50,753 nt of DNA from a virus (taxonomy: Duplodnaviria; Caudoviricetes): IMG/VR virus record IMGVR_UViG_3300049491_000401, positions 1-50,753 of that record; one strand, given 5' to 3'. The notes below the pieces were generated by a model that did not search any database, was not told the origin of the DNA, and saw only the letters and a list, made by a program, of their open reading frames with translations. This document shows, piece after piece, positions 1 to 50,753 of the stretch; position 1 is the stretch's first letter, and each line of letters begins with the position of its first letter. The position numbers and the translations under genes are program-made.

Positions 1-127
1 GCGACCGGGGCTCGAAGCCGCTCTCGAAGCGTGTCGGCCCGGCGACACTCTGACGGTCTGGAAGTTCGATCGATTGAGCCGGAACGCGCTCGACATGATC
101 ACCATGCTGGAGGAGTGCAAAGTGCGT
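1..127. repeat. Terminal direct repeat, identical to 50627-50753 (circular assembly overlap)
   Basis: 127 nt exact match between the two ends; a reading frame continues across the junction. Confidence 0.97.
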
Positions 128-472
128 GGCGTTGGGTTGCGTAGTATCACGGAACCGTTCGATACGAACGACTACATGGGTCGGTTCATGTTCCAGCTAT
201 CCGGCCTGTTGTCGGAGCTGGAGGTGGGGTCGACATCGAAGCGGACGACGCGCGGCATTGAGGCTCTACGGGCCGAAGGGCACACGTGGGGGCCGCCTCG
301 GAAGATGACAGAAAAGCAAGTGCAGACGGCCATCAAGCTGCTCCAGGGCGGCAAAACGCCAATCGATGTGGCCAAGAAATTCAATGTGAGCGGCACGACG
401 CTACGCGAGAAAGTTCTCGAAGCGACGGGCGGCAAGAAGCTCTGGCCATCGGGGCCAAGAGCGAAACGGTGA
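1..472 (+). CDS. Small serine recombinase (resolvase/invertase), C-terminal part; gene starts at 50454 and wraps the origin (about 214 aa)
   Basis: PGDTLTVWKFDRLSRN motif, helix E region, C-terminal HTH (TPIDVAKKFNVSGTTL). Confidence 0.93.
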   Translation, partial: RPGLEAALEACRPGDTLTVWKFDRLSRNALDMITMLEECKVRGVGLRSITEPFDTNDYMGRFMFQLSGLLSELEVGSTSKRTTRGIEALRAEGHTWGPPRKMTEKQVQTAIKLLQGGKTPIDVAKKFNVSGTTLREKVLEATGGKKLWPSGPRAKR

Positions 473-553
473 AGGAGCCGATGCGACATGGCGTGGACGC
501 TGTCTCGATCTCCGATATTTGTTCAACCCCGAGAAAACGAGTGAGGCTGGGCC

Positions 554-811
554 GTGACCTATACCCCGTGCGCGAGCGGCATCCACATTTGCGGATTGAC
601 TGCCAATGAGGACGAATTCCTGACCGTGGCCAATTTTCCAGGCGTCACGCGTGACGCATTTGAGGCCGCGCGCAATGCCTGCGCATTGAGCGACCATGAC
701 GATTTTGATCTCGTCGTAGACTGGATGGTGGGCGGGGATATCGTCGAGGATTTTGGTATGCGGCGACAGCAGCTGGACGATTTGCGCCGCATCGTTGCAA
801 GAAGAGATTGA
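554..811 (+). CDS. Hypothetical protein
   Basis: GTG start after GAGG; fits the operon between neighbours. Confidence 0.6.
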   Translation: MTYTPCASGIHICGLTANEDEFLTVANFPGVTRDAFEAARNACALSDHDDFDLVVDWMVGGDIVEDFGMRRQQLDDLRRIVARRD

Positions 812-822
812 GGAGCCGAGAC

Positions 823-1176
823 ATGGCAGCACGCGGCGTACTTCGAACGATGGGTGACGGGCTGGTCGGTTTTCACTGCCCCGGCTGCGATGAGATGCAC
901 ATGGTCAACACCGATGTCGTGGACCGGCCGAACCACCCGGCATGGGACTTCGACGGCAACTTCGACGCGCCGACGTTCTCGCCGTCGATCAACGTCACGG
1001 GCGTGCGCCGGACCACCGAGGACGAGTACGCACGCATCATGGCCGGCGAGAGGATCGATCCGACCCCGCGCGTCTGCCACTCGTACGTGCGCGCTGGCGC
1101 GATCCAGTTTTTCGGAGACTGCACCCACGCCCTCGCCGGGCAGACGGTGCAGCTCAAACCCTTCAACACGGATTAG
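823..1176 (+). CDS. DUF6527-like protein
   Basis: CPGC..H, WDFDGNFDAPTFSPSI, CHSYVRAG..F.GDCTH pattern; RBS GAGGAG. Confidence 0.7.
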   Translation: MAARGVLRTMGDGLVGFHCPGCDEMHMVNTDVVDRPNHPAWDFDGNFDAPTFSPSINVTGVRRTTEDEYARIMAGERIDPTPRVCHSYVRAGAIQFFGDCTHALAGQTVQLKPFNTD

Positions 1177-1185
1177 GAGGGCGCG

Positions 1186-1581
1186 GTGACCCAGTGGCAC
1201 ACTGAGACTTGTTGCGAGTGCAAGACGCAGTTCGCGATGACGACCGAGCTGTATAATATCGCGCGGCAGCGATGCGAGAAGATGCAGTTCTACTGCCCTC
1301 ACGGGCATGCACAGCACTACGTTCGCGGCGAAAGCGAACTGGATAAAATGCGCCGCGAGAGAGACCGCGCCGTACAAGATCAAGCACGACTTGAGATCGA
1401 AAGAGACGTGGCGCGGGCAGAGGTTGACAAGGCGGCCAAATCGATCAAGCGGATGAAAAAGAGGGCGAACGCTGGTGTCTGCCCGTGCTGCAACCGCACG
1501 TTCTCAAACATGGGGGCGCACATGAAAACGCAGCACCCAGATTACGAGAGTGAAAACGTGGTAAAACTCAAGAGAGTATAG
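1186..1581 (+). CDS. Zinc-finger/coiled-coil protein
   Basis: CCEC, CPHGH, coiled coil, C-terminal CPCC-x-H-x4-H; RBS AGGAGG. Confidence 0.75.
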   Translation: MTQWHTETCCECKTQFAMTTELYNIARQRCEKMQFYCPHGHAQHYVRGESELDKMRRERDRAVQDQARLEIERDVARAEVDKAAKSIKRMKKRANAGVCPCCNRTFSNMGAHMKTQHPDYESENVVKLKRV

Positions 1582-1589
1582 GAGCCAAC

Positions 1590-2165
1590 ATGCGCAAGCC
1601 AATATTATGCCTGGACTTCGACGGCGTAATCCACAGCTACGCGAGCGGGTGGAAGGGGGCCGACATCATTCCTGATCCGCCCGTTGCTGGCGTTGCTGAT
1701 TTCATCGTCACCGCTCAAGAGCATTTCACGGTCGTGGTGCATAGCAGCCGCAGCTGTCAGCCTGGCGGCGTCGAAGCCATGAAGCGCTACGTGCACAAGA
1801 TCTCTGTCGACGGCGATCATGATGGATCGGCTTTCGATGCCGTCCAGTGGCCGACCGAAAAACCTCCCGCTCAGGTCACGATCGACGATCGTGCGTTGAC
1901 GTTCAACGGCACTTGGCCGCGCATCGAAGACCTGAAGGCTTTTCAGCCATGGAACAAGCGCATCGTCGGAGCTACCGGCGATCATCCTCAAGGCCGTCTG
2001 ACGAAGGACGACGAGGGCGGCTTGAAGATGGCGATTGGCACGAAGGACGGCGTCGTTCAAGTTCACTTCGGCAAGGAAGTCGCATGGCTCGGGCTGGACC
2101 GCGCGACGGCCATTGCACTCGGGAATAACCTCATCAAGCACGCCCGCACATTGGCCGTGCACTAA
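1590..2165 (+). CDS. HAD-superfamily phosphatase-like protein with an extra C-terminal domain
   Basis: LDFDGVIH (motif I), SSR, EKPP..TIDDR (motifs III/IV); RBS AGGAG. Confidence 0.8.
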   Translation: MRKPILCLDFDGVIHSYASGWKGADIIPDPPVAGVADFIVTAQEHFTVVVHSSRSCQPGGVEAMKRYVHKISVDGDHDGSAFDAVQWPTEKPPAQVTIDDRALTFNGTWPRIEDLKAFQPWNKRIVGATGDHPQGRLTKDDEGGLKMAIGTKDGVVQVHFGKEVAWLGLDRATAIALGNNLIKHARTLAVH

Positions 2166-2185
2166 GCAATAGCAGGAGGCGCGAC

Positions 2186-2377
2186 ATGGAAGCCCTGAGT
2201 GGATTGTGCCTCGGTGGACCCCTGGATGGAAAACGACTTGACCACTACGGGCCGCGATATCGAGTACCACTCTCGCAGCCTCTGGCAGATTTCCGTGTGA
2301 GCAATGCTGCGGAGATCGCCCGTGTTGATGTGGAGGTGTTTGAGTACGTGTTTCACCGCCTGCCCATCAAGGGTTAG
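2186..2377 (+). CDS. Hypothetical protein (GGPLDG motif)
   Basis: RBS AGGAGG; last gene of the rightward run. Confidence 0.65.
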   Translation: MEALSGLCLGGPLDGKRLDHYGPRYRVPLSQPLADFRVSNAAEIARVDVEVFEYVFHRLPIKG

Positions 2378-2473
2378 CAATTTTGGATGCCTGCACAAGT
2401 GCTGTCGCGGCGCGGAAAGTTCGAGCAGAGACACTACGACCATCCCGACGACTTTGAGGTCCGGGCGTGTGCT

Positions 2474-2785
2474 CTACCTTCCCCATGCTCTATGCCTCCT
2501 GAACTCTTTTGGGACGAGATGCTTGGTGTAGCTGCGGCGGATCTTTCCGCCCGTGGCGTGGTCCTCGGATGTCTTCCCGGTGTGGCACCACGTGCACAGG
2601 ACTTGCAGATTGTCGTCCTCATCCGTGCCGCCCGCCTCAAGGGCCGTACGGTGGTCCAAATCCCATCGGTCAGCAGGGCCTAGTTTGCGTGTGCACTTGG
2701 CGCACTTGCCGCCGCACTCTGCAAACAGCTTGGCCCGCTCTTGAGCCGTGCGAGCCCGGCGCTTGTCGTGGACAAAGGCGCTCAT
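2474..2785 (-). CDS. HNH endonuclease
   Basis: CAKC...DLDHRTALEAGGTDEDDNLQVLCTWCH. Confidence 0.9.
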   Translation of the reverse strand: MSAFVHDKRRARTAQERAKLFAECGGKCAKCTRKLGPADRWDLDHRTALEAGGTDEDDNLQVLCTWCHTGKTSEDHATGGKIRRSYTKHLVPKEFRRHRAWGR

Positions 2786-3264
2786 GCTGCCCCCTCATGC
2801 TCTTGCATCAGTTGCGCCGGGTCGAGGCCAGTCTCAGCCCGGATCACGTCTTCGACTTCCGCGAATAAGCCGATCGCTTCCATATGGCTCATTTTGTCGA
2901 ATGCTATGCTTTTTGGTTTCCAGATGATAATCTGGTCTTTGTGAAACGTCGGGAAAGCATAAGAGCCAACGGCACGGACGGCCACAGTTACGAGAAATTC
3001 GGCTTGCTCTTTTCGAATTCCGGAGAGAGGAATTGACGCAGCTATTTCTCGATGTCCGGCCTTCATTTGGAGAAATTTTCGAAGCTCCTCAGAGCTTGAG
3101 AATTGTCGATCGTTGTTAATCGGCCAATGCGAATATAGTACACGCGTCATCGCGAAATAGCGCTTCAAATGCGGCACGCTTCGGCGTTCATCTGGTAATT
3201 CTTGTGAGCATCCGCAGATGTGGCATTTGGGGCGTTTCGGTTTGGCGCGTTCTGAAATGCTCAT
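2782..3264 (-). CDS. DUF1367/NinB-like recombination-associated protein
   Basis: RSVPHLKRYFAM...LQMKAGH...PKSIAFDKM pattern; adjacent to HNH; lower GC. Confidence 0.55.
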   Translation of the reverse strand: MSISERAKPKRPKCHICGCSQELPDERRSVPHLKRYFAMTRVLYSHWPINNDRQFSSSEELRKFLQMKAGHREIAASIPLSGIRKEQAEFLVTVAVRAVGSYAFPTFHKDQIIIWKPKSIAFDKMSHMEAIGLFAEVEDVIRAETGLDPAQLMQEHEGAA

Positions 3265-3521
3265 GAGTCGGTCCTGTTCCGCTCTAGTCGAGCAATGACA
3301 GCAAGAGTCTGCTGCATATCCAGACGCAACGCAGTCGGCATGTGATCGATAGTCATCGCCGCGGCAAAGGTCGTCAGGACGCGCTTGCAGGCTAGAACGT
3401 CGTCAGCCGTAGCCAGCGCCTGAGCGGCTGCTTGAGCCACAGCATGGCTGCTACCGCCTTCGTGATGGTAGCGCTTCAGCGCTACCTGAAAGTTTTTGTC
3501 GATCACGATTTGAGTTGTCAC
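3261..3521 (-). CDS. Hypothetical protein
   Basis: GTG start overlapping the upstream stop; 3' part of the 3261-3866 ORF. Confidence 0.55.
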   Translation of the reverse strand: MTTQIVIDKNFQVALKRYHHEGGSSHAVAQAAAQALATADDVLACKRVLTTFAAAMTIDHMPTALRLDMQQTLAVIARLERNRTDS

Positions 3522-3682
3522 GGAGCCGACCTCACGAGCTTTGGAATGGGCAGGCGGATGGATTTCACAACCTCCACCGGAGGTTCCAGATTGCCGGGCG
3601 GGCCGAGAAATGCGACTGTCCCCAGAAACCCGACCAGGGCGCACACCGCGAAGGCCAGCCCATAGCGCTTGACATCGCTCAT
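3518..3682 (-). CDS. Small membrane protein
   Basis: One hydrophobic segment; ATGA coupling to the upstream gene. Confidence 0.55.
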   Translation of the reverse strand: MSDVKRYGLAFAVCALVGFLGTVAFLGPPGNLEPPVEVVKSIRLPIPKLVRSAP

Positions 3683-4017
3683 GACTGCACCCGATCTTCC
3701 GGAACCGTCGCCATGATCCCGCACGATTTAACGGCATCGACCATCTGGGCTTGCAACCGCCGGAGCTGTTCCGTGATCTCCGCCCGGCGCTGGCGAATGT
3801 CGCCTTGCATGGCCTCGCTCTCGCGCTCGACTTCCTGAAAGGCCAGCAGCAGCTTGTGCTCATCACCCTCGACGGAAATGAGCTTGCCTTGCAGATCCCG
3901 GATCGCCTTTGCCAGCTTGTCGAGGCCGGGCATGGTTACGACTTTTTCGTCAGGGGCTGACGTCTTTTGGTTGGCCACTCGTTCGAGGATGTCTGTCAAA
4001 TTCCAATTGAGAGCCAT
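3679..4017 (-). CDS. Coiled-coil hypothetical protein
   Basis: ORF with heptad character in the coupled operon. Confidence 0.65.
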   Translation of the reverse strand: MALNWNLTDILERVANQKTSAPDEKVVTMPGLDKLAKAIRDLQGKLISVEGDEHKLLLAFQEVERESEAMQGDIRQRRAEITEQLRRLQAQMVDAVKSCGIMATVPEDRVQS

Positions 4018-4059
4018 ATCGGTTACATCGCCCGTTTCTTGCGTTTCTTGCCGCTGCGC

Positions 4060-4209
4060 TTAGATGCCGGCGGCATTGCCGGAGTGACGCCGTTCGCTCG
4101 CCGCGCATCTAGGACACAGCACGGGAAACCCTTGGGGTGGGCCATCGTTAAACTCACCACACTGAGGGCGCATCTCACCCTCCAGCATCATGTCGGCTAT
4201 CTCTCCCAT
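4060..4209 (-). CDS. Small Cys-containing phage protein (MGEIADMMLEG..., 49 aa)
   Basis: Translated by hand; fills the gap after the ERF gene. Confidence 0.5.
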   Translation of the reverse strand: MGEIADMMLEGEMRPQCGEFNDGPPQGFPVLCPRCAASERRHSGNAAGI

Positions 4210-4215
4210 ATCCGG

Positions 4216-4959
4216 TTACTCCGCTGCTTGAGGGGTGGCGTCGCCGAGGTCTTGCATCCGATCGGCATATTCATCGTCCAGAATTTCAACCCATCGTGCG
4301 GGAGCCGTCGCCCATTCGTCGGCGTAGCTTAAGCGGATGAACCTCAGCCCCTCGACATCGCCCGCACCCTTGATGTGTCGGCGGATCTCGTTGAAAGCCC
4401 TGTCCGTCCCGTCCTTCTTGGCTGCACTGGAAGACTTACGTTTCTTGGTCTCATTCAGCGCGAGAAGGTCTTCCTCATTGTCGGCTTGGGGCATACTGTC
4501 GAGGTCAAGATCGCCCGTGGGAATCTTGAACAGAGACCGTAAATAGGCCTTCTCGACGTAGGATTGAGCGGCCTGGAATGTCTGCGGGCCCGTCACTTGG
4601 ATGAACAGCGTGCGCCTCGATCGCGGGTCGTGCCACGTCGCATCCTCGGTCGCGAGCAGGAAGGAAAACACGGCTTTGAGCCATTGGCTGGTTTTGCCGT
4701 CCTTTTCGATGCGGACCGTCTCGGCATGCTCCTCCAGCGGAAGGATCATCAGCCCGACCTCGCCAAGCTTGCGCGTAACGGCCGCATAGATGTCGTCGGC
4801 ACTGGCGAACATGTAGTTGCCATGCAGATTCTTTGTGGACTTGGATACCGCCCCCATCGTGGCTTGAACGCGGCATACGGCCTTGACGATCGACGGCGGC
4901 ATAGCCGTGACACTCGGGCGTGAAATCGTTTCGTTCTCTGGAAAGAATCGACTCATCAT
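4216..4959 (-). CDS. erf: ERF-family single-strand annealing protein
   Basis: KN.HGNYMFASADDI and AAQSY.EKAYLRSLF.I.TGD motifs; RBS GGGAGG. Confidence 0.8.
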   Translation of the reverse strand: MMSRFFPENETISRPSVTAMPPSIVKAVCRVQATMGAVSKSTKNLHGNYMFASADDIYAAVTRKLGEVGLMILPLEEHAETVRIEKDGKTSQWLKAVFSFLLATEDATWHDPRSRRTLFIQVTGPQTFQAAQSYVEKAYLRSLFKIPTGDLDLDSMPQADNEEDLLALNETKKRKSSSAAKKDGTDRAFNEIRRHIKGAGDVEGLRFIRLSYADEWATAPARWVEILDDEYADRMQDLGDATPQAAE

Positions 4960-5034
4960 CCCCTCCCGATCAGCTTGACAGTTCCGGCGGCAATCGCCAG
5001 AGACAGCGCGACGAACATCACCCAGCCCTCTATC

Positions 5035-5253
5035 TCACCCATTCCGAGCCCTCTCGATCAAATAAGCCGCCCGAGCCCGGTCGGTGTGGCGCTTCTTTTT
5101 CTGCACATCCTGCCAGATCACGCGGTTGATGAGCGTCCGATCAAGGCCGGTTTTTCGGTGGATCGAATTTTTGCTCATGCCTGCATCGCGAAGCTGGAGG
5201 ATTTTCATGTTCCGCTTTTTCAGGTAGTGTGGATCTGCTAAAACACACGACAT
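5035..5253 (-). CDS. Small HTH protein
   Basis: GMSKNSIHRKTGLDRTLINRVI; RBS AAGGAGG. Confidence 0.65.
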   Translation of the reverse strand: MSCVLADPHYLKKRNMKILQLRDAGMSKNSIHRKTGLDRTLINRVIWQDVQKKKRHTDRARAAYLIERARNG

Positions 5254-5263
5254 GTTGACCTCC

Positions 5264-5578
5264 TTACGCCGCTTGAGACTCCGCCGCCGCATGCTGTGCC
5301 GCCAATCGGCGCTCTGGATATTCGTCCGCCCATTTCCGCCGGATATGAGCCTCCCAATCCAATTGGATATGAGCGATCAAGCGGGCCGCGAATTCCGCTT
5401 CGAACAGGCAAACGCTTCCGCCACGTGCCGGAAATGGCCGGTCATTGATCCTTAAATTGCTGACGTAGACCCGCCCATGACGGACCTCGGCTTCTGCCGT
5501 CAGTCCCGGAATGAGAATCGCGAATTTCTCGCCGGTCGAGTCCATCAAATACACGTCGTCATCGAGTTCGAGTTGCAT
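5264..5578 (-). CDS. Hypothetical protein
   Basis: ATG at 5578 with RBS AGGAGG. Confidence 0.7.
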   Translation of the reverse strand: MQLELDDDVYLMDSTGEKFAILIPGLTAEAEVRHGRVYVSNLRINDRPFPARGGSVCLFEAEFAARLIAHIQLDWEAHIRRKWADEYPERRLAAQHAAAESQAA

Positions 5579-5589
5579 GGTTTGCCTCC

Positions 5590-5915
5590 TGAGTTTCTCC
5601 ATCCGGGGAGCAGCAATTGCCCTCGCCACTCCCCGGAACCGGCCCCCGCCGAAAAAACGAACGAGAGAAAGTTGTCTGCCACCTGTCGGGACCAAACCGG
5701 CACCATTGCCCTCTCTCTCGTCCTCCAGAACACCTTCCGAGCCTCGCCGACCGGCAAGGGCGCCACGTAACGGGCGTGGCCGTCTGCCCACTCGGATTTC
5801 ATCAGACCCGTTCCCCGACTATCCCGTGGGGTCCATTGCCGGGACTGGCTGGGCTTCCCACTTTCCGGCGAGGCCCGGACGGTACTCTGGAGGACGCCTA
5901 GCGCAGCGGCGCTAG
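5590..5915 (-). ncRNA. Candidate large structured non-coding RNA
   Basis: 31-bp stem (5866-5896 with 5719-5749; 30 pairs including 3 G-U on the minus strand), several further stems, no credible ORF. Confidence 0.7.
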
Positions 5916-5931
5916 ACCGTCGTCGCCGCGT

Positions 5932-6069
5932 CTACTTGGCACCCTCCCGGCGCTGGCGGGCGCGCTTGAACATGGGGCGGGTGAAGAACCCGAGGATGAG
6001 AAATCCGGCCATTCCCGCCGATCCGCCTAGAACGACGGCCGCGAAGATTTTGAGATAGTAAGCCGTCAT
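5932..6069 (-). CDS. Small membrane protein
   Basis: Hydrophobic helix plus basic tail; ATGA overlap with the pentapeptide gene. Confidence 0.6.
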   Translation of the reverse strand: MTAYYLKIFAAVVLGGSAGMAGFLILGFFTRPMFKRARQRREGAK

Positions 6070-6659
6070 GACGCGGCCTCGGCTTTGATGGCTTTGTCTG
6101 GCTGCGGCTGCTCTTCCAGCCAATCGATAGCCCGTAGGTACATTGCCGCCAGAGGCCGGGAGCCGCTCGCGGACGCATTTGTCCGGTAGTGAGCGCGCGC
6201 CTCCTCGATCGTAAACCATCGGCACCCGGCCGCGATTTTCCAGAGGTCACCTTGCCAAACAGCGACGGGTCGATACCCGCGCTCGTCACCGACCGGCAAA
6301 CAAATGATGCCGGTGGCGCGCCAGAGGCTGGCACCGTGGAGGCTGGCACCGTCGAGGCTGGCACCGACGAGGCTGGCACCGACGAGGCTGGCACCGACGA
6401 GGCTGGCACCGACGAGGCTGGCACCGTCTAGGCTGGCACCGTCGAGGCTGGCACCGTCGAGGCGGGCACGGCCGAGGCGGGCACGGTCGAGGCTGGCACC
6501 GTGGAGGCGGGCACCGTCGAGGCGGGCACCGTCGAGGCGGGCACCGTCGAGGCGGGCACCGTCGAGGCGGGCACGGTCCGGATCAAGATAATCTGTCATG
6601 CCGCGATCAATCCAAGCCGCATGGCGTTTCAGGATTTCATAGAGTTCTGTTTTTGTCAT
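6066..6659 (-). CDS. Pentapeptide-repeat protein
   Basis: About 17 A(R/S)L(D/V/H/G)(G/R) units followed by an AGCRWFT..EA..H C-terminal domain. Confidence 0.92.
6324..6576. repeat. 15-bp tandem repeat encoding the pentapeptides
   Basis: Units such as GAGGCTGGCACCGAC and GAGGCGGGCACCGTC. Confidence 0.95.
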
Positions 6660-6729
6660 TTTTGCTTCCCTCACTCGGCTGGATCGATGACCGCTCGGCA
6701 TCCGCGGCCTCTCGTGAACCAGTCCAAAC

Positions 6730-6800
6730 CAGCAGCGCGGTCACGGTGGGGGGTCCACCCCGCTGAAGGCGCCCCGGAGAAAGGCGGGTCCGCGCTGCTG
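6730..6800 (-). promoter_or_regulatory. Structured 5' leader of the left operon
   Basis: Perfect 11-bp inverted repeat CAGCAGCGCGG/CCGCGCTGCTG closing 49 nt, just downstream of the predicted promoter. Confidence 0.6.
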
Positions 6801-6809
6801 ATGGCCGTA

Positions 6810-6838
6810 ACAATAAATTACGAACGAGGATGCGTCAA
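6810..6838 (-). promoter_or_regulatory. Leftward sigma70-type promoter (PL-like)
   Basis: TTGACG-17 nt-TATTGT on the minus strand, overlapped by the CGTAA-N7-TTACG inverted repeat. Confidence 0.7.
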
Positions 6839-6876
6839 CAACAATGTGCGGAAAAGTTACGCGATTTGTCAACGGC

Positions 6877-6885
6877 TGTGGATAA
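6877..6885 (-). promoter_or_regulatory. Consensus DnaA box TTATCCACA
   Basis: TGTGGATAA on the plus strand, intergenic, upstream of PL. Confidence 0.5.
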
Positions 6886-6913
6886 AGAGGACCGGATCGA
6901 CCTAGGCAATCAC

Positions 6914-7183
6914 CTAGGAATTAACGATAGGCGGTGCTGGTGATGGTCTGGGATTTGATGGCAATATCAGATCATTGGGTGTAATTTTGAGTATCGCGCA
7001 AATGCGAAGAAGCATCTCAAAGTTCGGCTCAACTTCGCCTCGCTCGTACCGCCTGTACCGAGCGCCCTCTATGCCTAAAAGTTGCGCGAGGTCTTCTCCT
7101 GAGGCATAGCCAGCGTCGGAGCGGGCCTCAGCAAGACGCCTCCCAAATTCACGCTTTATTCTGTCGTGTCGCGAAACCGCCAT
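6914..7183 (-). CDS. XRE-family HTH regulator (repressor-like, no peptidase domain)
   Basis: RLAEARSDAGY...YRRYERGEVEP...LKITPNDL. Confidence 0.88.
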   Translation of the reverse strand: MAVSRHDRIKREFGRRLAEARSDAGYASGEDLAQLLGIEGARYRRYERGEVEPNFEMLLRICAILKITPNDLILPSNPRPSPAPPIVNS

Positions 7184-7245
7184 GCGCCTTCATACATCGG
7201 GCGAAACTAATCCACACGTAACAGTGTAGCTATACGAGTTTGCCC

Positions 7246-7273
7246 TTGACTAGAACAGAAAGTTACGTAACAA
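7246..7273 (+). promoter_or_regulatory. Rightward promoter with palindromic operator GTTACGTAAC (7262-7271)
   Basis: TTGACT at 7246; palindrome over the -10 region; the -10 match itself is weak. Confidence 0.55.
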
Positions 7274-7281
7274 ATGGTTGC

Positions 7282-7563
7282 ATGATGAGCAGCAAGACCA
7301 TTACGGCTCGTGTAAACCGGATCTTCTCGGCTCGGCTCCGGGAGAAGCGGAAGATGTGCGGCTACAAATCCGCGGAATCATTTGCAACGGCCGTCGGAAT
7401 GAAACCTCATACGTATCGGCGCTATGAGCGCGGCACAGCGCAGCCCAGCCTCGTAGTTCTCGCGCGCATCTGCATGGAATTGGACGTAACGCCAAACGAC
7501 ATTTTGCCTGAGCCGAAGACAGTTTGGCACGAGGACGGATCACCCGTTCTTGCCGCCGCCTAG
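7282..7563 (+). CDS. XRE-family HTH regulator (Cro-like position)
   Basis: RLREKRKMCGY...YRRYERGTAQP...LDVTPNDIL; no RBS, possibly leaderless. Confidence 0.88.
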   Translation: MMSSKTITARVNRIFSARLREKRKMCGYKSAESFATAVGMKPHTYRRYERGTAQPSLVVLARICMELDVTPNDILPEPKTVWHEDGSPVLAAA

Positions 7564-7590
7564 GAACGCTGAGAAGCGCCCGCCTAACCC

Positions 7591-7690
7591 GTTCGTGTTG
7601 GGGTCCCCTGACACGAACTCCCCCTGTTCCGCGTCTGTAAAATTCATCGTGCCCGGTGCGTTCGCATTCACGGGACAGGGGACTTTTTTT
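7591..7690 (+). terminator. Structured intergenic RNA / atypical terminator
   Basis: Hairpin 7591-7618, then an 11-bp stem (7621-7631/7671-7681) closing 39 nt, followed by T7. Confidence 0.6.
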
Positions 7691-7711
7691 GTCAAAATTC
7701 CAGGAGGCAAC

Positions 7712-8179
7712 ATGAGTTGGACAGAGGAGCGAGTCGATCTCGCAAAACAGCTTTGGCGGGAGGGTATTTCCGCCTCTCAGATCGCGCTCAAGGTCAGCGG
7801 CAAGGACAAGACGTTCACACGCAACGCCGTCATCGAAAAGATGCTGCAGCTCAAACGGGCAGAGCGGGCCAGCGCGCCGCGCCGCCGCATGAGCAAGCCG
7901 ACGATGCGGTCCCGGCTCGCGGATATTCAGGCAAAGTCATTGCCGCCAATCAACCAGACGCCGCTGGTGACCGACATTATGTCCCTCAAGAATCATCACT
8001 GCCGCTGGCCGATCGGTGACCCACAGGACGACGGTTTTGGCTACTGCGGAGCAACTAAGCACGCGCCGTTCTCGTACTGCGAGCACCACGCGCGGATAGC
8101 GTATGCCCCGCCGCAGGCCATGAAAGAGCGGGCGCATTTCCCGACCGGGCTGCTGCACCGGAAGCTCAAAGCCGCCTGA
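7712..8179 (+). CDS. gcrA: GcrA-like cell-cycle regulator
   Basis: MSWTEERV...LW.EG.SASQIA...TRNAVI and CRWPIGDP...FGYCG...YCEHHARIAY; RBS AGGAGG. Confidence 0.93.
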   Translation: MSWTEERVDLAKQLWREGISASQIALKVSGKDKTFTRNAVIEKMLQLKRAERASAPRRRMSKPTMRSRLADIQAKSLPPINQTPLVTDIMSLKNHHCRWPIGDPQDDGFGYCGATKHAPFSYCEHHARIAYAPPQAMKERAHFPTGLLHRKLKAA

Positions 8180-8204
8180 ATCTTGTCAAATCAAGGAGAC
8201 ACGC

Positions 8205-8549
8205 ATGTCAGCGTTCAAAGGAAAGCCGTTCACCGATGTCCTCGGAGAAATCGAAAACGGAGACCTTCTCCGCGATCTCACCGAGGCGACCTATGAGATG
8301 ATCGCCGCCGTGATGGAAACCCGCAAACCGGGCAAGGTCAAGATCGTTTTGTCGTTCTCGCCGACCGGCAAGGGCACCGTCAATCTCGATGCCGACTACG
8401 ACGCCACGGTGCCCGAGCACGACCGCCCGACAACGACGTTTTTTGTGGGCAAGGACTACTCCCTCCAACGCAACGACCCCGCGCAGCCGCGTCTGCCGCT
8501 GCGCGAGGTTGAAGTTCCCAACAACGACCCCGTGAAGGTCGCTCAATAA
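8205..8549 (+). CDS. Conserved phage protein (usual upstream partner of DUF2303)
   Basis: ETRKPGKVKIVLSF...TFFV..D..LQRNDP.Q; RBS AAGGAG. Confidence 0.75.
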   Translation: MSAFKGKPFTDVLGEIENGDLLRDLTEATYEMIAAVMETRKPGKVKIVLSFSPTGKGTVNLDADYDATVPEHDRPTTTFFVGKDYSLQRNDPAQPRLPLREVEVPNNDPVKVAQ

Positions 8550-8559
8550 GGATTGGTCT

Positions 8560-9372
8560 ATGTCTGATATCAAATCACCCGATATCATCAAAGCGATTTT
8601 TGATCAGGGGCGACTCGCCGCTCCTGTCATCGACAGGCCAGACGGCGGCAAGGTTATCCTCGCGCCCGAGGGCAGTGAGCGCTTCGACATCGAGCCTCGC
8701 GACAAGGAGCTTTTGAGGATCAAGCAGTCGCCGCATGTGCACGATCTCGAGTCCTTCGTCTCCTACGTCACGACGTTCAAGACGAGCGACACACGGATTT
8801 TCGCGGAGCCAGGGCATCTCTCGGTGGACAAGCAGCCAATCATCACGGCGGCGCTGGACTATCACGGCCCCGGCAAACCCGATCATTTGGCGCACCGGAT
8901 CACGTTCCGCCCGCGCTATTCCGAGCCCTGGACACGCTGGTTGCACGCCAAAGGCATGAGCCAGACGGAGTTTGCCGAATTCATCGAGGAGAATCGGGGT
9001 GACATCCGCGTGCCCGAGGCGGCTCAACTGCTCGACATCGTGCGGACCTTCAAAGCCAGCCGAAAGCAGGATTTTGACAGCGTCGTCTATCAACCGAACG
9101 GCGATGTGATGGTCAACTATGCCGAGACCACACAACAGGCCGGCAAAGGCGTTCCTGTGCCGTCTGAACTACAGCTCGGCATCCCCGTCTATTTCCGGGG
9201 AATCGTCTACGCCGTGCCCGTGTTCATGCGCTACAGGCTCGCGGACGGGAAAGTGACGTTCGCTCTCAAGGTCGACCGCGCCGACTACATCGAGGAAGCC
9301 GCCTTCAACGAGATCACGATGAAAATCGGGGAACAGACAGGCGTGCCCGTGCACCTCGGACGGCTGGGCTGA
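8560..9372 (+). CDS. DUF2303 (YfdQ-like) protein
   Basis: ALDYH, SEPWTRW, MSQTEFAEFIEEN, LGIPVY motifs. Confidence 0.8.
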   Translation: MSDIKSPDIIKAIFDQGRLAAPVIDRPDGGKVILAPEGSERFDIEPRDKELLRIKQSPHVHDLESFVSYVTTFKTSDTRIFAEPGHLSVDKQPIITAALDYHGPGKPDHLAHRITFRPRYSEPWTRWLHAKGMSQTEFAEFIEENRGDIRVPEAAQLLDIVRTFKASRKQDFDSVVYQPNGDVMVNYAETTQQAGKGVPVPSELQLGIPVYFRGIVYAVPVFMRYRLADGKVTFALKVDRADYIEEAAFNEITMKIGEQTGVPVHLGRLG

Positions 9373-9378
9373 AACGAC

Positions 9379-9417
9379 AACGGCCCCCACCGGAGGCAAA
9401 TCCATGGGGGCCGTTTT
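9379..9417 (+). terminator. Probable intrinsic terminator
   Basis: AACGGCCCCCA...TGGGGGCCGTT followed by TT. Confidence 0.6.
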
Positions 9418-9504
9418 GAAGTGTGCGAACGCGAAACAAACGCAAACTCTAGTGGTGACTACCATGCACGTCATTCATGACGATTTTTGGGCGAGGTCGG
9501 CCAA

Positions 9505-10380
9505 ATGACAGCCCTCGCTTTCGTTCGCATGTATCCGACCGATTGGCGCTCCGGCTGCCTCGGGCTCTCTCTCGAAGAGGAGGGGCTCTACATGCGAGTC
9601 TGCATGTTCCAAGCAGAGACAGGCCGTCGCGTGCCACTGGACGATAGCCAGGCAGCCCGGATGCTCGGCGGCGTGAACCTCAATCAATATCGCAAGGTGC
9701 TAGGGCAACTGGTTCTCAAGGGAAAGGTGAAGCGACATGAAGACGGTTATGGCAACGACCGCATCGAGCACGAAACGAAGAAGGCACAAGGCGCTGCCGG
9801 GAAGCGTCCCGCCGCGACCGAAAAATACCCCGATCGGGAAGCCGATCAGGACGAAGGACGGGAAGATCATGCGGTTCCCGTAACAGTCACCCCCCCAGCT
9901 ACTAGGGTAGCTGCCCCCCCAGCTACCCCCCCAGTGAAGAACGATTTTGTCGAGCAAAATCAAACTCTCTCTATAGAGCCACGATTAAAGAAAGAAAAAG
10001 TAACCCCCCTACCCCCCAAGGGGGGCGGAACGAATTTCTGGGGTTCGGCTCTCAATCCAAGAATGCACGGCGTCGAGTCGGGTGTGGTTTTCGAACAAGG
10101 ATCGATCGCCCTCGTCAACGGAAACCGGAAATTCTGGGCCGAGCAATTCGACGGCGACGACGGCGCGCTCGATCTTGCGCTCATCGAAGTCAGTGGCCGG
10201 GTGAGACCCAACAGCGGGCGACCCTTGAAAACCCAGGTTGACGCGATCCTCGCTGGAATTGCCAGGGACCGTCGCGACCGGACAGCCCGGTACTGGGAAG
10301 CCGTCGACAGAAACCGTCCAGCCGGACGCAGTCAGCCGAATGCCCTCGATGTCCTCGAAAAAATGTCATTCTCGTCCTGA
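9505..10380 (+). CDS. DUF1376/YdaU-type replication initiator
   Basis: YPTDW...LSLEEEGLY...NDRIEHE N-terminus, TPLPPKGG linker, internal repeats. Confidence 0.75.
   Translation: MTALAFVRMYPTDWRSGCLGLSLEEEGLYMRVCMFQAETGRRVPLDDSQAARMLGGVNLNQYRKVLGQLVLKGKVKRHEDGYGNDRIEHETKKAQGAAGKRPAATEKYPDREADQDEGREDHAVPVTVTPPATRVAAPPATPPVKNDFVEQNQTLSIEPRLKKEKVTPLPPKGGGTNFWGSALNPRMHGVESGVVFEQGSIALVNGNRKFWAEQFDGDDGALDLALIEVSGRVRPNSGRPLKTQVDAILAGIARDRRDRTARYWEAVDRNRPAGRSQPNALDVLEKMSFSS
9889..10005. repeat. Putative origin: CCCCCCAG(CTAC) iterons plus an A-rich tract
   Basis: Three direct copies and the inverted repeat CAGCTAC-TAGG-GTAGCTG inside the initiator gene. Confidence 0.55.
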
Positions 10381-10391
10381 TTTGGAGTTGC

Positions 10392-10979
10392 GTGATGTCC
10401 GACCATGTCAAGCCGTATCTCAACCGCCTCGTGATCCTGTTTGGCCAGCCAAAAACGGACGATGTGACGATGTTTCTCGGCGAATATGCGCGCGTCCTGA
10501 CGCGGTTCAAGCCAGCTGAATTGGAGGCTGGTATTGATCGGCTGGTGACTCAGCATCGCATTCGATCGTTCCCGACGATCGCGGAGTGCTCGAATGCGAT
10601 TATCGAGGCTGCTCAGACAGCGGCCATGCTTAAGCCCCGGCGCCGGGAAGATGCAGAGCCCAAGGGTTGGAGCCCGCGTGACCTGCAAATCGCCGATGTG
10701 CTCTGTCGCAGCGATATGGGCCGTCAAGCCATGAGAGACGGATGGATCGGAGCCTTGCACGAGTTTTGCGCACGGACCGAGCGACTGCCGAGATCGCACG
10801 AGCAATCCGATCTCATCGCAGCATCGAAATACCTCGATCGGTGCGCTAGCGGTCAGGTTGATATGGGCGCGTCACACGCAGCGCTGCTCAAGCTCGCGCA
10901 CAACATGATCGACCGCCGGAACACGATTGCGGAACGGGTGTTTCCCCGTTCCCGCTCGATGGCGGGAGAACGGGAATGA
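10392..10979 (+). CDS. Replication-associated protein (helicase-loader position)
   Basis: Directly after the initiator; FPTIAEC motif. Confidence 0.6.
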   Translation: MMSDHVKPYLNRLVILFGQPKTDDVTMFLGEYARVLTRFKPAELEAGIDRLVTQHRIRSFPTIAECSNAIIEAAQTAAMLKPRRREDAEPKGWSPRDLQIADVLCRSDMGRQAMRDGWIGALHEFCARTERLPRSHEQSDLIAASKYLDRCASGQVDMGASHAALLKLAHNMIDRRNTIAERVFPRSRSMAGERE

Positions 10980-11977
10980 AAAAACTTCGCGTGCTCGATC
11001 TTTTTTCTGGAATCGGCGGATTTTCTCTCGGCCTGGAACGCACGGGCGGGTTTGAAACCGTCGCGTTCTGCGAGATCAACCCTTACGCATCGAAAGTGCT
11101 TCGCAAATGGTGGCCGTCCATTCCGAACTTCAGCCCTGGCATCGTCGCGCTGAACAGCTTGTTGACGAGGGTGCGGATGTCATCACGGCAGGATTCCCGT
11201 GCCAGGATATCTCACTCGCTGGCGCTGGCGCCGGACTTGCCGGAGAACGTTCGGGACTCGTCTGGCCGTTATTACGAACCATTCGCCTGGTTCGACCCAA
11301 AATCGCGTTCCTGGAGAACGTGGCAGCGCTGCTTGGTCGAGGGTTGGGAAGTATTCTCGGGCACTTGGCCGAGGTCGGGTATGATGCGGAGTGGCATTGC
11401 ATACCGGCGTCAGCCCTTGGTGCTCCTCACCAAAGGGACCGCGTCTGGATCATCGTTACCGACGCCATGCGCAACGGACTACGGCACGAACAGAAGCCTA
11501 TCCTCTGGAGCTGCGACCCGACCGAGCTTGCAGATGATGGCGCGTCACGAACTCTGGCCAACACCGATGGCGGCCGACGCGCGAGGCAGCAGCGGAGTGC
11601 CAAGGGCAGGCAAACAGGTCCAACTGGCGGATGCGGTTCGCAGATGGCCGACGCCCAGGGCGTCGGATGGAACACACGGTGGCCGAGTGACGCCGCGCAA
11701 GGGTCGGGAGGGCGGCAACCTCGTGGAAGCCGTGTCAGCCGAGTCATTCGCAACCCCGACCGCCAGTCCCTGGCGGTCGGGGAAAGCATCGCAAGAAACT
11801 CACGACCGGAATTCGCGCCCTCTGTCGGAGCAAATTGGTGGGCTGTTGAACCCGACGTGGGTCGAGTGGTTGATGAACTACCCTCCCGAGTGGACCGCCT
11901 TACCTGTCTCGGCAACGCCGTCGTCCCGGTTATCCCCGAGCTCATCGGCCGCGCGATCCTCAAAGCGGAAAGGATGA
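10976..11977 (+). CDS. C5 cytosine methyltransferase, frame A: motifs I-III joined to PTP repeats and a motif IX-like segment
   Basis: VLDLFSGIGG, FCEINPY, four PTP repeats, LLNPTWVEWLMNYPPEWT. Confidence 0.8.
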   Translation: MKKLRVLDLFSGIGGFSLGLERTGGFETVAFCEINPYASKVLRKWWPSIPNFSPGIVALNSLLTRVRMSSRQDSRARISHSLALAPDLPENVRDSSGRYYEPFAWFDPKSRSWRTWQRCLVEGWEVFSGTWPRSGMMRSGIAYRRQPLVLLTKGTASGSSLPTPCATDYGTNRSLSSGAATRPSLQMMARHELWPTPMAADARGSSGVPRAGKQVQLADAVRRWPTPRASDGTHGGRVTPRKGREGGNLVEAVSAESFATPTASPWRSGKASQETHDRNSRPLSEQIGGLLNPTWVEWLMNYPPEWTALPVSATPSSRLSPSSSAARSSKRKG

Positions 11978-11985
11978 CCCCATGA
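11107..11985 (+). CDS. C5 cytosine methyltransferase, frame B: motifs IV, VI, VIII and X
   Basis: GFPCQDIS, FLENV, PHQRDRVWI, LGNAVVP. Confidence 0.85.
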   Translation: MVAVHSELQPWHRRAEQLVDEGADVITAGFPCQDISLAGAGAGLAGERSGLVWPLLRTIRLVRPKIAFLENVAALLGRGLGSILGHLAEVGYDAEWHCIPASALGAPHQRDRVWIIVTDAMRNGLRHEQKPILWSCDPTELADDGASRTLANTDGGRRARQQRSAKGRQTGPTGGCGSQMADAQGVGWNTRWPSDAAQGSGGRQPRGSRVSRVIRNPDRQSLAVGESIARNSRPEFAPSVGANWWAVEPDVGRVVDELPSRVDRLTCLGNAVVPVIPELIGRAILKAERMTP

Positions 11986-12125
11986 AACGCAACACGCTCC
12001 TATTCGACAAGATCCGCGCCGAGGCCAAGGCCGGAAAGACAGACGCAGAACTATCGAAGATATTCAAACTTCCTGAAATCAACATCGCCGCGATTACGAG
12101 AAAAGTCAGGGAGAAACAAACGTGA
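11982..12125 (+). CDS. Small HTH-like protein (47 aa)
   Basis: Translated by hand; coupled to both neighbours. Confidence 0.5.
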   Translation: MKRNTLLFDKIRAEAKAGKTDAELSKIFKLPEINIAAITRKVREKQT

Positions 12126-12319
12126 CAGTCACCATGTCTCAGCTCGCATCGGGTGAAGGGCGCACCGTGGACCTCGTCATTATGCGTCACGCAGTTCGAG
12201 ACCTTGTGAAATCCGGTCTCGGCTGGGAGGACATCTGGCGGGAAGTGAAAGGCCAATTTCCACCGTCGATATCGGCCGAAGATTTACGGCAATACGTCAT
12301 TCCGAGGCTCAACAAATAG
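12122..12319 (+). CDS. Hypothetical protein
   Basis: GTGA coupling to the upstream gene. Confidence 0.55.
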   Translation: MTVTMSQLASGEGRTVDLVIMRHAVRDLVKSGLGWEDIWREVKGQFPPSISAEDLRQYVIPRLNK

Positions 12320-12371
12320 GACGTTGACCGCTCGGCACCCGTGAATTCAGCGTGAACCAAAAGGACTCAAA

Positions 12372-12548
12372 ATGGCAGGCCACAAAACAGCAGTGAAAAA
12401 CGTCAAGCCAATAACAGACAAGACGACAGGCAAGACGACGCTCAAAGCCACGGCCCGCAAGGGCGAGTCGGTCTCCCGGAAAATCGCCGCCCGTAAATCG
12501 ACGAAGCAGAAAGTCGTGTCTCGCGCCAAGGCGGGGAGGGGAAAGTGA
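12372..12548 (+). CDS. Small Lys/Arg/Thr-rich basic protein (58 aa)
   Basis: MAGHKTAVKNVKPITDKTTGKTTLKATARKG...; RBS AAGGA. Confidence 0.6.
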   Translation: MAGHKTAVKNVKPITDKTTGKTTLKATARKGESVSRKIAARKSTKQKVVSRAKAGRGK

Positions 12549-12865
12549 TCGAAACGGTTCTCTCACGTCTCCGAGGTGCTCATCCCGACATGGAGACCAT
12601 CTTCATGCACGGATCTTGCTTCGAACTCTACGGTGTCATGCGGGCCATTTGGCCGGATTCAGAGCCCTGGTATCAGCCGATAGAGGGGCACGTCTACACG
12701 AAGGTTGGCAGCCACCTTTACGACATACGGGGCAAGCATCGACGGACGACGGTTGGCATGTTCGATCTCCGTAAACCGTTTTCGTCTGACATGCCACACA
12801 GGTGGTCCAAGAGAACGCACTATCGCATACAAAATCAAAGCAAGAGCCTGGAGGCTGCCGCATGA
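12545..12865 (+). CDS. Hypothetical protein
   Basis: GSCFELY...GHVYTK...YDIRG; coupled start. Confidence 0.7.
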   Translation: MIETVLSRLRGAHPDMETIFMHGSCFELYGVMRAIWPDSEPWYQPIEGHVYTKVGSHLYDIRGKHRRTTVGMFDLRKPFSSDMPHRWSKRTHYRIQNQSKSLEAAA

Positions 12866-13149
12866 CCGATGACAAGGAACTGATCGAGAAGGTCGCAATG
12901 CTTCTGGTATCGATAGGGCAGCACGAGAAAAACAGAGCCGCGCGGCTCTCCGTCGAAGCGCACAGCTGCGAGCGAACTGGCGCCTGCCTACGGCAGCCCT
13001 GAATGGGTCGCTCGACAATGGGAAAAATGGGCGGTGAAGTATGCAAATCCGCCACTTCCAAAACCAGACTCGACCCCTTAGAACTGATTCGAATCACCTG
13101 CGTTTCGTTGCTCGCGTCTGTCAATCCAATTTGTGTGGAGACACCCGCC

Positions 13150-13824
13150 ATGAAACGCATGCTGACCTATCTGGCCTTTGGGCTAGCCGCGCTGACCATC
13201 CTCGTGGGGCCGTCGTTTGCCGCTGATCTCGCCAAGCCAGCGGAACCCGCTAAGGCCGCCGAAGTCTTCGCGCCACAGCCGTTTTCCGGCCTCTACATCG
13301 GCGTTCTCGCTGGTCACGCCACCGGCACCACCAACGACGCCGACGGCTTCAAGTTTCCCCGCGACGGATACACCGGCACCGGCCTCATCGGCTACAATCA
13401 TCGTGTCCCGAACGCCTCTCACATCGTCCTGGGAGCCGAAGCGGATCTCGGATTGACCGGCATTTCAGGCGCCACGAACGCGGGTGGGTTTACCGTCACC
13501 GGCACGAACAAGGTTCTCGGCTCCATCCGAGCGCGCGCCGGGTACGCCATGGCCAGCAGCATGATTTACGTCACCGGCGGCCTTGCCATGACAAACGCCA
13601 AGTTGGCGGTCGAGAGCATCGGCAGCGACAGCACCAATCGGCTCAATGGCTACGTGCTCGGTGGCGGTCTCGAAACCGTGCTGCTCGGCAATCTCGGGAT
13701 ACGGATCGAATACCTGCGCTATCAGTGGCGCGATCAGGACTACACCATCGGCGGCGCGAGCACGGGCAAGCTCGGCAGCCACGACGACCACATTCGGGCC
13801 GGTCTTATCGTTCGGCTCAACTGA
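13150..13824 (+). CDS. Omp25/Omp31/RopB-like outer-membrane beta-barrel
   Basis: Signal peptide ending SFA-AD, FSGLYIG..G, GYN..VLGAEAD, GSIRARAGYA, IYVTGGLA, RIEY, HIRAGL. Confidence 0.88.
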   Translation: MKRMLTYLAFGLAALTILVGPSFAADLAKPAEPAKAAEVFAPQPFSGLYIGVLAGHATGTTNDADGFKFPRDGYTGTGLIGYNHRVPNASHIVLGAEADLGLTGISGATNAGGFTVTGTNKVLGSIRARAGYAMASSMIYVTGGLAMTNAKLAVESIGSDSTNRLNGYVLGGGLETVLLGNLGIRIEYLRYQWRDQDYTIGGASTGKLGSHDDHIRAGLIVRLN

Positions 13825-14043
13825 CTACTGAGGGCGGGATAACTCCGCCAGGTGCCGACCGGACATCTGAGTTCAGACAGCAAGAGACGATCGGGCTCGC
13901 CCGCCGTTCTGCATTACGGTCTCATAACCCGTCAATCGTCTCATCTCCGGCAACGTGCAAGCATTTTTCGAGCAGCATGAGCGATGGCGGCGATGTGCTG
14001 TGGATGATTGAGCGCGCAAAGAAGGCGCTGCTCTCAATGACGG

Positions 14044-14310
14044 ATGGATAGCATGGACACCACTGTCATCGCCATGATTGGATTCCTGGTCTCCGGCGAG
14101 ATCCAAGAGGACGTTGTCGGCACGATGCCGTCGGCTCAGTGCGCGGCATTCGCCAAGCGGATCGCCCTCGACGTTCGCGGCCCCCGCAAGGGTCGCCCTA
14201 CGGTCACGCTCAACGACGGTCAGACGGTGCGTGTCGTCGGAGCCGGCTGTCTCCCAGCCTGTAACGCTGACGCTCCCGAGCCCCTGACGCTGCTCAAGGA
14301 TGAGGCCTGA
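14044..14310 (+). CDS. Hypothetical protein
   Basis: ORF directly upstream of the NusG paralogue. Confidence 0.55.
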   Translation: MDSMDTTVIAMIGFLVSGEIQEDVVGTMPSAQCAAFAKRIALDVRGPRKGRPTVTLNDGQTVRVVGAGCLPACNADAPEPLTLLKDEA

Positions 14311-14313
14311 TAC

Positions 14314-14793
14314 ATGATCTGGTATGCCCTCCAAGTTCGCGGTTCTCAGGAATTGGCGATCGCCAACGATCTTCGCGCCGAAGGGCATACGGTGTTCGTT
14401 CCGGTCGAGCGCATCATTCGTGCCGCCCGGAACGCCAAGGGCAAGCTCACGGAGCGCGAAACGATCAAGCCGCTGGTGACGTCCTATGTTTTCTGCGATG
14501 CGCCCTACGTGGCTCACAAGCACGTCTACGGGCCTGTCACGTTCGGGTCTCAGGCCTACGGCATCCCGGACGCAGCAATGACCCCACTCAAGGCCCTCAA
14601 TGGCCGGGATCGGCGAGAAGGCCAACAAGTCGCTGTCTTCACGATTGGCCAGGTGGTCAAGCTCACCGGCGGCTCGTTCGAAGGAAAATCCGTCACCATC
14701 ACCAAGCGCGTCAACGGTAAGGTTGTGGTGCTCATGGACATCATCGGCGGGCCAAGGCGCGTTGTCCTCACTCAAGACCAGATCGCGGCTTGA
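14314..14793 (+). CDS. NusG-family antiterminator (NGN + KOW)
   Basis: WYALQV..GSQE, KPLVTSYVF, IGQVVKLTGGSFEG. Confidence 0.88.
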   Translation: MIWYALQVRGSQELAIANDLRAEGHTVFVPVERIIRAARNAKGKLTERETIKPLVTSYVFCDAPYVAHKHVYGPVTFGSQAYGIPDAAMTPLKALNGRDRREGQQVAVFTIGQVVKLTGGSFEGKSVTITKRVNGKVVVLMDIIGGPRRVVLTQDQIAA

Positions 14794-14946
14794 CGTTCTG
14801 CCGCAAATCAGCCATGCAATAAACATGATTCGGCGCAATGCGCCATCCTTCGGGCGGACCCCCAGCGGTACGAGTTAACGCCGAGCTGGGCGCCTTGGTG
14901 GCTAGGCCACGCAAGCCAGAAACACGCCCAAAACCAGATAGGCTCC

Positions 14947-15171
14947 ATGGACGCGAACAAGCTCGCCGCCACCATCACTGGATTCGTGACATGGGCCATC
15001 GGCAACCCGTTTGGGTTTCTGCTCTGGCTTGTTGGCTGTGTGGCGATCCTGGCTGTATCCGCGACGATCCTCGCCCCATTCGCCCCGCAGTTCATTCGCC
15101 CGGCCGGCGACATCAATAAATGGGTGTATGTGGCTGGATTTCTCGCCCTCATGAAACATGCTGGCCGATGA
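14947..15171 (+). CDS. Small membrane protein (holin candidate)
   Basis: Two to three hydrophobic segments; first gene after the NusG paralogue. Confidence 0.5.
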   Translation: MDANKLAATITGFVTWAIGNPFGFLLWLVGCVAILAVSATILAPFAPQFIRPAGDINKWVYVAGFLALMKHAGR

Positions 15172-15225
15172 ATAGAGTCTATGTGGAGCCCGAATTAAAC
15201 TACATTGCCAGACAGGCCGACCCCA

Positions 15226-15432
15226 ATGGAATTCTGGCTGCTCGATACGCTGCGAAAAATCGAGCGGCAGATGGACGAGATCAAGTCGTCGATCCACGAG
15301 ACCCAAATCTTGCTTCAACGACTGGCCATATTGGCCACACTGTGGGCCGGGGTGGCTACCCTGGGCTACAACAGTCAGGGCGCTCAAGAGCTGCTCGCAG
15401 GAGCCATCAAAGCCGCGCTCAGACTGCCATAA
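15226..15432 (+). CDS. Small coiled-coil/membrane protein
   Basis: Coiled coil followed by a hydrophobic helix. Confidence 0.5.
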   Translation: MEFWLLDTLRKIERQMDEIKSSIHETQILLQRLAILATLWAGVATLGYNSQGAQELLAGAIKAALRLP

Positions 15433-15599
15433 CATGGGGCTGTCACGCCGCTAAAATCGCAGGCGCTGGTTTCGTCAGCTTCATCATCGTCGGCGCCGTC
15501 CTGATCGTGCGCGCCGGCTGAGAATTCCCCGCGGCGCCAGTGTCCAGCGCACGGCCGCTCATCTCTAGTGCCCCGAGTCAAAACGACAGGAGGCGATTA

Positions 15600-16679
15600 A
15601 TGCTCAAATCGTGGATTGTGCGCCGGTATTCCGGGTACACGGCTGCCGGTGGATTCTGGCTGACTGTTGGGTTTGCCGTGCTCACAGTCGATATGGCTAT
15701 CGGATTCCTTGCTGGCACGGCGGTAGGGACGTTCTGGCACGGCGTTGGCTATGCTGCTCTTGCAGCCGGTTTCGCATTTTTGCCAGACGCTGCCTATGAA
15801 GAATTCGAGGGCGGCCGGTACATTGCGGCCGGTGTTGTCGCGCTTCTTTGCCTGCCTATCGGCATCAAGGCATACGAGCAACAGCTCACGTATAGCGCCG
15901 GTGTGCGCCACGGAGAAATGCAGTTGACCAGCGTCGTCAATCAGCGGTTCGATGGCGCGCAAGATGACGTGAAGCGCAACGCGGTCGAACTCGGCCTATT
16001 GCAGACGGTTCTCGCGAAACTCCAAGCCGATAACCCTTGGGCGACGAACGCCAAGGCAGATGGCTTGAAGCGCCAGCTAGCGGACCTCAACGACCGCATC
16101 GGCAAGGAAGAAAAAGGCCAGCGCGGCCGGAAGGCCGGCAAGGGCAAGGAATTCGAGCGATTGCAAGACGAGGCCAACGAAGTCGCGAAGCGGATAGCGA
16201 TGGTTGAGAAGGCCGACGAGACGCAGAAAAGAATCGAGTTCCTACAGTCAGCGATTGATAAAAAGCGCGTTGTCGCCAATACCTCAGAACATCGGCAGAG
16301 CATTAACGTTGATGTCGCCAAGACGACTGCGAAGCTCTTCAACGTGATGCGTGGCCAAAGCGCCGAAGACGCCATGAAGACTGACTCGGTTTCGGTCGAA
16401 TACGCGACGATGGGGAGTGCAAGCCTTGGTTCCCTCGCTCTGCTGCTGCTTGCTCCGGCCTCGATTTTCCTAGCTGGCCGTCGGCGCATCAAGGCAGGCA
16501 CAGACGACCTGCACCGATCGGGGACTCACGCAACGGCATCTAGCAACCAGTCTGCCCCGACCATCATCCACAGAACCGAACGTGTTGATGACACCAAGGC
16601 TCTCGACCTCGAGGCACGTCTCAACCGGCTCTGCAATTCTATTGGACCGGCGACCGCTCAATACAGGAATGCAGCATGA
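15600..16679 (+). CDS. Membrane protein with a long coiled coil
   Basis: Three N-terminal TM segments, coiled coil, one C-terminal TM; RBS AGGAGG. Confidence 0.75.
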   Translation: MLKSWIVRRYSGYTAAGGFWLTVGFAVLTVDMAIGFLAGTAVGTFWHGVGYAALAAGFAFLPDAAYEEFEGGRYIAAGVVALLCLPIGIKAYEQQLTYSAGVRHGEMQLTSVVNQRFDGAQDDVKRNAVELGLLQTVLAKLQADNPWATNAKADGLKRQLADLNDRIGKEEKGQRGRKAGKGKEFERLQDEANEVAKRIAMVEKADETQKRIEFLQSAIDKKRVVANTSEHRQSINVDVAKTTAKLFNVMRGQSAEDAMKTDSVSVEYATMGSASLGSLALLLLAPASIFLAGRRRIKAGTDDLHRSGTHATASSNQSAPTIIHRTERVDDTKALDLEARLNRLCNSIGPATAQYRNAA

Positions 16680-17152
16680 GTGAAGTACAAACGGTGCTAA
16701 AGCCCAAGCACGCAGGAGGCCGCCCGCCCATCTATCGGGTCGAGTTCTGCGAGCGCATTATCGAGTACGGGAAGATGGGCTACAGCCAAGCCCAAATGGC
16801 CGCTCAGCTCGACGTCTCGAAGCAAACAATCACCGATTGGGCCAAGCAGCATACGCTGTTTTCTGACGCTCTGACGCGGGCGCGCACGTTTTCTCAGTCG
16901 TGGTGGGAGGCGAAGGCTCAAGACGGACTGGAGAACAAGGATTTCAACGCAGGCCTCTGGGACAAATCAGTCAAAAGCCGGTTCCGCGAGGATTACACCG
17001 ACCGCACCGTCAACGAGATGGTGGGCAAAGACGGCGAGGAACTGAAGCTCGGCGATAGCAGCGATGCTGCGCGCGCGATTGCTTTCATGCTCGTGCGCGC
17101 GATTGGGCGGCAAGAAAAGGCTTCTGAGACGAAGTCTCGTTCTACGAAATGA
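16676..17152 (+). CDS. terS: Terminase small subunit
   Basis: GGRPPIY, HTH, WWE; precedes TerL. Confidence 0.85.
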   Translation: MSEVQTVLKPKHAGGRPPIYRVEFCERIIEYGKMGYSQAQMAAQLDVSKQTITDWAKQHTLFSDALTRARTFSQSWWEAKAQDGLENKDFNAGLWDKSVKSRFREDYTDRTVNEMVGKDGEELKLGDSSDAARAIAFMLVRAIGRQEKASETKSRSTK

Positions 17153-17186
17153 GAACCGCCCAGCGAGCCGCTGAAATGGTTTTCTA

Positions 17187-18818
17187 ATGTCCCTCAGTTT
17201 GGATGATATCATTGCCCGCCTCCAATCCATGCCGGAGGCCGAGCGCGATGAGGTTACGAAGCTCGCCAAGCAACATACAGCGCACATGCGCTGGATACCG
17301 AATCCAGGGCCGCAAACGCAGGCTTATGACTGTCAAGCGGATCAACTGCTCTACGGCGGCGAAGCGGGCGGCGGCAAGACGGACTTGATCCTCGGGCTCG
17401 CATCGCAAGAGCACAAGCGGTCGCTGCTCCTGCGCCGAGTCAACAAGGACGTGTCCTGGCTGGTCGACCGCATGGCGCAGATCCTTGAAACACGCCAGGG
17501 TTACAACGGCCAAGACGATCGCTGGACCTTCCCCGATGGCAAGGTGATCGATTTCTCAGGGTGTCAGCACCCGGGTGATGAGCAGCGCAACAAGGGACGC
17601 CCGAAGGATTTTATTGGCTTCGATGAGGCCACCGACTTTCTGGAGAGCCAAGTAGAGTTCATCATCGGCTGGCTGCGAACGACGGAAAAAGGCCAGCGGT
17701 GCCGGACGGTCTTCGCCACCAACCCGCCCACATCAGTCGAAGGCGAGTGGATTGTTCGATGGTTTGCCCCCTGGGTGGACCCAAGCCACCCGCTCTACCC
17801 TTACCCGACGGGTAAGCTGCTCTGGACATGTCGCGGGTTCGAGGATGCCTGGCTGTGGTTTGAAACGCCCCGCACGCTTCATGTCAACGGTCAGGAAGTT
17901 CGAGATGCGACGCCGGAAGAGGTAGCCGACCTCAAGAATCAGAACGTCCGCCGCACGACCTCACGGACGTTCATCCGGTCCGGCCTCAGCGATAACCCGG
18001 ACCTCGCCAACACGAACTACCGCAGCCAACTCGAGCTGATGCCCGAGGAGCTGCGCAACCGCTACCTCAAGGGCGATTTCACAGCCGGCGCCAATGATGA
18101 CGAGTTCCAAGTTATTCCGACCGAGTGGATACGCCTCGCGCAAGAGCGGTGGACCGAAGACGGCGGTGAGCGCATGGAGACGATGGGCGTTGACGTGGCC
18201 CAGGGCGGCAATGATAACACGGTGTTCGCGCCCCGATGGAAGGGCAAGAAGACGACCTATTGGGTCGACCGGCTGAAGAAATGGAAGGGTGTTGAGACGC
18301 CGGATGGCGCTTCCGTTGCCGGCCGCGTCCTGATGCACCTCAAGCATGCAGCTCAAGTGAATGTCGACATGGGCGGTGGCTGGGGCGGCTCCACTTACGA
18401 GAAGCTGAAAGAAGCGGAGTTCTCAGTCTATGGCTTTGTTCCATCCGAAGCGGCTCACGGCCGGACATCAGATGGCCGTCTCGGGTTCAAAAACAAGCGG
18501 GCTGAGGCCACATGGCGGGTCAGAGAACTGTTGAGTCCTGAAAGTGCGACCACCGTAGCGTTGCCTCCAGACCCACAATTGAGGGCTGATCTCGCGTCTT
18601 ACCGCTGGCGGCTCGTCAGCGGTGGCATCATTCAGATCGAAATGAAAGAGGACACCAAGAAGCGCATCGGGCGCTCTCCAGACGATGGAGACGCCGTCAT
18701 TCTCGCGCTCGCTACCGGCGACAAGCGCACGCAGCCGCGGCGCAATGATCCGCTGAACCATCAGATGCAGACCAAAGCCGTCTCTTCCAACCGCTACGCT
18801 ATGAGGCACAGACGCTAA
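17187..18818 (+). CDS. terL: Terminase large subunit
   Basis: YGGEAGGGKT Walker A, IGFDEA Walker B, ATNPP, GVDVAQGG, RSPDDGDA. Confidence 0.96.
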   Translation: MSLSLDDIIARLQSMPEAERDEVTKLAKQHTAHMRWIPNPGPQTQAYDCQADQLLYGGEAGGGKTDLILGLASQEHKRSLLLRRVNKDVSWLVDRMAQILETRQGYNGQDDRWTFPDGKVIDFSGCQHPGDEQRNKGRPKDFIGFDEATDFLESQVEFIIGWLRTTEKGQRCRTVFATNPPTSVEGEWIVRWFAPWVDPSHPLYPYPTGKLLWTCRGFEDAWLWFETPRTLHVNGQEVRDATPEEVADLKNQNVRRTTSRTFIRSGLSDNPDLANTNYRSQLELMPEELRNRYLKGDFTAGANDDEFQVIPTEWIRLAQERWTEDGGERMETMGVDVAQGGNDNTVFAPRWKGKKTTYWVDRLKKWKGVETPDGASVAGRVLMHLKHAAQVNVDMGGGWGGSTYEKLKEAEFSVYGFVPSEAAHGRTSDGRLGFKNKRAEATWRVRELLSPESATTVALPPDPQLRADLASYRWRLVSGGIIQIEMKEDTKKRIGRSPDDGDAVILALATGDKRTQPRRNDPLNHQMQTKAVSSNRYAMRHRR

Positions 18819-19021
18819 TGGGCATGTTTAAACCTTCGCAACCTGATCCGCGCCCTAAGGAGCCCGACGCCATCAGGCTGCCGTCTCCCGACGATCCCGA
18901 CATCATGGCCGCGCGCAAGCGCAAGTTGCAAGACACCATTGGCCGCGCCTCGGGACGGCAAAGTACGGACCTCACGTCGGGTGCGTCGCAAACGCCCTAC
19001 ACCAGGTCGTCGCTCGGCTGA
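18818..19021 (+). CDS. Small virion protein preceding the portal
   Basis: Pro-rich N-terminus, GRQST, LG terminus typical of this position. Confidence 0.75.
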   Translation: MGMFKPSQPDPRPKEPDAIRLPSPDDPDIMAARKRKLQDTIGRASGRQSTDLTSGASQTPYTRSSLG

Positions 19022-20718
19022 TGGCAGATGATAACGCGCTCGAGCTGCTGAAACGCGGCGACAAGCGCTTCGCCAAACGCGCGTCACTCGAATCCTTCTG
19101 GCAAGAGGTGATGCTCAATTTCATGCCCTGGCACGCCAGCTTCGGAACGGAGTTGATGTGGGGGGAGGACTTTGCGGCGCATCTCACGGACAACTCGCCG
19201 GGCCTACTCGCGCGTGATTTCGTCGGCCAGATCGGCGCCATGCTGCGCCCTCCGGGTAAGCAGTGGATGTGGCACAGGTCCAGCCGCGAAGAGGTCAACG
19301 ACGACAGCGAGTCTCGTGAATACCTGGACTGGCGCTCCAAGCAAATGATGCGGATCATGACCGATCGCGTCACGGGATTTCACGGGGCCTGCAAGACCGA
19401 CGATGAGTTCTTCGGTATGATCGGCAACAGCGTGTTGTCAGTCGATCTGAACGCCAAGCGTGACTCACTCCGGTTTTCAGCCTATCACGTCAAGGACGTG
19501 GTGTGGGCCATCGGGGCCGAGAACAAGCCTGACATTCTGACCCGAAAGGAGATGGTCCCTGCTCGCGTCGTGATGCAGCGGTTCCGGTTGCCCGGCGACA
19601 AACTGCACGCGAAAGTCAAGGAAGTCTACGACAAGGACCCCGACGCCGAGATTGAGATCCGTCACGAAGTGCTGCCCTGCGAGGACTATGACGCTTACAA
19701 CAAAAAAACGCCGGGCTTCGGCAAATACTGCTCTGTCTGGATCGACGTGTCCAATAAGCACGTCATGCGGGAAACCAAGCAGCAGACACTGCGCTATGTG
19801 GTGTCTGGCTGGGTGCGAATGCCGGGCTCGCCCTACGCGATCTCGCCGGCCACGACGATTGCACTTCCCGACGCCCGGCTGATCCAGCAGCAAGCTATCG
19901 CTATTCTCGAAGCAGCTGAGAAACAGGTCAATCCACCACTGATCGCGGCCGCAGATGCCATTCGCGGTGATATCCGCCTCGATAGCCTCGGGGTGACCTG
20001 GGTGGATCGCAGCTATGACGAGCGCTCAGGCGAGCCGTTGAGGGCCCTGGAACTGGGCAAGAATTTCCAATTGGGTGTGGACGCTCTGCTCCGCACCGAG
20101 AACCAACTGACACGAGCCTTTTATCTCGATACGCTGCGCATGCCGGACACGAGGTCGTCGCGCTCTGTCGAAGAGGTCCAATTCAAGATTGACGAATACG
20201 TGCGGGCAGCGTTGCCCCTGTTCGCCCCCATGCAGACCGAGAAGAACGAGGCGATGCTGTTTGAGGTCGATCAGCTCGTGGCTCTGACGGGCGGATACGA
20301 GGGCAGAACGCCCCCCAAGCAGCTCAAAGAGTCCGAGATCATCTTCGCCTGGGACAATCCGCTTTCCGACATGCTTGAGCGGCAGAAAGCTCAGAGGCTC
20401 GGCGAACTCTCGCAATTGGCGCAAACTAGCGCCGCTCTTGAGGCTGCCGCCATGCAGGCGCCGGCACTGAAGCAGATCAATGTCGGAAAGGCGTTTCGCG
20501 AAGCCGCTATCGGCATCGGCTCGGCAGGCTGGCTCTACACCGAGGAAGAATCTGTCGCCGAGGAGCTCAAACTGCACGAGGCGAATTCGGAGCAGGCCAT
20601 GGTCGCCGCGGCGCCGAACATTGCCCAGGTCATTGATAGTGGCGTCAACGCTGCTCAGGTGGCGACGACCATCCCCAATCAGGGCGAGCCAGGCTTTGCC
20701 CTGCCGATGCCAGCATGA
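19021..20718 (+). CDS. Portal (head-tail connector) protein
   Basis: 565 aa, W...GSPYAISPA..ALPDAR, AEKQVNPPL; position. Confidence 0.92.
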   Translation: MADDNALELLKRGDKRFAKRASLESFWQEVMLNFMPWHASFGTELMWGEDFAAHLTDNSPGLLARDFVGQIGAMLRPPGKQWMWHRSSREEVNDDSESREYLDWRSKQMMRIMTDRVTGFHGACKTDDEFFGMIGNSVLSVDLNAKRDSLRFSAYHVKDVVWAIGAENKPDILTRKEMVPARVVMQRFRLPGDKLHAKVKEVYDKDPDAEIEIRHEVLPCEDYDAYNKKTPGFGKYCSVWIDVSNKHVMRETKQQTLRYVVSGWVRMPGSPYAISPATTIALPDARLIQQQAIAILEAAEKQVNPPLIAAADAIRGDIRLDSLGVTWVDRSYDERSGEPLRALELGKNFQLGVDALLRTENQLTRAFYLDTLRMPDTRSSRSVEEVQFKIDEYVRAALPLFAPMQTEKNEAMLFEVDQLVALTGGYEGRTPPKQLKESEIIFAWDNPLSDMLERQKAQRLGELSQLAQTSAALEAAAMQAPALKQINVGKAFREAAIGIGSAGWLYTEEESVAEELKLHEANSEQAMVAAAPNIAQVIDSGVNAAQVATTIPNQGEPGFALPMPA

Positions 20719-20969
20719 AATCAAAGCAAGGTTGGCGGTCCCGGAAAATAAAATATCGCTTTAGGGGGCGGGCTATTAAGCCGGGACGAAGCGTACACCA
20801 AGCAAATCCAGCAATAAATAGAAGAGATCTATCGTCGAAGATCCGCGCATCCGCCTTGGGTAAAATTCGGCTGTGGCACGTAGATTGTTCGGGATTGGGG
20901 ACATGGAGGCGTTGGATGATGTTTGACGATCCGGCGATCAGTAGAATCAGGAATTTCATTAAGAAATGA
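20715..20969 (+). CDS. Basic low-GC inserted ORF
   Basis: ATGA overlaps at both ends; AT-rich. Confidence 0.45.
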   Translation: MKSKQGWRSRKIKYRFRGRAIKPGRSVHQANPAINRRDLSSKIRASALGKIRLWHVDCSGLGTWRRWMMFDDPAISRIRNFIKK

Positions 20970-21295
20970 AACGCGTCCCCGCCTACGCCTTCACGAAAGA
21001 AGAGGTCCAGATCCTCAAGGCCGCGTGGACCGAGACACACGCCCGGCTCGCGCTGAACCTCATCATTGATCGGATCTGCGGTGTGATGGGTAGCTCATTC
21101 GTGCCGGGCGACCCGCACGCCACCGCATTTCTTGAAGGCGTCCGCTGGCCAGCCCAGCAGATCGCCATCGCCATCAATACGCCGCTGGACAAACTGATAC
21201 AGGAACCACCGAATGAGTCTCCAGGAACCCCCGTCCTCACAGCAACCGAGCGCGCCGCCCGTGGCGCAGCCAACTACGCCCGCGCCAAGCGCTAG
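20966..21295 (+). CDS. Bbp19-like protein
   Basis: SFVPGDPHATAFLEG.R motif between portal and scaffold. Confidence 0.75.
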   Translation: MKRVPAYAFTKEEVQILKAAWTETHARLALNLIIDRICGVMGSSFVPGDPHATAFLEGVRWPAQQIAIAINTPLDKLIQEPPNESPGTPVLTATERAARGAANYARAKR

Positions 21296-22223
21296 CGCGC
21301 CGTCCGCTCCGGCGATTGGTGGCAGTGGAGCGGTCGCAACGCCACCGGCGCCGACGACGGGCCAGCCTACAACGCCGACCGACGACTGGCGACGGAGCAT
21401 GGCCGGTGACGACGCCAAGGCCATCGAGCGACTAGCCCGGTTCAAGACACCAGCCGATCTGTTCAAGAGCTACACCGAGGCCGAGGCCAAGCTGCGCACG
21501 CGCGCCGAACCGGTGAAGCTGGCCGAAAATGCCACGCCCGAACAAATCGCCGAATTCCGCAAGGCCCAAGGCGTGCCCGATGTGGCCGCCGATGCCACGC
21601 CCGACAAGTTCATGGATGCCTATGGGATCAAAATCCCCGATGGCATTCAGCTCGGCGAGGTCGAGAAGGGCATGCTCGGGGATTTTGCCAAGCAAATGCA
21701 CAGCGCCCACATGCCCCCGACGGCTGTGAAGCAGGCAACGGATTTCTGGTTCAAGGCTCAGGCCGCCAATGAGCAGGCTATCCGCCAGATCGACGTGGCC
21801 CGCGAGAAGGAATGGATACCCCAAGCCAAGGAGCTGATCGGCAAGGACTACGACGGGCTTGTGGCTGGCGCCAATGAATATCTGACGCAGATGGTGCCCG
21901 ACGAAGCGGCCCGCAATGAGATCCTGAATGCGCGCCTTCCCGGCGGTGGTCTGATCAGTGCGCACCCGGCCTTCATCCAGATCATGACGACGGCAGCCGC
22001 TCAAAATGGATTCACCGATCGCATCGAAGCGGCGTCGTTCGAGAGCAGCGGTAAATCGCTCGAACAGCAACAGCAGGAAATCGAGGCTCTGAACAACACA
22101 GACCGCGCCAAATACAACCTGCCGGCGATCCAAGCGAAGCTCACAAAGATCCTTGAGCTGCGCGTCAAGCGTGGCGAGTTGGATAATTACGGCCAGCCCC
22201 TACGGCAGCGCCGCACAGCCTAG
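21213..22223 (+). CDS. Capsid scaffolding protein
   Basis: Pro/Ala-rich N-terminus, DWR..., RFKTPADLFKSY.EAE; precedes the capsid gene. Confidence 0.8.
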   Translation: MSLQEPPSSQQPSAPPVAQPTTPAPSASAPSAPAIGGSGAVATPPAPTTGQPTTPTDDWRRSMAGDDAKAIERLARFKTPADLFKSYTEAEAKLRTRAEPVKLAENATPEQIAEFRKAQGVPDVAADATPDKFMDAYGIKIPDGIQLGEVEKGMLGDFAKQMHSAHMPPTAVKQATDFWFKAQAANEQAIRQIDVAREKEWIPQAKELIGKDYDGLVAGANEYLTQMVPDEAARNEILNARLPGGGLISAHPAFIQIMTTAAAQNGFTDRIEAASFESSGKSLEQQQQEIEALNNTDRAKYNLPAIQAKLTKILELRVKRGELDNYGQPLRQRRTA

Positions 22224-22230
22224 AGTCCAC

Positions 22231-22375
22231 GCGGTCAACCCGCTACCAGCGGCACCGCACGCCTACCGCGTACACAAGCCAACAGCGCGCCCCTGAACCG
22301 CACTCAAAGCGGCCCCGTTCCGACGGCCAACCCGCTTTTGCGCCTCTCAGGCCAACCGACGCCATAGGCAACCAG
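22231..22375 (+). promoter_or_regulatory. Structured leader of the capsid gene with repeated GGYCAACC motifs
   Basis: Two stem-loops with YCAAC internal loops plus two hairpin-CAACC units. Confidence 0.55.
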
Positions 22376-22406
22376 AAAGGACCAATTCAACAAAGGGAGT
22401 CTGATC

Positions 22407-23246
22407 ATGGCGATCGGCGAAGCAATTAAGTACCGAAACGAGTTCATCAACGGTTTCGCGCAGACGGTCTCGATCCTCGCTGACCGATCCGTTGATGAAG
22501 CAATGTCGATGGGGGCTGCCGCCGTTTTCGATGTGGCGGACCTGTCGGGAGATCTACCCGAGCGCGGCGTTGACGGCCGCCTGCCGCGACTGTCCTCGAA
22601 CGACACGCAGGTCACCTGCACGCTCAAGGAGTACGGCGGCACCTTCGAAGTCACCGACTTCGAAAAGTTCAAGTCGCAATCCGACGAGCGCGCCAAGAAC
22701 AACGCGAAAATTTATGCCCGCATCAATCGGCGTTTTGATCGCGTGTTGATCTCGGAACTCAACAACGCGACGACCCTCTGGAATACTGGCACGGCCATCA
22801 CGGTCGATATCGCCACGGTCCAGAAGATCATCGCCACGCTGGGACAGGCGCAAGTGCCGATCAGCCCCCAGGACGTGACGTGGGTGGTGACCCCACAGCT
22901 TCAAGGCAAGCTCATGGGTTTGCCTCAATACACCAGCGCGGATTGGGTTTCGGCCAAGCCGTTCGATGGCGGCTCAAACCAGTTCGCCAATCAGCGCAAG
23001 ATCAAGTCTTGGGCTGATATCGGCTGGGTGACGAGCCCGCTGTTGCCTGGCGTTGGCACCGCCACTGCAACGACTTTCCTGTATCATCGGTCGGCGCTCG
23101 GCTGCGCCAAACCCTCGAACCAGGTCATGTACACGGCCGGCTTCGACGATCAGCATCACTTCCACTACTGCTCAGGCACCGTGAAGGCCGCGGCCAAGGT
23201 CCTGCAGAATGGCGGAATCATCAAGGTCGTCACGAACGACGCCTAA
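22407..23246 (+). CDS. Major capsid protein
   Basis: Follows the scaffold; RBS GGGAG; INRRFDRVLI and HRSALG pattern of podophage HK97-fold capsids. Confidence 0.85.
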   Translation: MAIGEAIKYRNEFINGFAQTVSILADRSVDEAMSMGAAAVFDVADLSGDLPERGVDGRLPRLSSNDTQVTCTLKEYGGTFEVTDFEKFKSQSDERAKNNAKIYARINRRFDRVLISELNNATTLWNTGTAITVDIATVQKIIATLGQAQVPISPQDVTWVVTPQLQGKLMGLPQYTSADWVSAKPFDGGSNQFANQRKIKSWADIGWVTSPLLPGVGTATATTFLYHRSALGCAKPSNQVMYTAGFDDQHHFHYCSGTVKAAAKVLQNGGIIKVVTNDA

Positions 23247-23263
23247 GACAAGGAGAACTGAAC

Positions 23264-23563
23264 ATGGCCTATTCTACTGCTGGCCTGCGGCCGTATGGCG
23301 ATGGTGCTATCCGGTCGTGGGTACTCGATACCGTTGACACGGTCGCCACGGCCACAACCGGCAGCTACGTGACGGATGCCACGTCGTCATCGACGGCTGG
23401 CACGCCCGGTCGCGGCTTGTCGATCGGTGATCCCGTCTTGATTCGGGTCGTCGGTGCTATTCCAGTCAACGGCCAACCGCCTGCGACCTGCACAGACCAA
23501 GCCTGGGCGTTTGTGGGAACACTGAGCACGGTGACGGGCGCCGGCGCTCTGGTCGCCACCTAA
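23264..23563 (+). CDS. Probable capsid decoration protein
   Basis: Small, Thr/Gly-rich, strong RBS, directly after the capsid gene. Confidence 0.6.
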   Translation: MAYSTAGLRPYGDGAIRSWVLDTVDTVATATTGSYVTDATSSSTAGTPGRGLSIGDPVLIRVVGAIPVNGQPPATCTDQAWAFVGTLSTVTGAGALVAT

Positions 23564-23591
23564 TCCGATCTGACAGAAACAGGAGAGGCCA

Positions 23592-24059
23592 ATGACTGGC
23601 CTCTCCGATCTCATTGGAGAATTCATGGACCCCGTCTGCGCCTATCACGAAATTCAAGAAACGCCATCTGCCATCAAGCAGTGGTTTCACGTCGTCGCGC
23701 CGGGCACGACCTTCGAGCAGGCCACCGACTCGCGATACTGGCGCAACGTCTGGCAGATGCTCCAGAACAAGCAGCATTCGACCATCGATCTTGTGGCCGA
23801 TGATGGCTCGTGGGAGGCCAAGGTCCGCGTCCTCTATGTGGCAGATGGAATCGTTAAATTCAGGACGATCTATCACCTCGATCTTGCCAGCAAGGCCACC
23901 AAGGCCCTGGATGTTCCCCCCAAGTACCGGATCGAGCATCTCGCCAAATCCGGTTGGCGCGCGATCGACCCTGCTGGGACAGTCGTTGCCTCGAATGAGC
24001 CAACTAAGGACGACGCTATCCGCGCTGCCGCTCAGCACGCTCGTAAGGTGGCCGCCTGA
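23592..24059 (+). CDS. Hypothetical virion-module protein
   Basis: RBS AGGAG; operon context. Confidence 0.7.
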   Translation: MTGLSDLIGEFMDPVCAYHEIQETPSAIKQWFHVVAPGTTFEQATDSRYWRNVWQMLQNKQHSTIDLVADDGSWEAKVRVLYVADGIVKFRTIYHLDLASKATKALDVPPKYRIEHLAKSGWRAIDPAGTVVASNEPTKDDAIRAAAQHARKVAA

Positions 24060-26263
24060 TGCCAAAGAACGTTGTCCACAAGGCTTATACCACGATCGCA
24101 GCCTTCCTTGGGGCGACGAAGGCCGCAGGCGAAGTGTCCGTCATCCACAACACGGACATCGACAACCGATTCGACGTAGCGGTCCAGACGGACGCGAACG
24201 CCGTGCTCTATGAGAGCAAGATCAAGCCGGTGTCGACGGTTGCCCAATTGGCGGATCTCTCGACAACGCGCTATCCGGCAGCGTTCGTGATCGGCAGTGT
24301 GTCATCGCAGAATGGCCTTTGGCTATTCGATAGCTCGAATCGATCGGCTGCCGTCACGGCAGACCCGAGCTCGTTGAGTGTAGTCGCTCCATCGACGGAT
24401 ACGAGTGGTGCCAGCGGCGCTTGGGTTAATCAGGGCGCTGCACGCAAGGCCCGCGCGGACCTCGGCCTCGCACCGATTACCGGACTGCCTCGCACGGCCG
24501 CTGCTTTTCGCGCGGCGCATCAGCAAATCGGAACCAGCAATACAACCCAGATCCCGGCCGTCACGCACGGCGATAGCGTGAGCGGATCGATCTGGGCTTA
24601 CTTGGCGCCGGCGCTGCATCAGGCAATCGGTGGCAATCCGAATTATCCCGCCAACGACGACGTCGCCGACGTTGCGCATATTCTAATTGGCAATGCGGGG
24701 TTCACCTGCACGGCTACAGGCGCAGTGACGATCGACACGGCCGCATTCGACTATTGGGTTAACGGCACGGTGCTTCGCGCAACCGGCGGCGTGGTCAATT
24801 TCATGCAAGGGCCGTTCACGCCGACGTTCGGCAAGATGTATCTGTTCTGGTGCAAAGAGGCCGGTGCTGGATCGTTTGACCTCGTCGTTGGGGGCTCCAC
24901 GGTCGCCACGTACAACGCCGACAACGGCGGCGCTGCGGCTATCGGCTACCACCTGATCACGCAAACGACAGCACAGACGGCGGTCGCGGCCAACGTCACC
25001 GGCACCGTCCGTTTCCTGCTCGTCACTGGCTGCGACACGCGTGACCACGGTTTGTGGAACTACCCAAACGGGATCAGCGGCCAGGCGCTGAACGATCAGC
25101 TCGCCTACGCCAAGGCGCGCACACTGTACGCCGAATTCCTGGCGGTGTTCGACCCGCACATCTTCTCGTTCTGCATGAAAGAAAGCAGCTCTTGGCTGGC
25201 GACAGAACTCGTCAAACTCGGCGACATCCTGACCGCTGGTTGCCCGCTGGCAGACAAAATTTTCTGCGCGGCAAACCCTTATACCGATGAGCTGACGGCG
25301 GCCACCGAGGCCGACATGATCATCCAGAATGAGCAGATCAAGGCGTTCGTCCTGGCTCGTGACACGAGCTACAAATTTTTTGACTTGCATGCACCCTACG
25401 GCGATATCGCTCAAATCGACGCGCTCGATTTGATGCGCGAGCCGGACGACATCCACCCGACATCGCTTGGAGCGCAGCACGCGGCCGTTCTTGCCGCCGA
25501 CGCGCTGGCCATCGGCCGCCATCCACATCACTACAGCCCACAGCCGGTGAACGCTCAGCTACGGCCCTCCTATCTCGGGATGGGTTCGACACTGGGGCAA
25601 CGTGGGACTTTTTTCGGCGGCGTCGAAAAAATTATCCGGTTCCCCACGGCGAACGATGCCTTCGGCGTCGATTGGACCGGAACAATTCCGCGTAAAGTCG
25701 AATGGAAGGACCAGACCGGCGCGATCGTTTTTCGGATGTCCAACCTGTCCGGCGTGGCGGCCGGCTGGGAAAGTTTGCTGAAGGGAAACCTAGTCAGCCA
25801 CGCGGCCAACACCGGCACGATCGGCACGGCGGCCATCCCATACCAAACCGCGTATTTCCAGTCGGCGCCGACGATCACGTCAGACCGGCGCATGAAGCAG
25901 AATATCGCCGAGATCAGCGAGGCGGTCCTGCGCGCATGGAGCCGTATCAAGTGGCGCGAGTATCGTCTCAAATCCGAGGTTGCGGCCTCGGGAGACGCCG
26001 CTTTTATTCGCATGGGGTTGATCGCGCAGGAAATCCTCGAAGCGTTTGCGGCCGAGAACCTGGACGCCCTCGACTACGGCCTGCTCAACCATCACGTCGA
26101 CGACGGGTGTGATCTTGTGCCGGATACGGCCACGGGAGAATTGGTCAAGACGCCGGCGCGTGAGCCATCGGATTATTATTCCGTCGTCTACGACGAGTGT
26201 TTCGCGGTCGAAGCGGCATACCAGCGCCGGCGGCTGGACCGGATCGAGGCGAGGATGTCATGA
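24059..26263 (+). CDS. Tail spike/fibre with SGNH-like esterase and C-terminal S74 chaperone
   Basis: HGDSVS, DDIHPTSLG, TSDRRMKQNI...GLIAQE. Confidence 0.85.
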   Translation: MPKNVVHKAYTTIAAFLGATKAAGEVSVIHNTDIDNRFDVAVQTDANAVLYESKIKPVSTVAQLADLSTTRYPAAFVIGSVSSQNGLWLFDSSNRSAAVTADPSSLSVVAPSTDTSGASGAWVNQGAARKARADLGLAPITGLPRTAAAFRAAHQQIGTSNTTQIPAVTHGDSVSGSIWAYLAPALHQAIGGNPNYPANDDVADVAHILIGNAGFTCTATGAVTIDTAAFDYWVNGTVLRATGGVVNFMQGPFTPTFGKMYLFWCKEAGAGSFDLVVGGSTVATYNADNGGAAAIGYHLITQTTAQTAVAANVTGTVRFLLVTGCDTRDHGLWNYPNGISGQALNDQLAYAKARTLYAEFLAVFDPHIFSFCMKESSSWLATELVKLGDILTAGCPLADKIFCAANPYTDELTAATEADMIIQNEQIKAFVLARDTSYKFFDLHAPYGDIAQIDALDLMREPDDIHPTSLGAQHAAVLAADALAIGRHPHHYSPQPVNAQLRPSYLGMGSTLGQRGTFFGGVEKIIRFPTANDAFGVDWTGTIPRKVEWKDQTGAIVFRMSNLSGVAAGWESLLKGNLVSHAANTGTIGTAAIPYQTAYFQSAPTITSDRRMKQNIAEISEAVLRAWSRIKWREYRLKSEVAASGDAAFIRMGLIAQEILEAFAAENLDALDYGLLNHHVDDGCDLVPDTATGELVKTPAREPSDYYSVVYDECFAVEAAYQRRRLDRIEARMS

Positions 26264-26961
26264 GCAACAACTATGACGCTGCCACGAACCTCCGAGCCTA
26301 TTTTGAGTCGCGCACGAGCCGTGAAATCGCCCGGCATCACACCATGGAGGCCGAACTCCATGATTGGGCGGCTATGGGCGCCGTGGAGTTCTTCGAGGGG
26401 CCAGGCGATGACCCCACGGTTCTCTCGGACTATGCCACCAACAAGCTGTGGCTGCGCGTTTCCGCAGGCGTGACAGCCTCGCCGGGAACCATCCGCTATT
26501 ACAACGGCGGGACGGCATCACTCCTGGCCTCGTGGCCCGTTCTGAACCGTGGGGCGTTCGCCATTCAGATCGGCGCTCGTGGTGGTGATCTCGATTACCT
26601 CTGGTCTGCGGCGACATCTGGCGATCCTGGCTCCGGCAAGGCCCTTGCCAACCACGCGACTTTGACCAGCGCGACGGCCTTGCATATTTCCAAGACGGGG
26701 CGACTCGGCCAAGCCTATGCCTCGATTCTTTCGACGTGGTCGTCCGGCAGCCAAATGGCGCTTTACGAGCTCGGCAGTCAGACCTCCTTGTTGCACGCCA
26801 CCCTGTCGGGCGCTCTGTCGGATCAGACGGCGTATTTTGTCGCACCCATCACGGTCAACCACGGCACCGCTCTAACGCCAAACATGCTTATCGGCGTTGA
26901 TTACACCGTCCTCCAGTTCGGCGCGAATAATCCCCAATGGGGCGGCAACGCCTACACCTGA
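26260..26961 (+). CDS. Probable tail-associated protein
   Basis: ATGA-coupled to the spike gene; TSGDPGSG motif. Confidence 0.65.
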   Translation: MSNNYDAATNLRAYFESRTSREIARHHTMEAELHDWAAMGAVEFFEGPGDDPTVLSDYATNKLWLRVSAGVTASPGTIRYYNGGTASLLASWPVLNRGAFAIQIGARGGDLDYLWSAATSGDPGSGKALANHATLTSATALHISKTGRLGQAYASILSTWSSGSQMALYELGSQTSLLHATLSGALSDQTAYFVAPITVNHGTALTPNMLIGVDYTVLQFGANNPQWGGNAYT

Positions 26962-26967
26962 GGTTTC

Positions 26968-28260
26968 ATGGCAGCCACAACCAAGCTGATTCTGTTCAAC
27001 GCTGTCCTGCGCGAACTGGCCTCGCACCAGCTCGCGAACCTGACGACGGTCAACACGCGGTTGACCGAGCTGAACGGCGCCTATGATCACGCCGTCGAAT
27101 ACGTGCTCGGCAAGCAGGACTGGGGGTTTGCCCGGCGGCGCGCGACACTGACGGGCATCCCTGATTCGAGCTTTCCACCCTACGCTTATCGGTATTCCCG
27201 GCCCGGCGATTATTTACGCAAGTGCTGGATCAAGGTCGCGGCGGCGGACGACAGCCAGATTGACCATGCCGAGGCGGGCGCGACGATCTATGGATTTGAG
27301 ACGACGGCACTCGTCGAGTACATCTCTGATCACGCGGACACCTACGACCCCGCCAATTGGCCGCCGCACTTCACGAAAGCGCTCACGCTCTATCTGGCTC
27401 AACTCGTCGCGCCGAAGCTGGCGCGGGCTGGTGCTGGCGAGGTCGGCGGTCTCGGACAAAAGCTCGAGATGGCTTTGGCCGAGGCCGATGCCTTCGAGGC
27501 AGTCTTCCTCACCAACACACAGATCCCGGCCAACCGTCACCCAGTGTTCCGGCGCGCGATCGAGTTCATGGGGCAGGCACTCGGCGGCTCTGTACCGCTG
27601 CATGCCCATACCGACAAGCTGCGCTGGCAGATGAATCTCGGTTGGTCGCACGCGGTCAAATACGTCCTGGAAATGGGAGCCTGGAACTTCGCCAGCAAGC
27701 GCGCCTATCTCGCGGATGGGATGTCAGCAGATAGCCTGGTGCCCGCGACAGAGGGTGGCATCATCGAGGGCTATTCCCTGCCGCCGGCGGTTGATACGAC
27801 GCCAAGTCTCTCAGTCTCCGGCTACACCTACGGCTATCCGGTTCCCGAAGACTTTCTGCACAAAATCTGGCTCAAGCCAACAGCAACATCGGACCTAGAG
27901 GCGCGTCATCAATTTATCGGCAACACCCTGTTCGTCGATCAATCACCACTGCTGATGGAATACGTCGCCTACAACGATTTCACGACCGACCCGGCTAACT
28001 GGTCTGCTAATTTTTTGGAAGTGGTCGCCGCCTATCTGGCCTTCATGGTCGTTCCAGAGTTCGTGGTCGAGCAGGATGGCAAGGGCCGGGGACGCGTCAC
28101 GGCAACTCAGCTCAGCGAAAAGCTCAACGCCCTTTACCTGTCCAAGCTCTCAGACGCCAAGCTACGTGATGCCATCCAACAAGAAGCGATCACGTTGCCC
28201 ATGGGGCGATTCGTCTCTGCCCGGCGCGGCGGCAGTAACAGCCTGAGTCGCTATCGCTGA
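26968..28260 (+). CDS. Tail tubular protein A / adaptor, tandem two-domain form
   Basis: Two copies of VL...W.FA..R.L...Y.Y..P.D.L...EY...DPANW...F...A. Confidence 0.85.
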   Translation: MAATTKLILFNAVLRELASHQLANLTTVNTRLTELNGAYDHAVEYVLGKQDWGFARRRATLTGIPDSSFPPYAYRYSRPGDYLRKCWIKVAAADDSQIDHAEAGATIYGFETTALVEYISDHADTYDPANWPPHFTKALTLYLAQLVAPKLARAGAGEVGGLGQKLEMALAEADAFEAVFLTNTQIPANRHPVFRRAIEFMGQALGGSVPLHAHTDKLRWQMNLGWSHAVKYVLEMGAWNFASKRAYLADGMSADSLVPATEGGIIEGYSLPPAVDTTPSLSVSGYTYGYPVPEDFLHKIWLKPTATSDLEARHQFIGNTLFVDQSPLLMEYVAYNDFTTDPANWSANFLEVVAAYLAFMVVPEFVVEQDGKGRGRVTATQLSEKLNALYLSKLSDAKLRDAIQQEAITLPMGRFVSARRGGSNSLSRYR

Positions 28261-30959
28261 TGGCGCGGCATCATGAACTTCTCTATGCTCTGAACTCCGG
28301 CGGCGTCGACCCGGAAGCGCTCGCCCGCATCGATCTTGAGAAGATGCGCCTTGCGGGCGAGCATCCCGTGGCCAATTTGTTGACGCGTGTTCTGGGGCCG
28401 ATCTCATTGCGTCCAGGGCTGCAATCTATCCTTCGCATTCCCGGCGATCTGCCGACACGCTTGATGGCTTTCGAGCTCGGCCTGGGTGTCAGCAAGATCC
28501 TGTTGCAGTCTGCCGCCATCATGCGCGTTGTCGGTAATGACGCCATGGTTCAAGTGCCGACAGTAGCGACATTAATTGCGACTGGCTCTTGGACCAATGT
28601 CTCGACCTCACCAGCAACGGCGTCCGGTGGGGCCACTCTGACCTTCAACGCCACGAATACGGCCTCCGCGCGGCTGCGGCAAGCCGTGACGTTCGCGGCT
28701 CCCGATCAGATCGTGGAGAATATCTTGCGCGTCGTCGTTGACTCCGGGCCGGTCGTGTTCAGGACGGGAACGACAGCCGGTGGTGAGGAGTTAGTCACTG
28801 ATACAATCCTTTTCGAAGGCACTCACAAGATCGCTATCACGCCGAATGCGGGAACCGCCTATGTCGAGCTGCGCGCCGACGATCCCGTGACGCGCTCGGT
28901 CTCGCAGATCCAATTCGAGTCTACGTTGATCGGAGGCGCCGGCGACCTGACCCTGACGACGCCGTGGCCCGCCATCGCCGATGTGGACAAGGTGAGAGTG
29001 TGGCCGTCACTAGATGTGCTGTTCTGCGGCGATGGCGTGCGCCAACAACGCCGCATCGAGCACCGCGGGGACGCCTCGTGGTCGTTGACGAAACACCAGA
29101 GCGTCAAAGGCCCTTATGTACCGGGCAACAGCCGGGTGTCCCTGACTGCGGCGGCGACCTCGGGAAATACGACCGTGACGGCATCTGAGGCTCTGTTCAA
29201 GGCTGGCCACGTTGGCGCGCTGTTGGAACTCACGTCGTCGACGGGCAAGACGGTAAACCAGACGTTCACGGGGGTTGGCCAGACCTCGGATTATGTGACG
29301 ATCACCGGCATTGATGCTGGTCGCAATTTCTACATTACCGGTACGGGGACAGCCTTTGTGGGAACACTCGTCCTAGAGCGTTCCTTTGAGACGGGCGAAC
29401 CCACGGTGTGGTCAACCTATTCTTCCTATGTCGATGGCGCGGCGACGTTCGCGAGGACCACTGTCGCCGACGGGCAGAACAACTTGCGGGCCCACTACCG
29501 TTGGCGGATTGCGGCCTACACCTCTGGCTCCGTCATCACCAGACTCGAATACGAGTCTGGAGTTCAGATTGGGCGCGCGCGCATCACCGGCTACACAAGC
29601 CCAACCATCGTTTCGGTCGAAGTGCTTGTTGCCCTCGGCAACCTCAACGCCACCCGTGATTGGCGGCTAGGCGCCTGGTCGGACGTCCTCGGATGGCCGC
29701 GCGTACCTGTCATCCACGACGGGCGCATGTACTGGTTCCAAGAAGACGACGTCTTCGGCTCCGTGGTCGACGACTATTCGAATCACGACGACAACACCGA
29801 GGGGGATAGCGGCCCGATCTGGCGCTCGATCGGCGCTAAGTCCAAGGCAGGCGTTTTGTGGGCGCTCTCTCAGACGCGACTCTTCGCGGGGACGCAGTCA
29901 TTCGAGGCGACCTTGCAAGCCTCGGAACTGGATGAGCCGATGTCGCCTTCGCGCTATACGGTCCGCTATCCCCGCCGGCGCGGGTCTCTCGACCTCCCAG
30001 CGGTCGAGCATGACGACGGGTTTTTTTTCACTCAGAGGTCGGGCAAGCGCATCTATGAGATGTCGACGCCAGCCGGGGAGACCCGGCCAACGTCTTCGGA
30101 CATGACGCGGCTTCTGCCCAATGCGATCCGCGGCCATGTGGTCGATATGGCCGTCCAGCAGCAGCCCGACACGCGGCTTTATGCCGTGCTCGACGACGGA
30201 ACATGCTTGGTGCTGACCTACGACCGGGACGATAAGGTCCAGGCTTGGACAATGATCGACTTGGAGCGGCCGGGGCACACGATCGAGCGCGTGGTGGTCC
30301 TGCCGAATGTCAATCAGGACGATGTGTATTTTCTCGTACGCCGCAATTTCACCGAGCGGTATCTTGAGAAACTCGCCCCAGAGGCCGATCAAACATCGCC
30401 GGATACTTGCGCCCTGCTCGACGCGCACAAGGTTTTGATTGGCCCTGTCGATGAGATCACGGGTGGCGGCCATTTGGCAGGCCAGACCGTGCAAATCTGG
30501 GCGGACGGCCAGCGCCGGGCAGATGTGACGCTCGATGGGACCGGTTCTGGCGCGCTTGATGATACCTACAACCGCGTTGTCTATGGGCTCGGCTATAGCG
30601 GCATTTGGAAATCGGTCAAGCTGGCCTACGCGGCTCAACTCGGGACCGCCCTGGGGCAAGAAAAGATCGTGCATCAGGTCGGTGTGATCCTGCGGAATTC
30701 ATGCCTCGATGGCATCCGCATCGGCTCAGACTCGAATGCTGTGGAGCCGATGCCGGAAATCATTGACGGCGCGGTGCGAACGTCGAATCAGTTCTTTGAG
30801 GAATACGATCGAGGCACGTTCTCGATCCAATCGGATTGGACCGCCGACACGCGTTTGTATCTGTCTGTCGATAGCGCCGAAGGGCCCTTCACGCTCCAGG
30901 CAATTGTGATGGATATCGAGACACGCGATGGCGCTGGCGCTCCGGCAAGCAACGGCTGA
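28260..30959 (+). CDS. Tail tubular protein B (nozzle)
   Basis: 899 aa, N-terminal LNSGGVDP...RIDL, W.LGAWS...GWP, QQPDT, VQAW. Confidence 0.88.
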   Translation: MARHHELLYALNSGGVDPEALARIDLEKMRLAGEHPVANLLTRVLGPISLRPGLQSILRIPGDLPTRLMAFELGLGVSKILLQSAAIMRVVGNDAMVQVPTVATLIATGSWTNVSTSPATASGGATLTFNATNTASARLRQAVTFAAPDQIVENILRVVVDSGPVVFRTGTTAGGEELVTDTILFEGTHKIAITPNAGTAYVELRADDPVTRSVSQIQFESTLIGGAGDLTLTTPWPAIADVDKVRVWPSLDVLFCGDGVRQQRRIEHRGDASWSLTKHQSVKGPYVPGNSRVSLTAAATSGNTTVTASEALFKAGHVGALLELTSSTGKTVNQTFTGVGQTSDYVTITGIDAGRNFYITGTGTAFVGTLVLERSFETGEPTVWSTYSSYVDGAATFARTTVADGQNNLRAHYRWRIAAYTSGSVITRLEYESGVQIGRARITGYTSPTIVSVEVLVALGNLNATRDWRLGAWSDVLGWPRVPVIHDGRMYWFQEDDVFGSVVDDYSNHDDNTEGDSGPIWRSIGAKSKAGVLWALSQTRLFAGTQSFEATLQASELDEPMSPSRYTVRYPRRRGSLDLPAVEHDDGFFFTQRSGKRIYEMSTPAGETRPTSSDMTRLLPNAIRGHVVDMAVQQQPDTRLYAVLDDGTCLVLTYDRDDKVQAWTMIDLERPGHTIERVVVLPNVNQDDVYFLVRRNFTERYLEKLAPEADQTSPDTCALLDAHKVLIGPVDEITGGGHLAGQTVQIWADGQRRADVTLDGTGSGALDDTYNRVVYGLGYSGIWKSVKLAYAAQLGTALGQEKIVHQVGVILRNSCLDGIRIGSDSNAVEPMPEIIDGAVRTSNQFFEEYDRGTFSIQSDWTADTRLYLSVDSAEGPFTLQAIVMDIETRDGAGAPASNG

Positions 30960-31290
30960 TGACTGGTATGTATTCCTGGGAGTTCGGGAGCCGAAGGCGT
31001 GGGCTGGTCTTGTGGCGGTCGAGCGCGACGTTCTCGTGGGGTTTGGTGGGGTCTGCTTCGGGGTTGATGACCGATGGTGGGCGTATTTTCGCAAGCTTCC
31101 CGGCGTCCGGGCGACCGTCACGAGTCAGAAAGCCGCCCGTTTGATCTTGTCGACGGTGGCTGAAGCTGGACTGCCGATTCACGCACAGGCCGACCCTCGT
31201 ATTCCCGGAGCTGAAAATTGGCTCAGGCATCTCGGGTTCGTCGCGTCAGAAGAAATCCTCGAAGGGGAGCGGGTCTGGATCTATGGATGA
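30928..31290 (+). CDS. GNAT-fold virion-module protein
   Basis: Ends ENWLRHLGF; usual position after the nozzle. Confidence 0.7.
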   Translation: MALALRQATADDWYVFLGVREPKAWAGLVAVERDVLVGFGGVCFGVDDRWWAYFRKLPGVRATVTSQKAARLILSTVAEAGLPIHAQADPRIPGAENWLRHLGFVASEEILEGERVWIYG

Positions 31291-31299
31291 GGTGACCCG

Positions 31300-31830
31300 A
31301 TGATGGCCGCAGCAGTACTTTCGGCGGGGGCGACGATGATCGGCGCCGTGTCGCAGTCGAATGCTATGAAAGCGCAGGCAAGAACCGACCAGCAACGCGC
31401 TGAGATCGAGTCGCAATGGGCCGAGCGTCGAGCGTTGGAAGAGCGGGCGGCAGGCCAGCGCGCTGGCGGCGAAGAGATGCGCAAGGCACACTTGGCGCAG
31501 GGACGGCTGACGACCCTGGCAGCGGCCTCGGGCGGTACGGCTACAGACCCCGGCGTGCTCGATACGTTGGGTGATATCGAGCAAGAGGGCCAATACAACG
31601 CCCGCACGGCCGAGGCGGGCCATCAGCAGAAGGCGGCTGGCATTCAGTACCAGTCCAACCTCGACCGGTGGACGACAGACGCCAATGCCAGAATCAAGCA
31701 ATCAAGCGCTAGGTCCACTCTGATCGGAGGCATCATGGGAGCCGCAGGGCAGGTGGCCAGTGGCTACGCCAAGACCCCCATGGGGTCTCGCTATGGCACT
31801 GATCCTTCACCTTCCTATCGGTACGGGTGA
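31300..31830 (+). CDS. Internal virion (ejection) protein
   Basis: Hydrophobic N-terminus, Ala/Gln-rich, AAASGG motif. Confidence 0.75.
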   Translation: MMAAAVLSAGATMIGAVSQSNAMKAQARTDQQRAEIESQWAERRALEERAAGQRAGGEEMRKAHLAQGRLTTLAAASGGTATDPGVLDTLGDIEQEGQYNARTAEAGHQQKAAGIQYQSNLDRWTTDANARIKQSSARSTLIGGIMGAAGQVASGYAKTPMGSRYGTDPSPSYRYG

Positions 31831-32384
31831 TCATGGACCCCTTCTCCCAAATCGATGATGTCTCTGGCCTCTCACATCGTCTTGAGGGTCTGGTCCGGGA
31901 AATGTCTCTCAAGACCCGGCCGACCCTGGAGCATGTCTATGCGCTCTTGGCTTACGCCCAACAGCCCGGCGTGCGCGAGAAGTTTGATGCACGGTTCGGC
32001 TTGGGGTCGGCGGACGCGATCCTTGCCAAGGCGGCACAAGCGGACGCCGTGACCTCGCTCAAGCAAGCGGTGGATGTGCTCAACGCCCAGGTTGCCGAGC
32101 TGCCCGCTCTCTCGGGCCGCCTGGACGCCCTGGCAGAAGCGATTCAATCCGTTCGGGAGCCGGATCTATCCCCGCTGCTAGAACGCCTGGACGACGTATC
32201 CAGGGCTGTCCGGGAAGGGGCTGAGACGCCCGAGGCGGATGAGGGCGACGACGACAGCGCCACGGCTCAGGCGTTGGCCGGGCTCACGGCAGCGGTCAAC
32301 GAGATGGTCCGGCTGCAAAAGGCAAAGAAGACCGTCCTTCGTGACATGAACGACAACGTCATTGGATTGAAGATCGAGGATTGA
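31827..32384 (+). CDS. Helical hypothetical protein
   Basis: Coupled ORF; C-terminal KKTVLRDMNDNVIG. Confidence 0.7.
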   Translation: MIMDPFSQIDDVSGLSHRLEGLVREMSLKTRPTLEHVYALLAYAQQPGVREKFDARFGLGSADAILAKAAQADAVTSLKQAVDVLNAQVAELPALSGRLDALAEAIQSVREPDLSPLLERLDDVSRAVREGAETPEADEGDDDSATAQALAGLTAAVNEMVRLQKAKKTVLRDMNDNVIGLKIED

Positions 32385-32385
32385 T

Positions 32386-32763
32386 ATGGCCGTCAACTAC
32401 AGAACTTCACTCAAGACCACGCGCATGACATCCGTTCGCGACGACATCGACAGCGGCGCTGGTGCTGGAACATTGGAAGTCTGCACGGCGGCCTTCGCAT
32501 CGGTGCTGATCACGTTTACGCTGTCCGATCCAAGCGGGACAATTGCCTCTGATGTCCTGACGCTCTCAGGCATGCCAAAGGCCGCCAACGCCGCAGCAAC
32601 CGGCACCGCAGCCGTGGCGCGCATCAAGGAGAGCGGGGGAGCTGTCGTCGTGAACAACCTGACGGTGGGCACTTCTGGGACTGACATCATCATCAGCTCA
32701 ACGTCGATCACGTCTGGCAATCCATACAATCTGAATTCCGGCACCATCACACACGCGGCATAG
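32386..32763 (+). CDS. Small beta-rich structural protein
   Basis: Thr/Ser/Gly-rich; GTAAVARI...LTVGTSGTDI. Confidence 0.75.
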   Translation: MAVNYRTSLKTTRMTSVRDDIDSGAGAGTLEVCTAAFASVLITFTLSDPSGTIASDVLTLSGMPKAANAAATGTAAVARIKESGGAVVVNNLTVGTSGTDIIISSTSITSGNPYNLNSGTITHAA

Positions 32764-32777
32764 GGTATTTCCACTTC

Positions 32778-33575
32778 ATGGCTATTTCCACCTGGGACGG
32801 GTTCATTGCCTCCGCTAAACAGCCGATCAGCCTCACGAAGACGGCGTCACGCACGGCGGTGGCTGCTTCGTGGTTTTCCGTCTTCGACATCGCCGGCAAC
32901 CCAGGCGCTGGCGTACTCGCAGGAACGTCGACAACCACGGGCGTTGTGCCGACAGATGCCACTGCGGGATGCCCAACCATCAATGCATTCGGTGGTGGCG
33001 CAACGGGATACTTGGCGCAGGTGGAATTCGGTAGTTCGGTGGCGTGTCGCATAAAGATCTTCGATCTTCTTTGGAAGGGCGGCGCCTACGCCTTCAACGC
33101 CTCGACAACGGGCCAGACGCCCGCGAGTTTCTCTAGCCGGGTTCTGGGTGGTACAGATTTCTCAGACACCCAACTCTGGTACGAGCAGGTGACAGCCGGA
33201 ACGGGCGTTCAAAACGTCGCCGTGACCTATACCAATCAATCTGGGACAGCGGGCCGCACAACGGGCACGGTCGCCGCTCCAGCGGCCATGATCCTCGGAC
33301 GCATGATGCAGCTTCCATTGCAGTCGGGCGACACGGGATTGCAAGGAGTAACGGGCGTTGTCGGCACGGTCGCCACCGTAGGCACATTCAATATTCTCGT
33401 AATGCGCTCGCTTTGGTCTGGCCGCTGCAAAATCGCTAACGACGGAGATATTCACGATCTCGCAAAAACGGGCATGCCGGAGCTTTACGCCGACAGCGCG
33501 CTTGTACAAATCATCGCGCCAGACTCAACGGCAACTGGCGTCCCCGATATCGAGCTGGTGATTGCCAATGCGTAG
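32778..33575 (+). CDS. Beta-rich structural protein
   Basis: Thr/Gly-rich; VTYTNQSG, LPLQSGDTG. Confidence 0.75.
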   Translation: MAISTWDGFIASAKQPISLTKTASRTAVAASWFSVFDIAGNPGAGVLAGTSTTTGVVPTDATAGCPTINAFGGGATGYLAQVEFGSSVACRIKIFDLLWKGGAYAFNASTTGQTPASFSSRVLGGTDFSDTQLWYEQVTAGTGVQNVAVTYTNQSGTAGRTTGTVAAPAAMILGRMMQLPLQSGDTGLQGVTGVVGTVATVGTFNILVMRSLWSGRCKIANDGDIHDLAKTGMPELYADSALVQIIAPDSTATGVPDIELVIANA

Positions 33576-34113
33576 TCCGCTCATCTTGAAGCGTCCAGGT
33601 GCTGGACGCTTCGGCGGCTACACCTACCTTGCCAAATCGGGCGCCTCGCAGGCAATCGCCGACGATATCATTTTTGAAACTGTCAGCTCTGGCGTTGATC
33701 TATCACTGACCGCCTCCGAAGAAAGCGACACTCTCTCGGCGGCCATCCAAGAGGGTATGATACTTTCCGCGTCTGAGGGGGCGGACTCCGCTGCACTAAG
33801 TGTGCAAGAGGGGTTTCGTCTTGCTGCGAGTGAAGGCGCTGATACCGCCGCCCTCAGCGTTTCGGTTGTCGCCGTAGGTCTGGCACTTGCTGCGTCCGAG
33901 GCAGCAGACATTGCTTCTCTCACCTTGGGCGGCGGCGCCAATCTCACCTTGGTAGCAACCGAGGCGGCGGATGCTGTTTCCATTGTGCTCCAGGCTCCCG
34001 CGACGCTCGAGGAACCCAATGGCGCCTTCGTCAGTCATGATGCCTTCCTGCGCCGCCGCAAGAAACGCCGTAACGAGGACGCCATCGCCCTCCTGCTCAT
34101 GGATGCCGCCTAA
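33568..34113 (+). CDS. Repeat-containing protein
   Basis: Five L.ASE.AD-type repeats; RRRKKRRNEDAIALLL end. Confidence 0.7.
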   Translation: MRSPLILKRPGAGRFGGYTYLAKSGASQAIADDIIFETVSSGVDLSLTASEESDTLSAAIQEGMILSASEGADSAALSVQEGFRLAASEGADTAALSVSVVAVGLALAASEAADIASLTLGGGANLTLVATEAADAVSIVLQAPATLEEPNGAFVSHDAFLRRRKKRRNEDAIALLLMDAA

Positions 34114-36857
34114 TGGCTCGACTGCCCCAAGCCACAGATCTGCAGCGCCAGCCGGCGCCGGCGAGCTCACCGGGCATCCGGGTGGGGCAGATCGACTATG
34201 GGCTGGAGTCGCGCAACAAGAGCGGCGGCATCGCTGGCGGCCTGCAATCGATTGCCGGCGGGCTCGAGGCGATCGGTAAACAGCAAGAAGAAATCGACGA
34301 CTACGACACGCGCAAGAAGCTGCTCGATTTCAAGCTCGAAACCGAGATGGCTCTGGAAGAACACAAGCGGAGCATGCCCGTTGGTGGGGATGGGTTCGCC
34401 GCTTCCTGGGAACAGGAGGCCACGCGCCGGTCGAATGCGTTTTTCGGCAAGAACGGCGCCAATATTTCTCCCATGCAGCGTCAAAAAGTCGATCTAGCGC
34501 TGGTGCAGCACAACACGATACTTTCCGAGCGTGCGCAGCGCTCAGAGATGGCCGAACGTGACAGGCGGGAGATCGAAGGGCTCGAAGAGACCCTTGGCAA
34601 GACCCGATCGTTTGTCGAGGCCGATCCCAAGCGCCAAGAGGAAATGCGCGCTGAGGGCCGCAAGCTGATCGAGAGTAGCCGCATTCCTCCGGCCGACCGG
34701 CTACGGCTTGCCCATAAATACGACAAGGAAATAGATAAGACCTCGGCTGTCACGCGGCTGATGATGGCCAGGACGGCCGAAGATTACGCGACCCTGAAGG
34801 AGGATCTCGCGCCTGATATCGCGGAAAAGCGGGCAGCCAGCGGAATCGGGCCTGGCCCCTACTTCAATGCCGAGATCAATGGTGTGATCGAAGGGGCTGC
34901 CGCCAAGCATGGCGTCGATCCCGCGATGCTGCGCACGTTCGCCAAGATCGAAAGCGGCGGCAATCCCAAGAACACCACCGGCAGCTACAAGGGTCTGTTC
35001 CAACTCTCCGAAGGTGAGTTCCGCAAGCACGGCGGGAATGGAGATATCTACGATCCGCAGGCCAATGCCGAGGCTGCTGCCCGCAAACTCAAGTCCGAGT
35101 CGGACGCATTCGCTATGCGCACGGGGCGGCAGCCGTCGGCCGCCGAACTCTACATGGTCCATCAGCAAGGCGAGGGCGGTTCGGCCGCGCATGCCGCCAA
35201 CCCCGACGCTCCCGCATGGCAGAACATGGCCTCGACTGGCGAGGGCCGCCAGAAAGGCGAGACGTGGGCCAAGAAGGCGATCTGGGGGAATATCCCCGAT
35301 GCCGACAAGAAGACATTCGGCTCTGTCGAGAACGTCACCAGCAAGGACTTTCTGGCTCTATGGGAACGCAAGGTTGCGAATCTCAGCGGGGCGCGGCCAG
35401 GGGCGCCAGCACCCGAAGACGGCGCGGGCGAAGGCTACGCCGGACCCTATGCCAAGCTGAACATCACCGAGCGCAAGGCGCTCTGGCAGCAAGCCGAGGT
35501 CCAGCAACGCAAGATGAGCGAGGGGCTGCTCACAGAAATCAAGGAATACTCGGGCAATGCCGCGATCGGCAAGCTCCCGCCCGATGAGGTCGTGAAGGAT
35601 CTCGGCGACCGGGTGAAGGCGACGGGAGACCCGCGTGTGGCGGCAGCCTATCACTCGACGCTTGGCTTGGCCGACATGACGCGCACCTTGCAAAACGCCC
35701 CACCGATCGCCGTCGAAAACCTCGCCAAGCAGATCGAAACCCAGCTTGGCGACACAGCCATGCCAGAGGAACAAAAGCGCCTGGAGCACGTCAAGAAGCT
35801 CGCGGAGACCATGCGCAAGCAGACCAATGAAGACCCGATGACATGGGCGCATCAACGGCGCGTGATGGTGCCCGTCGGCGAACCCGGCAGCGAGGGGGCG
35901 GCGTTCCAGGAGCCCATCGTCCTCGACCGGCTCGATATGATGGCGCCGGATGCCGACATCACGCTCGCCCGACGCGCCCATCAAGCCAGGCGCGTGGGTG
36001 AGTTTTACGGGCAAGAGCCGAAGTTCTTCACGAAAATCGAGAGGGACGCGCTCGGTGACGTAATGCGCAAAGGCGGCGGGCCGATGCTCGACGTTCTCGG
36101 CAAGATGCATAAGGCCTTCGGCAACGACATGGTTTTGGCCATGAAGGAGATCAGCAAGAACGCGCCGGAAGTGGCGATCATGGGCAAGCTGATGGCTGAA
36201 GGGGGTGACCCCAAGCTGCTCGAAGACGCTGCCAAGAGTCTCAAACTGCGCCAGGAACTTGGCGACAAATTCATTTCCAGCGTCGACAAGAAGCAGGCTG
36301 AGCCTGACGTGCAAGCGCTGAATGGAGTGCTGGCCAAGACTCCGGGGATCATCGACCCCATTCGCCGGGCGACCGACGCCGTCTATGAATACCGGCACCG
36401 GTATCTCGGTAAGGATAAGTTCGATCCTGACCTCTACAAGAAGATCATGGGGGAGGTGATGGGAGAAGTCTCCGGGCCAGATGGCACGAAGTATGGCGGC
36501 GTCGGGAAGCAAGGCGCGGGCTGGTTCGATGGCAAATGGTCGAGCAATGTGCTGGTGCCGCCGGGTGTCCGGCAGGACGGCTTCGACGACATGGTGTCCT
36601 TGGTTACGGACAAGGATTTGCAGACGAGCAAGCCCTATCACGTCACCGGAAAACCATTGACGGCGGGCGAAGTGAGGCGCGCGACTTGGATCAGTGTCGG
36701 CTCAGGGCGGTACGTCCTGCAAACGGGGGCCGAGGCGAATGGCGAGCCAAATTTTGCGCTCGATCCACAAGATCCGAAGCGGCCATTTATTCTCGACGTT
36801 CGCCCGCTTTTGGGGGAGTTCCGGAAGCGGAAGCCAGAGCTTTTCGCTAATCCTTGA
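34113..36857 (+). CDS. Internal virion protein with a lytic transglycosylase domain
   Basis: AKIESGGNP, YKGLFQ, LYMVHQQG. Confidence 0.85.
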   Translation: MARLPQATDLQRQPAPASSPGIRVGQIDYGLESRNKSGGIAGGLQSIAGGLEAIGKQQEEIDDYDTRKKLLDFKLETEMALEEHKRSMPVGGDGFAASWEQEATRRSNAFFGKNGANISPMQRQKVDLALVQHNTILSERAQRSEMAERDRREIEGLEETLGKTRSFVEADPKRQEEMRAEGRKLIESSRIPPADRLRLAHKYDKEIDKTSAVTRLMMARTAEDYATLKEDLAPDIAEKRAASGIGPGPYFNAEINGVIEGAAAKHGVDPAMLRTFAKIESGGNPKNTTGSYKGLFQLSEGEFRKHGGNGDIYDPQANAEAAARKLKSESDAFAMRTGRQPSAAELYMVHQQGEGGSAAHAANPDAPAWQNMASTGEGRQKGETWAKKAIWGNIPDADKKTFGSVENVTSKDFLALWERKVANLSGARPGAPAPEDGAGEGYAGPYAKLNITERKALWQQAEVQQRKMSEGLLTEIKEYSGNAAIGKLPPDEVVKDLGDRVKATGDPRVAAAYHSTLGLADMTRTLQNAPPIAVENLAKQIETQLGDTAMPEEQKRLEHVKKLAETMRKQTNEDPMTWAHQRRVMVPVGEPGSEGAAFQEPIVLDRLDMMAPDADITLARRAHQARRVGEFYGQEPKFFTKIERDALGDVMRKGGGPMLDVLGKMHKAFGNDMVLAMKEISKNAPEVAIMGKLMAEGGDPKLLEDAAKSLKLRQELGDKFISSVDKKQAEPDVQALNGVLAKTPGIIDPIRRATDAVYEYRHRYLGKDKFDPDLYKKIMGEVMGEVSGPDGTKYGGVGKQGAGWFDGKWSSNVLVPPGVRQDGFDDMVSLVTDKDLQTSKPYHVTGKPLTAGEVRRATWISVGSGRYVLQTGAEANGEPNFALDPQDPKRPFILDVRPLLGEFRKRKPELFANP

Positions 36858-36859
36858 TC

Positions 36860-37174
36860 TTAGTCGAGCATCAGCACCTCGGAGCCCTTTGGGGCTCCGT
36901 AGGTTCCTTGGGGGCCAGCAGCATAGCCGCGCGTTCCCATGCACGAAGTAAAGAGACGAGCATTGACGATCGTTGCACCATAGGCGACGCCGCCATTGCG
37001 ATCCGAATATGCCTGGGATCTGTGTTGCTGAGAGCGCTCTATGCACTCAAATCTGTCCTTCAGGAATGTCTCTTGGGTGCCACCCGCTTTAGAATACCGC
37101 AACGGCGGCAGTTGCTGCGTCGTCGAGCAAGCGCCAATTACGCAGCACAACGATAGGACCGATAAAAAGCGCAT
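36860..37174 (-). CDS. Predicted lipoprotein, antisense moron
   Basis: Lipobox IGAC, RBS GGAGGGAG, CM..RGY motif. Confidence 0.8.
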   Translation of the reverse strand: MRFLSVLSLCCVIGACSTTQQLPPLRYSKAGGTQETFLKDRFECIERSQQHRSQAYSDRNGGVAYGATIVNARLFTSCMGTRGYAAGPQGTYGAPKGSEVLMLD

Positions 37175-37194
37175 CGGCTCTCCCTCCGAAACGG

Positions 37195-40100
37195 ATGCAG
37201 GATTTCATGGAAGAAATTGAATTCGGCTCCTGGAAACCGTCGCGCGGTGCCCCAGCCACATTGGACGAAGTCTACAGCGCCTCGCTCGATGCGCAACGCA
37301 AGTATCAGAACGTCAATTCGTACACCCGCAATTTGATGGATGCCTACGATCGAGTCAATGACGAGATCAAAAAGACTGTCGGCGCGGATCTCATCAATCC
37401 CTTTAATCGATACCGGGCCTATCCAGGGGATGCGATGGGTGGCGCGCCACCCTCTGTTTATGACGCCGAGAAGGCAACGCCCGACCCGATCAAGAGCTGG
37501 GAATCAGATCTCGATGCGCTCGCCGAGAAACATCCGGGCGTCGTCGATTGGGGGGGGCTGAAAGCACGGCCATTGAACGAAGTCGGGCGCGTCATGAAGG
37601 CGTCCGAAGAAAAAAACTCCGACGTGATGCAGCGGCGCGGTTTTGTAGACGGCAAGGATATCCCTGGACTAGGCCGCGTGCCGCTCGTGCGTGATGTTGC
37701 AAGCGGCGTCGTCAACATCGCCAAAGATCCAGCGGGGATGGCCTACAGCGTACTCGGCTCGCTTCGTGGTGCCTTGGAGAGCCCTGCTGATATCATTGCC
37801 AACCTCGGCGGACTCAATGGCATGGCGACGAAGTCGCTCGTCAAGAATGCTGTTAGAAACGGGTTGTCGAATGCGGGGATACAGGCAGTCCTAGAACCTG
37901 TCGTGCAGGCCAACCGGGCTGCTGGCGGATTGGAATACGGGTGGGAAAAAGCGTTCGAGGATCTTGCGGGTGCCTTCGGAACCGGCGCTGCTCTTGACCT
38001 CGCTATGCGCCCCGCCGGCCGCGCCGCGATCCGCCGTTTCGGCAATGATACGCCCGACGGCACGTTCTCGCGCAATGTGCCACGCGGTGGTGTTTTCACC
38101 GACGCGCCGGAACAGCTCCATCTCCCGCCCAAGCCCGTTGTCCGTCCCGACATTTCCGAAGCTGTGCTTGAGAAGGCCCGCGCTGGCAACCTCGAGGCCC
38201 TCAAGGAAGTCGCGGTCAAGGCGGGCATTGCCGATCATCCCAGCGTCAAGGGCGCGCTCGATCATGCCGAATTGGGCGGCAAGGTCGATGAAGCCGCCAT
38301 GGCAAAGTTCAAAGAACTCGGTGTCGATGACGGCGAAGGGTTTCGCACGATTGCGGAGGTGATCAAGAACCCCGACCGCTACATTCGAGAGCCGAGCCCT
38401 GTACGTGCCGCCTCTGCGGCACTTGCGCCGCAAGAGGCCGTTGCCCTGGTAACGGAGAATGCCCCACAGGTGCAAGCCTTGCTGGCTGGCCTGGAACCCC
38501 GCATCGCGCGGGCCGTTGGCCATGCCCTGGAAGCGGGCCTGCCTCAGATCCTACCCCTCGTGCGTGAAGCCGTGGCGGGCCTCAAGGCGGGCGCCACCGA
38601 TGCCGTGCCCTCGTTTACAGCCAAGCTCGGCGAGGTCGAGCGTTTCGTCGACGTGGCGACGATCCATGGCAGTCACAATCTATTCGAGGCCGCCGACGCT
38701 CTCCGCCGGTCGCCGGATGCCGTCGATAGCAATGTTCCCCTGACAACCGACTTCATGCACGGGGCGCGTGCGCTCTCCACGCTCGATGCCGATGCCTACG
38801 CGATCATTCGCTCGGGGGAGATGTCCCCCGCGATCGGTGCCGAAGTCGCCAACACCGTACCTCCAGCACAACAGGCCCGTGTGCTCAATGATTTGCGCAA
38901 AGCGGGAGCTGAGACAGTCGCCGACGCGCGGGAGTTGATCGACACGCTCGTGACGCGGGAACGCGGCGATGAGATGCCACTGCATGCCGGCGCCAAGATC
39001 AGCGACCCCGCCGGCCCGGAAGCCAAGGCACAAACCGAACGTCTCGCCGAAGAGCACGCCGATGCCATCAAGGAGGCCGAAGCCCCACTGAAAGAGCGCG
39101 ACAAGCTCGAAAGCGAAGTCGAGACGATCCGCGGCGAGATTGCCAAGCTCGAAGAGAAGACCGCAATCGGGGCGGAGAAGAAGTCAGACGCGACCAAGCA
39201 GGCGGATGCAGGCGAATTTGATCCGTTCCGCGCGATCGACCCCGAGACAACAGCCAAGCCCGGCGACGGCCCGACAGCAAAAGAATTCGGAGAACTCGCA
39301 GCCAAGCGAGGGGACTTGCGCGATGCGCAAGCGCGGCTGGCGAATGCCAATGACGCGATCTTCCCGCCGTCGCCCGATGACATCCTGTTCCGCCACATCA
39401 TGGAGCACGCGGGCCTTCAGCGCGTCAAAGACCTGCGCTCAGCGATCGATGATGCCTTGCGGCTGGCCACCCAGATTTTGCCGGAGGGGACACGCGTCCA
39501 GGTCACGCCGGAACGCATGATCGATCCCGTCAGCGGCCACATGCTGGATGCCCTGTCCGACGTGGCGACGGGCGATATCGCGCTTGCAACCTATGCCGTC
39601 AATCCTGCGGCACGGATTGCCCACGAAGGGTTGCACACCCTTGTCACGCGCGGGCTGGTGTCGCCTCAAGAGATCAATCTGCTCGCCGATGCCGCGCGCA
39701 CGGCGAAGGTGTTCCCGGAAGATGTAGAAGCCAAGTATCGCACAGCCTATGAGGGCCGGCCAGAAGTCGATCGCCTGATCGAGGAAGAGGCCGCTGCTCA
39801 CTATATCGAAGCCCGGATCAAAAGGGGCGAACCTGCCCCGCAATCAATCGTCGACCGCGTACATGCTCTGATCAAGCGGGTTCGCAATGCGCTCGACGGA
39901 TATGGGTTTAAAACGGCTGAGGACGTGCGTGACGCGATCTTGCGTGGAGACGTCGCCAAGCGTGAGGCTAATGACGCGTGGGGGCGCACACAACGTGAGT
40001 CGACGGACAAAGGTCCAATGTTCGCTCTGCGCGACACGGACTCCCTCGGCTACTACTCCAAAGCTCTTGAAGCCGCTCGCTCTCTGAAGCAGTCCAAAGG

Positions 40101-42294
40101 CACGCCAGAGCAAATGCTGGCTCAGCTCAAGACGGCGGGTGTCAAGGAAGCCGAGATCAAGGCCACGAAGCTCGATGAGCTGTTGGCTGATCCGTCGGTT
40201 CGGGGTCATTCCATCACCCGAGACGAGATCGTCAAGCACCTGGAGGAAAGACGAGTCAATCTGAGCGAGGTCGAGCGCAAGCGGTCAAGCAACGCAATCC
40301 AGGTCGAGGAAGAACTCTCTAAATGGCGCGAGAATGAGATTGAAAAACTGTCGACTTACGACTCCGACCGCCATGCCGAAATTTCTCTAAAGCACGAGGA
40401 TGATATCTTAAAGTTCGTTCGTGAAAACGGCGTGGTCGTCGACGAAGAGCGTTTTAGAGATGATGCGAGCGACCTTTTGGCGGAAGTCGGCGTCAAGGTC
40501 GAGACAGGATCAATACCATTATGGGAGCACGCCGAGTCCTACACTTTCGTCACGATGCCGGATGGCAAGACGCTTTGGCTCTCCAATCAAGGCGGTCACG
40601 AAGTTTATCAGTCCTACGCTGCGGCCGTCAAAAGCCTGGAAGATGATGCGAAAAATCAAGCCAAGGATTCGATTGATGAAGCAGAGCACCAGCAGCGCGA
40701 CCTCATCCGCCGCGAGCTCGAAGGCGAAGATGACACCAAATGGTCCTCCTACTCCCTCGACCCAGCGAACCCAACCTACAGAGAGACGGTTATACATCTG
40801 CCTGAAGTCGGCGTTTCGTTTGATGAATATCTGAAAATCCGCCAAGAGAACGGCACCGCCTATCGCGACCCGATCCCCTCGAATCTTGCTGGATACCGTC
40901 GCGATTACGATGAGGGCCTGTGGCGAACGAACGGCGGCGAGCGCTCCCTAAGTGCTCGCGCGCAGGACAAGAACTTCCGCTCCGGCCACTTCCCCGAACC
41001 CAACATCATCGGTCACATGATGACCAGCACCGTCAAGGACGCGGCTGGACGAGACGTGTTCCTGATCGACCAGATCCAGTCCGATTGGGGGCAGAAACTG
41101 CGCGACGGCGGTGTCAGAGACGAGGCGAAGATCGCTGATATTCGCACACAGCAGGAGATCTCGCGCACAAAAGCCGATGAGATCATGGATGGTTATATGC
41201 GTGGCTTGGCCAACGAAGACCGGGCCAAGAACTACAAGCCCGATGTCGTTGATCGGTTCGGCAGGATGGCGCAAGAAGGAGATCAGACGGCTAGGACGTG
41301 GATAGAACTCAACGATCGTGCGAATTTATTGAATTCCGAACTCCGCACCGCCGAAGCCACCGCCTCCGGTCATCCTCTCGTCAACACCACAGACCAATGG
41401 ACCAATACCACTCTCCGCCGTGCTATCAGGCTAGCGGTTGAGCAGGATGCCGACTCAATCGCCATTCCATCCGGCGATACGGTGCTGTCATACAACCCCG
41501 GCGGCACCGAGGGCATGCGGGGATTCTACGACAAGATCGTGCCGAAGAACCTGCGCAATCTGCTGCAGAAGATCGACAAGGACAGCCCCGATCCAGCCAA
41601 GACTGCAACGCTGGCCACGCCGTCCAAGGGCGCGACTGGAAAAGGCTTCACGGTTTTCCCCCTGACCGACAAGGTCAAGGCGTCCGTCATCAACGATGGG
41701 CAGGCGATGTTCTCCCTGCGCGAGGGCGGCGATGGCGCGAGGATACGGGCCTATCACTGGACCGACCAGACATTCGAGAGGTTCGACGCCAGCGAGACGG
41801 TCGAGGCTGGGTTCCATTTCGACGACATGAACCAGGCCGTGACCCGATCGGCGACCAAGTCCGGCTGGCCGTGGCCGCTGAAGGGGCGGCTGATCCCCGT
41901 CGAGATCGAGGCCGGCCGTATCCTCGATCTGCCCGAGGACGTGACGCTGTGGACCGGGAAGCACATGATCGACGCGCTCGAAAAGCACGGCATCATGGAC
42001 GCGGAGACCGCCGCCCGCATGCGCAGCAAGGACTTCACCGGACAGGAGCGCACGCGCCAAGTGCGTGATTGGCTGGTGGAGCAGGGCTACGACACCGTCC
42101 GCTATGAGAACCGTTTCGAGGGCGCTGGCCCCTCCTACATGACGCTCGGCACTGGCAACGTGCGCCACGCACGCAGCGGCGCGGTGCTGTTCGGGCTCAG
42201 TCCTGAACCACCCAAGGCACCGCTTCATGCGGAAGTCGCCATGATCGACCGCATGAATATGCTCAAAGACCTCGCCATGGCCTGCAAGGGATAG
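37195..42294 (+). CDS. Large polyvalent internal virion protein
   Basis: 1699 aa; HEGLH, QIQSDWGQ, C-terminal YHWT..F.RFD..GFHF. Confidence 0.85.
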   Translation: MQDFMEEIEFGSWKPSRGAPATLDEVYSASLDAQRKYQNVNSYTRNLMDAYDRVNDEIKKTVGADLINPFNRYRAYPGDAMGGAPPSVYDAEKATPDPIKSWESDLDALAEKHPGVVDWGGLKARPLNEVGRVMKASEEKNSDVMQRRGFVDGKDIPGLGRVPLVRDVASGVVNIAKDPAGMAYSVLGSLRGALESPADIIANLGGLNGMATKSLVKNAVRNGLSNAGIQAVLEPVVQANRAAGGLEYGWEKAFEDLAGAFGTGAALDLAMRPAGRAAIRRFGNDTPDGTFSRNVPRGGVFTDAPEQLHLPPKPVVRPDISEAVLEKARAGNLEALKEVAVKAGIADHPSVKGALDHAELGGKVDEAAMAKFKELGVDDGEGFRTIAEVIKNPDRYIREPSPVRAASAALAPQEAVALVTENAPQVQALLAGLEPRIARAVGHALEAGLPQILPLVREAVAGLKAGATDAVPSFTAKLGEVERFVDVATIHGSHNLFEAADALRRSPDAVDSNVPLTTDFMHGARALSTLDADAYAIIRSGEMSPAIGAEVANTVPPAQQARVLNDLRKAGAETVADARELIDTLVTRERGDEMPLHAGAKISDPAGPEAKAQTERLAEEHADAIKEAEAPLKERDKLESEVETIRGEIAKLEEKTAIGAEKKSDATKQADAGEFDPFRAIDPETTAKPGDGPTAKEFGELAAKRGDLRDAQARLANANDAIFPPSPDDILFRHIMEHAGLQRVKDLRSAIDDALRLATQILPEGTRVQVTPERMIDPVSGHMLDALSDVATGDIALATYAVNPAARIAHEGLHTLVTRGLVSPQEINLLADAARTAKVFPEDVEAKYRTAYEGRPEVDRLIEEEAAAHYIEARIKRGEPAPQSIVDRVHALIKRVRNALDGYGFKTAEDVRDAILRGDVAKREANDAWGRTQRESTDKGPMFALRDTDSLGYYSKALEAARSLKQSKGTPEQMLAQLKTAGVKEAEIKATKLDELLADPSVRGHSITRDEIVKHLEERRVNLSEVERKRSSNAIQVEEELSKWRENEIEKLSTYDSDRHAEISLKHEDDILKFVRENGVVVDEERFRDDASDLLAEVGVKVETGSIPLWEHAESYTFVTMPDGKTLWLSNQGGHEVYQSYAAAVKSLEDDAKNQAKDSIDEAEHQQRDLIRRELEGEDDTKWSSYSLDPANPTYRETVIHLPEVGVSFDEYLKIRQENGTAYRDPIPSNLAGYRRDYDEGLWRTNGGERSLSARAQDKNFRSGHFPEPNIIGHMMTSTVKDAAGRDVFLIDQIQSDWGQKLRDGGVRDEAKIADIRTQQEISRTKADEIMDGYMRGLANEDRAKNYKPDVVDRFGRMAQEGDQTARTWIELNDRANLLNSELRTAEATASGHPLVNTTDQWTNTTLRRAIRLAVEQDADSIAIPSGDTVLSYNPGGTEGMRGFYDKIVPKNLRNLLQKIDKDSPDPAKTATLATPSKGATGKGFTVFPLTDKVKASVINDGQAMFSLREGGDGARIRAYHWTDQTFERFDASETVEAGFHFDDMNQAVTRSATKSGWPWPLKGRLIPVEIEAGRILDLPEDVTLWTGKHMIDALEKHGIMDAETAARMRSKDFTGQERTRQVRDWLVEQGYDTVRYENRFEGAGPSYMTLGTGNVRHARSGAVLFGLSPEPPKAPLHAEVAMIDRMNMLKDLAMACKG

Positions 42295-42298
42295 CCAC

Positions 42299-45160
42299 AT
42301 GAGCCTCAAGGATTGCATCACGGCAGCCGTGCGCCAGGGCCACATTACGCTTGAGGAAGGGCAGACCCTCGCCAAGCGCTACGACAACATCGCTAAGCAG
42401 GTTCTGAGCACGGGCGAGGCCAAGGCGCAATTTGTGGCTGAGCTTGAGATCGAGGCCGCCGAACGCAAGCGCAGGGCCTTCCTGATGGAAGGTGTGCGGG
42501 GCAAGCTGCTCGCCGAACTCAAGGGATACCGCAACCTCAAGGGCGAGGAAGACATCGCCGAAGCGTTTCTGATGATGCACGAGAACTATGGTCGCATGGG
42601 TTCCTACATCGCCGACGCGGAGGGCGCCCGCACGGTGATCCAGCGACGAGCCCATGAGCAACTCAGCGACCTTTTGCGCGAGTTCCGCAAGGGCGCTATC
42701 ACGGGCGATCTGCGCCGCTCCCGTCCCAAAGTGCATGCTCGCTTGCAAAACGTCGTGCGCGAACTGTTCGGAGAATCAACGGGCGACGCCCCAGCCGCGA
42801 TGATGGCCAAGGCCTGGGAGAAGGTCTCCGAAGATTTGCGCGTCCGCTTCAATGAGGCAGGCGGTGCCATCCAGAAACTCGAGAAGTGGGGCCTACCTCA
42901 GGGGCACGATCAGCAAGCCTTGCTCGACTATGGCAAGGAAAAATGGGTCGATCGCCTGATGCAGGAAGGCGTTCTCGACCGCGACAAAACTGTGCATCCA
43001 TTGACCAAGCGCCGGATGACGGATGAGGAATTGCGCGAGAGCCTGAATGTGATCTGGGACCGCATCACCACCGATGGTTGGATTGACCGGGAGGCCTCCG
43101 GCGTGCCGACCGGCAAGGGCGCGTTGTGGTCACAACACGCTGACCACCGCTTCCTGCATTTCAAGTCAGCCGATGCCTGGATGGACTACGCCAAAGCCTT
43201 CGGCAACCCAGACCCCTACGGCGCAATGATGGGCCACATCAACAAGATGGCCCGCGACATCGCACACATGGAAAAATTCGGGCCGAACCCGACCGTGATC
43301 CGCACCTACCTCAAGCAGCACCTGCAAGCCGAAGCGGCCAAGGTCAAGTCCACAGAGGTCGTCATCGGGGAGCAGATCGAGCAGTTGAAAGATCTCTCGG
43401 GGAAGCTCACGAAACCCAACCCGGAACGCGAAAAGATAACGACTGAGATCGCGAGCGTCCTGAAGGACCTGGACGCCGAGCGCCGAACGAAGTGGGGTAA
43501 ACGGCACAGTCGCTACATGCGCGAAGAGCGCGATCCGTTGTCGACAGCCAAGGTCGCCGAGGTCGAGCTGCGTATGGACACGCTTTATCAGAAAATGACG
43601 ACCCTGACGGATAAGCTGAAGGGCACGCCAGCCACCATCCGCGATGCCGAAATCGCCCACGCCATCGACTTGCTCACCGAGGAGATGCGCGACCCGATCC
43701 AGTTCGCCAACACCAAGAACCCACAAGACCATTTGACGAGAACGCTCTACAAGGCCGACGCGCGATGGGAACTCATGCGTGGCTCGATGAGCCCCGTGAG
43801 TGCGTCGTTTGCGAATGTCATGGCGAGTACGCGCAACCTCATCTCTGCGGCCAGCTTGGGAAGCGCCTGGGCCTCCTCTCTCGCCGATCCGATGTTTGGG
43901 CAGGACATGCGGTTGCGAATGGGGATGGGGTTCGCCAAAGCCAACTTCGGGCGTGTCTTGACCGTTGCCCTCAAAGAGATGGTGACGATGGGCAGCCGCG
44001 AAGACGCCGTCAGGGCAGGCCTCGGGCTCGACAGCGCCATCGATGTCATGCACCGGACGGCCAAGGAGAACAACTCCATGGATGCGCGGGCCTGGACCGG
44101 CTACCTCGCCGACCGCACGCTGACCTATGGCATGCTGTCGCCCTGGACCCAGGCAGGCAAACACCTCGCAGGCCTCGATCTCATGGCGTGGTTCGCGGAC
44201 AACACAAAAAACGATTGGGCGCACATTCCTGATGGCCTACGCAAGGGGCTCGTGTCGCACGGCTTCGATGCTGCGTCGTGGGATCTGATCCGCAACGTAC
44301 CCCTGCATGAGCCCAAACGCGGCGTGTTCTATCTCCGCGCTCCGGATATCGAGGGCGCTGCTGGCCGGGAGCTGTCCGAACGCTATGCAGCGATGATTTT
44401 GCGCGAGACCCGCTATGCGGTTCCGGAAGCAACCGTCGCTTCACGAGCGGTTGGGGGTGCGACGCGGCCCGGAACATTTCACGGCGAAGTGTGGCGCTCC
44501 ATGATGCAGTTCAAAGGGTTCGGGATTGCCGTGGTTATGCTGCATGCAAACCGAATGGCGCGGGAGTTGATGGCGGGGGACAGATCGGCGGCGAGCATGG
44601 CCGGGGCGATGCTGATCACGGGCGCGTTTCTCGGCGCCGTGTCGATGTCCCTGAAGGACATCAAGGACGGTCGCGATCCCCGCAAGTGGCTCGATGAAAA
44701 AACCTATTTCGATCCGATGTTTTGGGCGGCGGCGGCACTGCAATCGGGTGGCCTCGGTATCTATGGCGATTTCCTGTTTTCGAATACGGGCCGCACGGGT
44801 AGCGGCCTGGGAAAAACGATGGTGGGCCCTGTCGTCGATCGCATTGACAACGTCCTCGGCCTGACCATGGGCAATGTCGGCCAAGCCATCCGCGGGGAGA
44901 AGACCAACCGTGGCCGGGAGGCAGCGAAGCTGGTCCGCCAGAACACGCCGGTCATCGGCAACAACATTTTCTTAGGATTAGCCTATCAGCGTGTGCTGAT
45001 GGATCAGCTTCAACGGCTGGCTGATCCCGAGGCACACGCTGATTTCAGGCGGCAAATTCAACACAGACGCAAGGATTTCAAGCAAGATTTCTGGTGGGAG
45101 CCCGGTTCCTCGTCTCCAAGACGCGCCCCGGACTTGACCCGTCCCTTGGCCACACGTTAA
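42299..45160 (+). CDS. Large internal virion (ejection) protein
   Basis: WGLPQ.HD, RFLHFKSADAW..Y, MQFKGF, GGLGIYGDFLF motifs. Confidence 0.85.
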   Translation: MSLKDCITAAVRQGHITLEEGQTLAKRYDNIAKQVLSTGEAKAQFVAELEIEAAERKRRAFLMEGVRGKLLAELKGYRNLKGEEDIAEAFLMMHENYGRMGSYIADAEGARTVIQRRAHEQLSDLLREFRKGAITGDLRRSRPKVHARLQNVVRELFGESTGDAPAAMMAKAWEKVSEDLRVRFNEAGGAIQKLEKWGLPQGHDQQALLDYGKEKWVDRLMQEGVLDRDKTVHPLTKRRMTDEELRESLNVIWDRITTDGWIDREASGVPTGKGALWSQHADHRFLHFKSADAWMDYAKAFGNPDPYGAMMGHINKMARDIAHMEKFGPNPTVIRTYLKQHLQAEAAKVKSTEVVIGEQIEQLKDLSGKLTKPNPEREKITTEIASVLKDLDAERRTKWGKRHSRYMREERDPLSTAKVAEVELRMDTLYQKMTTLTDKLKGTPATIRDAEIAHAIDLLTEEMRDPIQFANTKNPQDHLTRTLYKADARWELMRGSMSPVSASFANVMASTRNLISAASLGSAWASSLADPMFGQDMRLRMGMGFAKANFGRVLTVALKEMVTMGSREDAVRAGLGLDSAIDVMHRTAKENNSMDARAWTGYLADRTLTYGMLSPWTQAGKHLAGLDLMAWFADNTKNDWAHIPDGLRKGLVSHGFDAASWDLIRNVPLHEPKRGVFYLRAPDIEGAAGRELSERYAAMILRETRYAVPEATVASRAVGGATRPGTFHGEVWRSMMQFKGFGIAVVMLHANRMARELMAGDRSAASMAGAMLITGAFLGAVSMSLKDIKDGRDPRKWLDEKTYFDPMFWAAAALQSGGLGIYGDFLFSNTGRTGSGLGKTMVGPVVDRIDNVLGLTMGNVGQAIRGEKTNRGREAAKLVRQNTPVIGNNIFLGLAYQRVLMDQLQRLADPEAHADFRRQIQHRRKDFKQDFWWEPGSSSPRRAPDLTRPLATR

Positions 45161-45202
45161 GCACAAGCGTCCGTTGCGTTTCGCGTCCCATCCAGAGGAG
45201 GC

Positions 45203-45685
45203 ATGCGCATGGCGGACATTGGCGTCCTGCCGACAAAAACCACGATTCGGCTGACATCATCCACGGGAGACTCCGGGACGATCACGGGAGCCACGCGCGC
45301 CGCTGCCGGCATTATGACCGCAGACCAAGCCGCACGGCTTGACGACCTATGGGGCCGGGCGGAAGGTGATGGCGGGGCCATTCAAATCCTTCCGCCTCTG
45401 GTTCGCCCTGTCGCATCTCTCCCCGTCGATGCCGTGACGCGTGCCGAAATGCGGCAAGCGTTGTCGGCCCTCAAGGGCGACGTGATCAACGACGCCGGCA
45501 AAGTCCTCACGCAAATACGCCAAGAGACGACACCCGGACAGGCTCCGGCCAGTCTCGACAATGCGCGCATCGAGCGTTTGGAGCAGGCTCTGCTCAATGT
45601 GGCGGATCGGGTGTCTCAACTCGAGCAGACCGTGGGGCAGATCGGAGCGGCGATTGAGGACACGCTGAGAGGGCAGGCCGCATGA
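45203..45685 (+). CDS. Hypothetical protein
   Basis: SSTG...AT..AAGIMTA N-terminal motif, C-terminal coiled coil. Confidence 0.7.
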   Translation: MRMADIGVLPTKTTIRLTSSTGDSGTITGATRAAAGIMTADQAARLDDLWGRAEGDGGAIQILPPLVRPVASLPVDAVTRAEMRQALSALKGDVINDAGKVLTQIRQETTPGQAPASLDNARIERLEQALLNVADRVSQLEQTVGQIGAAIEDTLRGQAA

Positions 45686-45719
45686 CGAACCTGATGCACA
45701 TAAGCCAGGGGGTGGAAAG

Positions 45720-46682
45720 ATGAGCTTGATCATCCTCGAATCCGACCTAAAGAAGTTTTCCAAACGCGCCAACCCGGAATACGTCGCGGCCTTGCTAGGC
45801 GGCATGGAGTTGTTGCGAGAGGCAGGCATTCTCGAAAACGAGCAACGCCTCTCGCATTTCATGGGGCAGGTTGGGGCGGAAACTGGTGGTTTCACGGTCA
45901 TTCGCGAGTCGTTGAATTATATGACAGCGAAGCGCTTGCGTGAAGTGTGGCCAGCGCGGTTTCGAAATAAATCCGACATCGAACTGCAACCGCTCCTTAA
46001 GAATCCGATCAAACTCGGAGATGAGGTTTACGGGGGTCGGATGGGAAATTCGCACCCAGGAGACGGCTACACGTTCCGCGGCGGCGGCTTCCTTCAAACG
46101 ACGGGTAGGGCAGCCGTCGTGCAATACTGCAAGGCTTGCGGCGTGCCGTTCCGGCCAGATGTGCTCGACGATATCAGCCTCTCTCTTCGTTTTGCGGTCG
46201 AGGAGTGGACCAAGGCCAAGTGCAACGACTTCGCGGATCAGAATGATCTCATGAAAGTCAGCCGCGCCATCAACGTCGGCAGCGCCTCTAGCAACGTTAT
46301 CCCCGTGGAAATGAAAAGCCGGGAGGAATGGTTCGCCAAGGCGTGGGCTATCTGGGGCTCGAAAGGCAAGGCCGACAAGCCTCCGAAAGAGCCTATCAGC
46401 CCGGCCAAGGTTCTGACGGCAGCGGCAACAACAGCAACCGTCGCCTCTGTGACAGTGCAGCCCGTTGCCGAAGTCGTGAAGCAAGCGGCTCCGGTGGCCA
46501 AGCCTGTTTTGGAAACAGCAGCTACGGCCATCAAGCAAGGCCAGGACGTGCAAGGCCTGATTACTCAAGCCAAGGGGCTGACGACATTCGCGGCCGCAGA
46601 GCCGTTCTGGGTTGCCGCAGCGGCCGGCGGGTTTGGTCTGATCATGGCGTTCGGCTGGATACATAAGAGGCTCCTGTCATGA
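45720..46682 (+). CDS. GH19-family endolysin with a C-terminal membrane segment
   Basis: HFMGQVGAETGGF...ESLNY, GDGYTFRGGGFLQTTGR, SRAIN. Confidence 0.88.
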   Translation: MSLIILESDLKKFSKRANPEYVAALLGGMELLREAGILENEQRLSHFMGQVGAETGGFTVIRESLNYMTAKRLREVWPARFRNKSDIELQPLLKNPIKLGDEVYGGRMGNSHPGDGYTFRGGGFLQTTGRAAVVQYCKACGVPFRPDVLDDISLSLRFAVEEWTKAKCNDFADQNDLMKVSRAINVGSASSNVIPVEMKSREEWFAKAWAIWGSKGKADKPPKEPISPAKVLTAAATTATVASVTVQPVAEVVKQAAPVAKPVLETAATAIKQGQDVQGLITQAKGLTTFAAAEPFWVAAAAGGFGLIMAFGWIHKRLLS

Positions 46683-46897
46683 TCCGGATCTACACAGCCA
46701 TAGCCACATTTTTTGCCATCGGCGTTCTTGCGTTTGGCTTCATGAAACACAGCGAGCACAAGGGCGCACGGAATGCAGTGGCGAAGATCGAGAAGCGGAC
46801 GGAAAAGAAGATCCACAAGGCTGAAACTGCTCAACGCCGGGTCGATCCTAGCGCTTCTGAGCAGCGGCTGCGCAGTCGATACTGCTCAAACTGTTGA
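46679..46897 (+). CDS. i-spanin (Rz-like)
   Basis: N-terminal TM, basic helix, directly after the endolysin. Confidence 0.7.
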   Translation: MIRIYTAIATFFAIGVLAFGFMKHSEHKGARNAVAKIEKRTEKKIHKAETAQRRVDPSASEQRLRSRYCSNC

Positions 46898-47054
46898 GCC
46901 GTCCAAGATCTGCAAACCGTGGAAGCAGATCAATATCCGAACTGCTGACAAACTGACACCCGAAACCGCCGGGGAGATCGAGCAGAACAACGTCGGTAGA
47001 GAGGCATTTGGCTGCCCCTACGAGCCACCGCTCAAGCGCGTGGCGGGGAAGTAG
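46773..47054 (+). CDS. o-spanin (Rz1-like lipoprotein); start uncertain
   Basis: Lipobox LSSGC, overlaps the i-spanin in another frame. Confidence 0.7.
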   Translation: MQWRRSRSGRKRRSTRLKLLNAGSILALLSSGCAVDTAQTVEPSKICKPWKQINIRTADKLTPETAGEIEQNNVGREAFGCPYEPPLKRVAGK

Positions 47055-47147
47055 CGTCTCCGGATGGAATCGAACCACCGACTTCCTGTAGTGATCGGAC
47101 CGAAATCCGATCACGCCAGGACCTCTAACCAGCTGAGGTACGGAGAC
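47055..47147 (-). ncRNA. tRNA-like RNA with the anticodon loop replaced by an extended hairpin
   Basis: Acceptor GTCTCCG/CGGAGAC, D arm CCTC-AGCTGGTTA-GAGG, T arm GGTGG-TTCGATT-CCATC, 36-nt anticodon arm. Confidence 0.88.
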
Positions 47148-47194
47148 TCACGAGATTACAGCCATCGCTGGGACGGGGCTAGTCCGTTTCTTAC

Positions 47195-47413
47195 TTAGTA
47201 GTCGCCGTCTGCCAGCACATGCGCTGCCGATTTCGCTGTGTCGATTTCCACCAGAGTAAAATCGTCCTGGCGTTGGTGGACGCCACACTTCTTCAGTGCC
47301 TCGACCAGCAAGGCTCTCGCCTGCTCCTGAGTCTCCGCAACGATGACGCTAGCGGCCGGGACGGGATAGTGCCGATCATGATCATTGCAAGACCACACAC
47401 GCATCGGCCTCAA
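47195..47413 (-). CDS. Hypothetical protein
   Basis: RBS AAGGAG; ends ADGDY. Confidence 0.7.
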   Translation of the reverse strand: MRPMRVWSCNDHDRHYPVPAASVIVAETQEQARALLVEALKKCGVHQRQDDFTLVEIDTAKSAAHVLADGDY

Positions 47414-47649
47414 TCTCCTTTTCCGCGACTTCGGATCATTGATGCGCCTATCGTGGACGCAGCGAGTATCCCGCGATCATAGTCGGCTACGGGGACGGTT
47501 GTCGCGATCTGATCCATGATCTGGGCGCACGCCTCACGCTCGTCACGGGCGATGGCGCGGAATATGTGCGCCAATCCCGGCCATTGATCAGGCTTTAGGC
47601 CGGCAGATTTGCCAGCAGTTTGAGCCATGACGTCGAATGCATCAAGCAT
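47410..47649 (-). CDS. Hypothetical protein (EREACA motif)
   Basis: DEREACAQI...IRSRG. Confidence 0.7.
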   Translation of the reverse strand: MLDAFDVMAQTAGKSAGLKPDQWPGLAHIFRAIARDEREACAQIMDQIATTVPVADYDRGILAASTIGASMIRSRGKGD

Positions 47650-47656
47650 GGGCCTA

Positions 47657-47959
47657 CTACTTCTTGGTTCGAGCGCGGATGTCAGCGGCTATGCATTCGG
47701 CCGTGATGGCGCAGTCTCTCAATGTCGCGTCGTCCTGCGAACCGCCATAGCTCTTGTCAGCCGCCCGGTCTTTTGCTGCGCTTTCGTCTGCGATCTTGGC
47801 GCAGACTTCTCTCTCTGCCTGAACTTCGCGCGCCGCCCATGCGTGCTTGTCGTCGACGGCAGCCTGCCACAACGACCGCAACTGCTCGATCTCGTTCGCA
47901 GCATCTCGCATTGCCATAATGCTCGGAGATGGCCCGCGCAATCTGTCGATGATGTCCAT
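47657..47959 (-). CDS. Hypothetical protein (DIIDRLR/AANEIEQLR plus EREVCA motifs)
   Basis: Common small phage protein motifs; RBS AAGGA. Confidence 0.75.
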   Translation of the reverse strand: MDIIDRLRGPSPSIMAMRDAANEIEQLRSLWQAAVDDKHAWAAREVQAEREVCAKIADESAAKDRAADKSYGGSQDDATLRDCAITAECIAADIRARTKK

Positions 47960-48154
47960 GGGCCTAGTCCTTGTTAGCGTCGTACTTAGATTTTAGGCGC
48001 TGATAGGTGGCGTACTGCTGGGCCTCTATCTCGCGTTGATGACGCTCATCGTTCAGTCCGGCGATCACGTCATCTCTTGCCGCCGATGTGGCGGGCGTGT
48101 CCTTGCTTGTCGGCGGCACGCAGTTGCAGCATTTATTGTGCATCGCTGTCCCGG

Positions 48155-48367
48155 CTACGCCTCAGCCGGGACAGCGATGCAATCTGCGGACCCGCGTCCC
48201 CAGTATTCGAGCCGGTCGGGGACCAGATCGGGGCGACCGCAGCAAGAACCCATCACCCACTCCCCATCACGGATGTAGATCACCGCGTGAGTGTAGGAAC
48301 GGGTAGCGCTGTGACGAACGAGGACCGAACCGTCTGGAGCGCGGAAGCGAAATGTCTTGCTGGCCAT
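48155..48367 (-). CDS. Hypothetical protein
   Basis: RBS GGAG; R.S.TRSYTHAV. Confidence 0.6.
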   Translation of the reverse strand: MASKTFRFRAPDGSVLVRHSATRSYTHAVIYIRDGEWVMGSCCGRPDLVPDRLEYWGRGSADCIAVPAEA

Positions 48368-48383
48368 CGGGCCTTCTCCGTTT

Positions 48384-48731
48384 CTAACTTGCAACGATCG
48401 GTTTGGCGTGGCGACGCATCATGCGCTCGCTCTCCTCGCGATCCATCTTTTCACCCGGTCGCTTGACCGCATGGAAACCAGCCAACGTGATCACGAAATT
48501 CACGTCTGGTCGGTGTGCGCCGGTCTGGACTTCGATCGCGAGCCCCTTCGCCACCAGCACGCGCCCGATGTCGACGCCATCACCATCGCCCGCAGCGTAG
48601 AAATTGCGATAGCCGATCTTCTGGTTAGTCAACCCGAGCGCGTGCCGGATGAAGTGGCGCTCCTCGCTGGTCAGGTCGTCCTCGCCCACGTCGTGCCGGT
48701 CGTAGCCGCTCTCAAAACTGGTCACGGACAT
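48384..48731 (-). CDS. Hypothetical protein
   Basis: RHALGL...YRNFY...LVAKGLA; RBS AAGGAG. Confidence 0.7.
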   Translation of the reverse strand: MSVTSFESGYDRHDVGEDDLTSEERHFIRHALGLTNQKIGYRNFYAAGDGDGVDIGRVLVAKGLAIEVQTGAHRPDVNFVITLAGFHAVKRPGEKMDREESERMMRRHAKPIVAS

Positions 48732-48736
48732 GGGGG

Positions 48737-48949
48737 TTAATCTCCTTGCTTGGGCCAGTCGGCCGGGCGGTATCCTGACAGGTACGCCTCTACCAATCGA
48801 CGCTGCGGCTCCCTGATGGCTCGCCGACCAGTCATGAGGTCGTGCGCCATCTGATTTCTCTGCTCTCCGAGGTAGCCGAGCATCGAGGCCATCTCGAAAA
48901 GACTGAGCCCGAGACGCTCGCGCGCCCGGGCCAAATCCTTGGGTGTCAT
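48737..48949 (-). CDS. Small XRE-like HTH protein
   Basis: MTPKDLARARERLGLSLFEMASMLG. Confidence 0.75.
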   Translation of the reverse strand: MTPKDLARARERLGLSLFEMASMLGYLGEQRNQMAHDLMTGRRAIREPQRRLVEAYLSGYRPADWPKQGD

Positions 48950-49194
48950 TTCTTAACCGCAGCCACGAGTTCTGCGGTCGTCGCGCCCTCAAACCAAGCG
49001 TTGTTCAGGAGATCGCTATAGGATTTTTCGGCCTGCTCCCGGTTGCGGTCGGACACGTCCGCGAGCAGCAGTTCGAGAGCGGCATTGAGTTCGCGGCGGG
49101 CAGCGGTGTCGAACGTAGAGTTGTCTGTCGTAAACATGGTCATGTCCTCGTTGGGTTGGCTCATTGCCTCAGTGACAATCATAAAATAGCACAT
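48946..49194 (-). CDS. Small acidic protein; true start probably at 49143 or nearby
   Basis: GAGG upstream of ATG 49143; coupled to the HTH gene. Confidence 0.6.
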   Translation of the reverse strand: MCYFMIVTEAMSQPNEDMTMFTTDNSTFDTAARRELNAALELLLADVSDRNREQAEKSYSDLLNNAWFEGATTAELVAAVKK

Positions 49195-49210
49195 CCAGTC
49201 GATATGTCAA
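49183..49210 (-). promoter_or_regulatory. Leftward sigma70-type promoter
   Basis: TTGACA-16 nt-TATTTT in an AT-rich gap. Confidence 0.55.
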
Positions 49211-49224
49211 GTGCCATAGTGAAA

Positions 49225-50055
49225 TTATTTTCTCCGTTTGCGCCCATCAGCCGGTTTCAGATCGTAGCGTTTGCATATTTTTGCCACCTGCCTGTCGGAC
49301 AGATCAATTTTCCGCGCGATGTCTACCACTGATAGCCCCTGCTGCACGAACGGGGAGATTTGCTCTCGGCGCCGTTCCGGTGTCCAAATATCCGAATGCG
49401 CGACAATGCCGCGTCGCCTGATTACGCGCGACACCAGTGCGCGTGATACGCCCAGTTCCTCCGCCACAAGCGAGGGAGTCATGCCGGTTGCCAGTGCGGC
49501 TGCAATAGCATCCTGGTTCAGACTGCCGGACACCTGCGACCGCCCCTTGTTAGCCTGCCCCCATGTCCACTGTTGACGGCGGAACAGCCGAGCGATTGTT
49601 GATTGATGGACGCCGATCAATGTTGCCGCCTGCGCCATTGTAGATCCGCGCCTATGTTCGGCTATAATTATTGCGACCACGCGCACGTCTAAACCAAGAT
49701 CGCGACGAGGAGAGGGGAGGCTGTAGCTCGCTCTGTGCCGCGCTACAGTGCTCGGATATCTGACCCCGATTGCCTCCGCGATCTCTCGATCTGACCGCCC
49801 CTCATGCGTCAGTTTCGCAATAATACTTCGTTTTTCGGCCGATAGCCGCACGTCGTGGCGGGCACCTTTGACGCCAACAATGTCGTGACGAATTCGCATC
49901 ATCACCACTATATCCTCGGACACGCCCAACTCGTCCGCTATTTGACGACCAGGCATTCCTGCGGCAACGCACTCGCGCACAAACTCAACCCGAGCGACTG
50001 CGTCGAGATTAGGCCATAACGATCGTACGGCCTCCATCTCTGGATGGTCATCCAC
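49225..50055 (-). CDS. Protein of five tandem HTH modules
   Basis: QIADELGVS, EIAEAIGV, AATLIGVHQSTI, VAEELGVSRALV, DIARKIDLSDRQV. Confidence 0.8.
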   Translation of the reverse strand: MDDHPEMEAVRSLWPNLDAVARVEFVRECVAAGMPGRQIADELGVSEDIVVMMRIRHDIVGVKGARHDVRLSAEKRSIIAKLTHEGRSDREIAEAIGVRYPSTVARHRASYSLPSPRRDLGLDVRVVAIIIAEHRRGSTMAQAATLIGVHQSTIARLFRRQQWTWGQANKGRSQVSGSLNQDAIAAALATGMTPSLVAEELGVSRALVSRVIRRRGIVAHSDIWTPERRREQISPFVQQGLSVVDIARKIDLSDRQVAKICKRYDLKPADGRKRRK

Positions 50056-50097
50056 AGCGGGCGTTCCTCTCTTAGGCGGCCTTGGTCGTCAGCTTGC

Positions 50098-50319
50098 TCA
50101 CGACGAGACCAACGTTTGCCGTGAGCACGTTGAAATTCGAGCCTTCGAATTCCGCCCACGAGACGATGCGTTCGAGTAGTCGCGGCCGGCCATGCGGCCG
50201 ACTACTCGAACGCTGTCGGCATGGATGCGGAGAAATATCGACAGATCAGGATGCCGCCGCATCGCTTCGTCGGCGACATCGGCGGCCTCTTTCATCGCTT
50301 GGATTGTCAAGTTCGCCAT
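50098..50319 (-). CDS. Hypothetical protein
   Basis: RBS AGGAG. Confidence 0.5.
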   Translation of the reverse strand: MANLTIQAMKEAADVADEAMRRHPDLSIFLRIHADSVRVVGRMAGRDYSNASSRGRNSKARISTCSRQTLVSS

Positions 50320-50413
50320 TGGGGCGTCTCCTGCGTTCTGGCGGGCCTCGGGACCGTCCCGCTAACCTCACCTGTGCATCGTGGTTGACAAATCGCACAC
50401 GGCGCTTGCTTAG

Positions 50414-50445
50414 TCAAGAAGAAACATGTACATATTCCTCCTTGA
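50414..50445. promoter_or_regulatory. 32-bp imperfect palindrome, candidate resolvase binding/crossover site
   Basis: TCAAGAAGAAACATGT|ACATATTCCTCCTTGA, 13 of 16 positions symmetric, 8 nt before the resolvase ATG. Confidence 0.65.
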
Positions 50446-50453
50446 GATAGCCA

Positions 50454-50753
50454 ATGCGGAAACCCAAGAAGTTGCCTCCGGAACACCCATATCCGACACA
50501 TCAGATAGGCTACGCGAGGGTGAGCACGACAGAACAAGATTTGCGAATGCAGATCGACGCGCTCCATAAAGTCGGTATCGAAGACAAGGATATCTACACC
50601 GACAAGAAGAGCGGCAGGAACAGGAAGCGACCGGGGCTCGAAGCCGCTCTCGAAGCGTGTCGGCCCGGCGACACTCTGACGGTCTGGAAGTTCGATCGAT
50701 TGAGCCGGAACGCGCTCGACATGATCACCATGCTGGAGGAGTGCAAAGTGCGT
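50454..50753 (+). CDS. Small serine recombinase, N-terminal catalytic part (continues across the origin to 472)
   Basis: IGYARVSTTEQDL..Q, SG...RPGL; in frame with the 74-472 ORF. Confidence 0.93.
   Translation, partial: MRKPKKLPPEHPYPTHQIGYARVSTTEQDLRMQIDALHKVGIEDKDIYTDKKSGRNRKRPGLEAALEACRPGDTLTVWKFDRLSRNALDMITMLEECKVR
50627..50753. repeat. Terminal direct repeat, identical to 1-127
   Basis: Exact match. Confidence 0.97.

Follow-up and report, generated by a model that had tools for sequence, protein, structure and literature searches.

A structured 353-nt spacer in the left early operon of a podovirus-like phage: a candidate operon-boundary RNA with a 31-bp closing helix

The window analysed here comprises all 50,753 bases of a complete IMG/VR virus record (IMGVR_UViG_3300049491_000401) from a podovirus-like phage. 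In the leftward operon of this phage, a 353-nt spacer (5579-5931, minus strand) separates a 45-aa ORF from a 104-aa gene and includes, in minus-strand order after the stop codon of the 45-aa ORF: (i) H0, a small hairpin, (ii) a 178-nt domain closed by a long helix, (iii) H2, a branched hairpin followed by a U6 tract, and (iv) H3, a further hairpin, which precedes an AGGAGG sequence and the ATG at 5578. The spacer is tentatively read as a cis-acting operon-boundary module, in which a double-stranded RNA clamp that may serve as an RNase III site is combined with an intrinsic terminator.

The 178-nt domain (5719..5896, minus strand) is closed by the pairing of 5866-5896 with 5719-5749. The two arms are 31 nt each, lie 116 nt apart and are 87% complementary, with 27 Watson-Crick positions, three A/C oppositions and one true mismatch. 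An earlier note on this DNA claimed that 30 of the 31 positions pair and that three of the departures from a perfect repeat are G·U pairs on the minus strand. Both claims are confirmed, as the minus strand has 27 Watson-Crick and three G·U pairs and the same three positions are A/C oppositions on the plus strand. The helix is laid out as 16 bp, a 1x1 mismatch and then 15 bp. It derives from the longest inverted repeat in the window (the runners-up are 24 nt at 83% and 79%), and a binomial estimate for the repeat gives an E of about 3e-5 over the whole window. When the window was shuffled 40 times with its dinucleotides preserved, the best 31-nt repeat had 21-23 matches each time, versus the 27 observed; the closing helix is far beyond chance. 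The minus strand of the domain folds at -103.3 kcal/mol (z = -6.0, with none of 200 shuffles as good), and the closing helix has a pair probability of 0.95-0.98. The strongly structured element described in the earlier note is real. The plus strand folds at -97.7 kcal/mol (z = -6.1).

Pairing continues inward from the closing helix, as had been claimed. Beyond a small hairpin (UGGG-AAG-CCCA at 5850-5860), an inner helix formed by CCGGCAAUGG/CCCUUGCCGG (5833-5842 with 5751-5760) is paired at 9 of 10 positions. The interior has a three-way junction and, in the minimum-free-energy fold, two 7-nt apical loops (5807-5813 and 5768-5774). These loops carry AACGGG and CCCGUU, which are complementary over six contiguous Watson-Crick pairs with a duplex energy of -8.6 kcal/mol; two random 7-nt loops with the same base composition would match in this way with a probability of 0.0014. 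The complementarity suggested earlier between AACGG and a CCCGUUA loop is present in the sequence and would allow a loop-loop contact in the modelled fold. Of the inner stems proposed earlier, GCCACG/CGUGGC is retained in the minimum-free-energy fold, whereas CCCC/GGGG and GUCUG/CAGAC are present as sequence and are replaced in that fold by other inner stems. The inner model of the earlier note reaches -94.5 kcal/mol without its pseudoknot, compared to -103.3 kcal/mol for the minimum-free-energy fold. The pair probability of the inner stems is just 0.5-0.6, and the inner stems of the model are uncertain. A hammerhead ribozyme, prompted by an interior CUGAUGA, was considered and rejected, as there is no stem II between CUGAUGA and GAAA and no hammerhead match in Rfam.

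The domain is flanked by further hairpins. H0 (5898..5915, minus strand) is a GC hairpin (7-bp stem, 4-nt loop) that lies 2 nt upstream of the domain and is present in the centroid fold. H2 (5659..5723, minus strand) is Y-shaped (-38.1 kcal/mol, z = -2.4), with a basal stem of 13 bp (5711-5723 with 5659-5671; 11 Watson-Crick and two G·U) and a loop that consists of a 39-nt branched insert. The stem abuts the closing helix without a linker, and 2-5 nt are common to H2 and the 3' end of the closing helix. Directly after H2 come a G and a U6 tract (5652..5657, minus strand), which lies within GUUCGUUUUUUCGG. The combination of H2 and U6 looks like an intrinsic terminator by its sequence; a consensus terminator scan did not call it, because the scan accepts only loops of 3-8 nt. 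H3 (5602..5637, minus strand) is a 13-bp hairpin with 11 Watson-Crick and two G·U pairs on the minus strand and sits between the U tract and the ribosome-binding site. For the whole 353-nt spacer, the folding energy is -186.5 kcal/mol (z = -4.7) on the minus strand versus -161.2 kcal/mol (z = -4.1) on the plus strand, and the closing helix and H2 form together in both the minimum-free-energy and the centroid folds of the spacer. The terminator-like branched hairpin with its U6 tract, the structure across the entire spacer and a serine recombinase of the phage had all been missed in the earlier note.

Assignment of the RNA to the minus strand rests on the non-canonical pairs and on context, since the plus strand of the domain also folds with a z of -6.1. 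The three long stems (closing helix, H2 basal stem and H3) have seven positions that are G·U on the minus strand versus none that are G·U on the plus strand. If either direction were equally likely, this count would have a one-sided probability of 1/128, a figure that is not fully neutral because it was the minus-strand fold that first revealed two of these stems. All flanking genes are on the same strand as the G·U bias. As had been proposed, the non-canonical pairs are consistent with an RNA of the minus strand, which is the strand of the operon.

The same repeats could also act as DNA, either as an inverton flipped by a serine recombinase, as a MITE-like insertion or as an initiation signal on single-stranded DNA. 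Inverted repeats of 31 bp around 116 bp are typical of the geometry of invertons and MITEs, and the plus strand folds about as well as the minus strand by z-score. An invertible segment was considered because the phage encodes a small serine recombinase of the resolvase/invertase type (214 aa), the gene for which spans the junction of the record ends. Against these points, the interior is self-complementary and the helix continues past the repeats, neither of which an inverton needs, and the 7:0 bias favours a single-stranded molecule of the minus strand. The arms are without the internal dyad symmetry expected of a serine-invertase switch (best 6/14 and 6/13), and there is no promoter-like site inside the segment. 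The possibility that the element is a MITE, raised earlier as a finding that would undo the RNA interpretation, finds terminal inverted repeats in its favour; however, there is a single copy in the phage and no target-site duplication, and none of the 802 alphaproteobacterial genomes sampled has a copy of the arms. A DNA-level element is judged improbable. Similarly doubtful is a structure without selected function, such as the remnant of a palindromic duplication. The element is a singleton with no family detectable in any collection searched, as such a remnant would be, yet the G·U bias, the pairing that continues beyond the repeat, the adjacent structured modules and a diverged but recognisable relative in sequencing run X1 (see below) all count against it.

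Translation of the region had been set beforehand as one of the observations that would refute a structured RNA, and no overlapping frame has a convincing protein relative. The local GC content is 67%, and all overlapping frames are fairly open, as expected. Five overlapping ORFs were compared with Pfam and PHROG at E up to 1, and no family was found over the element apart from a chance-level Pfam match of a plus-strand 97-aa ORF (E 0.064; 13.7 bits versus a cut-off of 25). Among 5.8 billion proteins, not one is related to the plus-strand ORFs of 134 and 94 aa that cover both arms, and the source record's own gene call is absent from that collection too. The minus-strand stop-to-stop frame of 128 aa has two weak matches, each in several stretches (E 2e-5 and 5e-4), both of which are to repeat-like proteins of more than 1000 aa. 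The 104-aa gene has an open frame that extends to 5791; its relatives match the last 104 codons only. Read-through of the TAG that ends the 45-aa ORF (5934-5932) was considered as well and rejected: the frame beyond it is open for 129 codons, for which the estimated chance at the local GC content is about 0.05, and its product would be rich in Arg, Trp and Gly, has no convincing relatives and runs into the start of the 104-aa gene. On these comparisons, the 353-nt spacer is concluded to be non-coding.

The description of the locus as a left early operon is fair, and is based on the gene order of the operon, a pair of helix-turn-helix genes and a promoter candidate. The helix-turn-helix genes are divergent (6914-7183, minus strand; 7240-7563, plus strand) and form a cI/Cro-like switch. 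Downstream of the minus-strand member and approximately 900 nt upstream of the domain is a sigma-70-like promoter candidate for the leftward operon (6810..6838, minus strand; TTGACG, 17 nt, TATTGT). It is the sole site in a promoter scan of 4900-7400, versus a mean of 0.7 in shuffles, which is weak evidence when taken alone. The -10 hexamer is overlapped by an operator-like dyad (CGTAA, 7 nt, TTACG), and three of the five matches to the motif ACGTAAC in the window are at 7216-7271, which is the divergent helix-turn-helix region. The first gene of the operon encodes a pentapeptide-repeat protein (6066..6701, minus strand; Pfam Pentapeptide, 2.7e-21), the stop codon of which overlaps the start of the hydrophobic 45-aa ORF (5932..6069, minus strand) as ATGA; the 45-aa product has no family match. 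No promoter-like site is found between 5932 and 5897 in the same scan, which argues for co-transcription of the domain with the genes upstream.

The first gene after the spacer (5264..5578, minus strand) encodes a conserved 104-aa protein and has its ribosome-binding site, AGGAGG (5585..5590, minus strand), 6 nt upstream of the ATG (5578-5576). Five relatives of this protein (104-107 aa, 65-81% identity) are encoded on JGI and Logan contigs of 1.1-9.2 kb, and all five share an M(Q/E)LxLDDD N-terminus. The protein has no match in Pfam, PHROG or NCBIfam, a search of the ESM Atlas around it gave no lead, and its AlphaFold model (pLDDT 56) is too poor to suggest RNA binding. On the same strand, the 104-aa gene is followed by an 85-aa ORF, an Erf gene (4216-4959), a gene for a NinB-like protein and an HNH endonuclease gene.

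The remainder of the record is in keeping with a podovirus. The structural genes include a head-to-tail connector of the T7 type, a capsid protein and an internal virion protein similar to T7 gp14; a small-terminase-like protein and a tail protein that carries an S74 chaperone domain are encoded as well. The first 127 bases of the record are identical to the last 127, which probably reflects the overlap of a circular assembly. GcrA-like, DUF2303, DUF1376 and C5-methylase genes are present, and because of these the gene content points to an alphaproteobacterial host. The phage also encodes a NusG paralogue (14314-14793; Pfam NusG, 1e-6; NCBIfam UpxY, 9.6e-13), which scores in addition against RfaH and LoaP models, with all scores below the cut-offs. 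As a specialised NusG paralogue is encoded, control of transcription through termination and antitermination is plausible in this phage. The stretch is found in three DNA sequencing runs of two studies, with no RNA run among the listed holders. Over 5579-5931, the contigs of the DNA runs have no variants and no strand-changing joints, as read from assembled contigs, which drop rare variants and inversions.

In the boundary module that we tentatively favour, the repressor-controlled leftward promoter would yield an mRNA for the pentapeptide-repeat protein and the 45-aa peptide, which may be a membrane peptide. Transcription would then pass through the domain into the branched hairpin and U6 tract, where a part of the polymerases may terminate; those that read through would transcribe the 104-aa gene and then Erf and the rest of the recombination genes. 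The helix of 16 + 15 bp, together with the 9-bp inner helix, would place a very stable structure at the 3' end of the upstream message. Substrates of RNase III have about two turns of continuous double-stranded RNA (at least 20 bp), and the 16 + 15 bp helix is long enough for the enzyme; the closing helix would be a likely entry site. Through this stable 3' structure and a helix of a length for RNase III entry, each half of the operon could have its own transcript level and stability. The structure of the spacer, its strand bias, non-coding nature and position, and the adjoining hairpin with its U tract are observed; we infer termination, RNase III cleavage and any control of read-through from these features, and the NusG-like protein may be one factor that helps read-through. 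Counting against the boundary module are the 39-nt branched loop of H2, which is unusual for an intrinsic terminator, and the occurrence of the long helix only once in the genome; T7, which relies on RNase III processing, has several sites. The three-way junction and the 6-nt loop complementarity are likewise unexplained by a boundary function, as a simple processing site or stability hairpin needs neither, and for this reason two other accounts, one of antitermination and one of a trans-acting RNA, stay alive.

In the first of these accounts, the domain or the interior of H2 would either modify the polymerase directly, like HK022 put, or load a phage factor, with the NusG paralogue or the 104-aa protein as candidate factors, and read-through into the recombination genes would follow. 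In favour of such a processive-antitermination or factor-recruitment RNA are the place of the domain, a structured RNA of an early operon that directly precedes a terminator-like hairpin, and the protein of the NusG/UpxY/RfaH/LoaP type that the phage encodes. Such an RNA would also account for an H2 interior that is the best conserved part in one partial relative, which is unexpected for the loop of a plain terminator. However, there is one copy only, about 900 nt downstream of the promoter, and none in the rightward or late leaders; the shape is unlike that of put; and the model of the 104-aa protein offers no hint of RNA binding. We regard antitermination by this RNA as quite unlikely.

Searches for known RNA families bear on several further readings. 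Rfam 15 at gathering thresholds, which includes 6S RNA, riboswitches, ribozymes, pRNA, Y RNA, c4 and EAR, has no match in the whole window, and a permissive search of 5450-6100 returned four matches (E 1.1-9), which score 10-19 bits versus thresholds of 37-89. The earlier statement that the element fits no riboswitch or ribozyme class is upheld by this search, and its suggestion of a 6S-sized polymerase mimic is not, as 6S has no match even at E up to 10. ARAGORN found nothing over the region. The suggestion of a new switch is likewise not supported, since no mutually exclusive alternative fold was found that would gate the adjacent terminator. A riboswitch or other ligand-sensing leader that controls the adjoining terminator would fit the size, the multi-helix junction, the possible tertiary contact between loops and the terminator-like hairpin directly after the domain. 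By contrast, no Rfam riboswitch matches at E up to 10, the 31-bp closing helix is far longer than the P1 stems of riboswitches, and the downstream genes are for recombination rather than metabolism. The overlap of the domain with the terminator stem is 2-5 nt, without which the terminator retains 10 bp and its U-rich tail, and an alternative fold for the gating of termination is not apparent. A riboswitch is considered highly improbable.

The second account is a stand-alone non-coding RNA that is cut from the early transcript and either acts in trans, as a decoy or sponge, or forms multimers through the complementary loops, with the H2-U tract as an optional 3' end. This account would explain the elaborate interior with its three-way junction and 6-nt loop-loop complementarity, and it is consistent with a closing helix that RNase III could cut, with the terminator-like 3' end immediately after the domain and with the absence of an Rfam family. 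A possible target is found at 8357-8378, where 21 of 22 nt of an mRNA are antisense to one strand of the inner helix and junction. However, the antisense segment is base-paired in the fold, and the same 22-24-mer is present in unrelated bacterial coding sequences that encode SPTGKGA; because of this recurrence, the match looks like a coincidence of codons. The domain has no promoter of its own, and no homologues were found in the collections searched. A free trans-acting RNA is judged unlikely, with a chance that still deserves weight.

The search for relatives was extensive. No second copy of the element is found in the phage, and no motif is shared between the spacer and other leaders of the phage, including the rightward and late leaders. 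Neither blastn of the spacer nor tblastn of the 104-aa protein gave a match in GenBank phages and PLSDB plasmids; the 104-aa protein has no relative in IMG/VR, GTDB genome contigs or the JGI metagenome contigs scanned, and a profile of its family found nothing in IMG/VR. Loci reached through Erf (two), DUF2303 (12 viral and seven genomic) and the pentapeptide-repeat protein (80) have no spacer-like sequence by blastn, nhmmer (all 80 pentapeptide loci) or a single-sequence covariance model, R1 (75 of the 80). R1 matched the element itself only (218 bits for the minus strand, 47.5 for the plus strand) and found nothing in five whole related viral records. A gapped pattern for the inner helix has 14 matches in IMG/VR, all of which are unrelated coding sequence. 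A second pattern, over the H2 stem and the start of the helix, has no match in IMG/VR and four in metagenomes, all low-complexity and unrelated to the spacer. BLAST of the spacer against two sets of 401 alphaproteobacterial genomes gave short matches of 22-60 nt only, in 10 and one genomes, respectively, and none of the seven loci aligned from these 802 sampled genomes covers a whole arm. At most of the inspected loci the match is to a single 22-24-mer, which in P-type ATPase-like and other genes codes for SPTGKGA; we read this as a coincidence of codon usage. A description of the element was not found in the literature. On all these comparisons, the RNA appears to belong to no described family.

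One partial relative is present in a 311-nt contig of run X1, a run that may be the source sample. The contig aligns to 5678-5711 of the window, within the interior of H2, and is unlike the window on both sides. The H2 interior is kept at 80% identity or more in this contig, and the GA/CU stem of H2 has Watson-Crick pairs throughout, one of which replaces a G·U pair of the window. The change in the stem is one-sided, and pairing is preserved only on the minus strand. By contrast, the adjoining arm of the closing helix has diverged, with three transitions among its first 13 positions and further differences after them (one arm is visible). The X1 contig shows that there is a family, of which H2 is the best conserved part, and that the closing helix tolerates drift in its sequence.

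A catalogue built from IMG/VR holds about 10,000 candidate structured RNAs, many of them terminators or cis-regulatory leaders, which are 29-151 nt long and had to occur in at least three distinct IMG/VR regions (PMC10690425). The present element shares an IMG/VR phage intergenic source with these candidates and differs from them in its 178 nt and in that no second IMG/VR copy was found. There is a minor chance that the element represents a new class of phage RNA: a domain of approximately 180 nt with a 31-bp clamp and kissing loops, which would be freed from the early transcript at its double-stranded stem. It would then either act in trans on a protein of the host or the phage, as a decoy or as multimers joined through the complementary loops, or render the polymerase resistant to the adjoining terminator with a shape unlike that of put. 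A second function beyond the boundary is possible in any case, because the elaborate interior and the 6-nt loop complementarity exceed what a boundary needs. The element is small, self-contained and easy to clone.

Among known systems, the phi29 pRNA (Rfam RF00044) is comparable in form. It is about 120-174 nt in length and has an end helix, a three-way junction and two complementary loops. The domain is similar to the pRNA in size, in the helix formed by its 5' and 3' ends, in its three-way junction and in its mutually complementary loops. Unlike the pRNA, it has no Rfam match at E up to 10, it lies in the spacer of an early operon with a terminator directly after it, and genes of small- and large-terminase type and a T7-like portal are present in the phage. 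The leader elements of antitermination systems are a second group for comparison. HK022 put is present in two copies, one downstream of each early promoter, and each consists of two short stem-loops of about 70 nt in total; leader elements for NusG paralogues include the LoaP leader hairpin and RfaH ops. Similarly to these, the domain would be a structured RNA that acts in cis, ahead of terminators, in an operon dependent on read-through. By contrast, it is found in one copy rather than two, is much larger, has a 31-bp clamp and shares no motif with other leaders of the phage; measured against the definition of put, the single copy and the different architecture set it apart.

The closest likenesses are to the operon boundaries of lambda and T7. 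Hairpins processed by RNase III are found between the early cistrons of phages, as exemplified by the early R sites of T7, the N-leader site of lambda and sib. Like the T7 R sites and the lambda sites, the closing helix is a long, near-perfect double-stranded stem between early cistrons, and, as in lambda sib/tI, the stem adjoins a terminator, here a predicted one. Unlike those sites, it occurs once per genome and closes a branched interior of 116 nt instead of a simple loop. Intrinsic (Rho-independent) terminators of the lambda tL1 type separate immediate-early from delayed-early genes, and the hairpin and U6 tract are similarly placed, with the first genes behind the promoter on one side and the recombination genes on the other, in a phage that encodes a paralogue of an elongation factor. 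The hairpin described here differs from tL1 in that it is branched, its 39-nt interior is conserved in sequence in one relative, and its termination is a prediction. Structured spacers that combine a double-stranded stem with a terminator between the cistrons of a phage early operon have precedents. If the boundary module is true, an uncultured podovirus of an alphaproteobacterial type splits its first early genes from its recombination genes by means of an RNA module in which a double-stranded clamp is joined to a branched terminator, with read-through that may be regulated; the design would be familiar from lambda and T7 and built from an RNA without a known family.

Past the TAG stop of the 45-aa ORF, its reading frame contains no further stop for 129 codons (5545-5931, -), across the spacer that carries the 178-nt RNA domain (5719-5896, -), and spacer GC peaks (0.70-0.80) at the third codon position of that same frame. 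Because no convincing relatives of the translated 129-codon extension were found, the open frame is judged to be a product of chance. The 104-aa protein encoded beyond the spacer (5264-5578, -) belongs to a conserved family with an invariant LIPGLTAEAEVRHGRVYVS...RPFPARGG signature and has five environmental relatives; it has no match in Pfam, PHROG or NCBIfam, and AlphaFold models it poorly (pLDDT 56). In the pentapeptide-repeat gene upstream, visible as a 15-nt tandem periodicity at 6264-6623 (-), metagenome contigs pile up and show 'goes back' joints, so the gene may not be assembled reliably.

One strand of the inner helix of the RNA (5833-5842 paired with 5751-5760) is shared with a 22-nt direct repeat present in three copies, all on the plus strand (5743-5764, 8357-8378 and 43102-43123), and owing to this repeat that strand is antisense to the phrog_204 mRNA. 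The other two copies match the copy at 5743-5764 at 21 and 19 of 22 positions. All three read PTGKG in the plus frame, two of the three reside in real genes, and the same 22-24-mer turns up in Hyphomicrobiales genomes, in genes that include P-type ATPase-like ones. The repeat is probably a coincidence of codon usage. Operator-like motifs based on ACGTAAC/GTTACG occur at 6800-6870 and 7210-7275, including the palindrome GTTACGTAAC (7262-7271), and a CGTAA-7 nt-TTACG dyad overlies the -10 hexamer of the candidate leftward promoter (6838-6810, -). The RNA itself includes a single ACGTAAC, within the hairpin at 5762-5780.

Elsewhere in the record, ARAGORN places a 94-nt 'tRNA-???' at 47054-47147 (-) and gives it an odd anticodon of two bases. 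At gathering thresholds, Rfam detects no tRNA in any part of the window, so the prediction is probably spurious and centred on a 16-nt inverted repeat (47084-47121). The sole perfect long palindrome of the record, an 18-bp hairpin with a 7-nt loop (48139-48181), may act as a terminator in both directions or as a binding site. A small serine recombinase of 214 aa (50454-50753 joined to 128-472, +), with Resolvase and HTH_7 domains and a YARVST catalytic motif, is encoded across the record junction, where the 127 bp repeated at both ends resemble an overlap left by circular assembly. The scanned ORFs included neither a tyrosine integrase nor a large serine integrase.

The phage also encodes a specialized NusG paralogue (14314-14793, +; Pfam NusG NGN domain, 1e-6), immediately upstream of the genes for packaging and structure. 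The paralogue is a candidate late-gene antiterminator. Against NCBIfam models, it scores 9.6e-13 to UpxY, 1.2e-6 to RfaH and 7.6e-5 to LoaP, each below its cut-off.
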